This document shows, piece after piece, positions 1-64,000 of a stretch of 64,000 nt of DNA (the stretch's first letter is position 1; the number at the start of each line of letters is the position of its first letter). The translations under genes were made by a program, and so were the position numbers. A model generated the notes under the pieces. The model was not told where the DNA came from, did no database searches, and saw only the letters and a program-made list of their open reading frames with translations. This DNA is from Chiloscyllium plagiosum (taxonomy: Eukaryota). The DNA lies in the NCBI RefSeq assembly GCF_004010195.1, contig NC_057749.1, positions 19,298,432 to 19,362,431 of the forward strand, in the 5' to 3' direction.

Positions 1-172
1 CTCCCCTAGCTTATCTCTCCACACTTCAGGCTCTCTGCCTTTATTCCTGATGAAGGGCTTTTGCCCGAAACGTCGATTTCGCTGCTTGTTGAATGCTGCC
101 TGAATTGCTGTGCTCTTCCAGCACCACTGATCCAGAATCTGGTTTCCAGCATCTGCAGTTATTGTTTTTACC
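1..172 (+). mobile_element. 3' end (pLTR) of a Penelope-like element, family A
   Basis: Near-identical to 28460-28612, which lies downstream (across a gap) of PLE RT sequence, and to 35670-35765; contains a hammerhead motif. Confidence 0.8.
43..78 (+). ncRNA. Minimal type I hammerhead ribozyme motif (family A)
   Basis: attc-CTGATGA-a-GGGC tttt GCCC-GAAA-CGTC-gatt: intact core, stem II hairpin, palindromic ACGT stem III, GUC site. Confidence 0.7.
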
Positions 173-214
173 TATATAGGCTGACAGTCCATGTACATTA
201 TTGAGAGAAGGCTT

Positions 215-520
215 TTTCATTTCAAAAGACCATAATGTCAGAATAAGGGATTGCCTATTGAAACAGAGATGTGGGGGAAATCTATTCTGTCAGAGGGTGG
301 TTAATCTGTGGCATCCCTTACCATGAAGAGCAATAAAGGTTTGGATGTTAAGAATATTTAGGGCTGAGATCGACAAACTTTTAATTCAGTAAACAAGCCA
401 AGGGTTCTGGGGAAAAGTGGAGATGAGGATCATCAAATCGAGCATGATCCCATTGAATGGCAGAGCAGACCTGATGGGCTGATTGTCCTATTTCAGTCTG
501 CTCCTCCATTTTATGGTCTT
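215..520 (+). mobile_element. Decayed CR1-clade LINE 3' end
   Basis: cagagggtggttaatctgtgg (RVVxLW) and the tail gaatggcagagcagac shared with other CR1 ends in the window. Confidence 0.7.
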
Positions 521-592
521 GTGTCTCAGTGAGGCCTGCTACGAATTCATATGTTTAAGTGCACTTCTTTGGGTGAGATGCAAAGACAAGTA

Positions 593-1395
593 TTGTGTTA
601 AAAAGCAGAGGTTTACCTCCCTGCCACCCCAAGAATTAAAACTGAAACACTCAAAGAGGAGTACCTCACCCTATAATGTGTAAAATGAGTCTGAAAAATG
701 GTATAACCCGCTTCAACTTCTAGTGGTTAAATAAAATACATCCCTGACACTCATTCCAAAATCAACAAGTAACAATTTATTTATCTAATTCTAACAATGA
801 ACAAATTAACTAACTTATTAACAAACTGAATAAATCCTTTCTACCTGCTAACTGTTCCCAAATAAAACAAGATTCTAATGGTATGCTGTTCCAATAAATA
901 TAATTTCCACTCATATACAGAAAAAACATAATTTAGTCTCTTGAAATTACAGCCAGGTTACATGTCTTCCAAAATGTTTGGTGCCTTCTCCCATTGATCC
1001 TTCTGTCGGGGATGCTTCCTCCAATTCTTCCGTTAGAAATATCTTCTTTATTTACATGGCACTTTCTCTATTACATCGATGACTGAGAGAGCCGATTTCT
1101 CTCTGGAGAGCTGAGGGTAGTTAGCCCTTGGGTCTTGGCCAACTGCCCCCATCTTTTATACCCTTGATGACATATCAATATTTCTGACAATAAGATTCGT
1201 CTTATATTGTCAAAACCATCAGATTTAATTTTAATAAGCTTTTGGTATCCAGGTGTCTGGTTCAAATTGATTGGCTAAATTCAAAAACTACTCCTGGCCT
1301 GCTGATACAAATGTTTCAGTTCATGCTGTCTGTGTCCTTACATTTAAATCTCTAAGCAAAGAAGCAATGCCATCTTTTAAAAGGGCCACGCAACG
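593..1395 (-). mobile_element. Probable solo LTR
   Basis: On the minus strand: CCAAT (~1268), TATAAAAG (~1158) and AATAAA (~780) in LTR order, with TG/CA-compatible ends; no coding sequence. Confidence 0.4.
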
Positions 1396-1499
1396 CTTTC
1401 CCTATTTTACAATTTTATAAACACAAAATTCTAATTCTTGTCTCCCAATCTGAAGGGTCTTTTTCAGTGCTGTACATCTCTATGACTCTATGACCTTTC

Positions 1500-2270
1500 A
1501 AAGAAGAGAGTTTGAAAAATACACATCCCTCAGAGAAAAATATTCTCCTCATCTCGGTCTTAAATGAGTAACCCTTCTTCTAGAATCACCCACAAGAGGA
1601 TACATTCTCTCCACATGGACCCTGTCAGGATCTTGTATGTTTTAATCAAGTTACATGTTTCTGTTCTAAACTCCAGTGGATACAGCTCTACCTTGCCTGG
1701 CTTTACCTCAGGAGATAATGTGCCCAATCCAGCTATTAATGGAGTAAACCTTCTCTGAACTGCCTCCAATGCATTTACAGCTTTCCTTAAAGAACGAGGC
1801 CTGAAGAGTCTACCATACTGCAGATGTAATCTCACCAAAGCGTATACGGTTGAGTCATAATCCCTCCATTTTTGCATTCATTTTCCTTGCAATTAGCAAC
1901 AACATTCTATTACCTTTTCTGATTCTTGCTGTACCTGCACACTGATATTTTGTAATTCATGTATGAGGACATCCCTGCACACTGATATTTTGTAATTCAT
2001 GTATGAGGACATCCTTATGCTCTGCATCTCAGAGCTTTGCAACCTCTCACCATTTTGCTAATATGCTGCTTTTTTATTTTTCCAAACAAAATGGACAAGT
2101 TCACATTTTCCAATAATTTACTCCAATAGCAAGTCTTTGCCTATTCACTTGACTTGTCTTAATCCTTTGTACCTTCCTTGTGTCATCTTCATAATTTACT
2201 TTCTTACTTTCATTGTGTTATCAGCAAATTTAGCAATCAGAATCTCAATCCCTTCGTCCAAGTCATTTAT
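1500..2270 (-). mobile_element. CR1-clade LINE ORF2 fragment
   Basis: Y.ALVRLHLQY and LEAVQRRFT motifs of the CR1 RT C-terminus; contains a 40-bp tandem duplication at 1934-2013. Confidence 0.8.
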
Positions 2271-2273
2271 AAA

Positions 2274-2757
2274 AGTGCAGGTTCATAGCTCCTTGAAAGT
2301 AGAGTTGCAGGTAGATAGGATGGTGAAGAAGGCGTTTGGTATGCTTTCCTTTATTGATCAGAGTATTGAGTACAGGAGTTGGGAGGTCATGTTGCGACTN
2401 NNNNNNNNNNNNNNNNNNNNNNNNNNNNNNNNNNNNNNNNNNNNNNNNNNNNNNNNNNNNNNNNNNNNNNNNNNNNNNNNNNNNNNNNNNNNNNNNNNNN
2501 NNNNNNNNNNNNNNNNNNNNNNNNNNNNNNNNNNNNNNNNNNNNNNNNNNNNNNNNNNNNNNNNNNNNNNNNNNTGGTGGAGGCTGGTACAATTGCAACA
2601 TTTAAGAGGCATTTGGATGGGTATATGAATAGGAAGGGTTTGGAGGGATATGGGCCAGGTGCTAGCAGATGGGACTAGATTGGGTTGGGATATCTGGTTA
2701 GCATGGACGGGTTGGACCAAAGGGTCTGTTTCCATGCTGTACATCTCTATAACTCTA
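2274..2757 (+). mobile_element. CR1-clade LINE 3' end spanning an assembly gap
   Basis: VKKAFGMLSFI..IEYRS and FKRHLDGYM motifs plus the CR1 tail. Confidence 0.8.
2400..2574. other. Assembly gap (N run)
   Basis: Ns in the sequence. Confidence 1.
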
Positions 2758-4324
2758 CAATTGTAAATTGAGGCCCCAGAAATGATCCTTGTAATACGCC
2801 ACTCGATAGATTTTGCCAAACAATGTGATTCATTTATGACTATTCCTCATTTCCTATTAGCTAACTATCGTCTATCCAATATGTACCCTACACACGCACA
2901 TGCCCACACACATGTACACTTTCTCTCTGACTTCCCACGTTCTGCAATAATCTCTGATGCGGTACCTTGTAAATGGCCTTCTGAAACATGCAGTTACTGA
3001 TTCCAGTTTGATACAAGCGAAAATTACTACTTCAAAGGAGTCCAATACATTGGTTACACCTGATTTCCCTTTCACAAAACAGTGTTGTTATCCCTACCAT
3101 CACAAGAACCAACCTTCAGCCAATTTGATTTACTTTATGTAATATCACAATAAGGCTGAAAAATAGTGAGTGCGCACTGGATACAGCAAAGACTATGGAC
3201 CCCAAAAGTATCCCAGCTGCAGTACTGAAGACTTGTGCTTTCGAATTAACTTCACTGTTATCCAATAAAACTACAGCACTAGCATATGTCTGACAGTGTG
3301 AAAAATTACCCAGGTTTGTCCTGATCACAAAAAGGCAGTGGAAGAGGGAGACCCAGAACTTGAATCAAAACTGGCATTGGCGTAGAAAGAATCTGATTGG
3401 CCATTTGTGAAATGTGCTGCTGTGGCAGAAATGAGTCTTTGCTGATTTTATTGGGGCCGATTACCCTCTTCCTTTTGATACTGACCCTCAAGTAAGCAAG
3501 TACTGTCGGCTTCTAGAAATGGGATGTGGGTTATGGTGTTAGTCCCTGTCAATGCCTGGGCTCCATACATTTTGGCTACCTGGGCCAGTTGACAAAGACC
3601 TTGCCCTGCCAGAACTGTATGAGAGTCTGTGCAACTGACACTCCACATTCAAACAAAAATGCATAAGCATCTTCCACCCCCTCAAAAAGTTTGGGAACAT
3701 CAGGCTCCTCATGGACAGCCCCAGCAGCAACTGAACGTCACATTGCCATCCTCACTCAGGAACTCTCACACTATGATATTGCCATCACTGCTCTGAAAGA
3801 ATCATAGTGTATAGGAGAAGGTCAGCTCAAAGCACAAGGTGAATATAGCTGCTGGATGGGTAAACCTGAGGAAGACCATGGACTCCATGAGCGTGGTCGC
3901 ACCATCAAGAACAAACTTGGCTGAGCCCTCATGGAATAACCCAATGCCCCATGGCCTGTTGGCTCACCTTAACACAGGAGCAGTACACCAGAGTCATCAG
4001 AGCATACGCCTCGAGCGTGGAAGCAATGGATGAGGCCAAGAAGAATTTTTCTCCAGCCCTGAGCGCTTGTTATCTGTGTCCCAAAGGGAGACAAGCTAAT
4101 TCTTCTTGGTGATTTCAATGCCAGCCTTGAGAGGGACACAACCCTCTGGAAAGGTTTGATTGGCAGGGAAGGCAAACTTCAATGTGCTGTCCTCCTGACA
4201 TGGTGCCTAGAGAATGGCCTGATCAGAACGCACACCCTATTTTGTTAGCGTGATAAATACAAGACCTTATGGCAATGCTCGTTGCAGACATTGACACCTG
4301 TTTGACTGCATCATCATCCATGGC

Positions 4325-5830
4325 GAGTCAATGTTTCGAGCATAAGCTCTTCATCAGGAATGGTGAGGAAGGGGGGGTGAGAGATAAATGGGAGGGGGCT
4401 GGGCTGGGCTTGGGGGAGGGTAGCTGACATAAAGATCTGGGTAAGGTGGAGGCAGGGGAAATGAAGAAACTGGTGAAATCAACATTGATTCTGTGTGGCT
4501 GAAGGGTCCTAACGTGGAAGATGAGGCGTTCTTCCTCTAGGCTTCGGCTGGCCAGAGTTTGGCAGTGGAGGAGGCCAAGGACTTATATGTCCTTGGCGGA
4601 GAGGGAGGGGGAGTTGAAGAGTTTGGCAACAGGGCTGTGGAATTGATTGATCCAGAGATGTTCTCTCAAACATTCTGCAAGTTGGCATCCTGTCTCCCCC
4701 AATGTAGAGGAGACCACATTGGGTGCAATGGATGCAGTTGTTGATGTGTGCAGAAGTACAGGTAAATCACTCTCAGATGTGGAAGGATCCTTTGGGGCCT
4801 TGGATGGAGGTGAGGGGGTAGGTGTGGGCGCAGGTTTTGCTGCTCTTGCAGTGGCAAGGGAAGTTGCCGGGTGTGGAGGGTGGGTTGGTGGGGCCCAACA
4901 AGACAGTCACGGAAAGAATGGTCTCTCTGGATAGGATTGCGGAGGGAACTATATCCCTGGTGGTAGGGTCTGTGTCTGGTGGCAGAAATGGTAGAGGATG
5001 ATGCGTTGTATCTGGAGGTTAGTGGAGTGGAAGCTGAGGACCGGTGGGGGCGGTTCTGTCATTATTGCAGTGGTGGGGTGGGGTTCAAGGGCAGAGGTGC
5101 GTCGAGTAGAAGAGATGCATTGGAGGGTATCGTTGACCACATTCAATGGGAAATTGCAGTCCATGAAGAAGGAGGCCATCTGGGTGTTCTGTGGTAGAAT
5201 TGGTTCTCCTGGGAGCAGATGCGGTGGAGGAATTGGAAGAAGGAATAGAGTTTTTGCAGGACGCAGAGTGGGAGGAGGTGTAGTCCAGGTAGTTGTGAAA
5301 GTTAGTGGGTTTGTAATAGATGTCCGTGTTGAGTCGGTCACCAGAAATGGAGATGGAGATGTCCAAGATGGTCCTGGTGAACTTGAGGTCAGGGTGGAAG
5401 GTGTTTGTGAAGTTGATGAACTGTTCAACCTCCTTGTGGAAGCACGAGGTGGTGCCGATACAGTCATTGATGTAGTGGAGGAAAAGGTGGGGAATGGTGC
5501 TGCTGTAGTTGCGGAAGATAGACAATTCCACATACCTGACAAAGAGGCAGGCATAACTGGGGCCCATGCGACTGCCCATGCCTATCCTTTTGGTCTGAAG
5601 GAAGTAGGATGATTTGAAGGAGAAATTTTTAAGGGTGAGGGCCAGTTCTCTCGATGGGCTGCGCATTGTGAGAGTGAGAGTTTGGAGTGGCAGAGAGGCA
5701 CCTATCCACTCCACCCTCCTCTCTGACCTATCACCATCACACCCCACCTTCATCTACTTATGGCATTCCCAGCTACCTTACCCCCCCCCCCCGCCCCAGC
5801 CTCACATCCCTCCCATTTATCTTTCAACTC
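4325..5830 (-). mobile_element. Penelope-like element (RT to pLTR) with an inverted pLTR piece at ~5690-5830
   Basis: ORF 5085-5753 (MGPSYACLFV, YYKPT..HNYLDY); pLTR with a decayed hammerhead at 4325-4360. Confidence 0.85.
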
Positions 5831-6094
5831 AGTTTCATTGTGAGCCCCTAATACGCATCCCACATTATGATACTTGTCACCATCTATGGACAGGTCTCAC
5901 CTGATCAGAGGTTGAAAAGACCTCCCAACTGATGACAACCAACAAGGCCACCATTGCACGCAGAATGCTTACCACAATACTAAAATATGGTGGGGGAGCA
6001 GTCTTGGAACACATACAGGACCTCACTTCCCTCTTCTGGAAGAAGAAGACCATGGTAGGCTGATCTCTAAGGTGCCATAATTGTGATTGTCTTA

Positions 6095-6330
6095 TTGATT
6101 GGATTTATTGTTATTGTCACACGTGCCAAAGTATTGTGAAAAGTACTGCTTTGCATGCTAATTAGACAAATCATTCTTAGGTAAGTGCATCGGGTAATAG
6201 AATATAATGCAATATGTAGTATTCTGTTTACAGAGAAGATACAGAGAAAAATCAACTCTAATATGAGATGTCCTTTCATAAGTTTGATAATAGCGGGGAA
6301 GAAGCTGTTCTTAAATCCAGAAATGTGCAA
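6095..6330 (-). mobile_element. Rex1/Babar-like LINE 3' end
   Basis: FKNSFFPAIIKL C-terminal motif followed by a gtgacaataa..aataaatccaatc tail. Confidence 0.55.
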
Positions 6331-7179
6331 TGAAACATGAGATGTGCTTTCCAGCTCCAACTTATCCCAAGATGGTAGTTAACAGGAATTCCCAGCTTTC
6401 TGCCCTGTCCCAAACCCTTGAAGTTCCACTTTGCAGTTGAGATCACGTAAGGCAGCTTTTGCCAAGTCTTCACAGTCTTGTTGTGTGATCTTTGCCTGCG
6501 GGTTGAGCACCTCAGTTCCCATCTCCAGGATCAGCTGGGAGAAGTCAGGATTGTGGGCCATTGGGTTACGGAGCAGGCCTGCTTCTGGTGTGTGTTATCA
6601 AACTTTTGTATCTTCTGTCTGATGGAAGAGGGTTGAAGGGAGTGTAACTAGGGCTGCCTCTAAAGAGAGGTCTCCCACTGTTGCCACAAGTAAAGTCATT
6701 GCAAAGATCCTCCTACCAGTGATGGAAGAGCTTCTACTGAAGGCACAGTGAAGATTCTGTCCATCAAGAAGCACAATGGACATGATCTTCACAGCATGAC
6801 AAGTCCAGGAAAAATGCAGAGAGCAGCAGCAACCATGATACATAGCCTTTCTTGATCTTGCATAGGCCTTGGAATCTGTTAGGCAGGATTATGGAGCATT
6901 CTCCTCAAATCTGACAGCCAATAGAAACTTGTCACATTCCTCTATCTCCTGCACAGCAACATGAAAACTGTTCAACCTGTGTCACCTCCAATCCAGAGGC
7001 AAAATCCCTCTAACCTGTGGACTGCAATACACAGACAATGCTTGCAAGTGCAAATGGGCTTTAAGCTAAACATCTGGAAGACAAACCATTCTACCAGTCT
7101 GCTTTCTCGACTATTAACTACAGAGAGTCACTGGGTAACGAATCAATTCTCATACTTTGAGAGTCACCCTTCAGCAATT

Positions 7180-8600
7180 TAAAGAGATCATTGATGATCT
7201 ATGGCCTAACTCCATACACTAGCCTTTGGCTCATATCCTTTAATACCTTTGCTTAACAAAAAATTATCCATCTTGGATTTAAAATTAGCGACTGTACCCT
7301 CTCAATTTTGGAAGAGTTCCATCCTTCTCAACATCTCTGCTGAATGGTCTGGACCTTATTCTCAAACTATGCTGCCTAGTTCTAGAATCCCCAACCAGTG
7401 GAAAATGTTTATCTTTATCTACTCTGCCTTTTCCTGTTAATTTCTTGAAGACTTTGATCAGATCACCCCTTAACTTTCTAAATTCTCAAGAAAGTTGGCC
7501 TAATTTGTGTAATCTGACCTCAGAACTTACCCCTGAAGTCCAGGTATCATTTTTATTTCTCTATTTTCTAAGATCTTGTCACTGAAAAAGCTGTATCTAG
7601 GTACGTTTGTATCTAAGGTAGCAATGTACGTGGTGACTTATGAACTTTTTACTGCACTCATGTGAGTACATGTGACAACAAAGCTAATTCAATTCATTTC
7701 ATTGAACTCCCTCGTAGGCCAATATATCCTTCCTAAGGTATCTTCCTAAGGCGCAGATCTGCTCTGTGTTCCAAGTGGAGTCTAACAGAGTTTTGTATAA
7801 CTCCAGCATAACATTATGCATCCTTGTATTCCAGTCCTCTAGTGCATCTGAACCCAAGCCTCTGGGCAACCACTGTATTTCACTTGATAGCATCTAGAAA
7901 GTCTCTTGATGTTTCATTTTATGGTCCAAAATGGATATATTGAAATCTACCTGCTACAGTTATTTCCCATTCACTTAGGGATACTGGTGAGACTATGTAG
8001 TTTTATGCTCTCATCTACAATAGCGCCTATCTTTGTGGCATCAGCAAATTTGGATGTAAGACTCATCATGTCATGATTCAAATTGACAATAATTTGAGTA
8101 ATTAACGCCTTAACACCGACCCTTGTGGGATACCATGGGTCACATTCTGCCAATTTGACCAACTACCCATTGTCTCTATTTCCTGTCACTTGCCACTCAA
8201 CCAACTTTCCAGCCATGTTTGTAATTCGTCCTTGGTTCTGTAGGCTTGTATCTTAGTTAACAAGCCCTTGTGTGGAACTTTGCTTCAGGACGTCCATATA
8301 AACAACATCCATTGACATTGCCCTGACCACTACCTTAGTCGCCTCTTAAAAAGATTCAGTGGGGTGTATCAAACATGACCTGTCTGTCATGCTGGCTCTC
8401 CTGATTAACTGGAAACTTTCCAGGTGTCAGTTACACCATCCTTGATTATAGACTCAAAAAAATTCCCTACCACAAATGTTAGGCTAACTGGCCTGTAATT
8501 CTCTAGTTTTCCTCTTTATTTTTCCCTTGTTAAAAAGTGAAGTGACACGTATACTTTTCCATACCAGAGGAATGACTCCTGCATCAAGGGAACTCTGAAA
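7180..8600 (-). mobile_element. Decayed CR1 fragment interrupted by a short + strand retroposon tail (~7560-7698)
   Basis: SKFADATKIG, ELYKTL and EGVQ motifs. Confidence 0.7.
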
Positions 8601-9779
8601 TTGTCACCAATCATAATAACACTGAGAGCAACTTGACTATGACATAGCAACAGCTTCATCACTAAAGATTTAAACCGCTATAGGTAATAGATAATATGTT
8701 TGGAGGTGGAGTTCCTCTGGTTGTGTTTTTTGTACAATACCAAGAGGTCTAGCAGCTGGCAGTTACTAACACTATTTATCCTAAATCCTTTCAATTGTGT
8801 TTCTAGGCCCTTGTAAGCCAAAATGTATGCCCCTGTAGTGGGTAGGAACCTCCATCTGAGCCAAATATAGGTAGTTTCAGTTTAGGCAGAGAGGGTTTGT
8901 GAAAGGGAGGTAGGAATTGGCTTCTTATATTCACTTAGTACATTCACCAGTTTCATTATTGATGCGGCAAGAAAATAAATTATTTATGGATCCGAGATTA
9001 GCAGAATTTTTTTGAAAGCCATTTGCCTAAAATAAGGAACTGAAATAAAGGCAACAACATTTTCATTTATAGATAGATATTTGTTTATTACACTGTCTTA
9101 AATCTTTTGTGCTTACATCAATATCTACAATGATAGTCAACATCCAGTCCAATGTACTAGCTCTGCCTTTGGATGTCTGAAGGACAAAGTGCATGGTGAC
9201 AAAGATCAAACCTGGTATCAAACTCCTGGAATACCGGTCTGCGTATTACCTGTCCTCCTTCCATCAGGCCACATTGTCTGCATGCCTGACTTCCAAAGCA
9301 AGCTCTCAGTTCTTAGCTTTCTAATGAGAAGGCGAAGGTAATATTTAAGGGACGTCTTCAAGGCCTTCCTGAAAAAATGCAATATCACTGCCTACTGTAG
9401 CCCAAGACTGACTAAACTGGAGAAGCTTTTGCAAAGGTGGCAAACAATTCGAATGTCTCCAGCATGCCCTGGTGGAGGTTAAGCATAAACAGCAAAAGGA
9501 GTAAATGAAAACCGTATGGATCCTGCAGTGAACTGTTTGGTTACCTCAAGACCAACAACTCCAAAGTGGAAGAAAGCCATCCTCAATCCCAAGGAACTGC
9601 CTGAGATGAAGAGAAGATTTGACTGACTGTGGCATCAAGGAGTCCTAATAAAATTGGAGTCGAAAAAAATCAGTGGTGAAAAAGTGTTCATTGTGTGATA
9701 CCGTACCTAGCTGAAAAGATTGTTGGAGGCCAATCATCTCTGTTTTGAGATATTGCTACAGGAATTCCTCAGGGTAGAT

Positions 9780-9890
9780 ATTTTCTAATCGACCTGTTCA
9801 GAAATGATATGACACGCTTTTGAGCAGGTGGGACTTCAACCTGAGTCTCCTGACTCAGAGCTAGGGACACTACCACTATACCATAAGAAC
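9780..9890 (-). mobile_element. Short tRNA-derived SINE
   Basis: tggtatagtgg A-box-like and ggttgaagtccc B-box-like motifs; flanked by ttc(c/g)tcagggta duplicates. Confidence 0.55.
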
Positions 9891-10249
9891 TTTGTTCGTC
9901 AGGGTAATGTCCTAGGATCAACTATCTTCATCTGCCTCATCAATGATCTTTTCCTCATCACAAAGTCAGAAGGGGGCTGTTAACTAATAAATGCACAGAA
10001 TCTGGTTCCATTTGTGACTGCTCAGATGTTGAAACATCCTGTGCTTGCACAAAGCAAGAGCTCAACAGCATTTGGGCTTTGATAAGTGGCAAGTGACATA
10101 TGTGCCACATATATACCAATCATTAATCACATTGAAGAAAGAATCTAACCACCTGCTATTCACGTTATCATTGCTGACACTCCTACCTAACAACCCGAAG
10201 ATTAATGTTAATCAGCAACTAAAGTGTACCAATGAAGTAACTGAAGAAG

Positions 10250-10483
10250 TAAGAAGAAAATACTGCAGATGCGGAAAATCTCAAGTAATATTGGAAAGTG
10301 CTGGACAAATTCAGCCAATTTGGCAACATCAGTGGAGAGAGAAAAATAGAATTGGTGTTCTGAGTCTAATATGATTCATTTCAGAAGAAGAGTCCTATTG
10401 GACTTGAAATGTTAACTTTCTTTCCTTCCACAGATGCTGCCAGACTTGCTGAGTTGCTCCAGCATTTTCTACTTTTATTTCAG
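10250..10483. mobile_element. Old palindromic PLE-derived element with a degenerate hammerhead
   Basis: Imperfect inverted arms around cagaagaa-GAGTC..GACTT-GAAA-tgtt; relatives at ~20255-20470, ~48180-48280 and ~54070-54150. Confidence 0.55.
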
Positions 10484-10543
10484 GTAAATGCTGTCTTTAC
10501 AAGATCAGGTCAGAGGCTAGAATGTTTAAATGACCACCTCTTT

Positions 10544-10882
10544 GTGGCACAGTGACTCAGTAGTTAGCACTGCTGCCTCACAGCACCAGGGACCGGGTTC
10601 GATTCCAACTTTGGGTTACTGTCTGTGTGGAGTTTGCATGTTCTCCCTGTGTCTGCATAGGTTTCATCCAGGTGCTCTGGTTTCCTCCCACAGTCCAAAG
10701 ATGTGCAGGTTAGGTGAGTTGCCCATACTAAATTGCCCATAGTTTCAGAGATGTGTAAGTTAGGTGCATTAGTCAGATGAAATGTAGAGCAATAGGGTAG
10801 GGGAATGGGTTTGGGTGGGTTTCTCTTGGGAGAGTCGGTGCGGACTTGTTGGACCAAATGACCTGTTTCCACACTTTAGGTA
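10544..10882 (+). mobile_element. V-SINE (HE1-like) tRNA-derived SINE
   Basis: tRNA head, V-domain-type core gtgtggagtttgcatgttctccc, CR1-like tail. Confidence 0.88.
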
Positions 10883-11589
10883 TTCTGTGAACTCACTCAA
10901 ATCCTGGCTACTATCTCCAAAGCAGAAGTGTAGTAGAATATTTTCTAGGCTGAGTGGCACTCCAACAAAATTGAATAAACTAGACAGTGACAAGGGCACC
11001 TGCTTTATTGTCACTCGTACCATCACCTTGAAACACTCAGTCCCTCCGGCATTGGCACATTGATTTACAAGATGTACTGCAACTGCTTATCAAGGCAGTT
11101 TTGATAACACCTTCTAAACAGCAACCTCTACCATTTGGGAGAGCAAATGCAGAAAATTAACAGGAGCACCATCAGCTTTAAATTCCCTTCCAATACACAA
11201 CCTCTTGGCTTGAAATTATATCGGCGTTTCTTTACAGTTGCTGAAGTAAAATCGTGGAACTCAATCACTAAGTGTACTCTGGCTGTACCACAAGTTGCAG
11301 TGGTTCAAGAAGGTGGCTCAGCACCACCTTCTCGAGGGCTGTTAGGGGCAGGCAATAAATGATGGCCTTGGCAATGACACCTTCATCCCTTGAATTAAAA
11401 AAGAATAGCACCTCCCCTTATTAGACTGAGCATGTCTACATGTGAGGAAGATGAAGAATCAACATTTCGCCTCTTGGGCCTGCTGTAGCATTTAATAAGA
11501 TTGTGGCTGATGGCGACTGATAGTGTTGTTTTGTATGGCTGGGAACCTTCGGTGCTAACGTGAATTCTGTCACTTAGCAGCAGACTGTT

Positions 11590-12897
11590 AGACCATAAGA
11601 GATAGGAGCAGAAATTAGGCCATTCAGCCCTTTGAGTCTGCTCTGCCATTTAATCATGGCTGATAGGTTTTTCATCCCCATTCTCTGGCTTTCTTCCAGT
11701 TACCCTTGATCTCCTTGACAATCAAGAACCTATTTATCTCCATCTTAAATATACTCAATGACCACAGACTCACCACTCTCTGGCAGAAGACGTTTCTCCT
11801 GATCTTCATTCTAAAAGGTCTTTCATTTATTCTAAGGCTGTGCCCCCAGGTCCTAATCTCTCCTACCAATGGAAACATCTTCCCAACATCTACTCTGTCC
11901 AAGCTATTCAATATTCTGTAAGTTACAATTAGATTTCCCCCCCCCCCCCCCACCTTCGTCCTTCTAAACCCCATCGAAAATAAAGCCAGAGTCCTCAAAC
12001 GTTCCTCATATGTTAATCTTTTCATTCCTGGAACCATTCTTGTGAATTTCCTCAGAACACCTTCCAGGGCCAGTACATTCTTGTGATATGAGGCCCAAAA
12101 CTCTGCACAATACTCCAAATATAGTCTGACCAGAGCCTTATAGAGCCTCAGAAGTCCATCCCTGCTTTTTTATTCAAATCCTTTCAAAATAAATGCCAAC
12201 ATTGCATTTGCCTTCCTAACTACTGACTCAACTTGCAAGTTTACCTTGAGAATCCTGGACTAGAACTCCAAATCTCTTTGCACTTCAGGCTTCTGAATTT
12301 TTTTCCCATTTAGGAAATAGTCCCTACCTCTATTATTCCTACCAAAGTGCATGACCTTGCACTTTCCCATGTTGTACTCTATCTGCCCACTCTCCGAACC
12401 TGTTCAAATCCTTCTGCAGCCCTCTTCGCCTCCACAGTGCTATCTGTGCCTCTACCTATCTTTGTATCATCTGCAAACTTAGCCAGAATGCCCACCATTA
12501 CTTCATCTAGATCGTTAATGTATAAAGTAATAAGTTGTGGTCCCAACATTGAGCCCTGTGGAACACCACTTGTCACTGGCTGCAATCCTGAGAAGGGCCC
12601 TTTTATCCCCACTCCCTGCTTTCTGCCAGACAGCCAAGCTTCTATCCATGCTAGTATCTTCCCTCTAAAACCATGGGCCCTTATCTTACTGAATAGCTTC
12701 CTGTGCAGCGCCCTGTGAAAGACTTTCTTGAAGTCCAGATGGATAACATCTATTGGCTGTCCTTGGTCTAACATGCTCGTTACTTCCTCAAAGAATTCTA
12801 GTAGATTTGTCAGTCGTGACCTACCCCTGATGAAACCATGCTGACTTTGCTCTATTTCCAGTTCCACGTATTTAGAAATCTCATCCTTCACAATGGA
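11590..12897 (-). mobile_element. CR1-clade LINE, RT to 3' end
   Basis: QHGFIRGRS.LTNLLEFFE, SGVPQGS.LGP and KFADDTKIG motifs. Confidence 0.9.
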
Positions 12898-12929
12898 CCT
12901 CCAGATCTGCATACGTGCCAATATTTTGG

Positions 12930-13450
12930 AACTGTAGCAGCAACTTGAATTCATAGAAGGCCTCCAATGTAGCAAAATGTCCTGAAGTGCTTCACAAGAC
13001 TGGAATAGGATAGCCATTGACATGAAGTCATGCAAAAAGCTAGAGGGACAGGTGATTAAGAGGAATATTGAATGGCCTGGGACAGAGTGGATCTTGAGGC
13101 CTGAATTACAGCAGGACAAAGAGCAAGAGCGAGCCAGAGAGGTTGAGGAAGGGAATTCCAGAGTTTAGAGCCTTCAGCAGCTGAATGCTTGGTTACCAAT
13201 GGAATGTTGAAAGTAAGGTTTGTACGAGAGGTTAGAATTGGAGGAGTACGGAGATTTTGCAGGGTTGAGAGATTGGGGGCATTGTAAAGATGGGAAGGAG
13301 TGAGGCGAGCCAGAGCAACACTGGAATAGTCATGTCTGGCAGTAACAAAGGCATGGATGAACAATTTAGCAGCTAATGTGTGAGAACCTGAGAGAATGTG
13401 ATTGGTGTGTAACTGATCATCTTTGATGACAGAATGGATTGGCGATCAGA
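12930..13450 (-). mobile_element. L2-clade LINE 3' fragment
   Basis: FIHAFVTARHDYS (L2 LIHAFVTSRLDY) and KLWNSLP. Confidence 0.7.
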
Positions 13451-13663
13451 TGGAACCTACTACCTACATTTTGATCACCAATTCAGCATTAGTCCCCAAA
13501 TTTCTACAGTCATAAAGAAATGAACAGGTATATTTGTTGAACAAGTGTTTAATCTATGTGACTGTTCCTATTTTGTTGGTGTTGGTTGTATTTCTGCTTT
13601 ATTTAGATTATGAAGTAGTAACAAATTCAGCCAGTAGGGTGCACTAATGTACAGGTTTTGCAG

Positions 13664-13756
13664 GATGGAAATCTCCCTTCTGGTGAATCCATGGTGCGAC
13701 AATTCCTCCAGGGTCAAAGGTTCTTCCAGCAAGAGTTTGGGAAGCAATGCTGTGAG
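13664..13756 (+). CDS. MAN2C1: MAN2C1 internal exon ([31 protein letters not shown])
   Basis: ttttgcag|GATGGA...TGTGAG|gtgagt; 93 nt, phase 0/0; matches the vertebrate MAN2C1 segment [18 protein letters not shown] as recalled. Confidence 0.96.
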
Positions 13757-15620
13757 GTGAGTGTTTGGAATAGCAATAAGGCCTTTGTTAGAAAGTGATT
13801 CCTGCATAGTTACAGAATAAAGTGAATCATCAAAAGGGATTTTCTATGTAAAATGGTTTAACACTGTTAATATTGTAACTGTTCATTTTATCCTGCGTAC
13901 AAACTGCATAATATAAGATTCATTTCAGTAAGGACCACATAGCCCTTTTAAATGAAATTCCAGGGGTCTCTCTTAATTAGCTGCGCCAACTTACTTATCC
14001 GAACACTTGTGGTTTGAATGGTAACTCATTTACTTGTACAGCCACCCCATGCCCTAATCTGTGAGTAATTCTTTCCTCCCACGTGATTTCTAAAACCACT
14101 CTCTCAGATCGGACATAAGATGACATTGCAATGCTTTAAGATACTAAGTACAATTATAAAATCATCCTGACAACCAACTTGAAATCTGTGTTTGCTGATC
14201 TCCGAGTAATCAGGCAAATTCTACTTTCATCATAAAAAAACCATAATGTTTTGTAGTAAAATCAAGTCTTCTCTAAGAATTGGAGGAGATTTTCTGAGGA
14301 AGCAGCTTACTGGGCAACAAGCTCCTCATGTTTACAATGTGAGCTTTTGTTTACATGCTTAATATCAACTATTCTGTCTTTCTCTGCTGCACAATAGTTG
14401 TGATTTGTTCCTCAGTGACTCTTCTGTTATAATTGGCACCTTTAGCCATTTTTCTTGAACTACTTGTTCTGCATGTATTTTTACAATGTATGAGGGTATT
14501 TATACTTCTGCTAATGTGTTTTACTGAGTTACCATGTACTCTAAATTAACACATGGAATAACGTAAGTGCAAAATGTCTTCATTATCATTCCAGTACCTT
14601 TTTCATTCTTACTTGAATAAAGCATTTTGTTACCACTGTCAACATGCATTTCTTCCCTTATCACCTAAGGCAGCAGTCTCTATTTTGGCAACTGTGATAA
14701 TTTAGGTTATCATATTTTAAGCATTAATTTAAGCAATAGGGCTCATTAATTGGCAATCAAACTAGGCAAAATTTTTGAACAATTGTGTCTGAATGTGTGA
14801 AATGATACAGCCACATTGATTTATAAAATTAAGGTTGGAGATTTAGCATACCAAGCTATGTCTTATTTGGTCTTTAATTTTGGAGTGTTGTACTTATCTA
14901 GCACTACACCTATCCAAAAATACTTTGTCTCTGCAATTACTTTATCTGTGTAAAGTTCTTTTATTTTGAGTGATTATATAAAGTTTACAGAGTAGTAAAT
15001 GGAGCAGATTTTGCATCTTTTAGTTATAAACTACACGTATATATTAAGTTTTTTGTCACCTTAAGCCTTAGCTTTTCAAGGGTCTTTGACAGTTCAGGCA
15101 GTGGTTAGATTTTATAGACATCACTTCTGTCTGATGGGATCTGCTGTAACGTTTCTGTCCCAGCCATCAAACACATGACTGCCCCTGGGTAATAAGCTAT
15201 TTTTGGGACACAGTACTGTAATACTCCAGCGTGTACAGTGGGATTCTCATGCCAGGATAATTCTTGTTGGCCCTGTGGTAGCCTGCCCACGTGGCTGTAA
15301 ATCTCTTGGTTCCCATGTGATTCTGTTTAATTGTTGCCTCTGAGAATGCTTCATCCTCAAAATGCATAAAGCTTCAACTCATAAAAAGGCCATTGGCACT
15401 TGGCCTCCTGCTGATATCTATTGGGTAACAAACACAAGAGCTGTTTGGTTCTGATATTTTTGGACATGGCCTATTTTAGTGCCACCCTTACACCTACACA
15501 AGTTGGGGACCTTCATAGCTCAATATCAGCACCAATTGCACTCTGGGTTTTTTGTAGGGCTGAAGAATGTTACCAGGAATAAAACACTCATCATTTCTCT
15601 CTCATTATCTTTTTAAATAG

Positions 15621-15785
<165 letters not shown>

Positions 15786-16083
15786 TGATCACAATTTTTC
15801 AAAATGCGTATTAAAAATACTTGAAAGTGGTCAGGGATTGTCAACGATAGAAGTATAACAGAGGCTGGTGGTACAGTCAGTACAATGACTTACTCCTTGT
15901 TGCAAACGTTCAGATATTCTTATCAACTGACTGCCTTGCAATTTAGACCTGAGTGGAAATTGTCTACTACTGTGCAAGTGTCAACAGTTTTAAGATCATG
16001 AATATTGTGCTTATTAGACTTGTTTAGGTTACCATGGTTAGATAGTTGTTGTGGTTCTGTTCGCCGAGCTGGAAGTTTTTGTT

Positions 16084-16123
16084 GCAAACGTTTCGTCCCC
16101 TGGCTAGGCGACATCATCAGTGC
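16084..16123 (-). ncRNA. Minimal hammerhead ribozyme motif (family C)
   Basis: gca-CTGATGA-t-GTCgcct agcc agggGAC-GAAA-CGTT-tgc: stem I gca/tgc, ACGT stem III, GUU site. Confidence 0.68.
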
Positions 16124-16411
16124 TTGGGAGCCTCCTGCGAAGCGCTTCTTTGATGTTTCCTCCGGTGTTTATAGTGGTCTGTCCCTGCCGCTTCCGGTTG
16201 TCAGTTTCAGCTGTCCGCTGTAGTGGTTGGTATATTGGGTCCAGGTCGATGTGTTTGTTGATGGAGTTTGTGGATGAATGCCATGCCTCTAGGAATTCCC
16301 TAGCTGTTCTCTGTCTGGCTTGCCCTACGATAGTAGTGTTGTCCCAGTCGAATTAAATGCCTAAAACTAGGGGGCATGCATTCAAGGTGAGAGGGGGAAA
16401 GCTCAAAGGAG

Positions 16412-16747
16412 ATAGAATCATAAAATCCTTAACAGTGTGCAAACAGGCCATTTGGCCCAACAAGTCCAATCTGACCCTCCAAAGAGTAACCCACCCAGAC
16501 CCTATTATTCTACATTTACCTCAGACTAATGCACCTAACTTACACATCCCTGAACACAATGGGCAATTTAGTACGGCTAATTGCCCTAACCTGCACATCT
16601 TTGGATTGTAGGAGGAAACCAGAGCACCCAGAGGAAAGTCACGCAGACACGGGGAGAATGTGCAAACTCCAGTCAGACAGTCACCCGAGGCTGGAATCAA
16701 ACCCAGATCCTTGGTGCTGTGAGGCAGCAGTGCTAACCACTGAGCCA
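16412..16747 (-). mobile_element. V-SINE nested in a CR1 3' end (~16356-16940)
   Basis: Reverse complement of the V-SINE core; CR1 sequence resumes at agagagtggtagg. Confidence 0.85.
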
Positions 16748-17657
16748 GAGAGTGGTAGGAGTCTGGAATGCACTGTTAGAGGTGGTGGTGGAGGCAGATA
16801 GGGCATTTAAGAAACTTTTACATCGGCACATGAATATGCAAGGAATGGAGGGATATGGACCAAGGGCAGGCAGAGGGAATTAGTTTAATTTGGCATTGTG
16901 TTCGGTGCAACATCATTGGCTGTACTGTTCTAGGTTCTATATTATATGGACGAGTTAGACCGAAGGGTCTGTTTCTATGCTGTATAACTCTATGACTCTA
17001 ATATCCTTGAGCTCAGATTCAGCTTTCAGCCTTGAACTTATTAGTTTTTCTTTTATGTTTCTCCTCCATGCTCTCCCTGCATTGGACTGGGACAACACTA
17101 CTATCATAGGGCAAGCCAGACAGAGAACAGCCAGGGAATTCCTAGAGGCATGGCATTCATCCACAAACTCCATCAACAAACACATCGACCTGGACCCAAT
17201 ATACCAACCACTACAGCGGACAGCTGAAACTGACAACCGGAAGCGGCAGGGACAGACCATTATAAACACCGGAGGAAACATCAAAGAAGCGCTTCACCTA
17301 GCCAGGGGACGAAACGTTTGCAACAAAAACTTCCAGCTCGGCGAACAGAACCACAACAACGAGCACCCGAGCTACAAATCTTCGCACAAACTTTGAATGG
17401 TTAGATAGTTTTCAGCTCCCTGGATGAAATACAAGGAGGATAGCTCAGATAATCCAAGCATCTCACATTATTTAAATGGCATATAGTTACTTTTCACTGA
17501 TAGGAAGGTAGCATTGGGCAACAGAACACATTAAAGGACATCAAAAGCCAGATTCACAATCTACTTTTCCTTAAATCCAGTCTCTCGAACCTGAACAAGG
17601 CCACTAACCCCATGGATTCTGGAAAATCCTAATTCTGTTAAGAAGTCAATAATGTTA

Positions 17658-18826
17658 TGGGGTCTTTAACTTTCCAGATATTGACTGGGAAAGCTATAGC
17701 TCGAGTTCGTTAGATGGGTCGGTGTTTGTCCAATGTGTGCAGGAGGTTTTTCTGACACAATATGTAGACAGGCCAACAAGAGGTGAGGCCATACTGGATT
17801 TGGTTCTGGGTAACAAACCAGGCCAGGTGTTAGAATTGGAGGTAGGTGAGCACTTTGGGGACAGTGACCACAATTCGGTGACTTTTACTCTAGTGATGGA
17901 GAGGGATAAGTGTGCACTGCAGGGCAAGATTTATAACTGGGGGCAGGGAAATTATGATGAGGTGAGACACGACTTAGGATGCGTGGCTTGGGAAAGTAGG
18001 CTTCAAGGGAAGAGCGCAATTGATATGTGTAGCTTGTTCAAGGAGCAACTATTGAGTGTCCTTGATAAGTATATACCTGTCAGTGAGGAAAGGGTTGTGT
18101 GAGCCGTGGTTTAATAAGGAATTGAAATCCCTTGTTAAAGAGAAGATTGAGTGTCCTTGATAAGTATGTACCTGTCAGGGAGGAAAGGGTTGTGTGAGCC
18201 GTGGTTTAATAAGGAATTGAAATCCCTTGTTAAAGAGAAGAGGGTGGCCTATGTAAAGATGAGGCGTAAAGGTTCAATTGGGGTGATTGAGAGTTATAAG
18301 GTAGCCAGGAAGGATCTGAAGAGAGAGCTAAGAGCAGCAAGGAGGGGACATGAAAAGTCCTTAGTTGGTAGATTAGGGAAAACCCAAAGGCTTTCTATAG
18401 GTATGTCAGGAATAAAAGAATGACTAGGGTAGGAATAGGTCCAGTCAAGGATAGTAGTGGGAAGTTGCGTGTGGAGGCTGAAGAGAGTGGGGAGACACTG
18501 AATGAATACTTTTCATCAGTATTCAATCAGGAACAGGACATTATTGTCAATGTGAATACTGAGTCACAATTAAGTAGAATGAATGGCTTTGAGGTATGTA
18601 GGGAAGAGGTGTTGAAAATTCTGGAAAGGGTGAAAATAGAAAAGTCCCCTGGGCCTGATGGCATTTATCCTAGGATTCTCAGGGAAGCAAGGGAGGAGAT
18701 TGCAGAGCCATTGGCCTTAATGTTTATGTCCTCGTTGTCTACAGGAGGTAGTGCCAGAAGATTGGAGGATAGCAAATGTGGTTCCCTTGTTCAAAAAGGG
18801 GAGTAGGGATAACCCCAGTAACTATA
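17658..18826 (+). mobile_element. CR1 ORF2 internal fragment (endonuclease end to RT start)
   Basis: FNFPDIDW, PTRGEAILDLVL, HFGDSDH, KSPGPDGIYPRIL; 95-bp tandem duplication at 18051-18240. Confidence 0.9.
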
Positions 18827-19090
18827 GCAGGACAGCAGATACATCAGAACACCACCACCTGCAAGTGTCTCCAAGCCAGTCACCATCCTGATTTAGAAAT
18901 GTGTCATTCTTCTTTACTGTCACTGGGTCAAAATCCTGGAATTCCCTCCCTAATAGCATTGTGGGTCTCCTTACTGTCCATGGGCTGCAATGGCTCAGAA
19001 AGGCAGCTGACTCCCACCTTCTCACAGGGCAACAATGGACAGGCAATAAATGCCAGCTAGCCAGCAACACCCATGTTCCATGAGTGAATC
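18827..19090 (+). mobile_element. L2-like LINE 3' end
   Basis: KSWNSLPNSIV and the tail gcaataaatgccagc. Confidence 0.65.
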
Positions 19091-19551
19091 AATCTAAAAA
19101 CGTTCTAGTTATTCAAAACTTGAGGTAATTTTCCTTCACTACCAGATCTGCATGTTTCATTTAACTGTTCCAGTCTCATAAGCTGCGATGCTTTTTTTCC
19201 CACGAGCACTCACGCTACCAAGATTTTCTCAGTCTTCCATTAAAAGTTTTTGCAGATTTACAATGAAATATCTCTCGTCTGGATGTTTTCATAAACAACA
19301 ACCTTTACATTGAGGAAACCTATTCCCTTAACCGTCTTCAACAATCTCTGTTTCTAGGAGAATGTATTAAGACTATAAGAAATAGAGCCAGGAGCATACC
19401 TTCCAGCCACTCGAGCCTGCTGGTCCAACATTCCTTGATACTTGGCTGATCCAACAGTCCTCATTCCACTTCCTTGCCCCTTTCCCTGTAGCGCTTGATT
19501 CTCCAACTGATCAAGAATCTATCTCAGTTTAAACATACACAAGAACTCTGT

Positions 19552-19826
19552 CTCGTATGGAGTCAGCTATTACAAGGGGGCATAGCTTTAAATTAAGGGG
19601 TGGTAGGTATAGGACAGATGTTAGGGGTAGATTCTTTACTCAGCGAGTCGTGAGTTCATGGAATGCCCTGCCAGTAGCAGTGGTGGACTCTCCCTCTTTA
19701 TGGGCATTTAAACGGGCATTGGATAGGTATATGGAGGATAGTGGACTAGTGTAGGTTAGGTGAGCTTGGATCAGCGCAATATCGAGGGCCAAAGGGCCTG
19801 TACTGCGCTGTATTTTTCTATGTCTA
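19552..19826 (+). mobile_element. CR1 3' end
   Basis: TRGHSFKL..FFTQRVVSSWNALP. Confidence 0.85.
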
Positions 19827-19829
19827 TGC

Positions 19830-20200
19830 TGTCTCAGCCATGGATGAATGCTGGCCACATACCCAAAGACAATTTGTTCAGTGAGCTGGTCACTAGGTGA
19901 TGACCTGCTGGATGTCCATGCCTCATTACAAGGAAAGTATGAAAGTACCAGACATCAACATACGTTAGAAGACAGTTGCTGATGACCATGACTTCTGTAA
20001 GTGGACTATTTGGAGGGACATTAGAAGAGGCAAACAGAAATGTAAAACTGAACAGAACAGGATGGGGACCCAGAGCAAACAGAGTCTAACTGCCATCTTC
20101 TTCTGCAGCAAATCTGGCAGAGACTACCAGTCCAGAGGGGGTTTCTAACCAATACCAGGCACGAACCATCATTTCAAGAGATGGAAGGTTGCTGAAGTGA
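19830..20200 (+). mobile_element. RTE-like LINE 3' fragment
   Basis: GHIPKDNLFSELV motif and an RTE-type terminus. Confidence 0.5.
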
Positions 20201-21024
20201 GCACCAGAATAAAATCCTTATAGCACTAGCATGATACTTGTTTTCCTCAAAAATAGCTTTTTGAGTGCAGAAATTGCTGAAGAAACTCAATAGGTATGGC
20301 GCCATTTATGGGAAAAAGGCAGAATTAATGTTGAGTTATAATGTAGAGTCATTGGACTCAAAAGGTTAACTCTGCCTTGCTCCTACAGATGCTGCCAGAC
20401 CTGCTGAGTTTCTCCAGCAATTTATATTTTTTTGTTTCAGACCTCCAGCTTCTGCAGTTCTTTGTTTTAGTTTTGAGTGCGACTGGCTCCGTGTCACTTG
20501 TGTCTATACTTTGTAAGTTTTCATGCAGAAAACTCACCAGAAATGAGTTGAAACTATCTCAGTTTAATTTCTTGTATGCTGATAGAGATCTGAATTGAAC
20601 TTCATATCAGCTGAACATTGAATGCAAGTACCTAATTAACCAGCATAATGTGGTAGTATTTGGAAGCTTATCCTACTGATTTACATTCTGATTCCATTTA
20701 GTGCTAGATAAATATGATGGTTATGTGACTGCATTGGTAGACGTTTTATGCCTAAACTGCAGTACAGGTTCAAATTTAACAAAACATGTTTGACCACTCA
20801 ATTGAAACATTAACCTGTCCATTTCTTGAATAGATGCTCCCTGACTGATTTAAGTTTTCCAGAATTTCTTATCTTTTAGACTCCCGATTTTACAGCATCA
20901 ACAAAGTTTTGCTTTTTACTTAAAGTAGTGTGAGACTTTCACCAACCATACTCCCCTGCAACAACTGATTCCTGGGAGTTCCATTCTCCTTCACATCAGG
21001 TTGGTCCTTGTCTGAATTTACATG

Positions 21025-21258
21025 GTTAAAAATCACACAACGCCAGGTTATAGTCCAACAGGTTTATTTGGAAGCACTAGCTTTCGGAGCGCTGCTCCTT
21101 CATCGGGTGATTGTGAAGTCTTGTGCTCCACAATTACCTGATTAAGGAGCAGCGCTCCGAAAGCTAGTGCTTCTAAATAAATCTGTTGGATTATAAACTG
21201 GTGTTGTGTGATTTTTAACTTTTTCCATCCTCGTCCAACACCGGCTCCACCACTTCAC
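21025..21258. mobile_element. Palindromic PLE-type element, family B, with two opposed mutated hammerheads
   Basis: ~91-bp inverted arms 21025-21115 and 21129-21219; 11-bp near-TSD gaa(t/a)ttacatg; GGAGC-agc-GCTCC-GAAAGCTA. Confidence 0.8.
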
Positions 21259-22438
21259 GAAATTACATGATCACTTTAATGCTGGTGTGAAACTGAAACT
21301 GTTTTGTACCAGTATTAAAGTTGTCTGCTATACATGCTCTTTCTTAGAGTTTGATTCGTGTACAAAATACAAAAGGCGTCATCTAGGGATTTCTTCACCA
21401 AATTCTTATCTCTTCTTTGATCATCTTTGAAGGCTTTGTCTCTGTATTTGCCATTGGTGCTATGCATGCTCAATATTTACTTAACTCAAGTAATCATTCC
21501 TTTATTGTGAGGCAGATTGCTGAGCATCTGCAGTTTTTTTCAGTAGGAGGCATTGCACTAAAACTGAATTTTGTCTGTGTTACTGTCCCCAATGTGTGTT
21601 ACGCAGGGATATCTGAATGGTGGTTACTATCAGAAAATGGTCAATTTAATCTCCTCGCGTAGGATAATGAGATCAGTTATATTTAATAGAACATGAAATT
21701 AGGAGATCAGGTCACACAAACTTTGCATATATTCTTTTATATGTTTACATGGTTTGATGGGTTCAAATGGGGAAACTGTTCCCACAGGTGGAAGAGTCCA
21801 CTACAAAAGGTACATAACCTTAAAAAATTAATGGTAAGTCATTTGGATGTGAAATTGAGAATCATTTCTTCAACATAATGGGTAATGGAAATCTGGAACT
21901 TGCTCTCGCTGAAAACCTCCAATGGTGGGGGTCTGTTGGAGGTTTCACAGTTAAGATCGATAGAGTTTTGTTAGGTGAGTTTGTAAAGGATGTGGGACAA
22001 AGGGAAAAGTGTTGCAGATCAGTTTGTAATCGAGTTGAATGAAGAAACAAATTTAAGAACAAACTAGGTTACTGATAATATCACCGTCTATGGGATCTTC
22101 TTCATCTGCATGGATCAGTTGCTTAGTATTCAATCAGTTCCTCAATTAGAAGAGTTCCTACATTGGAAATGTTGATGTTTGTCTAAAAGCAACTGTATTG
22201 AGGTCATTGGAGGATTTGTTTTGTAACAAGAATTGGAATGTTCATAAATACTGTATGCCATGAGCCAATATTTCCGGTGCTGCGTACCAACGTTGTTCCT
22301 GTTTTATTGTTTGGATTTATTGTACTTTGATTATCTTGACACAGAGTTTGAATTTGAAAACACACCTGCTTCAATTTTTTTGTCATGTTGAGTAACACTT
22401 GCTTATTTTTCCCTCTTTGATGTTGCCAATCTTGACAG

Positions 22439-22534
22439 CACCACACATTCTTTTGGGAAGGAATTGATGGCTCCAGGGTTCTGACCCATTTTCCACCTGG
22501 CAACTCCTACGAAATGAAATGCAAGGTGGAGGAA
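22439..22534 (+). CDS. MAN2C1: MAN2C1 exon ([32 protein letters not shown])
   Basis: tgacag|CACCAC...GAGGAA|gtaagt; 96 nt; FxWxGxDGS GH38 motif. Confidence 0.96.
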
Positions 22535-23639
22535 GTAAGTAGGCGGCAAACTTCAATCTTTGGAGAAAGCAAGAGAGAGGGGTGCTGCTGGTGCTTGATT
22601 ACTGCAGCTTTCTGTGCCAGCATCTTGGAATGCCCTTACAGAATTGGGCTATTTTTGTTCTCTCTTTTGGTGTCCTATAGGAAGATTCAGCCCACTGCCA
22701 GCTAGTTGTGGCAATTAGTTGTCTCACTCATTTGCAATCGTTTGTGTTGATGTTTAATTAACTGCTAGGAAGAAAAAAACAAAAACAGACTTTTTAACTT
22801 GACGGTTCTATAAACTTGGACGAATGTGTCCAATGTAAGCCCAAACTCTGCAAAAGGGAACCAATTTAAAACTTGAAATTGAAAACTTTAAAGTTTCCCC
22901 TAAGACCCAAAAAGGAAGTTAACTCTTCACATGGAAACCTATTGGGAAGGTTTCCTTTGCATTATAGCTAAAGCCAGAAGCCAATTTAAAAGTAGAAGTC
23001 AGACTTTTGACTAACCAAACAATTGTCTGAGGAAACCTTGGTCTAATGTTTTGGGAAAATAAATATTTCCAAATTAAATAACCTTAAATGCCTACCACCT
23101 GTGGTTGTAACAATATTGAATGTTGTAAACTAGCTCCTAGCCAGTCAAAATAAAGACTACTGAGGACTTGGGTTTTCCTTTTAAGAGGTTATGGGTCAGT
23201 CCAAGTGTCAAGATGTCTTGCTATTCTATGGGGATGGTTATGAAATTTGTCAAAGGCTACATCAAATAGGAAAGGTTTAGTTGAAGCAACCTGTTACATT
23301 GCTGTCTACCTCAAAACAATTCAGTTTTCAAAGAAGGAACTAAATTTGAATGCTTTCGAATTCAGTGTAGTCGTTTTGCATAACTAGTTGCTTCATGATT
23401 CATATGAAGGGATTTATTGAGGTTATTTCAAAGGCATTGAATTTTTAATAAACACGTGCAGTGATATCATACAAATTTGGCTTAATTTGCCTTTCAGAAT
23501 GATGGTGTCTAACAAGTACAGTCATAATTTCAATTCAAATTACATTGCCACAACATAACAGCTGAGGAGCTATGATGTCATTTTTTTTCTAAAATTGGAA
23601 TTTAAAATATTTCAGTGACAAGTATTTAATGTCTTGACT

Positions 23640-24476
23640 TTTTTTCTTCGTTCTTTGCAGTGTGGGCAATGCTGACAAGGCTAGGATTTGTTGCTAATCT
23701 TAAATTGCCGTTGATGTTCTCAGGCTATGTTATAAGGCGGTTAGCAGTCACAAGTAGGCTAGACCATGAAAGGATGGCAGATTTCCCTCCTTAAAGGACA
23801 TTAATGAACCAGATGTGTTTTTCAACAACAATTTGATGATAGTGTTACAGTCACCAGCTTTGGTACTATCGTTTGATTTCAGATCTTACTGATTCAATTC
23901 AAATCCCACCAGTTGCAGTGATTAGTTTTGAACCCGTGCCCTTAGAACATTCGTCTGGATCTCTGGAGTACTAGTCCAAAGATAGTACTGGGATAGTTCT
24001 GGGATAATGCACATTTCAGCAGCGCGATTTGTGCGCATCGTTCCACACTTGCACCGATGTCTGCGCCAAAATCTTCGTGCTTCGTTCTGCACGTGCACTG
24101 GTGTTTGCGCCGCTATGCGCATGTGCAATGTCAGCGCCAGTCTTTGTGCCATCCTGCACATGTGCCGATATCAGCTGCTGACAGAGCAGCTTTCTGTGAG
24201 AGCTACTGAACAGAGAGCAGTTTTCTTACATTTTTTAACTGTGCTGTGTTAAATTTACTTTTGTTTCATTAATAACTATGATTTCAAGCTTCATTCAGGC
24301 TGCGCTATACATTGCATTAGACTTTTGGGTGATTTTTGAGCGATCGTGAGTGATACTTTTTGCCAGTCTGCCCCAACCCCAATTTTCCTGTAGACCCCAT
24401 TATTTCTATTAAGCGAGGTTTAACTGGAATGCAACTACGACGTAAAAGGAGAACTACCTGTACTACTATACCAGTG
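23640..24476 (-). mobile_element. Second tRNA-headed SINE family with an L2-like tail (other copies ~29100-29410 +, ~35375-35650 +, ~52270-52540 -)
   Basis: Shared core cattaatgtcctttaaggagggaaatctgccatcc across copies. Confidence 0.65.
23988..24460. mobile_element. Tigger/pogo-like non-autonomous DNA transposon nested in a SINE head
   Basis: TA-flanked imperfect TIRs (ta-ctgggatagttct ... agaactacctg-ta); the SINE head continues on both sides. Confidence 0.5.
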
Positions 24477-24558
24477 TAATTTTAAAAATTGGGGTGGGAG
24501 GAATTGGTGACTGTGTTAAAAGCATCCCATGTAATAATAGGATCAGGAGTGGGGTAGC

Positions 24559-26940
24559 TAGAACATTGAACTGTACAGGCCCTTCGGCCCTTGATGTTGT
24601 GCCAACCTTTTATCCTACTCTAAGATCAAACAAACCTATGTACCCTTCATTTTATTATCTTCTATCCAAGAAGCACTTATCCAAGAGTCGCTTAAGTGTC
24701 CCTAATGTATCTGACTTTTCTACTGCTGTTGGCAGAGAATTCCATACACCCACCACTCTCTGTGCAAAGAAACTGCCTCTGACATTTCCCCTAAACCTTC
24801 CTCCAGTCACCATAAAATTATGACCCTCATGATAGCCATTTCTACATTGGGAAAATGTCTCTAGCTATCCACTTTATCTATTTCTCTCATCATCTTGTAC
24901 ACCTCTATCATGTCACCTCACAGCCGCCTTCGCTCCAATGAGAAAAGCCCTAGCTCCCTCAACCTTTCTTCACAAGACATGCCCTCCAGTCCAGGAAGCA
25001 TCCTGGTTAACCTCCTCTGCACTCTCTCTAAAGCTTCCACATCCTTCCTATAATGAGGCAACCAGAACTGAACACAATATTCAAAGTGTGGTCTAACCAA
25101 GGCTTTATAGAGCTGCAGCATACTACACGACTCTTAAACTCAGTCCTTCTGTTAATGAAAGCCAACACACCATACACCTTCTTAACAACCCTCTCAACTT
25201 GGGTGGCAACCTTGAGCGATCTATGGACGTGGACCCAAGATCCCTTTGTTGCTCCACACTGAATCCTGCCTTTAACCCTGTAATCTGCTTTCAAAATCGA
25301 CCTTCCAAGATGAATCACTTCACTCCTTTCCAAGTTGAACTCCATCTGCCACTTCTCAACACAGCTTTGCATCCTGTCAATGTCCCGTTGCAACTTACAA
25401 CAGCTCTCCACATTGTCCACCAATCTTCGTGTCATCGGTTAACTTATCAACCCACCCTTCCACTTCCTCATCCAAGTCAGTTATAAAACATCACAATGAG
25501 CTGAGGTCCTAGAACAGATTCCTGCAGAACACCACTGGTCACTGGACTCAGGCTGAATACTTTCCATCTACCACCACCCTCTGTCTTCTTTGGGCCAACC
25601 AGTTCTGTATCTAGACAGCCAAATTTCCCTGTATACCATACCTCCTTACTTTCTAAATGAACCTACCGTGGGAAACCTTATCAAACACCTTGCTAAAATC
25701 CATGTACATCACATCTACTGCTCTACCTTCATCAATGTGTTTTGTCACATCCTCAAAGAATTCAATAAGGTCTGTGAGGCATGACCTGCCCCTCACAAAG
25801 CCATGCTGACTATCTCTAATCAAACTAACCTTTTCCAAATGCTCATAAATTCTGTCTCTCAGAATCCTCTCCAATAATTTGCCCACCACTGACGAAGACT
25901 GACTGGTCTCTAATTCCCAAGATTATCCCTTTTCCCCTTCTTGATCAATGAATAACATTTGCCACCTTCCATTCATCTAGTACTACTCCAATGGACAGTG
26001 AGGATGCAAAGATTATCGCCAAAGGCATAGAAATTGCCACCTGTAGTAACCTTGGGTACATCCTGTCTGGGCAAGTGAGGACTGCAGATGCTGGAGATTG
26101 GAGTAGAGTGTGGTGCTGGAGAAGCACAGCAGGTCAGGCAGCATCTGAGGAGCAGGAAAATCAGGATGAAGGGCTTTTGCTGGAAACATCAATTTTCCTG
26201 CTCCTCAGATGCTGCCTGACCTGTGCTTTTCCAGCACCACACTCAACTCTACATCCAGTCTGGCCCAGGGGACTTTCAAATCGGTCTGTTTCACACTGTC
26301 CTCACAAATGACAAGGTCCCTGTTAGTAGTGAATACTGAAGTAAAATATTCATTAAGGACCACCCCTACCTCTTCAGACTCCAGGCACAAGTTTCCTCCA
26401 CTGTCCCTGATCAGCCTGACCCTCACTCTGGCCATCCTCTTGTTCCTCTCATAAGTGTAGAACGCCATGGGGTTTTCCTTAATCCTACCTGCCAAGGCTT
26501 TTTCATTCCCCCTTAATAGCTCTCCTAAGTCCATTGTTCAATTCCTTCCTGGCTACCTTGTAACCATCTAGAGCCCTGTCTGATTCTTATCTCCTCAACC
26601 TTAAGTAAGCTTCCTTCTTTGCCTTGACTAGATGTTCCACATCCCTTGTCGCCCAAGGTTCATTCAACTTAGCATTCCTTCCTTACCCCAGTCGGACAAA
26701 CCTATCCAGCACTATCAGCAAGTGCTCCCTAAACAACCTCCACATTTGTTGTGCATTTCTCTCAGAACATCTGTTCCCAAGTTATGCTCCACAGTTCCTA
26801 CCTAATAGCATTATAATTCCCCCTCTCCCAATTAAATACTTTCCCATACTGTCGGCTCTTATCCTTCTCCATAAGTATAGGAGAGGTTGGAGTTGCGATC
26901 ACTGTCACCAAAATGCTCTCCCACCACGACATCTGTCACC
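24559..26940 (-). mobile_element. 5'-truncated CR1-clade LINE
   Basis: SQHGFVRGRSCLT, DVMYMDFSK.FDKV.H and [17 protein letters not shown] motifs; CR1 tail. Confidence 0.92.
26071..26249. mobile_element. Palindromic family A element with a collapsed centre, inserted in a CR1
   Basis: 14-bp TSD tacatcc(t/a)gtctgg at 26057-26070 and 26250-26263; inverted arms; partial hammerhead. Confidence 0.8.
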
Positions 26941-27546
26941 TGACATAAAAAAGTCTGATAAAAGCCATGGAAGGGTGGAATCGGGCTCTGAGTCCTAGAG
27001 GCTGCAGGGTTCCCTAGTGGAAAATGAGATGTTGTTCTTTGAGCTTGTGCTGAGGCTCTCTGGAGCACTGCAGTAGGCCTGAGACCGATATTTTGGTGTG
27101 GGAACACAGCAACTTACAATCGTTTGGATGCCGGAGACTGGTGGAGTGTTAAGTGACAATCCACCAGTCTCCGGCATCCAAAGGATTGTAAGTTGTTATT
27201 TCTGTCACATCCAACTAGATGCCACCACAGACACACATTCCCTTCCCCCTTAACTCCTTTATCAGTATTCTACAGGGACTAAATCCCTTGGTACAACCTG
27301 GTCCACACCTCCTTACGCTCCCATGGCTCATTCCAAGCAATTGCAGAAGGAGCCCATTTACCTCCAGGTTGACACATCACTGTGTTCCCACACCAACATA
27401 TCGGTCTCAGGCCTGCTGCAGTGCTCCAAAGAGCCTCAGCACAAGCTCAAAGAACAACATCTCATTTTCCACTTGGGAACCCTGCAGCCTCTAGGACTCA
27501 GCACCCAATTCCATCCTTCCATGGCTTTTATCTGATTTTTTTGTCA
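26941..27546. repeat. Nested inverted repeats of decayed PLE sequence
   Basis: Outer arms 26941-27109 and 27380-27546; inner 36-bp arms 27110-27145 and 27160-27195. Confidence 0.85.
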
Positions 27547-27559
27547 CACATAACCCTGA

Positions 27560-28612
27560 TCTTAAATTTACCTGGACCATCTCTGACACCTCCCTCCCCT
27601 TCCTGGACCTCTCCATCTCCATTAATGACGACCGACTTGACACTGACATTTTTTCCAAACCCACCGACTCCCACAGCTACCTGGATTACACCTCTTCCCA
27701 CCATACCTCTTGCAAAAATGCCATCCCGTATTCCCAATTCCTCCACCTCCGCCGTATCTGCTCCCAGGAGGACCAATTTCACCACAGAACACACCAGATG
27801 GCCTCCTNNNNNNNNNNNNNNNNNNNNNNNNNNNNNNNNNNNNNNNNNNNNNNNNNNNNNNNNNNNNNNNNNNNNNNNNNNNNNNNNNNNNNNNNNNNNN
27901 NNNNNNNNNNNNNNNNNNNNNNNNNNNNNNNNNNNNNNNNNNNNNNNNNNNNNNNNNNNNNNNNNNNNNNNNNNNNNNNNNNNNNNNNNNNNNNNNNNNN
28001 NNNNNNNNNNNNNNNNNNNNNNNNNNNNNNNNNNNNNNNNNNNNNNNNNNNNNNNNNNNNNNNNNNNNNNNNNNNNNNNNNNNNNNNNNNNNNNNNNNNN
28101 NNNNNNNNNNNNNNNNNNNNNNNNNNNNNNNNNNNNNNNNNNNNNNNNNNNNNNNNNNNNNNNNNNNNNNNNNNNNNNNNNNNNNNNNNNNNNNNNNNNN
28201 NNNNNNNNNNNNNNNNNNNNNNNNNNNNNNNNNNNNNNNNNNNNNNNNNNNNNNNNNNNNNNNNNNNNNNNNNNNNNNNNNNNNNNNNNNNNNNNNNNNN
28301 NNNNNNNNNNNNNNNNNNNNNNNNNNNNNNNNNNNNNNNNNNNNNNNNNNNNNNNNNNNNNNNNNNNNNNNNNNNNNNNNNNNNNNNNNNNNNNNNNNNT
28401 TCACCCCCTCCCCCACTCACCTATTGTACTCTATGCTACTTTCTCCCCACCCCCACCCTCCTCTAGCTTATCTCTCCACCATTCAGGCTCTCTGCCTTTA
28501 TTCCTGATGAAGGGCTTTTGCTGCTCCTCGGATGCTGCCTGAACTGCTGTGCTCTTCCAACACCACTAATCCAGAATCTGGTTTCCAGTATCTGCAGTCA
28601 TTGTTTTTACCT
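27560..28612 (+). mobile_element. Penelope-like element (family A) spanning a gap
   Basis: KPTDSHSYLDY..IPYSQFLHLRRICS, then a pLTR with an internally deleted hammerhead. Confidence 0.85.
27808..28399. other. Assembly gap (N run)
   Basis: Ns in the sequence. Confidence 1.
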
Positions 28613-28945
28613 GACAATGAGTGGGATCCAGTCAGGGTTATGGGAGAGAAGGGAAGGGGTGAGGGTAGAGGTGCAGGAGATGGGCTGGACTCAGCTCAGG
28701 GCCCTGTCGGCCACAATAGTGGGGAACCCTCAGTTGAGCGTTCTGGAGAAAAATGCCCTCTGGATGAAAATGGCATTGTCAGAATAGATGTGATGGAGAT
28801 GGAGAAACTGGAATAATGGCATGGAGTCCTTATAGGAAGCAAGGTGTGAGGATGTATATTTGAGGTAACTGTGGGAGTCAGTGGTTTTGTAGTGAATATC
28901 AGTGGCCAGCCTATCCCCAGAAATGGAAACAAAGATGTCATGGAA
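28613..28945 (-). mobile_element. Older PLE RT fragment
   Basis: Minus strand reads IHYKTTDSHSYL, homologous to the other PLE copies. Confidence 0.6.
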
Positions 28946-29670
28946 GGTTTATTGCTTTCCAATATTAAGTCTTTGTTCTTCCAACTCTGGCACTTGTGTA
29001 CCTGTCTAGAGTTTTGTTCATGCTGCATCTTTAGCCATATAATTTCTAAGCTCTGGAATTTTCTCTGAAAATGCCTCTACATCTTTCTTCTCCTTTTGGG
29101 GGAGACAGTGCTAATGTCACTATGGGGCCGGTGGAATTCAAATTTAATCAATAGAATCTGGAATTGAAAGCCACCCTCAAGAGTTGGTGACCATGAAACT
29201 ATCATTGATTGTCATAAAAACCGATGTTGCTCACTAATATCCTTATGGGAAGTAAATCTGCCATCATTACTCAGTCTAGTCTATGTGTGAGTCCAGATCC
29301 ACAGCAATGTGGTTAACTCTCAACTGCCCTCTGAAATGGCTTCGTAAGATACCTAGCTCCAGGGCAACTAACAATAAGCAACAGGTGCTGGCCTTTCCAG
29401 CAGTGCATATGAAAGAAGAAAATGCTCTTCAAAGCACACCTCTTTGAACCAAACGGTTTTCCACCTGTTCTAATGTTATCACCATTGGCTTGATGTCAAA
29501 TTTTGTCTTATTTGGGAAAGTTGTTTGAAGTTACAGTCACTATTTGATGCATGTTGCTGTTGGTCGTGACACTACATATCTTTGAGTGGAAAGCCAGTGT
29601 TAATTTGGTGTGAAGTCTTATCCTGGAGGATTTAAGCAGTTTGAGGAAATTTTTCTTCCCTCTATTGCAG

Positions 29671-29816
29671 CTGCTGAATACAGTTAAAAATAATAAAGAC
29701 AAAGGTCGTGTCAATGACAGTGCCTTCCTGTTTGGGTTTGGAGATGGGGGCGGTGGACCCACACAAGACATGTTGGATCGACTACAGAGAGTTCAAAACA
29801 CAGATGGGCTTCCCAG
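29671..29816 (+). CDS. MAN2C1: MAN2C1 exon ([48 protein letters not shown])
   Basis: ttgcag|CTGCTG...CCCAG|gtcagg; 146 nt, ends phase 2; GxGDGGGGP motif. Confidence 0.96.
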
Positions 29817-30984
29817 GTCAGGAAGCAAACACTGTTTAAAAGTCATGTGCATTTCTAAACCAACTTGCCAGTTTGGTGTGCTCTGAAAGAGTGTATTGTT
29901 CAGGTGTCTCTTTAAATTGCTGTCAGAATATAAAATTATGTGCAAAATCTGTTTGTTCGCATGAAATAATTTTCAAAATTCTGCACGCAACCTTGTATTG
30001 CTTGTGGTGTAGTGTGTTGGATACCCAAACTGCTGTGCATGTGTGCAATCTTTGCCCTCTAGAGTTTCTGCTGTTAGCAGTGGTACTAAGAGGGGAGCAG
30101 AGAAATCACTGTACTTTACACATCTGGGCAATAGTGTTTGAGATGTGGAAATAGATTTATTGTTCACCTCTAATGTACAGTTGGCAGCAGACATGTGAGG
30201 ATTGGAAATAGAAAAGTGACAGAACACTTTGGAAAGAGAGTTGCTCCAGAGAGGTTGGATATGGGAAAAGAAGCCATAAGATGCTTCATACATCTTGGGG
30301 CAAACTGAAGGCTGAAATATGAGGTACCATTGAAATGGCACTCAGGAAGTGTTAGATGTGTTAAAAATTAGAAAGAAAGTAAGTAATTTCTTTAATCTTG
30401 ATTACTGTTCCAAAGCTAGTTCCCAGAATTTACGAGCTGCTCCCAGTGCAGAGCAGTGGTTGCCGGATTACACTGCTGACACCAGGAAGTTCTTCATAGG
30501 GAGTACCTGAGCAAAATCTTAAACAGACAGAGCACAATTTAATCTTAACAACGGAACATCTCAACTGTGTCCACATAGTACCTTTAAACAATGTCACAAG
30601 GGTTGAGGGATTTGATCTTAAGTATTAGGTCCATCACAAATCATTGTTATACCCCTGATCTCCTTTTATGTCAATGGCAATGTGGTAAATTTTGCTTGAT
30701 TATTTCAACCTCTTGTAGCTCATCCCAAATAATGGAAAATCCGCAGAGTACAACGAAGGGCTGATTTACTTGTGTCCTGTCAGTGATATGCTGCTGTTTC
30801 TAAAAAAAAAAAATCTGTTCATGAGATGTGAAGATTGCTGGCTTGGCCAAGATTTGCTGTCCATGAGAAAGTGGTGGTGAGCCGCCATCTGAATCCTAAT
30901 TTGAAAGTTATACACAATTTTAAACACCCATAAAGTCAGTGATGATGGAGTCTAAGAAAATCTCGGGAGGGAAAAATGCCGGCT

Positions 30985-31125
30985 GAGTAGTGAAATAACT
31001 CAATGGAGGCCAGTATGCAATCAACCAGTCATTCTTTATTGCCACGTGGAGAGTCCTTGACACTAAACCAGCTCCCTCAGAGCCAGCTCTCAGGCTGAAC
31101 AGCATGTCTTTCACTCCTGTTCTTT
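30985..31125 (-). mobile_element. LTR fragment (R/U5 side), copy 1
   Basis: Shares ccagctccctcagagccagctctc..cact(c/g)ctgttctt with 32506-32588; AATAAA on the minus strand at ~31035. Confidence 0.6.
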
Positions 31126-31308
31126 TCTTTTCCTGTTTATTTTTTTTCCACACTACCGCCTAACAGCGGGAGTGCTTATTTTACCCCAGCACCCATGTCA
31201 TGTGTGTGCGGGTATCGGACACTGAAGAACAACATGTATGTAAATCTTTATTTATATTCCACCACCAGGAAGAAAGGAAACACCTGCGTGGCCAGTGATA
31301 AGCAGTGC
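31126..31308 (-). mobile_element. Poly(A)-tailed retroposon 3' end with a 16-bp TSD
   Basis: TSD ttcactcctgttcttt at 31110-31125 and 31309-31324; homologous to 32589-32810. Confidence 0.75.
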
Positions 31309-31574
31309 TTCACTCCTGTTCTTTAATTAAACAGTACAGTTTACAAACAATTAACATTAACAGCGTATACAGAGAAACAACAATTTACAAGGGAGAGGAG
31401 CAGTAAAGCCAGACCCCAAACCCTCCGCTCCTGTTTTTTTTCTCTCTTTTTTTTTTCTTTCTTTGCCCTTTTTATATAAACAATAAAGAATAAGCAAAAA
31501 ACTTCAAAATAAACACCTCCTCAATGCGAAGACGCCAACAAAGACACCACCCCTTCTCTTTTAACACAGGAAAA

Positions 31575-32505
31575 ATAGACAATAGGTGCAGGAGTAGGCC
31601 ATTCTGCCCTTCGAGCCTGCACCACCATTCAATATGATCATGCCTGATCATCCTTAAACAGTATCCTGTTCCTGCCTTATCTCCATAACCCTTGATTCCA
31701 CTATCCTTGAGAGCTCTATCCAACTCTTTCTTAAATGAATCCAGAGACTGGGCCACCACTGCGCTCTGGGGAAGAGCATTCCACACACCCACCACTCTCC
31801 TCATCTCTGTCCTAAATGGTCTACCCCGTATTTCTAAGCTGTGTCCTCTGGTTCGGCACTCACCCATCAGTGGAAACATGCTTCCTGCCTCCAGAATGTC
31901 CAATCCTTTAATAATCTTATATGTCTCAATCAGATCCCCTCTCAGTCTTCTAAACTCAAGGGTATACAAACCCAGTCGCTCCAGTCTTTCAGTGTAAGGT
32001 AATCCCGCCATTCCAGGAATTGACCTCGTGAACCTACGCTGCACTCCCTCAATAGCCAGAATGTCTTTCCTCAAATTTGGAGACCAGAACTGCACACAGT
32101 ACTCCAGGTGTGGTCTCACCAGGGCCCTGTACAGCTGCAGAAGCACCTCTTTGCTTCTATACTCAATCCCTCTTGTTATGAAAGCCAGCAACCTATTAGC
32201 CGCCTTCATTACCTGCTGTACCTGCATGCTTACCTTCGTTGACTGGTGTACAAGAACACCCAGATCTCTCTGTACTGCCCCTTTACCTAAATTGATTCCA
32301 TTTAGGTAGTAATCTGCCTTCCTGTTCTTGCCACCAAAGTGGATAACCATACATTTATCCACATTAAACTGCATCTGCCGTGCATCTGACCACTCACCTA
32401 ACTTGTCCAGGTCACCCTATAATCTCCTAACATCCTCAAAACATTTCACCCTGCCACCCAGCTTAGTGTCATCAGCGAATTTGTTAATGTTATTACTAAT
32501 ACCAA
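31575..32505 (-). mobile_element. Young CR1 3' portion (ORF 31472-32374)
   Basis: Long open CR1 RT C-terminus MQFNVDKC..LYRALVRPHLEYCVQFWSP..TRGH. Confidence 0.92.
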
Positions 32506-32910
32506 TAGCAGAATCCTTCACTCCACACTGATCCAGCTCCCTCAGAGCCAGCTCTCTGTGTACAGGACATCTGACACTGCTGTTCTTTTTTTTTTCCTTT
32601 TTTTACTATATAAAGTGCCCACACTACCGCCTAACTGCGGTAATGCTTATATTATCCCTAACACCCATGTTATGTGTGTGCAGATGTGAGACACAGTGAA
32701 AGACACAAGGTGTACAACACTTTATTCGATTTCCACCACCAGGAAGAAAGGAAACACTGAATGACCAGTGACAAGCAGTGCCTTTCTGAGAGGGCAATGC
32801 TGCATGATCACATCTGTCAGTGTGGGCTTCCTGATTGGACCAGGTTAACAGCCCTAATCAGGAAACTCATTCAATGAGGTCCACCTGGCTGACCTCATTT
32901 CAATCCCTAT
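32506..32910 (-). mobile_element. LTR copy 2, interrupted by a retroposon 3' end (32589-32810)
   Basis: CCAATC box (gattgg ~32834) upstream of the interrupted A-rich/TATA position on the minus strand; homology with copy 1. Confidence 0.6.
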
Positions 32911-33134
32911 AAGTCATTCTGGGCCAGTTAGGCAGAGTAATTAATGGCACAGGCAGTGCTATTGGTTCCACTGAATCTATGCCAGCTCCCTCCAGAGCAA
33001 TCCCACTTAGTTTTCCTTCCCTGCTTCATCCCTGTATCACAAAATAACATCATACTCAGAAGCCATTCAGCTTGCATTGATTATGAAGTCTGAATAGTTT
33101 ACAAGATGTTGTCAGAAATTTACCAAGCCTCCTT

Positions 33135-34350
33135 CATAGAATAGTACAGCACAGGAACAGGTCCTTTGGACCACCATGTAATCTCTGATCATAATATCAT
33201 TCTAAATAATGCTATCTGCCTGCACAAACTCCATATCCCTTTATTCTCTGCCCATTCAAGTGTCTGTCTAAATGCCTCTTAAACTTTACTATTGGTCCTG
33301 CTTCTATTCCCCTCTCTTGGCAGCATGTTCCAGGCACCTACCATCCTGTATGTAAAAAAAAAACTTGCCTTGCCCATCTCCTTTAAACTTTCCCCCCTCA
33401 CCTTAAACCTATGTCCCCTAGTATTTAACATTTTCACTCGGAGAAAGATTCTGACTATCCATCTTATCCATGACTCTCATAATTTTATATACTTCTTTCA
33501 GATCACCCCTCAGCCTCTGACGATTTAACAAAATCAATCGAAGTTTAACCAATCTCTCCTTCTAGCTAATGCACACCAGCTAGCTAGGCAACACCCTGGT
33601 ACATGTATTTTGCACCCTTTCAAGCTTCCACATACTTCCATAGTGTGGTGGCCAGAACAGCACACAATAATCCGAGCGTGGCCTAACTGAAGTTCTATAC
33701 AATTGTAACATGACTTGCCAACTTTCATACTCAGTGCTCCAACCAATCGAGGCAAGTGTGCTGTACACTTTCTTTACTACCTTATCCATTTCTGTTGCCA
33801 CTTTCAGGGAGTTATGGACTTGCACCCCAAGATTTCTCTGTATATCAATGCTTTTTAGGGTCCTGCCATTTTCAGTACACTTTTCTCTTGCATTTACCTC
33901 CCAGAAATCCGTCACCTTACATTTGGCTGGATTAAATTCCATCTGCAGTTTATCTGCCCCACTTTCCAACTGATCTATATCCTTCTATATTCTTTGACAA
34001 CCTTCCCCTCTATCCACATTTCCACTAATTTTTGTGTCACCTGCAAACATACTGACCAGACTACCTAGATTTTCATCCAAATCGTTCATATATTGCAAAT
34101 AGAGGTCCCAGCAGTGATCCTTGCAGAACACCACTGATCCCAGACCTTTAGTCAGAAAAACCCCACTCCATAATTGCCATCTATCTTCTATGACCAGTCC
34201 AATTTTGTATACATTTTACCAACTCTGTGTGGATCCCATGTGACTTAATCTTCTGGACCAGCACACCATGAGGGCCCTTGTCAAATGCTTTAGTAAAGTC
34301 CATGTAGATAACTGTCCTACTTCATCTTTGACACTTCATCAAAAATATCA
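33135..34350 (-). mobile_element. CR1-clade LINE fragment
   Basis: QMEFNPAKC and LQLYRTSVRP..DYCVLFW motifs; CR1 tail. Confidence 0.85.
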
Positions 34351-34504
34351 AATTTGAGCGATCTGTGCACTTGCAAGTTTGTCTTTCCAATGCCTGTTCA
34401 ATTTTCTTTTGAAATTGTTGCTTGTACTTCCATCACACCCATTTCTATTAACAGGATGAAGAATTACACCAGAGTTGTTTCCAGGTTTATTACCCTTATT
34501 AGCC

Positions 34505-34680
34505 ATGGTTCAGTGAGTGTCTGTCATGCGGCTTGAATCAGAAAGTTAAAGTGTCAAGTTCTACTTTAGGACTTAAGCACAAAAATTAAAATCAAAGCTG
34601 ACACTCCCATTCGGTACCATGGGAGTTCTCCATTATCAAAGTGTGATGATGCTTTTAGGATGAGATGGTAAGCCATAAAT
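34505..34680 (+). mobile_element. Old Deu-domain (SacSINE1-like) SINE, 5' part
   Basis: gaatcagaaag..acttaagcac..gctgacact..ggatgagatg resembles the DeuSINE sequence as recalled. Confidence 0.45.
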
Positions 34681-35216
34681 GTGAAGTTGTCAAACTAACT
34701 ACAATAGGAAATTCAGGAAAGTATCAGAGTGGTCAGAGTTTGGAACTCGTTCACAGCGAGTAACTGAGGTAAATACTGTAGAAGTGTTTAAGAGTGATAA
34801 CCATATTAACAGAGAAAGGAATAGAAAGATATTTTGATAGGGTTGATTTAAAAGGGGGAAGAGGAGACTTGCATAGAGTCAGATATTAGGCATGGACTCA
34901 TTGGGCTGATTGGCCTGCTCTGTATTCTAAATATTTTGCAATAACACAATAGGCTTCTCCTATTTTGAATTAATCAGCCAGAGTACTGTCATGAAAATTC
35001 ACCTTGTTGTAGCTGAGGCCAACAGGAGGTCAGTAAATTTTCATCCAGATAACCAAAGTCAGAAGAATTCACAATGAAGAGTTTGTTTCCTTTACTCGTA
35101 TTTTAAAATTAATTGTGTCTATAACAAGGTATGCTGTGTGAAGGTATGTGTGTATATAGACATATATAAGCTGTAGCTAGCAAAGGTCATTAATAAGTGC
35201 ATACACTGTGTCTCAG

Positions 35217-35340
35217 GGTGAAACAATCCAGCCCAGAAACATTCTTCTCAATTTTGGAAGCTGACACTACGATGCTTTGTACCTGGGTTGGAGAACTATT
35301 TTTGGAACTACACAATGGCTCCTATACTTCCCAGGCAAAG
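35217..35340 (+). CDS. MAN2C1: MAN2C1 exon ([41 protein letters not shown])
   Basis: tctcag|GGTG...GCAAAG|gtagga; 124 nt; phase fits the previous exon; [12 protein letters not shown] motif. Confidence 0.95.
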
Positions 35341-36915
35341 GTAGGAATCTTTATTATTCTTAGTTTTTAAGTATTGTGGGGACTGGTCTACTAATCCAGA
35401 GTCCAAGGCTAATGTTCTGAAAATATTGTTTCAAATCCCATCACGTCAATTAAATGATAAAGCTAAAATTAAAAACTAGTCTCCGTAACATCAACAATCA
35501 AATCACTGATTTATTGTTAAAGTTCAAATCATTCAGTATGTCCTTGAGGGAACAAAATTGGGCTGACATTGGACTCCAGACTTTTATGAGCCTTGACTGT
35601 CCACTGAAATACCTAACAAGCTGCTGCAGAAAAGTCAAAAACCAGGCGAACCACCCAGCATTGACCCTGATTTCGCTGCTCCTTGGATGCTGCCTGAACT
35701 GCTGTGCTCTTCCAGCACCACTAATCCAGAATCTGGTTTCCAGCATCTGCAGTCATTGTTTTTACCAGGCACTGGAGCCCTGTTGCCAAGTCAAAATCCT
35801 GGATCTCCCTTGTTAACAGCACTGTGGATGTAGCTACATCATATGAACTGTTGACTTCCAATAAGTTGGTTCCTCATCATTTTCTCAACTGGCTTGCCAG
35901 TGACACTAACGTCCGACAAAAGCATCCCTTTTTATGATCTCATTTGCAAACGGTTTTCAATTTGCTGCAGGCCACAATGATTTATTGATGTTAAAATAAT
36001 TATATGATTAAACATTTAGTTTCCTGTGGCAGGTAGTATATATAAACACAAATAAGCACACATATAAAAAGCTTGTGTATGTATGCATTCCCAATGTACA
36101 CATATTACTTGTTTCCATAGTTGTTTTTTAATGTATTATATTAATGTTTAAACTTTGTAATCAATTTTTATTGAATTTTTTTCTACGCAAACAGTTGCCA
36201 AATATTGTTGATGAGCCAGTTTGTTACTCAGCTTGCTTTTTCACATTTTTCTTAGCTGCTGAAATATATTAAGTGTCAAGTTATATCCAAAATAGAACTA
36301 AAATTTAAAATATCTATTTGATACAATTAACCCAATGTGTTGCCTATGTCTTTTAATCTCCTTTTAAAGTTTTTGCTTTTAAGACTGCAGCCTCTTTGAA
36401 AAGTCTGGTTTTTAGCTGTTTTGCTTTTGCACAGTAGTTAAGAATAAACTTTCAGTCACATGCCAACATAAAATGCACACCATAACAGGACGAGAAAGGT
36501 CCTTTTATTCTGTGAGGATTTGAGATTTTTCTTTAACACTTTGTCTCCCAGAAAGTTTTAAAAGAAACTGGAAACTGAAATCAAAACCTTGAGATATGAA
36601 GCAGGGAATGGCAAATGTATATGATCATATAGAAACAAACAATCCTGATCACTCTATTTGTAGCATCTTTAATAGTTAAGGGAGAAAGTGCTGTTTGATT
36701 ACAAGGTTGGATTGGTGTTTACAGCTGTTGAAATTTCAAATCAAAATCTCTGTTATAATTGCTTTGACAAAATCTTCCCCTTTTTAGAACTGGCAGGATA
36801 AGTGGTGTGGTAAATAGGTGGGCTGGTTGGGAGATTTCTGCTGCATTCCTATCACCACTGGAATTAAGTTCTAGGAGCAAAGATCACCCCCATCTGCAAC
36901 CAAATGACCCAGCCG

Positions 36916-37068
36916 AAAGTGGGTACTGTAGATGCTGGAGGTTAGAGTCAAGATTAGAGTGGTGCTGGAAAAGGACAGCAGGTCAGGCAGCATCCGAGGA
37001 GCAGGAAAATCGATGTTTCGGGCCAAAGCCCTTCATCAGGAATGGCCGGAAACGTCGATTTTCCTGCA
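36916..37068 (-). mobile_element. Family A pLTR with a short fold-back
   Basis: Minus-strand CTGATGA-a-GGGC tttg GCCC-GAAA followed by an inverted gaaacgtcgattttcctgc. Confidence 0.75.
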
Positions 37069-38310
37069 CCGAATGAAGACCCTCTTAAGTGGACAATTAA
37101 CAACCATTTCAGGGCTTGATAGCACATGGTTTAGTGGGCTTTCCCACTCACTTTGGTGGCTGGTGTCCCATTCATATATACACCAAGCACCATACCTCTA
37201 TCAAAAAGCGGAAGATTCTGCCCAATGATTTATTACATCTATACAGTATTTTTTTTAAATGACATCATTATTTGGGAAATTTGTTTCTTGAAACGTGTGT
37301 CTATGAAAGACTGATGAAGTTGGTCATCTCCACCATGTGCTACATTTTGCTCTGGTGTCTGTCAGTTGTGAACTTCTGGAACCTACATTGCCGTCCTGTG
37401 AGCATACACCTGTTAAGAAGCAGAAAGCATGCATTAAACCAGAAAAATTGATAAAGGAACCAGATGATTATGTAGCAAATGGTAAGGGGACATCTGGAGC
37501 TGACAAAGTGGCACTGGTTGGGCTGGAGGAGGCTGACAGCATTGGCATAGCAGGGTGTTGAGGCTTGGTGATTTGATATGGGCCTCTGACTTCTTGGACT
37601 TTCATCCTTCACAAGCTGCTCCCTTCAGTGCTGTTAGATTATAGCAGTCCCCCAATGTTGTTGAAGCTTTTGGTTTGCACTGATCAGGAGAAACACCAGA
37701 ATGTCAAATTTCATGCCATCACAAGTTATCACAGGAGGAAAGGGTGCTGATTGTTTGGCAGTTTGACTCAGGTTGGCAAACTAGAGGCTTCCTCTGCTTC
37801 TGGGAATTTATTTTAAAATGCAAGGCTTTAATATTCCTTTTGTTTGTAAAGGACAGATCCCTGTGCTATATCCCCACCTCTTGCTGAACCCAAGGCTAAC
37901 CCATCTGCCCAATTAACTCAACACTCAGGATCTTAAGTGCCCTTGTGTTGTCCAGAAGCATATCGATTGTATTCTGAGCATGTTCTTTGATCCATAAACA
38001 ATCAGTATCCCCTACCAGTATCTGTCTCAATCACACATCTTTTCCTCTCCTCCATAAAATGCTGTTTGCCCCAGAGGCCTCATCCTAGTATGACCAGAAT
38101 ACAGGTGACCGTTGGATCCAATACCATTCCCAGTGCTGATGACTCACTGCCTTGATAACATTACTTTGGGTAATGCTCCAGTACTCATAACATCTGATTC
38201 ACTGAGCAATATCTCAAAAGATTTACTAGAACATACTTAAAAATGGTGTATCCAGGCCATATCTTGTCAGTCCTGCCTCTGATGTTACAACTGGGTATCA
38301 CAATCGACAG

Positions 38311-38800
38311 GGAGAAAGTGAGGACTGCAGATGCTGGAGATCAGAGTTGAGAGTGTGGTGCTGGAAAAGCACAGCAGGTCAGGCAGAATCCAAGGAGCAG
38401 GAGAATAGACATTTTGGGTTTAAGTCCTTCATCAGGAATGAAGTTTGTGGGTCAGTGGGGCTGAGAGATAAATGGGAGAGGGGCTGGGGCAGAGGGGAAC
38501 ATAGCTGGAAATGTGATAGGTAGATGAAGGTGCGGATGGAAGTGATTGGTCAGAGGGAGGGTGGAACAGATGGGTGGGAAGGAAGGAAGATGGACAAGTA
38601 GGACCAGTCAAGGGGACAGTGCCGAATTGGAGGCTTGGAACTGGGATAAGTTTGGGGGAGGGGAAATGAAATCTACATTGATCCCATGTGATTGCAGGGT
38701 CCCAAGGCGGAAGATGAGGCGTTCTTCCTCCAGGCGTCAGGTGGTAAGGGTTTGACGATGGAGGAGGCCCAGGATCTGCATATCCTTGGTGGAGTTAAAG
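38311..38800 (-). mobile_element. PLE family A 3' fragment
   Basis: GIY-YIG C-terminus (LEEERLIFRLGTLQ) plus pLTR; atcgacag duplicated at both ends. Confidence 0.8.
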
Positions 38801-38821
38801 CATCGACAGACAGACAATATA

Positions 38822-39190
38822 GGCTGGCACGGTGGCTCAGTGATTCGCACTGCTGCCTCACAGCACCAGGGACCTGGGTTCAATTCCAGCCTCAGGTTAC
38901 TGTCTGTTTGGAGTTTGCACATTTTCCCCATGTTTTTGTGGGGTTTTGTCCAGGTGCTCCGGTTTCCTCCCATGGTCCAAAGACGTGCAGGTTAGGTAAA
39001 TTGGCCATACTAAATTGCCAGTAGTATTCAGCGATGTGTAAGTTAGGTGCATTAGTCAGGGGTAAGTATAGAATACTCGGGTAGGGGAATGGGTCTGAAT
39101 GGGATACTCTTCGGAGGGTCGATGTGGATTTGTTGGGCCTAATGGTCTGTTTCCACATTGTGGGGATTCAATTCTATGTCGTTCTATGTC
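38822..39190 (+). mobile_element. V-SINE
   Basis: tRNA head, V core and CR1-like tail. Confidence 0.85.
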
Positions 39191-39397
39191 ATATATGTTT
39201 CATACTTGCATCCAATTGTCTCATTTCTTGTTAACAAACCTGCAGTGTTGCAGTTGTAAATGTGAATATTTAGCAAACAGAATTGGAAGCTGCCATTTAT
39301 TAGGTTTGAGAAAAACACTATTGCAAACCAAAACTGCAGTTAACAATAGATCAACAAGAAACTTACTTTTGAAAATCTTTTCAGCTGCCATCATTAG

Positions 39398-39680
39398 GGG
39401 TGACACGGTGCCTCAGTGGTTAGCCTGCTGCCTCACAGTGCCAGAGACCCAGGTTCGAATCCAGCTTTGGGCGACTGTCTGTGTGGAGATTGTACATTCT
39501 CCCCATGTCTGTGTCAGTTTCCTTGTGTCCAGGGATGTGCAGGCTAGGTGGTTTAGCTATAATAAATATAAGGTTACACGGGTAAGGTAGGGGGATGGGT
39601 CTGGGATGGATGCTATTTGCAGGGTCAGTGGATTCGATGGGCTGAATGGCCTGCTTCCACACTGGAGAACATTTATGATT
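39398..39680 (+). mobile_element. V-SINE (diverged, internally deleted)
   Basis: tRNA head, partial V core and tail. Confidence 0.75.
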
Positions 39681-40279
39681 CTATCTTAATTATAACTGTT
39701 TGTTTGGAAAACTAAGTTTTTTTTTAAAAAATCAAGGAAATTACAAGACTAGATGGTAGCATTTTCTCTAACAGTATTTTATTGAAAACCTTCTTGTATG
39801 GGCAAAACCTTAGCCTGGAGCTCACTCGTGTTCCCAGTGCTATTACTCAGTGTGAGAGAGAGTCAGCCACATTGAAGCTACAGTCACAATATTGGGGGAT
39901 ATGAGGTGCACAGTGATCATTAGTAAATCTGGAACTATGGAGTCCTGATTTAATAGTAGGACCATGTTTCCATTTTTTCACCCAGTTTTTCATGTGACAC
40001 AGTCACATTGAGAGCAAACCTGCTGTACAAGGCCAGAGCCAAGATTAGGACAGGAGAGAAGGAGAGAACGTAGGAATGGGTATGGAAGATATTTTTAGAT
40101 GGTTGGGGAGAGAGGGACATCAACAGGTCTGGAAGTTAATGGAAGAGTGATGGCTTGCCTTGAAGGCTAGTGGAAAGCAATCTGCTCTCACTGGCTCCCA
40201 AGAAGGCATTGAATTGCTGATTGTGGAGGGGTGTTTCTCAAATCTTCATACTGGTCAAACTGGAAGTTTTGTGTGTGTG

Positions 40280-40583
40280 TTAGATTACTTAGTGTGGAAA
40301 AAGGCCCTTCGACCCAACAAATCCACACCGACTCGCCGAAGCGTAACCCACCCAGACCCATTCCCCTACATTTACCCCTTCACCTAACACTACGGGCAAT
40401 TTAGCATGGCCGATTCACCTAACCTGCACATTTTGGGAGGAAACCGGAGCACCTGGAGAAAACCCACGCAGACACGGGGAGAATATGCAAACTCCACACA
40501 GAGAGTCGCCTGAGGCGGGAATTGAACCTGGGTCTCTGGCACTGTGAGGCAGCAGTGCTAACCGCTGTGCTACCGTGCCGCCC
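40280..40583 (-). mobile_element. V-SINE (young)
   Basis: CpG-retaining reverse-complement copy. Confidence 0.88.
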
Positions 40584-40996
40584 ATAGTTAAGGGTTCCTA
40601 GTGGTGAAAATGCTATCCACCTCCATACACACGCACTCGTGTACAGATCGTAAATGCATGCACCCTCCCATGAGCATACACTCACACATGTGCAGCACCT
40701 GCACCCACCCTACCATACAATGCAGGTATGCCCTCGCCCATTTCCCCCCATAACACACACACACCCCCGCCCCTCCAACCTCCACTCTTCTGCCCTCCCT
40801 TCTTCTGGGTTGTCAAAACTTCCTCCTTCAAATTCGAGAGTTTTCTTCAGTAATAACAGAAAGCCATAGAGGAACTTGTTGCTTTAGAAACCCTTTCTAG
40901 TGAAAGTTTTTGCAGACAAAACCTTCATGGAAGCCATTTATGAGAAACAGTTATTTTGTTTTTTGGTGATATTGAAGTAAACAGTACAGAGCAAGC

Positions 40997-41165
40997 AGTC
41001 CAAAGATGTGCAGGTTAGGTGAATTGGCCATGCTAAATTGCCCATAGTGTTAGCCACATTAGTCAGAGGGAAATGGGTCTGGGTGGGTTACTCTTTAGAG
41101 GGTCGGTGTGGACTTGTTTAGCCGAAGGGCCTGTTTCCACTCTGTAGGGAATCTAATCTAATCTA
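40997..41165 (+). mobile_element. 5'-truncated V-SINE with an (aatct)n tail
   Basis: cagtccaaagatgtgcaggttagg..aatctaatcta. Confidence 0.8.
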
Positions 41166-41211
41166 AAAATCACACAACACCAGGTTATAGTCCAACAGGT
41201 TTAATTGGAAG

Positions 41212-41248
41212 CACTCTAGCTTTCGGAGCGACGCTCCTTCATCAGGTG
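41212..41248 (-). ncRNA. Minimal hammerhead motif (family B) in a pLTR fragment ~41165-41252
   Basis: cac-CTGATGA-a-GGAGC gtc GCTCC-GAAA-GCTA-gagtg: intact core, AGCT palindromic stem III, CUA site. Confidence 0.65.
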
Positions 41249-42794
41249 ATTGAGTCCGAATCATAATCTAATCTAAACTTTTAAAGTAACTCAAAACACA
41301 CACTAAAAATTTGCTAATGGCTGATTACCTGGAAGTGCATTCAACAAGTCCAATAAAGACATGAATATTGATAAATTAGTGAATGCGGAAGGACAAGGGT
41401 GAGAATGACTAAGAATGATGTAATTTTACAGCAAAGGAGGAAGCTAAAGCTTTCATTTTTCTGCTTTTTCTCCACATCCTTTTAAAGCCTAAGCTCACTT
41501 CCCTTTTAAAAACTCCGAATGCTACTACCTTGTAAACATTTGACAAGGGTCTTGTGAATACAGTAATCAGCAGTGCTCCTGACATTTCATATAAACCACA
41601 GGAACAAAATCTGGAAGGAATATACTGTTAATCATGTTTGAAAGGAGCTTTTCTGCTTCTGCATTAAACGCGTATTTAACGAGAAGGATTTTTAGGTAAT
41701 CACGTAGAGGCTTTTGGTAAAGAAGGAAAATCAAGGTATAAATTGCTGTAACCTTTAACTTTTAACATGAGTTAAAAGTTAACTGAGGAAGAAAACATTA
41801 TAATTGAATAGATAATAAAGCCCTGTCATCCACGACTGGAGGATAGGACAAGCAGTCCAAAAAAAAGCAGCCTAGCAGAAAGGAGGGCGATAGCATCTGA
41901 GTAGATTCACATGCAGTGCTTCGAGTGGCAGGGTTGGGTGGGGGAGCGGTTGCGGGGTGTGGCAGGGAGTGCAGTCAGTGTGTGCTTGACTGATCGAGTG
42001 AAGTTCCCCATTTGAAATGCAGAGATTTCGTTTATGCAATTCATCTATTTTCAGTGGCGGAGGAAAACTATTTATTTCCCAAGTACTAATTGAACACTAT
42101 CACTGGTAATCTTGACACCCCTTATTGACTTCTTTCAGGGTTGACTATACCACACAACCCAGGTTCATCCTGTTGCAGTAGAATAACTTTTAATTCACCC
42201 GAATAATACTTTCAGAGACTGAAATTTACTTGTAATTTAAGTGTAGAAAAATTGTTTGATAAACTGAATGACGTGGAGTTATACAATTTGTACCTGGATA
42301 ACAATGGGATGTGGATGGACTTAAATGAAATGCCACAAAAGGTCTGTGGTATTTTAAGCATTGGTTACATTGGACTTTTTAAAATCTTAAAAGCTCCATT
42401 GGTCCAGAGCAGCAAAATTGGCCACATTCCCAACAGTGGAATGACAAAAACTTTGGCACTTACATCCATTTAGGAATGTTATCACATTGCTTCCAAATTT
42501 TCCAGCACATTGATATTATGGTTATGTTATTTCATTTTTAAACAGGGGAGACAGTTCCAGAGCACGAATGTCACTGATCTAGTAATCACAGAAGCCCAGG
42601 TAGTGCTTTGAGCATTTGTCTCTTCCTACATACTCTTCAATTCTTTTCACCCTCATTTACTTAACCAGCTTTCCCTTACAGGCAAAATGAGTAATAGAAA
42701 GACAAACCTTATTAAACTGGTTCTTTCAGCAGTTTGCACTGTCAAGATCTCTACTTCACAAATGTAAAACAGTTTTAAAAATATTTCTCTTTAG

Positions 42795-42916
42795 ATTAAG
42801 AAAGGCAATCGCAAATGTGAATGTATCCTCCATAGTGTTGAAGTTGTGAGCAGTCTGGCATCCGTACAGAAGGATACCTTCGAATATCCGAGTTCCCAAT
42901 TGCAACATCTGTGGAG
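42795..42916 (+). CDS. MAN2C1: MAN2C1 exon ([40 protein letters not shown])
   Basis: ctttag|ATTAAG...TGGAG|gtagta; 122 nt; IKKGNR and LQHLWR match MAN2C1. Confidence 0.95.
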
Positions 42917-43596
42917 GTAGTATCTGTTTCATGACATTTACTTTGTTGTGTTGTTTGTTCTTTCTGCTTTGAGATTTCTCCGTTCCACAAAGAACTAAAG
43001 TTATGAAGCTCCGAAACTGAGCACTTTCAACCTTTGACACCACACACCCTATGGAATATAATGACTAGGGACTTTGAAAAAGTGCTTTGACCTTTCTTTT
43101 AACCACCTCTTCACACCACCCCTGAATTTCTTACCTGCCACTTGACTCTCCCTTCAGTGGTTGCATCAAGCTGGAAGTCATCCTGTACAGATTCATAGTC
43201 CAAATCACAGACCTATCCCACTGGCAGCATGGACCTTCTCATAGTGGTATGGAATGTGCAGTTCCTATGCGCAGGGAGTGTTGCAGGAAATCAGACCTCC
43301 AAGCTCTAGTTTGAGTAGGCTTCAAGAGTTAATCAATGGTGCTCCCCAAATGCATTACATGGGTATCACTGAATTACTGAAAATTTTCTAATGATTAATG
43401 TTACGGTAGCCATTTGCTGATTGTGCAGTTAAAGTTTTGGCACACATTGCAGAAATGAATAAAGTTTAGATTGACACGTGAGGTTTATGCTCAAAGTTTA
43501 AACACTCTTTCTCAGTATATTTGACTTTCCCATGAGTTGTGAGTAGTTTTCAAAACATGCTGCAATTTGAGACACTCTGTAATGCTGCACTATGTT

Positions 43597-43817
43597 AGTT
43601 GAAACTTTATTGCTGGAACAGCATAGCAGGTCAGGCAGCATCCAGGGAACAGGAGATTCGACGTTTCGGGCACAGGCCCTTCTTCAGGAATTCCTGAAGA
43701 AGGGCCTGTGCCCGAAACGTCGAATCTCCTGTTCCCTGGATGCTGCCTGACCTGCTGTGCTGTTCCAGCAATAAAGTTTCAACTTTGTGATCCAGCATCT
43801 GCAGACCTCACTTTCTC
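43597..43817. mobile_element. 188-bp near-perfect palindromic PLE-type insertion plus a 3' terminal tag
   Basis: 94-bp arms 43597-43690 and 43691-43784 with one mismatch; 17-bp TSD ctgcactatgttagttg at 43585-43601 and 43818-43834. Confidence 0.92.
43690..43725 (+). ncRNA. Minimal hammerhead ribozyme motif, intact (mirror copy at 43656-43691 on -)
   Basis: ATTC-CTGAAGA-a-GGGC ctgt GCCC-GAAA-CGTC-GAAT: perfect stem I, predicted cleavage after C43721. Confidence 0.75.
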
Positions 43818-44302
43818 CTGCACTATGTTAGTTGCTGAGTTTGAAACCTGACTGAAAGTGAGAATGTTGTAGCTTTTACAAGATGAGACCAGAACTGAGA
43901 AGTTCTGCCCCCCCCCCTCCCCATTGTCCGTAAAGCAAGATTGGAGGGGGAGCTGATTAGAGATCTTTAAGATAATTAAAGGCATAGACGTAGGGATCAT
44001 TTTTCCACATCTTGGGAAGACCCTAAGCTGATAGCCGTAAATGCAGTCACCAATAAATCTAAGAGGGAAACTATGAGAAACCTCTTTAGCCAGAGAACCT
44101 CCTGCCACAAGGAGTGTTTGGGGTGAATAGCGCACATGCATTTTGCGGGAATCCAGATACAAATATTGAGAAGGAAAAGATTGGGAAGTTTATGCTGAAT
44201 AGGATGAGTTGCAAAGGGGTGAGACAAGGCCCACATCAAGCACAAACATTAGTGTTGAGAGGCTAATTTTGTGTAATTTAATGTAACTATCACATTTCAC
44301 AG

Positions 44303-44388
44303 ACTGCTGCTCCTTAATCAGTTCCATGATGTGCTGCCTGGCACATGTATTCAGCCTGTAGTGGAAGATGCAGTAAAGTTCTATGAAG
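44303..44388 (+). CDS. MAN2C1: MAN2C1 exon (LLLLNQFHDVLPGTCIQPVVEDAVKFYE)
   Basis: tcacag|ACTG...GAAG|gtaagg; 86 nt; NQFHD metal-ligand motif. Confidence 0.96.
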
Positions 44389-44419
44389 GTAAGGCATCTC
44401 AATTGTCCAGTCTCCTCAA

Positions 44420-46255
44420 TCTGCTGTTATGTTTAGAGAATGGACCTCTGTGTCACAGAGGCCAAACGCCAACTCTCCGACACCACATCCTACCTCCCCG
44501 TTGACCACAAGTCCACCATGGTCCATTAGGCCACTATTATCCACACTGTGACCTCATTGCTTATGGTGACTTCCCTCACAGACCCCCCAGCCCTACACTG
44601 CCCAGTTCTATCTGCCCCCCAAGATCCACAAGCCTGACTACCCCGGCCGACCCATCATCTCCACATGCTCCTGCCCCATTGAACTCATTTCTTGCTACCT
44701 TGACTCAATTCTCTCTATCCTTGGTTCTGGCAGTTCTAATCTACATCTGAGACACCGACCACGTCCTCCACCTCTTCGAAAACTTCCAGTTCCCGGCCTC
44801 CAGCGCTTCATCTTCACTCTAGATGTGCAGTCCTTATACACATCCATACCCAGCAATGATGGCCTGCAGGCCCTCAAGTTTCTTCTCCTCCAACAGATCC
44901 ATTAGGTCCCCCTCCACCATAGTCCTCACCCTCAATAACTTTTCCTTAAACTCTTCCCATTTCCTCCAAATTCAGGGAGTGGCCATGGGCACTCACATGG
45001 GCCCTAGCTTCGCCTGCCTCTTTGTTGGCCATGTCGAACAGTCCCTCTTCAGCATGTACACATGTGCTATTCCCCAACTCTTCCGCTGTTACTTTGATGA
45101 CAGTGTCAGTGTTCTGCACCCACGCTGAACTGGAGCAGTTCTTTTCACTTGGCCAACAATTTCCACCTTGCGCTCAAATTCACTTGGTCTATCTCAGACA
45201 ATTCCCTCCTCTTCCTTGACCTCTCCATTTCCATGTCTGACGGCTGTTTATGGACTGACACTTACTATAAACACACAGACTCCCATAACTACCTAGACTA
45301 CATCTCTTCCCACCCCGTATCCTGCAAAAACTCCATCCCGTTTTCCCAATTCCTTCATCTTCGTCACATCTGCTTTGACAAGGAGACGTTCCACTCCCAA
45401 GCATCCCAGAAGTCCACCTATTTTAAACAATGTGCTTCTTCCCCCTCTGTTATCCAGACAGTCCCCCACCGCACCTCCTCCATTCCCCACTCCACTGCTC
45501 TAAACCTCCACCACCCACCAAAAAAAATAAAGACAGGGTTCCCCTTGTCTTCACTTTGCACCCCACCCCCACCCCCCCAGTAGCTTCCTCTGCACCTGTA
45601 AAAGATGCAAAACTTGCCAGCACATCACCCCACTCACCTCCATCCAAGGTCCTAAACAATCCTTCCAGGTGAAACAAAGGTTCACCTGCCTCTCCTCCAA
45701 CCTAGATTACTGCATCCGGTGTTCCTGATATGGTCTTTTCTGCATTAGTGAGACCAAACGTAAACTAAGAGAACGTTCTGCTGAGCATCTCAGCCTGACA
45801 TCCTGGTTGCTGTCCATTTCAGTTCCCCCCCCCACTTCCTCTCTGACATGTCCATCCTCTGCCTCCTCCATTGCCACAGTGAATCAGATTGCAAATTGGA
45901 GGAATAATACCTTATCTTCCGCCTCGGCAGCCTACAGCCCGGAGGACTCAACATTGAGCTCTCCAATTTCAAATAACCTTCCCACCCATCACCCAACTCC
46001 CTTTCTAACCTGCCTCTTCCCTTCCATTCCACTTACCGACCCTTCCTTCCAGCTACCAACTGGATTCATCCCTCCCATTGACCAACCAGGTTGTACCCAT
46101 CACCTGCATTCACCCATCACTGCCTCACCATCCTGCCCCTCTCCCCACCCATAACCCTTCCCTCCATTCCTGAAGAAGTTATACCCGAAATGTCGACTTC
46201 TCCACCTCCTGATGGTGCCTAGCTTACTGTGTTCTTCCAGCCTCCTGCTTGTCTA
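44420..46255 (+). mobile_element. Decayed Penelope-like element: RT, GIY-YIG endonuclease and pLTR
   Basis: PKIHKP..GRPIIS, QIQGVAMGTHMGPSFACLFVG, PFSQFLHLRHIC, FTC.SSNL.YCIRC..ETKRKL.ER..EH; hammerhead remnant ~46165-46200. Confidence 0.9.
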
Positions 46256-46863
46256 TTATGTTTATTTTGCAGGCAATTAGACTAAAGTTTCTTATATCAT
46301 TTGTGATTCCTTACGTAATTGTGGATAATTAGCTTTTTGAATTCTAGGTAATTATATGGTTACATTTTTATGCAAAATTTACATAAATGTAATTTTATCA
46401 CTTCCAAATTGCTGTAATTTTCTAGATTGTGCAGGAAGTAAAGCTCATGCAATATAGGTATATTTTAATCAGGTATATTTTGAGAATGACTTTATTGTAG
46501 GGTTTATTGTTGTAAGTAACATTTGAGTAGCACTGAAAAAGGTGATCTGGCACTGCTTGCTTTATTTGCTTCTAATCCTGTTGTGGTAATGCACAAAGGA
46601 CATGTTGTGCTGAACTGAATATCTTGAATTGGTTAAGTGTAGCTGTTAGTACACTAGGAATTTGTCAGCAAGTGCTGCCCAATTGCAGAATCAGATCAAA
46701 CAGTGGATGCTTTATCAGGCTCTTAATGTGCTTTGTTTATTCCTGCTATACCTTCATAAGCAGGGACCTGTTGTGTACAAACAAAAGGAACATGTTCAAG
46801 TCTTATGTTCTTTTGAATTACCTGCGAGATTGGGGAAACTTAGATCCTTGTTGCTTTCTCCAT

Positions 46864-47383
46864 GGAGAGAAAGTGAGGACTGCACCCATCAACCTCACTG
46901 CCCCATGGCTGAACATTTTAACTCCTCCTCCCACTCCATCAAGGACATGCAGGTCCTGGGCCGCCTCCATCGCCAAACAATTATAACCCAATGCCTGGAG
47001 GAAGAACGCCTCATATTCCACCTTGGGACCCTGCAACCACATGAGATGAATGTGGATTTCAACAGCTTCCTAATTTCTCCTCCCCCCGCATTATCCCAGT
47101 CCCAAGCCTCCAACTCTGCAACGCCCCCCTGACCTGTTCATCACCTTTCCCAACTATCCGCTGCACTTCTTTCCCCCCCCCACAACGACCTATCATCTCC
47201 CTCACCTTCATCTACCTATCGCTTTCTCAGCTATCCCCTTCCACCCCACCCCCCTGCCATTTATCTCTCAGCCCCCTGGCCCACAAGCCTCATTCCTGAT
47301 GAAGAGCTTATGCCCGAAACATCGATTCACCTGCTCCTCTTCGGATGCTGCCTGACCTGCTGTGCTTTTCCACTCTTGACCCC
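46864..47383 (+). mobile_element. PLE family A insertion with an inverted terminal tag
   Basis: 13-bp TSD ttgctttctccat at 46851-46863 and 47384-47396; LEEERLIFHLGTLQP; hammerhead motif ~47292-47328. Confidence 0.82.
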
Positions 47384-48529
47384 TTGCTTTCTCCATAGCA
47401 ATGCCTGGACTAATCACAGAAGACTTGCCAACCAAACTTTAACTCTCCGTGAGTTAAAGTTATTACACGTTTGAAATTCGGCATTCTTGCATTTGTCCTG
47501 ATGAGTGCAAAATGAAAAACTTGAGCAATACTCAAGTCCGACGCAAAGCAAATCTGGTCTGTCTAAAATATTTGATTCTGCTTTCTACCAACAAGTGCAA
47601 ACCCTCTTCCATTTGTTTATCTTGCATGTCATGTATAACAAATCTTTCTTAAAAAGCTGCCTGACAAAGTGTAACAACTGCTTTCAGTGACTGAAATTTG
47701 ATTATGTGTACCTACCCACTAAAGCAGACAACATCATACACTATCTTGATTTGGAATTGTATCACTGTTCCTTCACTATTGCTGGGTCAAAATTCTAGAA
47801 CTCCTCTCTTTACAGCACTGTTGGTGTCCCTACACTCACTCAACTGCAGCAGTCAAAAGCCTGGTTCAGCCTGAGACAATGTCCAAGCAGACATGGAATT
47901 TTCAGCAGGGGTTGCAAACAATGGCTTTCATATTCCTATGTTTAACAGGCAAATATCACAGATTACGGGTATCAGACAAGAAATTTGTTAACACAGATGT
48001 CGTAGGCTGGGAGATGCCAAAGAAGTGGAAATGGGCGACATTAGTGCACTTTTGGAATATGCAACTAGAAGAATTTGCGGTTACACAGAAAATTTACGTA
48101 CCCAACATCCTTCATTGGACCATAATCAGATAAAATTGGACAGCAACTTGAATGAGGAGATATTGAGACAGTTTTACAGAAACAAAATACTGCATTTCTG
48201 GAGATCTGAAGTAAAATCAGAAACTGCTGGAGAAAATCAGCTGGTCTGGCAGCATCTGTGGAGAGGGAAACAGAATTGAGATAGTTTTAATTGGTTGCTA
48301 TTTTTGATCTCTCCATGTGATTGTTTAATGATCGCTGATCTAATTACTTAGAATTAGACTGAACTACTTCACAGCTGTTACTAAATTCGAGATTCCCTTC
48401 TTGGTGGCTTTTATTGAGAAGAGTAAGACTGTGAATGTCAGGAATAAAGGATATTACCTCCTGACTAAATATTAAAAGTGATTTTCCATTCTTCTCCTCA
48501 GTATAAAAATAATTTCATTTTGTTTCTGG

Positions 48530-51500
48530 GGCTCAGAAGGGAAGGGGGGAGAATAGGAGAGCAAAAGTGATAGGAGATTCAGTCATGAGAGGAACAGACA
48601 GGAGATTTTGTGGTTGTGAGCGATACTCCTAGATGGTATTTTGCCTTCTGGGTGCCAGGGTCAGGGGTGTCTCAGAGTCTACAGGATTCTTAAGGGGGAG
48701 GGAGAGCAGCCAGAAGTCATGGTGCACATCAATGCTAGTGACATAGTTAGGGAAAGGGAGGAGGACCTGAAACGTGAACATAGGGGGTTAGTTTGGAAGC
48801 TAGCAGGCAAGATGAGCAGATTAGTAATCTCAGGATTGCTACCGGTGCCTCTTGCTAGTGAGGCTAGGAATAGAGAGGGAATGCAGATGAACATGTGGCT
48901 GTAGGGCTGGTGTAGGAGGGAGGGCTTCAAGATATATGGATCATTGGGATACCTTCTGGGGAAGGTGGGAACTGTACAAGAAGGACAGGTTGCACCTGAA
49001 CTGGAGGGGCACCAATATCCTGAGCAGGAGGCTTGCTAGATCTCTTCAGGAGGCTTTAAACAAGATTGGCAGGGGAGTGGGAACCTGTGCTACGGCTCAG
49101 AGGATGGGGTAGGTAGTGAACAGCCAGATACAGCATGCAGAGAATCTGAGAGGAGGGATGGGCACTTGATAGGGCCAAGGTGCAGTCAGTGTGATGCGGT
49201 GAACTGTGATAATTTTAATGCAAGAAGTATCAGGAATAAGGGAGACGAGCTCAGAGGGTTGGAACTTGGAGCTGTGGTGTTGTGACCATTACGGAGACTT
49301 GGATATCACAGGGGCAGGAAAGGCTGTTGGATGTTCCAAGGTTTAGATGTTTCAAAAGGAGTGGGGTGGGGTAAGGTAAAAGAGGTGGGGGAGTGGCATT
49401 GCTAATCAGGGATAGCATCACAGCTGCACAAAGGGAGGTCATCGAGGAGGGTTTGTCTACTCAATCAGAATGGGTGGAAGTCAGAAACAAGAAAGGAGCA
49501 GTCACTTTATTGGGGGTTTTCTATAGCTCCCCCCCAATAGCAACAGAGACACGGAGGAGCAGATTGGGAGGCAGATTTTGGAAAGGTACAGAAGTAATGC
49601 AGAAATTTTCCTGGGTGACTTTAACTTCCCTAATATTGATTGGAACCTCCTTAGTTCAAATAGTTTGGATAGACCAGATTTTGTCAGGGGAGTCCGGGAA
49701 GGGTTCCTGACTCAATATGTAGATAGGCCGACTAGAGGTGAGGCCATATTGAATTTGATGCTTGGCAACAAACCAGGCCAGGTGTCAAATCTCTCAGTGG
49801 AAGTGCATTTCCGTGATAGTGATCACAACTCCTAGACCTTTACTATAATCATGGAGAGGGATAGGAGCAGACAGAATGGGAAAGTATTTCATTGGGGGAG
49901 GGAGAATTACAATGCTATTAGGCAGGAACTGGGGTGCCTAAATTGGGAACAGATGTTCTCCGGGAAATGCACGTCAGAAATGTAGAGGTTGTTTAGGGAG
50001 CACTTGCTGTGAGTGCTGGATAGGTTTGTCCCACTGAGTCAAGGAAGGGATGGTAGGATGAAGGAACCTTGGGTGACAAAAGGAAGAAGGAAGCTTACTT
50101 AAGGTTGAGGAGGCAAGGACCAGATAAGAGGCAGGACTGTAGAGGGTTACAAGGTAGACAGGAAGGAATTGAAGAGTGGACTTAGAAGAGCTAGAAGGGG
50201 GCATGATAAAGCTTTAGCGGGTAGAATGAAGGAAGACCCGAAGGCATTTGACATTTATGTGAGGAACAAGGGGAAGGCTAGAGTGAGGGTCGGGCCGATC
50301 AAGGATAGTGGAGAGAACTTGTGCCTGGAGTCAGAGGAGGGAAGGAAGGTCCTAAATGAATACTTTGCTTCAGTATTCACTACTTTGAAGGACCTTGTCG
50401 TTTTCGAGGACTGCATGAAACAGGGTTGTTGTCAGGAAGGAGAATGTGCTGAAAATTTTGAAAAACATAAGGATAAATAAATCCCTTGGGCCAGATGGGA
50501 TATGCCCAAGATTATGACAGGAAGCGAGGAAAGAGATTGCTGCATCTTTGGCGATGATCGTTGCATTCTCACACTGTCCACTGGAGTAGTGCCAGATGAT
50601 GCAGGGTGGCAAATGTTATTCCCTTGTTAAAGAAAGGGAACAGGGGTAATTCTGGGAATTACAGACCAGTCAGTCTTATGTCTCGGGTGGGCAAAGTATT
50701 GGACATGATTCTGAGAAACAAAATTTATGATAACTTGGAAAGCCATAGCTTCATTATGGCTTTGAGGGGCAGGTCATGCCTCACAAGCCGTTTTGAATTA
50801 TTTGAGGATGTGACAAAACACACAAAAGGTAGAGCATTGGATGTGGTGTAAAAGGATTTTAGCAAGGCGTTTGATAAGGTTCCCCATGGTAGGCTCATTC
50901 AGGAAGCAAGGAGGCAAGGGATACAGGCTATCTGGATACAGAATTTGCTCGCCCATGGAAGGAAGAGGGTGGTGGTAGATGGAAGGTATTCAGCCTGGAG
51001 CTTGGTGACCAGTGGTTTTCCGCAAGGATCAGTTCTGGGACCTCTGCTCTGTGATTTTTTTTATATAAGTGATTTAGATGAGGAAGTGGGAAGGTGGGTT
51101 GGTAAGTTTGCCGATGACCTGAAGGTTGGTGGAATGGTGGATAGTGTGGAGGGCTGTTGTAGGTTGCAATGGGGCATTGACAGGATGCAGAACTGGGCTG
51201 ATAAGTGGCAGATGGAATTCAACCTGGAAAACGTGAAGTGATTCATTTTGGAAGGCCGAATCTGAATGCAGATTACAGGGTTAAAGGCAGGATTCTTGGC
51301 AGTATGGAGGAACACAGGGATCCATATCCATAGATCGCTCAAAGTTGTCGCCCAAGTTGATAGGGTTGTTAAGAAGGCGTATGGTGTGTTGGCTTTCATT
51401 AGCAGGGGGCTTGAGTTTAAGAGCTGTGAGGTTTTGCTGCAGCTCTTTAAAGCCCTGGTTAGACCACACTTGGAATATTGTGTTCATTTCTGAGGGAGTT

Positions 51501-51848
51501 AGGGTTTTCTCATTGAAGCGACGAAGGAAGAGAGGTGACTTTGATAAAGGTGTACAAGGTGATTAGAGGCATAGGTAGAGTGAATAGCCAGTGACATTTT
51601 CCCAGGGTGGAATTAGCTATCATGAGAGGGCATAATTTTATGATGAATCGAGGAAGGTTTAGGGGGGATGTCAGAGGTAGGTTCTTTAACAGAGTGGTGG
51701 GTGTGTGGAATGCTCTGCCAACAGTGGTAGTAGAGTCACATACATTAGGGACATTTAAGTGACTCTTGGATAGGCACATGGAAGACAGTAGTTTAGCCTG
51801 ATCTTAGAGTAGGATGAAAGGGCCGAAGGGTCTGTACTGTTCTATGGT
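48530..51848 (+). mobile_element. Long decayed CR1 LINE: ORF1 esterase domain plus ORF2 APE/RT
   Basis: VIGDS..RGTDRRFCG, EQPEVMVHI..D (SGNH-type ORF1), GDFNFPNIDW, GNYRPVSL, PQGSVLGP, KFADD; frameshifts and stops throughout. Confidence 0.92.
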
Positions 51849-51925
51849 TTGTGGACTGAGCCTCACATTCACTAATTGAGAACTCCTTTTGCTCTGCCAT
51901 TTTACTTTTGGTTTTTAATTTGCAG

Positions 51926-52087
51926 AAATCCAGAGCAATGGGAATGAACTCCTGAAAGAGGCGATACAGTGTCTCCTGGGAGGATCTGAACAGGAGACTG
52001 GGAAGAACATCCATGTGCTCAACACCCTGTCATGGGAACGGACTGAAGTAATCTCAATGCCACGACTGGAAGGAGACGAAGTCCTGG
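51926..52087 (+). CDS. MAN2C1: MAN2C1 exon (IQSNGNELLKEAIQCLLGGSEQETGKNIHVLNTLSWERTEVISMPRLEGDEVL)
   Basis: ttgcag|AAATC...CTGG|gtaata; 162 nt, phase 1/1; NTLxWxRxEV motif. Confidence 0.92.
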
Positions 52088-52916
52088 GTAATAGAATTAG
52101 ACTTGGTGACTGAAAAGCTTTCAAACAAAGAATGCCTGCCCTGCTGCCGTCTGGAACCAAACATAAGCTGATTCCTAAATAGGCCAAAAACATTGTATTC
52201 AAGAGGGGAGACTGACAGTAATAGCAGTCTCCTGCAGGAGCACATTATGACTTTATTCTTTAATTAGAAGTCAGTGTCACTGGCAAGACCAGTACTTGTT
52301 GCTCATTCTTAATTGCCCTACTAACTTGCTTAGCCAATTCAGAGATCAGTTAAGAATCAACAACATTGAATCAGGTATCAAGATTTTGTAAGGACAGCAG
52401 GATTACCTCCCTTTGTGGGCATTAATGAATCGGATAGATTTTTTTGACAGTCGATGGTAATTTCAGAGTCACCTTTACTGAGGCTAACTTTTAGTTTCCA
52501 ATTTTTAGAAATTAAAAATATTCTATAGCAGCATATTGCTGGCATTTGTCGGGAACCTATTGTGATGAGAATTTATTCACAAAGTTTATTTTGCAAAAAA
52601 TGTCTGTGGTCAGATAAAAAGTGTTTTGCAGTATCTTACTCGGAAATATAACTTTTTTATTTTTAAATGTGTTTCATTTTCTTATGTATTTGAGTTCCCC
52701 TTGTTAGGTTTCATTATTCTCTGGCTGTTGGGAAGGTAGGTTCCTCTGTTAGTGCTGCGCTTGAGTCAGCACAGTACTGGGGAATCTTGGCCACTTTCTC
52801 TGATGGAGTGAGGAAGATTAAGAATTAAGGTCAAAATTAAGGCAGGTGATGGTCTATATATTAAGGCACCAGTACGTCGCACCATCTGTTTTCTGTTGGA
52901 ATCGTGGCAACACAAT

Positions 52917-53250
52917 GGGCTGCACGGTGGCACAGTGGTTAGCACCGCTGCCTCACAGCATCAGAGATCTGTGTTCAATTCCCGCCTCAGGCAACTATCT
53001 GTGTGGAATTTGCACATTCTCCCCGTGTCTAAGTGGGTTTCCTCTGGGTGCTCCGGTTTCCTCCCACAGTCCAAAAAATGTGCAGGTTAGGTGAATTGGC
53101 CATGCTAAATTGCCCGTAGTGTTAGGTAAAGGGGTAAATGTAGGAGAATGGGTCTGGGTGGGTTGCGCTTCGGTGGGTCGGTGTGGACTTGTTGGGTCGA
53201 AGGGCCTGTTTCCACACTGTAAGTAAGTAATCTAATCTAAAATAATCTAA
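52917..53250 (+). mobile_element. V-SINE
   Basis: tRNA head, V core and (taatc)n tail. Confidence 0.88.
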
Positions 53251-54739
53251 CCATTGAGAACAGCCATGATTATAATTTATGCATCTGTTTTTCCTCTTCG
53301 GAGATTCCTGTCAGGGTACAGTTCAACAGGTCTTTGAAACCTTGCCAAGGTGGTCATCCTAGATACTGAGTGTTAACAAGCTTATTTGACCTTGAGGAGC
53401 ATCACAGCACAGCTTGAAGTACTCGCACACTTTGTTGGCAGGGAAGGTTCCAGAATAGCAATTGAGAGTGGCTGAGTGTTAATTTATATTTCCTTTCCCT
53501 AACCCAGTGGCGCCAAGACCATTTTTGTGCCACTCAGATGATTAGAAGTTCTTATTCTCCTGTTCCTTAACTGAAAAAAACCAAGTATTGTTTGCTTTGA
53601 TCCCCAACTCAGGCTTCTAAAGTCAAATAATTGTATCAATTATATATTGTGTGAGATTGTCAAAAAAAATTCTAATCTTATTCATCCTTTTTCTTCACAG
53701 ACATTCATGTGTTGATGCATCGTAGAGTAGTTTCAGTAGCTCAGTTTGAAGCTGGCACACTGGATTAATGTGAGGTCTGATCCAGAGACATCCAATTCTA
53801 GAAAGTTTCGTGCAGTATATTTGTCCAGGATCTGGCCATTCAGTGTCTATACTTGATTTATCCATTACTGTCACCAAAGTTTTAAGTAGCTTCGGTCCTA
53901 ACCAAGCCATTCTTTGCAGCTGTGCTGGCTGTCCTGTTTCATGCTTCTAATGACCCTGTTCTTCCCCCATTCATTCCAACTTAATCAGTTTATTATATCC
54001 TTTCTTGACTGACTGAATCCTTGCAGGTTAGGGACAAGTTGGGTTCTAATGGAGAGCTAGAATTCATTGCAGCTCTGATAAAAGGTCATTGACCTGAAAT
54101 GTCAACTCTGTTTTCCTGTCCAGAGTTGCTGCTGGAGCTGAATGTTTCAGCATGCGATTGATAAAGTTCAGTAAATTAGGAGCCAGTCCATTGGTTGAAA
54201 GTTCACTTCATTTGCTTACGATTGCATTATCATATTTACCTGTAATCTAATTGTTTTACATCTTGGGAGTTGCTGGTAATCCAATGGATGCTCCCTGTCA
54301 CAGCAAACTCCAGTTGAATTGCTCTCCTCTGACCTCCAAGTGATCAATTAGTCCTTTTTGTTTTAGCATCTGTCTGAATATTGATAAACTAATAGTATCA
54401 ATGCATGCTTATTTCACCCCTTTCAGTTACCGTTGCCATTCCTATAGCTATGTCTGTTCAGGATCCTCAATCACAGAAAGTGATTCTTAATTACAGATTC
54501 AGCCAAAGTTAACCATACACACAAACTGTAAACCAATTGTTGGCCTAGATAGGGACAGAGAAGTAAAGACAGAAGAATGAGTGAGAACATCAGTGAGAAT
54601 AGCTGGTAGACATTTTTATTTAACAACCTGTTACAATGGGTACAGTGCTCCAAAATGTGAACCCTAGGTCTGTGAAGGGAGGGAAATGATGTCTTCTGAT
54701 GAAGCTTTCACTAAGGTTTGCATTCTTTATCATTTGCAG

Positions 54740-54822
54740 CTCTGATAAAGGTTCCCAGTGTCGGGTTTGCCACAGTGACCAAGCCTCTGGTCCCACCTCA
54801 TCCAGTTATTGTCAATTCTCAG
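54740..54822 (+). CDS. MAN2C1: MAN2C1 exon (LIKVPSVGFATVTKPLVPPHPVIVNSQ)
   Basis: ttgcag|CTCTG...TCTCAG|gtaatt; 83 nt; VPSxG motif; phase fits both neighbouring exons. Confidence 0.9.
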
Positions 54823-54929
54823 GTAATTATAGCATAAAACACTGATTTTTGTGGTCTCTGTGTCCTCTGACTCTTTCGCCTTGATGCACTATATTGTTTT
54901 TGCTCGGTGTGCCTTCATCCATCAGTCAT

Positions 54930-55270
54930 GGTCCAGTACTCACACCAGGGAATCAGAAAACTGAGTTCTAGTCCCAACCTAAAGATACAAACTCAAATTT
55001 TATTTTGATAAGTGAAAACACTAAACCAAGGGTACTTGAAGAAGAGCACAGAAGGTATCCTAGTGTTCTGACAACATTTATCCTTCATTCAGCATCACTA
55101 AGCAATGCAGAGAATTGGCTCGTTAATATGTTGCCTATGTGGGAGCTTGCTGTGCATAAATTGGCTGTGTGTTTTGTTTGTTAAGACTGTGACTACCAAA
55201 GAGTTTCATTGACTGTATCAGAGTATTCTGAATCGTGAGAAATGCTTTATAAATTTATATCTGTCTTTCT
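54930..55270 (+). mobile_element. Old Deu-domain (SacSINE1-like) SINE
   Basis: gaagaagagc..atttatcc..gtgggagcttgctgtgcataaattggctg..gctttataaat resembles the DeuSINE 3' half as recalled. Confidence 0.55.
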
Positions 55271-55514
55271 TGATTTCTTGCTTATTCTGTCTTTCCCAGT
55301 TGTTTTCTCTCTCACTATCTCCGTCTTACTGTCTATGCACTTTCAAGGTTCCACATTACTTCCCTTTCCTTTGCAGTTTCACTCCTCCCCCTTAATTCCA
55401 TTTACACAACACACTGGTGCTTCTCACGCTAATGTGCTGTATTTTGCCGTTCCCCTTCCTTGCTATGCGTACATTTATGTTTGCGTTCTCATGCATCACT
55501 GACTCTTGTTGCAG

Positions 55515-55609
55515 GGAGATGGTTCTGTACTTATGGAGAATGGAATTCTCAAAGTCGCATTTGATTCATCAGGTCGTATAACATCGCTTTCTCATTTACT
55601 TTACAAAAG
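55515..55609 (+). CDS. MAN2C1: MAN2C1 exon (GDGSVLMENGILKVAFDSSGRITSLSHLLYK)
   Basis: ttgcag|GGAGAT...AAAAG|gtacag; 95 nt; DGSV..NGI..GRxTSL motif. Confidence 0.93.
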
Positions 55610-56851
55610 GTACAGAAGATCCACTTCATACATTGCCAAGCACACAAATTGAATGATTGAGTGGTTTATCTATTGTTACTTACATTTTACAGTGAATATT
55701 ACACTAAAGTACAGTGAAAATCTTCATTAGTCGCCACAGTCCGGCACTATTTTGAATCCTTTAAGAATAAAAAGGATAAAAGATATAACTGACAGAGTCC
55801 TGCGCTCTGAGCCAGCTCACCCAAACACACCTGCGCTGCCACGCATCCTCCTCTGCCTCGCTGCCATCTGCACCGAACTCAGTAACGTAGGAGTCACCAT
55901 TCTTTAGGCACCATCTCTTTGCCGTGGGGGCCTACCTCGCCAACACCGCCACCGATGCCAGGTCCCATGCTGAACCCACACTCGCTGCACAAATCAGAAG
56001 TCCTCCATTCTGCTGTTTTCTTGATGATGCTAGGAGTCCCAGCTCCAGTCATCCCACACTGCTGCCACTGCAGCCACTGCCTCACCCAAGTCAGGAGTCC
56101 CCACTCTGGGCCAACTCCAAGCAGGAGTCCCTGGCTCCACTGTCAAACCAGACCACCATCTCGTCAAGAGTCCTGCTCCAACCACCCTCATCTGAGATGT
56201 CTCCTTGCAGCACTGCCATCTTGAAAAGCCCACTGCCACCACCTCTGAATTAGAATTAGAATTCCTACATTGTGGAAACAGGCCCTTCAGCCCAACAAGT
56301 CCACACCGACCCTCAGAAGAGTATCCGAACCAGACCCATTACCCTACATTTCTCCTGACTAATGCACCTAACCTATACATCCCTGAACACTGTGGACAAT
56401 TTAGCATGGCCAACTCCCCTAAGCTGCACTTCTTTGGATCGTGGGAGGAAACCGGAGCACCCAGAGGAAACCCAAGCAGACACGGGGGCAATGTGCAAAC
56501 TCCACACGGATAGTCGCCCAAGGTTGGAATAGAACCTGGGTCCCTGGCATAGTGAGGCATCAGTGCTAACCACTGAGTCACCGTGCTGATCTAATCTGAT
56601 GACTGAGGAGCTTTGCCACTGCTGCCAGTCCGAAACTCCAGGAGGACGTCCTATCACCGCTACCATCACTGCCTCCAATTGCCATGAGGACCCTCTCTGT
56701 CACCACCTCCTGACACCCTTTCCGTACGTGACATGCTGTAGCTACCATCCCAGTTTAGCCATAAAAGGCTCCAAAGAAGTGAAAAATGAAAGAAAAATAA
56801 AAGTGGAAAAAAGAAAAAAAAAATCAAAAGCACAAGTGAATGGATGAGCCC

Positions 56852-57982
56852 CAGGCAACAGCAACTATCAGCCCTGCTACTCAGACAATAAACTCCATCA
56901 GCCCTGCTACTCAGACAATGACCCCCATCAGCCCTGCTACTCAGACAATAGCCCCCATCAGCCCTGCTACTCAGACAATAGACCCCATCAGCCCTGCCAC
57001 TCAGGCAATANNNNNNNNNNNNNNNNNNNNNNNNNNNNNNNNNNNNNNNNNNNNNNNNNNNNNNNNNNNNNNNNNNNNNNNNNNNNNNNNNNNNNNNNNN
57101 NNNNNNNNNNNNNNNNNNNNNNNNNNNNNNNNNNNNNNNNNNNNNNNNNNNNNNNNNNNNNNNNNNNNNNNNNNNNNNNNNNNNNNNNNNNNNNNNNNNN
57201 NNNNNNNNNNNNNNNNNNNNNNNNNNNNNNNNNNNNNNNNNNNNNNNNNNNNNNNNNNNNNNNNNNNNNNNNNNNNNNNNNNNNNNNNNNNNNNNNNNNN
57301 NNNNNNNNNNNNNNNNNNNNNNNNNNNNNNNNNNNNNNNNNNNNNNNNNNNNNNNNNNNNNNNNNNNNNNNNNNNNNNNNNNNNNNNNNNNNNNNNNNNN
57401 NNNNNNNNNNNNNNNNNNNNNNNNNNNNNNNNNNNNNNNCCCTGGTAGTAGGCCCCACCAGCCCTGCTACTCAGGCAATAACCCCCATCCGCCCTGCTAC
57501 TCAAGCACTAACCCCCTTCAGCCCTGCTACTCAAGCACTAACCCCCTTCAGCCCTGCTACTCAAGCACTAACCCCCTTCAGCCCTGCTACTCAAGCACTA
57601 ACCCCCTTCAGCCCTGCTACTCAAGCACTAACCCCCTTCAGCCCTGCTACTCAAGCACTAACCCCCTTCAGCCCTGCTACTCAAGCACTAACCCCCTTCA
57701 GCCCTGCTACTCAAGCACTAACCCCCTTCAGCCCTGCTACTCAAGCACTAACCCCCTTCAGCCCTGCTACTCAAGCACTAACCCCCTTCAGCCCTGCTAC
57801 TCAAGCACTAACCCCCTTCAGCCCTGCTACTCAAGCACTAACCCCCTTCAGCCCTGCTACTCAAGCACTAACCCCCTTCAGCCCTGCTACTCAAGCACTA
57901 ACCCCCTTCAGCCCTGCTACTCAAGCACTAACCCCCTTCAGCCCTGCTACTCAAGCACTAACCCCCTTCAGCCCTGCTACTC
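56852..57982. repeat. 30-bp minisatellite (tcaagcactaaccccttcagccctgctac-type unit), interrupted by a gap
   Basis: 16 identical units at 57501-57980; variant units (tcagacaata..) left of the gap. Confidence 0.97.
57011..57439. other. Assembly gap (N run)
   Basis: Ns in the sequence. Confidence 1.
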
Positions 57983-58004
57983 TGCACCATCATTATTCTC
58001 TTTA

Positions 58005-58672
58005 CATAGAACATTACAGCACAGTACAGGCCCTTTGACCCTCGATGTTGTGAAACCAATCCGAAGCCCATCGAATCTACACTATTCCATTCTCATCCAT
58101 ATGCCTATTCAATGACCATTTCAATGCAAGTAAAGGTGGCTGTTGCAGGCAGTGCTTTCCATGCCCCTACTACTCTGAGTAAAGAAACTACCTCTGACAT
58201 CTGTCCAATATCTATCACCCCTCAGTTTGAAGCTATGCCCCCTTGTGCTAGCCATCACCATCCGAGGGAAAAGGCTCTCGCTGTCCACCCTATCTAATCC
58301 TCTGATTATCTTGCATGTCTCAATTGAGTCACCTCTCCATCTTAGATTAGATTACTTACAGTGCGGAAATAGGCCCTTCGGCCCACATCGACCCACCCAG
58401 ACCCATTCCCCTACATTTACCCCCTCACCTAACACTAGGGGCAATTTTGCATGGCCAATTCACCTAACCTGCACATTTTTGGACTGTGGGAGGAAACCGG
58501 AGCACCCGGAGGAAACCCACACAGACACTAGGAAAATGTGCAAACTCCACACAGACAGTTGCCTGATGCGGGAATTGAACCCAGGTCTCTGGCACTTCTC
58601 TAATGAAAACAGCTTCAAGTTCCTCAACCTTTCCTCGTAAGACCTTCCTTCCATACCAGGCAACATCCTAGA
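58005..58672 (-). mobile_element. CR1 3' end with a nested V-SINE (58342-58593)
   Basis: MLPGMEGRSYEERLRNLKLFSLE; V core. Confidence 0.85.
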
Positions 58673-58959
58673 AATCTCAGAAATCTTGTGTCCAAATGAT
58701 GTAATTTTAAAAAATCTGTTTGATTTGTCCTGTACAGCTGCAGGAGCCTATCTGAGGTTCTGAACACCAAAATATACTTGTGAGGAAGCTGAAAGTACAC
58801 AGCATGTCTGTCGCCATCTAAAAGGATGGGTTCATATTTTTGAACTGCTGTTCTGACCAAACCCAAACTGTTTTCCTCTTTGTTTTCTCGCACATGTTGG
58901 TGAGCTTGCTGTGTCAATCAAGCGTTTTCCTTTCTCCCTCATAACGAGTCTGTTTTTGG

Positions 58960-59350
58960 CATCTGGCATCGGCTGAGCCAGCATTTATTGCCCATCCCTC
59001 ATTGCCTTTGAGAAGGTGGTGGTGAGCTACTTTCTTGAACCGCTGCAGTCCACATGCTGTAGGTTGACTGACGACACTCTTAGGGAGGGAATTCCAGGAT
59101 TCTGACACAGTGACAGTGAAGGAATGGCAATATATTTCCAAGTCAGGATGGTGAGTGAATTGGAGGGGAACTTGCAGGTGGTGTTGTATTTGCTGCCCTT
59201 GTCCTTCCAGTTGGGATTTGGATTGGGTTTGAGAAGTGCTGTGTAGGGACCTTTTGGTGAATTTCTGCAGTGCTTCTTGTGGACGGTACACATTGCTGCT
59301 ATTGAGCATCAGTGGTGAAGGGAGTAGATGTTTGTGGATATGCTGAGGTT
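58960..59350 (-). mobile_element. L2-like LINE 3' end
   Basis: ESWNSLPKSVV..GLQRFKKVAHHHLLKG and the tail gggcaataaatgctggc. Confidence 0.7.
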
Positions 59351-59885
59351 GTCCATTTTGGAAGGACAAATAAGAATGCAGAATACAGGGTTAACGGTAG
59401 GGTTCTTAGTAAGGTGGAGGAGCAAGGTTTATAAGATGATCAGGGGAATAGATAGAGTGGACAGTCAGAGACTTTTTTCCCCGGGTACAACAGTGTGTTA
59501 CAAGGGGACATAAATTTAAGGTGAAGGGTGGAAGGTATGGGGGGATGTCAGGGGTAGGTTCTTTACCCAGAGAGTGGTGGGGGCATGGAATGCGCTGCCT
59601 TGGGAGTGGCAGAGTCAGAATCATTGGTGACCTGTAAGCGGCAATTGGATAGGTTTACGGTGAAGGGTGGAAGGTATAAGGGGAGATGTCGGGGTGGGTT
59701 CTTTACCCAGAGAGTGGTGGGCCATGGAATGCACTGCCTGTGGGAGTGGTAGAGTCAGAATATTTGGTGACCTTTAAGCGGTAATTGGATAGGTACATGG
59801 ATGGGTGCTTAAGCTAGGACAAATGTTTTGCACAACATCGTGGGCCGAAGGGCCTGTTCTGTGCTGTATCGTTCTATGTTCTATG
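59350..59885 (+). mobile_element. CR1 3' end with an internal ~139-bp tandem duplication
   Basis: VYKMIRGIDRVD; ggtgaagggtggaaggtat repeated at ~59520 and ~59659. Confidence 0.85.
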
Positions 59886-60989
59886 GTGCCAATTAAGGTA
59901 ATAACAGAGTTGAAGTTACTGGTGGTCACTGAGCTGCTGGTTGAAGATGTACACGAAGCAAAAATGCAAAGGAATTTCAAAATGGACCTCCTATCCTGCA
60001 TTTACTCTGGTACTTTCACTCCAACAAAGTGGCACTTTCACACATCAGCTTAGGGTGTTTGGACATGAGTCAGGGGAGATAATGTATATCCAGCCAGTAT
60101 GCAGTGGGACAGTCTTGGTTGGGGATTAGAGGGCGATGGTGTTGTCTGTCAGAGATTGAGGTGGAACCTGATACCCCAGGGTGGTGATGGGGTGGTGTGA
60201 ATGATTGAAGGGTAGTTACCCAGGCGTTACAGCAGGTTTTAATCTCTCTGACATTTCCTGCCTAACTATTCAGGTAAGATTTTCAAAACCCTTTGAAGTC
60301 TCTGTCTCTAACTCAGTGTTGGGGATTTCTTTGGAGGGCTCCTACAGAGGATAATTGACCATCGTAAGTTCAAACATTATGGGCAGTTACCATGTGGTCA
60401 ATATGTTGGGACCTCTGAGGGATCCTGCAATGCATCTTTCTGTACCTGTGGACGCTGGTGGATCTGGGCTTTGCTGAATTAATGGGCAAATTATAGAGAA
60501 CAATTTGAACTGACAAAAAAACAGCCCTTTCTCAGTAGCTTTGAATTTTGCTTTGGTTTATATTTCCTTGCAGTTGCACACAGATATGATACTGTGATTG
60601 CTACAGAGCACAGTGTTTGTGAACACTTGCTGTCAGTGTGCAGAAAGCATTTAAAAATCACTCTGGAATCTAAAACTTAAATCAGAAGCATCCTGCTGAG
60701 CGTCAGGGAAGTAAAGTTCTGATGGTGATAATTATTATGTGTCAATCTGAAATTCACAATGTGCACTTTTAAAATGATCTACCTGGAGGAGAAAGTTTGT
60801 TTGCTATCTTTGATTTGAAAGCAGAAGTTTCATTCAAACTGTGTTTATTTGTAAAGGGTAGTTAATAAATAATAAGTTGCAATAATGCAAAACTGTTTGC
60901 TAAGTTAGCAATAGGTAGTAATCTTAAATACAGGCTAAATAAAAGCTTGTGACTTGTGTTGAAGATGTTAAATCAACTGTTGAGTGTTA

Positions 60990-61320
60990 GTGAGGATTAA
61001 TAGACAAAGTCTTTTCCCTGAAGTGGGGGAGTCCAGAACTAGAGGTTTAGGGTGAGAGGGGAAAGATATAAAAGAGACCAAGAGGCAACTTTTTCATGCA
61101 GAGGGTGATACATGTATGGAATGAGTTGCCAGAGGAAGTGATATAGGCTGGTACAATTGCAGCATTTAAAAGGCATCTGGATGGGTGTATGAATAGGAAG
61201 GGTTTGGAGGGATATGGGCCGGGTGCTGGCAGATGGGACTAGATTGGGTTTGGATATCTGATTGGCATGAATGGGTTGGACTGAAGGGTCTGTTTCCATG
61301 CTGTACATCTCTCTGACTCT
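60990..61320 (+). mobile_element. CR1 3' end
   Basis: WNELP..FKRHLDG and a tail matching 2575-2757. Confidence 0.85.
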
Positions 61321-62084
61321 AATATTGATCTGTATTCAGCTGTAGCACTGCTAAGAAAGAAAAAAGATTGATAATTCTACCAGAGACCGACTATCTTCCA
61401 ATGCTATATTCTTTCCTGTCAGTCGCCCCTAATACATCCACTTTTATGACTCTCTCCCTTACTTTTAATACATGGATACATGCAGTTATGATAGGTTATG
61501 ACCACTTTGCAGCACTTGAATGTTTCTTTCTCAGACCCAACCAGAAATGTTCATTTACCCTGATTTTATTAGTTAAAGCTTATATTTTAGTTCTTGGCAA
61601 TTAGATCAGTAATTTAACTGTGTACTGCATGATCACTTTGATAGTTTACAGGGCAAACGCTTCAGGAACCTTGAAGGTAACTCAGGCTATTTTTGAAGGA
61701 ACTACATACAGCATGGCTGTAATGGTGAGGCTAAAGGAAATTGCATGCACAGAAAGGTAGTTTCAGAATAGCACAGCTTGTTGTAAGGTTTTGGGAAGTT
61801 ACCGTTTATAAAGGGATAAGGCCGTGGATAGGGCAGTAGTATGCGAGGACACTAGATTTGAGAGTCGGATTTATGAATTACCATTCTCTCCTTAATTGCC
61901 AATAATCATAGGATTTAATGTCTTTGTTATTTGTGTGAACAGCTAAAGTGTTAAAGAAAACAACAGTATGTATTTCTAACCATCTTCCTGTTGTAAAGTA
62001 GTTCCAGAACTGGGAGGACCTTTTGCTCATCACTGGAGTCTCAAGTTAATAAGAACATTATTGTTGTCTGTGTTGTACTTCCAG

Positions 62085-62189
62085 GGAGACTATTCCTGAC
62101 GGCTGCTGTGGGAACCAGTTTGTGTTGTTTGATGATGTTCCTTTATACTGGGATGCATGGGATGTCATGGATTATCATTTAGAGACAAG
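62085..62189 (+). CDS. MAN2C1: MAN2C1 exon ([34 protein letters not shown])
   Basis: ttccag|GGAG...ACAAG|gtaatg; 105 nt; highly conserved [18 protein letters not shown]. Confidence 0.97.
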
Positions 62190-62467
62190 GTAATGTCAGA
62201 ATAATCCTTATAATGAATATTTAGGTTTTACATTTCTATGCTCTTGTAATGAGAGAGAAATCATTGTTATTAACCAAAACCTCCCAGGTTTCTGTGTGTA
62301 CAGTTAGCTGCTGGGAGCAACAGCTGGAATGACAGGCAGGGCTTTATGTACGAACCAGTGAATGGTGAAGCTTAAACTGATTCTTTAAAACTCCTATTAG
62401 AATCTTTCTTTTTTTTATCTTTTCTCCATAAATCATTGAATACATAGGTGTCGAACCTGTGCTGCAA

Positions 62468-62640
62468 TTAGAACATAGAACATTACAGAGCAGTACAGGC
62501 CCTTCGGCCCCTGATGTTGCACCGACCTTTGGAACCAATCTGAAGCCCATCTAACCTACACTATTCCTTTATAATCCATTTGTTTATCTAATGACCATTT
62601 AAATGCCCTTAAAGTTGGCGAGTCTACTGCTGTTGTAGTG
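62468..62640 (-). mobile_element. CR1 extreme 3' tail
   Basis: tagaacatagaacattacagagcagtacaggcccttcggccc tail. Confidence 0.75.
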
Positions 62641-63144
62641 GTTAATCGTTCACTGTACAGTCCATCTGAACAAATACCTCTTTGTATCTATCACATTAAA
62701 AACCTTCCTTTTTTTGGTGCTGTAGCTGCCAAGATCTTCTGCAGTTTCCATCTTTTAAGGTTTGCTGATACCACTGCAGAATTCTTGGCTTTGCAGTAAA
62801 GTTGAGCTCATATCGATGTTTGTTTGATGAAAAGGCAGGCCGGTGATTTGAGTCCCACTCCAGGACTTGTTGGCCCTGAAAGAAACAAGCCAGTGGTGCA
62901 GGCAATCCAGAGTGTAATGGTGTCAGTCCCCAGCCCAGATAAATGAGGAGAGTGTGTGACAGCAAGGGCATCTGGATGTAAAACTACTTAGCATATCCAA
63001 AAGAAAATTGTGGTTTATCAGAAGGAGTGATCCATGAGTATTGTAATGAACCCATGTAACAGGATAGAAGCCAGACAGTGAGAGAAAGATATTTGTTGTA
63101 TAATGGGAGACTAAATTAATCTCATCTGGAAATCTGCTCATCAG

Positions 63145-63301
63145 GAAACCTGTGTCACAAGTTGTGAAATCCCTGGAGGTAGTCTGCCCTGGCGGAGTCA
63201 GGGGAAGTGTAAGATACTCTATCCGTATCAGTGACAGCAGCAAGATCCGCCAAGAGATCATACTGGATGCTTGCTGTCCCTATGTTAAGTTCAAAACAGA
63301 G
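63145..63301 (+). CDS. MAN2C1: MAN2C1 exon (KPVSQVVKSLEVVCPGGVRGSVRYSIRISDSSKIRQEIILDACCPYVKFKTE)
   Basis: catcag|GAAACC...ACAGAG|gtgagt; 157 nt; KPV..GGxRGS..CPYV motif; in phase. Confidence 0.93.
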
Positions 63302-63388
63302 GTGAGTAGATTTTAGAAATGTCAATATTTTCAGCTTCAAATCACACACTTAATGACCATCTGGCTTTGCTGTGTTTCTCCTCTTCAG

Positions 63389-63532
63389 GTGGAATGGCAT
63401 GAAGCACACAAGTTTCTGAAAGTGGAGTTTCCCACAACAGTGCACAGTCTTAATGCCACGTATGAAATCCAGTTTGGACACCTGCAGCGACCGACACACA
63501 GGAACACTTCATGGGATTGGGCGCGCTTTGAG
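63389..63532 (+). CDS. MAN2C1: MAN2C1 exon ([48 protein letters not shown])
   Basis: cttcag|GTGGAA...TTTGAG|gtatgg; 144 nt; very close to the vertebrate MAN2C1 segment. Confidence 0.97.
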
Positions 63533-64000
63533 GTATGGATGACTTGGAATTGCACAACAGAACAGTCCGGCCAGTGTGAATATTGCATTGTTCAGCGCTT
63601 TTGGGGTTGAGTAAGTGCTTTGTAAGGAATAAGTGGCTTATTACATAAATTTAGTCTGGTACTGATCTGTTTTGCAGTGATGTCAGAAAGCACTTCTGCA
63701 CACACAGCATGGATGAAATCTGAACTTCCTTTTACCCAGAAAGTTGTTGATTCTGAGGTTCAACTGAAAGTTTAACAATTGAAACTGACAGTCCTTTTGT
63801 TAGTTAAGGGGATGAAGAGGCACAGGAGCAAAGAATGTGGACAGCAGTGTCTAATTGAATGGAATAGACTTAAGAGGCTGAATGATCTACCTTTTTCCCT
63901 ATGTTTAGACCAGGATGGTCAGATCCTGGTCAGGGATCTGTTCTGGATTTATTGTTCTTAGTCTTTCAATTTGTCTTCAAAATTGAGGCAGCTCCTTTGA

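What the first reader, a model, noticed from the sequence alone, without database searches (positions are those of the whole stretch)
43585..43834. Young 188-bp palindrome holding two back-to-back intact hammerhead ribozyme motifs in a MAN2C1 intron
Seen: 94-bp arms with one mismatch, axis at GGAA|TTCC (43690/43691), a 17-bp TSD, and on each strand ATTC-CUGAAGA-A-GGGC(cugu)GCCC-GAAA-CGUC-GAAU. Established: Penelope-like elements carry minimal type I hammerheads whose palindromic stem III (here ACGU) is thought to work as a dimer, and an extra A after A9 is a known natural core variant. Inference: this is a recent PLE-driven non-coding insertion. Transcription from either strand would give the same RNA, which must fold either as one long hairpin (ribozyme off; ADAR/Dicer substrate) or as a hammerhead. 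It lies about 470 nt upstream of the NQFHD exon.
Basis: partly seen in the sequence, partly recalled or inferred. Interest (0 to 1): 0.75.

Follow-up and report, generated by a model that had tools for sequence, protein, structure and literature searches.

The report
Young twin-arm Penelope retroelement insertion
This is a very recent, heavily shortened insertion of a Penelope-like retrotransposon whose two head-to-head copies form a perfect palindrome, a known by-product of how these elements integrate, so the finding is real but ordinary.

Summary
There are 94-nt arms with one mismatch (T43624), the axis lies at 43690/43691, a 17-bp direct repeat flanks the whole, and each DNA strand carries one minimal hammerhead motif.

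It is a 216-bp insertion (43602-43817) of an active, endonuclease-bearing Penelope-like element (PLE). It consists of a 127-nt direct 3' end (43691-43817) with a 33-nt "tail", plus a tail-less inverted copy.

This is the standard PLE architecture (Craig 2021). It fits the in-vitro finding that a PLE protein primes from both DNA strands at two adjacent start sites (Frangieh 2024).

Among 29 young copies sampled genome-wide:
- 15 have such an inverted arm.
- 14 of those 15 arms start at the tail-less site.
- 10 direct copies begin within 4 nt of the same point, the 5' edge of hammerhead helix I.
- 6 repeat the same axis, at different target sites.

A contig in run X15 joins 43584 to 43818 directly, which is probably an empty allele.

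The motif has every hallmark of PLE minimal hammerheads, and its helices covary across subfamilies. Rfam's hammerhead models do not detect it. Each transcript holds only one sense copy, locked in a -199 kcal/mol hairpin, so the ribozyme is almost certainly off here. Cleavage was not testable.

The parts
43585..43601 (.). Left copy of the target-site duplication (17 bp by exact repeat). Its last 4-5 nt (AGTTG) also match the start of the inverted arm, so the true duplication may be 12-17 bp.
   Evidence: direct repeat D1. The empty-site contig keeps one copy. Other copies of the family have exact flanking repeats of 8-18 nt.
43602..43690 (-). Inverted, tail-less copy of the PLE 3' module. It starts at the proximal initiation site (33-34 nt before the element's 3' end) and runs to the shared 5' end at the axis. 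It carries the one mismatch, T43624.
   Evidence: In 14 of 15 arms seen in 29 loci, the arm's outer end lies 29-34 nt before the 3' end.
43656..43691 (-). Minimal type I hammerhead motif on the minus strand (mirror image of the plus-strand one). The predicted cut lies after the C read from G43660.
   Evidence: match 43660-43687, minus strand. The position follows from the symmetry shown.
43691..43784 (+). Direct copy of the PLE 3' module, 5'-truncated at the family's hot spot. It is in the same orientation as the host gene.
   Evidence: 11 other places 100% identical over 127 nt.
43690..43725 (+). Minimal type I hammerhead motif. Helix I is AUUC/GAAU (43690-93 with 43722-25). The core is CUGAAGA (43694-43700) followed by the extra A43701. 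Helix II is GGGC/GCCC (43702-05 with 43710-13). Then come GAAA (43714-17) and the palindromic ACGU (43717-20). The predicted cut is after C43721.
   Evidence: covariation; conservation; hallmarks from PMC4209133. No Rfam hit. Cleavage was not tested.
43739..43757 (+). GATGCTGCCTGACCTGCTG, the most conserved block of the 3' module outside the hammerhead core. It is predicted to pair with CAGCAUCU in the tail. It may be the protein-binding or initiation structure (inferred).
   Evidence: majority fraction 0.90 in 45-49 old copies; predicted 8-bp long-range stem.
43770..43775 (+). AATAAA hexamer inside the element, in the sense orientation of the host gene.
   Evidence: read from the sequence. 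Its function was not tested.
43785..43817 (+). The 33-nt 'tail', present only on the direct copy. The 3' end is ambiguous by 2 nt (up to 43819).
   Evidence: Family contigs diverge at 43783/43784 or at 43819 (loose ends). The 'tail' concept comes from PMC8557442 and PMC11167929.
43818..43834 (.). Right copy of the target-site duplication.
44301..44388 (+). Host exon (LLLNQFHDVLPG...) of a class-C, Ams1/MAN2C1-like alpha-mannosidase, 467 nt downstream of the insertion.
   Evidence: frame; PF09261, E 4.8e-8; Ams1 6lz1, E 3.9e-4; spliced contigs cover exactly 44301-44388.

Best explanation
This is a dead-on-arrival, 216-bp insertion made by a currently or very recently active endonuclease-bearing Penelope-like element. 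The proposed sequence of events is as follows. The element's RT-endonuclease nicked both strands of the intron about 13-17 bp apart. Each 3'-OH then primed reverse transcription of a short RNA of about 128 nt, consisting of the element's 3' module. One cDNA started at the distal initiation site, which gives the 33-nt tail. The other started at the proximal site 33-34 nt upstream, here helped by a 5-nt match (AGTTG) with the target. Both cDNAs ran to the same RNA 5' end (A43690/T43691, the first base of hammerhead helix I). Their ends were then joined and filled in. The result is a perfect palindrome flanked by a target-site duplication. What is shown: the anatomy, its recurrence at independent sites, the link to a GIY-YIG frame, and the precise empty site. 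What is taken from the literature for another PLE (Anolis PAc): cleavage and extension of both strands, and two adjacent internal start sites. What is inferred: the order of events, and that the hot spot is an RNA 5' end. The hammerhead motif is a conserved, selected part of the element's 3' module. At this locus it is inert, because any transcript that spans the palindrome, including the host pre-mRNA, makes the antisense arm first and zips into a 92-bp hairpin.
For:: the palindrome and the direct repeat; the 127-nt right half is 100% identical at 11 other places (40 of 180 candidates were scored). Searches cover 30 loci fetched with the last 66 nt as query, of which 29 were analysable. An adjacent inverted arm occurs in 15 of 29. 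The arm's outer end lies 29-34 nt before the 3' end in 14 of 15. The direct copy's 5' end lies 125-128 nt from the 3' end in 10 of 29. The arm's inner end lies at 124-129 in 8 of 15. Both ends lie there in 6 of 29, which is the same axis as in the window. Exact flanking repeats of 8-18 nt are found in 18 of 29, all different, so these are independent events. Junction fillers differ between copies (CA, CCT, AG). The two arms end more than 10 nt apart in 6 of 15, which fits two separate cDNAs and not a snap-back; 22 head-to-head pairs among 110 family hits, 0 tail-to-tail pairs, and no pair with a tail on both arms; longer copies run upstream into a frame ending ...RLIFRLGTLQPQGMNLDF, with a GIY-YIG hit (PF01541, 23.0 bits, cut-off 22.6). 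X15 contig record 1 (623 nt, depth 14.3) joins 43584 to 43818 with nothing between; the published PLE architecture and the in-vitro two-strand, two-site initiation. Hammerhead evidence: one search finds 85.9% of 396 cells paired (7.6-46.5% when the partners are slid), 5 of 8 pairs with changes on both sides, and 20 compensatory cells (0 of 500 shuffles reach this). One search gives the conservation profile; hairpin -198.9 kcal/mol against -137.8 with the hammerhead stems forced.
Against: No Rfam hammerhead model matches, and no cleavage data exist for this sequence. The parent's reverse-transcriptase domain was not confirmed by Pfam (0 families for the fragments tried), and no intact full-length copy was found in the loci examined. 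In vitro, PAc showed no difference in start site between the two strands, so that work does not predict the strict one-tail asymmetry seen here. Run X15 appears to hold RNA (a spliced exon contig). The 'empty site' could therefore in principle be a reverse-transcriptase jump between the two 17-nt repeats; four linked differences in its flanks (43438, 43439, 43909, 43910) argue for a real allele. The sample of 29 comes from the 40 best-scoring of 132 candidates and is a lower bound, not a census. The cause of the 5' hot spot is not established.
Confidence: 0.85

Rival explanations
1. The palindrome is itself the mobile unit: a non-autonomous foldback or MITE-like element (or a palindromic master copy) that is copied whole.
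For: The same axis and near-identical 216-bp structure recur at 5 other places among 29 sampled copies.
Against: Junctions differ between copies (no filler, CA, CCT, AG). Arm lengths vary (inner ends at 76, 113, 119-121, 395). 14 of 29 copies have no arm. The two ends are asymmetric, with a tail on one side only. Flanking repeats vary from 8 to 18 nt rather than having the fixed size usual for DNA transposons (recalled). Longer copies continue into a GIY-YIG frame.
Confidence: 0.05
2. The inverted arm arose by snap-back. A single cDNA reached the RNA 5' end, folded back and copied itself, rather than being joined to a second, independently primed cDNA.
For: The axis is seamless in the window and in L020. 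L010 has only a 24-nt inverted piece next to the junction, which does not reach the proximal start site.
Against: Snap-back predicts that both arms end at the same point. In 6 of 15 pairs they differ by more than 10 nt (95/395, 127/76, 92/127, 69/113, 92/119, 133/119). It also does not explain why 14 of 15 arms stop exactly at the tail-less site, which matches one of two initiation sites of the kind mapped in vitro.
Confidence: 0.06
3. The locus is a functional hairpin-RNA gene (a miRNA precursor of the mir-3179 type, or an ADAR/Dicer substrate) or a regulated ribozyme switch acting on the host pre-mRNA.
For: Rfam mir-3179 scores 68.2 bits (E 6.3e-13) on 43650-43731. The RNA would fold into a 92-bp perfect hairpin with z = -25. 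The element lies in sense orientation in an intron 467 nt from an exon and carries AATAAA.
Against: The score is below the family's gathering score of 90. A perfect palindrome earns pair scores from any hairpin model, so the E-value is inflated. The structure is one of many near-identical copies and is probably not fixed. No RNA evidence could be obtained.
Confidence: 0.03
4. The 'hammerhead' is not a working ribozyme in this family. It would instead be a conserved RNA element kept for another role, such as protein binding, RNA dimerisation through the palindromic ACGU, or a promoter element.
For: PLE minimal hammerheads cleave poorly in vitro (PMC4209133). The PAc motif cleaves only with protein, is dispensable for insertion, and no RNA-seq reads end at its cut site (PMC11167929). 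Here only 1 of 29 direct copies starts at the predicted cleavage product's 5' end (L015), and Rfam models fail.
Against: The conservation pattern is that of a catalytic core: CUGA 0.91, GA 0.93, GAAA 0.92, and N7 free at 0.49. Both helices covary. In PAc, C3G and G8C abolish cleavage and the double mutant partly rescues it.
Confidence: 0.25

Closest known systems
Canonical insertion architecture of endonuclease-bearing Penelope-like elements (Craig et al. 2021, PMC8557442; passages read)
   Same: High 5' truncation; an inverted 5'-truncated copy directly adjacent at the 5' end; a 30-40 bp tail at one end only; a hammerhead in the terminal non-coding region.
   Different: Here the truncation is extreme (127 nt, no coding sequence), so the two arms make an almost perfect 188-bp palindrome. 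The truncation point is also a recurrent hot spot at the hammerhead's 5' edge, which the passages I read do not mention.
PAc, the Poseidon element of Anolis carolinensis (Frangieh et al. 2024, PMC11167929; main text read)
   Same: Both DNA strands are cleaved and extended. There are two adjacent internal RT start sites whose spacing equals the tail. The hammerhead lies roughly 60-90 nt upstream of the start sites. Hammerhead cleavage is not needed for insertion.
   Different: In PAc the hammerhead overlaps the start of the ORF; here it lies in the 3' non-coding region, about 155 nt after the stop codon. In vitro, start-site use did not differ between strands, whereas these genomic insertions carry exactly one tail. 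PAc initiation showed no homology to the target, whereas this copy has a 5-nt match.
Minimal hammerheads of metazoan PLEs (Cervera & de la Pena 2014, PMC4209133; passages read)
   Same: Type I topology; helix I of 4 bp; an unpaired nucleotide between A9 and G10.1; a G10.1-C11.1 pair; a palindromic 15.2-16.2 (ACGU); many covarying consensus families in one genome. Dual motifs on opposite strands 100-700 bp apart were noted there too.
   Different: Helix II is 4-5 bp here, against 7-8 bp in the Schistosoma families. The two motifs are back to back at zero distance.
Drosophila virilis Penelope (Schostak et al. 2008, PMC2377424; passages read)
   Same: Frequent copies are flanked by inverted terminal repeats of variable size. 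It has an internal, TATA-less, LINE-like promoter, which sets a precedent for a start site inside the terminal repeat.
   Different: That element has an intron between the start site and the hammerhead. No splice acceptor is seen at the boundary here (TC, not AG, precedes ATTCC).
Animal non-LTR retrozymes (Cervera & de la Pena 2020, search listing only; Li et al. 2026 bioRxiv 10.64898/2026.07.22.740005, abstract and one section read)
   Same: Short non-coding hammerhead-bearing sequences derived from PLE terminal regions and mobilised by PLEs.
   Different: Retrozymes are direct tandem repeats that can give circular RNAs. This is an inverted pair with one sense motif per strand. According to that preprint, retrozymes are excluded from introns, whereas this copy is intronic.

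Membership tests
Endonuclease-bearing Penelope-like element (insertion of) | Sequence continuity with an element that encodes a C-terminal GIY-YIG endonuclease | tested here: met
   Copies identical over the last 156 nt continue upstream into a frame with a GIY-YIG hit (PF01541, 23.0 bits against cut-off 22.6, E 1e-4; L040:529-921:-).
Endonuclease-bearing Penelope-like element (insertion of) | PLE-type (telomerase-like) reverse transcriptase in the same ORF | tested here: inconclusive
   The copies examined are 5'-truncated or frameshifted. Pfam gave no RT family for the fragments tried. RT-like motifs were recognised by eye only (recalled).
Endonuclease-bearing Penelope-like element (insertion of) | 5' truncation with an adjacent inverted 5'-truncated copy | tested here: met
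   True in the window and in 15 of 29 young copies. There are 22 head-to-head pairs and 0 tail-to-tail pairs among 110 hits.
Endonuclease-bearing Penelope-like element (insertion of) | [quoted passage not shown] | tested here: met
   A 33-nt tail (43785-43817) on the direct copy only. 14 of 15 arms start 29-34 nt before the 3' end, and no pair has two tails.
Endonuclease-bearing Penelope-like element (insertion of) | Target-site duplication of variable length flanking the whole unit | tested here: met
   17 bp here. 8-18 bp, all different, in 18 of 29 copies. A precise empty site.
PLE minimal hammerhead ribozyme (type I) | Conserved core CUGANGA ... GAAA with a cleavable UH site | tested here: met
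   CUGAAGA, GAAA and GUC|G on both strands. Across 51 older copies: CUGA 0.91, N7 0.49, GA+A 0.93, GAAA 0.92, against 0.62-0.71 in loop II and flanks.
PLE minimal hammerhead ribozyme (type I) | An unpaired nucleotide between A9 and G10.1, a G10.1-C11.1 pair, and a palindromic 15.2-16.2 | tested here: met
   A43701; G43702-C43713; ACGU at 43717-43720. In alignment A1 the 10.1-11.1 pair is GC in 38 rows, GU in 5 and AU in 1 of 50. The hallmarks are as listed in PMC4209133.
PLE minimal hammerhead ribozyme (type I) | Helices I and II supported by compensatory change | tested here: met
   5 of 8 pairs have changes on both sides, with 20 compensatory cells (0 of 500 shuffles reach this). Helix I occurs as AUUC/GAAU, AGUU/AACU, GGUC/GACU and AGCU/AGCU in different subfamilies. 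All 50 rows were kept, including dead and junction-truncated copies. One helix I pair is unpaired in 23 of 50 rows.
PLE minimal hammerhead ribozyme (type I) | Match to a curated hammerhead covariance model (Rfam) | tested here: not met
   No hammerhead family at E<=10 on 2.5 kb or on 61 nt. There are 0 gathering-level hits in 64 kb although the window holds a dozen copies. As far as I could see, the curated models do not cover these minimal forms.
PLE minimal hammerhead ribozyme (type I) | Self-cleavage at the predicted site | not testable with these tools
   No raw RNA reads were laid (X20: 0 reads). Published relatives cleave weakly, either as dimers or with protein.
mir-3179 microRNA precursor family (RF02021) | Score at or above the family's gathering threshold | tested here: not met
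   68.2 bits against 90.
Non-LTR retrozyme | Direct tandem repeats, each with a sense hammerhead, able to give unit-length circular RNA | tested here: not met
   The two copies are inverted. Each strand has a single sense motif.

The most novel reading that the evidence does not exclude
The recurrent axis marks the 5' end of a discrete hammerhead-led RNA of about 128 nt. This RNA would be transcribed from a LINE-like internal or proximal promoter; the boundary CTCA|TTCC fits an initiator motif, and D. virilis Penelope is known to have an internal promoter. It would be the family's preferred template. Two such RNAs, held together in the dimeric RT-endonuclease through the palindromic ACGU of the minimal hammerhead, would be copied from the two nicked strands at once. 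That would explain three things: why PLE hammerheads keep a palindromic helix III yet cleave poorly, why insertions carry exactly one tail, and why PLEs keep seeding perfect long hairpins in host introns. Such hairpins are raw material for new hairpin-RNA genes; compare the sub-threshold mir-3179 match.
Probability: 0.1. Interest if true: 0.65.

Novelty: new member of a known kind. Interest (0 to 1): 0.3.

Why it matters
For the locus itself the importance is small. It is one more dead PLE fragment, although it is very young, probably still segregating, and sits in sense orientation in an intron of an alpha-mannosidase gene with a polyadenylation hexamer and a 92-bp hairpin. It could therefore serve as a natural test of what such an insertion does to a host transcript.

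For PLE biology the family-level regularities are more useful. They give genomic support, in a second animal genome, for the two-strand, two-start-site model so far shown only in vitro for an Anolis element. They add a strict one-tail rule and a 5'-end hot spot at the hammerhead's edge, and any mechanism must explain both. They also show that curated hammerhead models miss these motifs entirely.

Tried and rejected
- **Rfam.** Hammerhead models found nothing at any threshold.
- **RNA runs.** No RNA holder is listed for the stretch. The raw single-cell RNA run X20 laid 0 reads, so it gives no test of expression, RNA ends or editing. Logan contigs cannot show RNA starts or ends, so the transcription-start-site idea and in-vivo cleavage remain untested.
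- **Full-length parent.** Three loci were examined (L039, L040, L041). All are truncated, frameshifted or masked. The long ORFs first picked in L040 and L041 were wrong-frame artefacts with no Pfam hit.
- **Second hammerhead or splice acceptor at the 5' hot spot.** Rejected: no core follows a GGAAU partner, and TC rather than AG precedes the boundary (read).
- **Microhomology as the cause of the hot spot.** Rejected: the parent sequence has no palindrome there, and only a 2-nt AT overlap is possible.
- **Hammerhead-cleaved RNA as the template.** Only 1 of 29 copies starts at the predicted product's 5' end, which is about what chance gives.
- **mir-3179 origin.** One literature search found nothing relevant. 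By my count from the alignment, 19 of about 38 positions per arm are identical, which is not convincing once the perfect pairing is discounted.
- **Earlier notes of this scan.** No note exists on this genome or on this sequence.
Full report
**What is there.**
- Positions 43597-43690 and 43691-43784 are 94-nt inverted arms with no spacer and 99% complementarity. The single mismatch is T43624 opposite G43757, and other copies of the family have C there.
- The 17-mer CTGCACTATGTTAGTTG flanks the structure at 43585-43601 and 43818-43834.
- The string CTGAAGA-A-GGGC-CTGT-GCCC-GAAA-CGTC lies at 43694-43721 on the plus strand and at 43687-43660 on the minus strand. The pattern gives 3 matches in the window against 0.00 expected from 100 shuffles.
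- The downstream exon (44301-44388, plus strand, LLLNQFHDVLPG...) hits the alpha-mannosidase middle domain. Its best solved relatives are Ams1-type enzymes. Spliced contigs cover exactly those coordinates.
- The name MAN2C1 rests on that evidence and on my recollection of the motif.

**Three corrections.**
- The outer AGTTG of the left arm belongs to the duplicated target.
- The insertion is 216 bp (43602-43817), and its last 33 nt lie outside the palindrome.
- Each transcript would contain only one sense hammerhead, preceded by its perfect complement.

**It is a copy of a young repeat.**
- The right half (43691-43817) is 100% identical over all 127 nt at 11 other places in the 3.56-Gb genome. 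This count is a lower bound, because only 40 of 180 first-look candidates were scored.
- Longer copies with the same 3' end continue upstream into a reading frame that ends ...RLIFRLGTLQPQGMNLDF and carries a GIY-YIG domain (PF01541, 23.0 bits, cut-off 22.6).
- The parent is therefore an endonuclease-bearing Penelope-like element (PLE), with the hammerhead about 155 nt after the stop codon, in the 3' non-coding region.
- I did not find an intact full-length copy, and Pfam did not confirm the RT domain on the fragments I tried.

**The palindrome is the element's normal footprint.**
I fetched 30 loci using only the last 66 nt as the query, so the sample is not biased by how far a copy extends 5'. 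Of these, 29 were analysable.

| Feature | Count |
|---|---|
| Inverted copy directly adjacent to the 5' end of the direct copy | 15 of 29 |
| Inverted copy begins 29-34 nt before the element's 3' end (lacks the last ~33 nt) | 14 of those 15 |
| Direct copy starts 125-128 nt from the 3' end | 10 of 29 |
| Inverted arm ends at 124-129 | 8 of 15 |
| Both of the above, giving the same axis as in the window | 6 of 29 (window included) |
| Exact flanking repeats of 8-18 nt, all different | 18 of 29 |

- The junctions differ in detail: some have no filler, others have CA, CCT or AG. These are independent insertions, not copies of one palindromic master.
- A profile search of about 215 kb (window plus loci) found 110 family hits. 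They include 22 head-to-head pairs, 0 tail-to-tail pairs, and no pair with the terminal 33 nt on both arms. Eight of the pairs are old, diverged copies. Two of those lie in this window, at 26072-26258 and 10261-10471.

**Match to the literature.**
- Craig et al. 2021 (PMC8557442, passages read) describe PLE insertions as highly 5'-truncated. They often have an inverted 5'-truncated copy adjacent at the 5' end and a 30-40 bp 'tail' at one end only.
- Frangieh et al. 2024 (PMC11167929, main text read) showed that the Anolis PAc protein cleaves and extends both DNA strands. It starts reverse transcription at two adjacent internal sites whose spacing is the tail.
- The window's structure is what that model predicts if both cDNAs run to the end of a short template.
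- The two arms end more than 10 nt apart in 6 of 15 pairs. This fits two independent cDNAs and argues against a single snap-back strand.
- Two points go beyond what I read in those papers: the strict one-tail asymmetry, and the 5'-end hot spot exactly at the first base of hammerhead helix I.
- The hot spot is best read as the 5' end of a common template RNA of about 128 nt. The boundary CTCA|TTCC resembles an initiator (recalled consensus). D. virilis Penelope has an internal LINE-like promoter (PMC2377424, passages read). I could not test this reading.
- The hot spot is not the hammerhead cut site. Only 1 of 29 copies (L015) starts there, which is about what chance gives.

**Age.**
- There is at most one substitution in 216 nt.
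- In run X15 a 623-nt contig (depth 14.3) aligns to 43400-43584 and then directly to 43818-44006, so it lacks the insertion and one repeat copy exactly. It differs from the window at four linked flank positions.
- That run also holds a spliced contig of the exon, so it is probably RNA. A reverse-transcriptase jump between the 17-nt repeats cannot be fully excluded, but the linked differences favour a real empty allele.

**The hammerhead.**
- The motif has every hallmark that Cervera and de la Pena 2014 (PMC4209133, passages read) list for PLE minimal hammerheads:
  - a nucleotide between A9 and G10.1 (so the 'extra A' is the rule, not an oddity);
  - a G10.1-C11.1 pair;
  - a palindromic 15.2-16.2 (ACGU);
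  - a helix I of 4 bp.
- I aligned 50 distinct copies of the region from the window and loci, including dead and junction-truncated ones, and counted the named structure:
  - 85.9% of 396 cells are paired, against 7.6-46.5% when partners are slid.
  - 5 of 8 pairs show changes on both sides.
  - There are 20 compensatory cells, a value reached by 0 of 500 shuffles.
  - One helix I pair is unpaired in 23 of 50 rows; this is a U-U mismatch typical of one subfamily.
- Across 51 older copies the majority fractions are as follows:

| Segment | Majority fraction |
|---|---|
| CUGA | 0.91 |
| N7 | 0.49 |
| GA plus the extra A | 0.93 |
| GAAA | 0.92 |
| Stems | 0.70-0.79 |
| Loop II | 0.62 |
| Flanks | about 0.68-0.71 |

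- Two other blocks are equally conserved: GATGCTGCCTGACCTGCTG (0.90) and the tail (0.87). They are predicted to pair.
- Against membership, no Rfam hammerhead model matches at any threshold. Activity is also unknown. Published relatives cleave weakly, as dimers or with protein, and cleavage is dispensable for insertion.

**Behaviour at this locus.**
- RNA of 43597-43819 folds into one 92-bp hairpin at -198.9 kcal/mol (z = -25).
- Forcing the hammerhead stems costs about 61 kcal/mol, giving -137.8. The isolated 45-nt motif has only -7.8 kcal/mol in stems I and II. The single arm is no more stable than shuffled sequence (z = -0.9).
- In either transcript the antisense arm is made first and the hairpin nucleates at the axis, so the ribozyme should be off. 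This is inferred.
- The sub-threshold mir-3179 match (68.2 bits against 90) mostly reflects perfect pairing, and I treat it only as a lead.

**Verdict.**
This is a real, clean and very young example of a known kind. The interest lies in the family-level regularities rather than in the locus.

Noticed in passing
window 43650-43731: Rfam mir-3179 (a miRNA precursor family) scores 68.2 bits (E 6.3e-13, gathering score 90) on the palindrome's centre. Exact matches are concentrated in CAGGA and GACGUUU/AAACGUC. The match may be chance inflated by perfect pairing, or it may hint that some hairpin-RNA genes descend from such twin-arm insertions. One literature search found nothing on this.
   Followed up: partly
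window 26072-26258 and 10261-10471: Two older, diverged head-to-head pairs of the same 3' module lie in the same window. Each has the terminal ~30 nt on one arm only.
   Followed up: partly
window 43739-43757 and 43792-43801: GATGCTGCCTGACCTGCTG and the tail (CCAGCATCTGCAG...) are as conserved across old subfamilies (0.90 and 0.87) as the hammerhead core. They are predicted to form an 8-bp long-range stem that encloses a small hairpin at the proximal start site. This is a candidate RT-binding or initiation structure. Its covariation was not tested.
   Followed up: partly
loci L011/L016 versus L013, L015, L021, L031, L034, L036 (genome G000): Two PLE lineages share the last 156 nt at about 100% identity but have unrelated sequence upstream of that point. 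One of them (L011) has a frameshifted, older-looking ORF. This suggests either exchange of the 3' module between lineages or insertion of a 156-nt copy next to an older element.
   Followed up: partly
window 43597-43601 / 43830-43834: The target's own AGTTG matches the first 5 nt of the inverted arm, at the proximal initiation site. This may mean priming was helped by microhomology. In vitro, PAc initiation was reported as not homologous to the target.
   Followed up: no
window 44570-44905 (+): An open frame (PPKIHKPDYPGRPIIS...FTLDVQSLYTSIP...) looks like the N-terminal part of a PLE-type reverse transcriptase (motif recalled). Pfam gave no hit at E<=0.01. It appears to be another PLE fragment in the next intron.
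   Followed up: partly
window 43770-43775: The insertion brings an AATAAA hexamer into the intron, in the sense orientation of the host gene.
   Followed up: no
window 47-74, 37001-37047 (-), 47290-47334: Older subfamily copies carry the canonical CUGAUGA core with the same extra A. Several have GAAACATC or GAAATGTC, which looks like CpG decay of the palindromic ACGU.
   Followed up: partly
locus L015 (G000:C35): This is the one young copy whose direct arm starts exactly at the predicted 5' end of the hammerhead cleavage product. It is paired with a long inverted arm of more than 360 nt. As 1 of 29, it is compatible with chance.
   Followed up: no
window 43686-43730: In palindromic copies the left arm supplies AGGA, which can pair with UCCU downstream. 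This extends helix I from 4 to 8 bp with one bulge (-12.0 against -7.8 kcal/mol).
   Followed up: no
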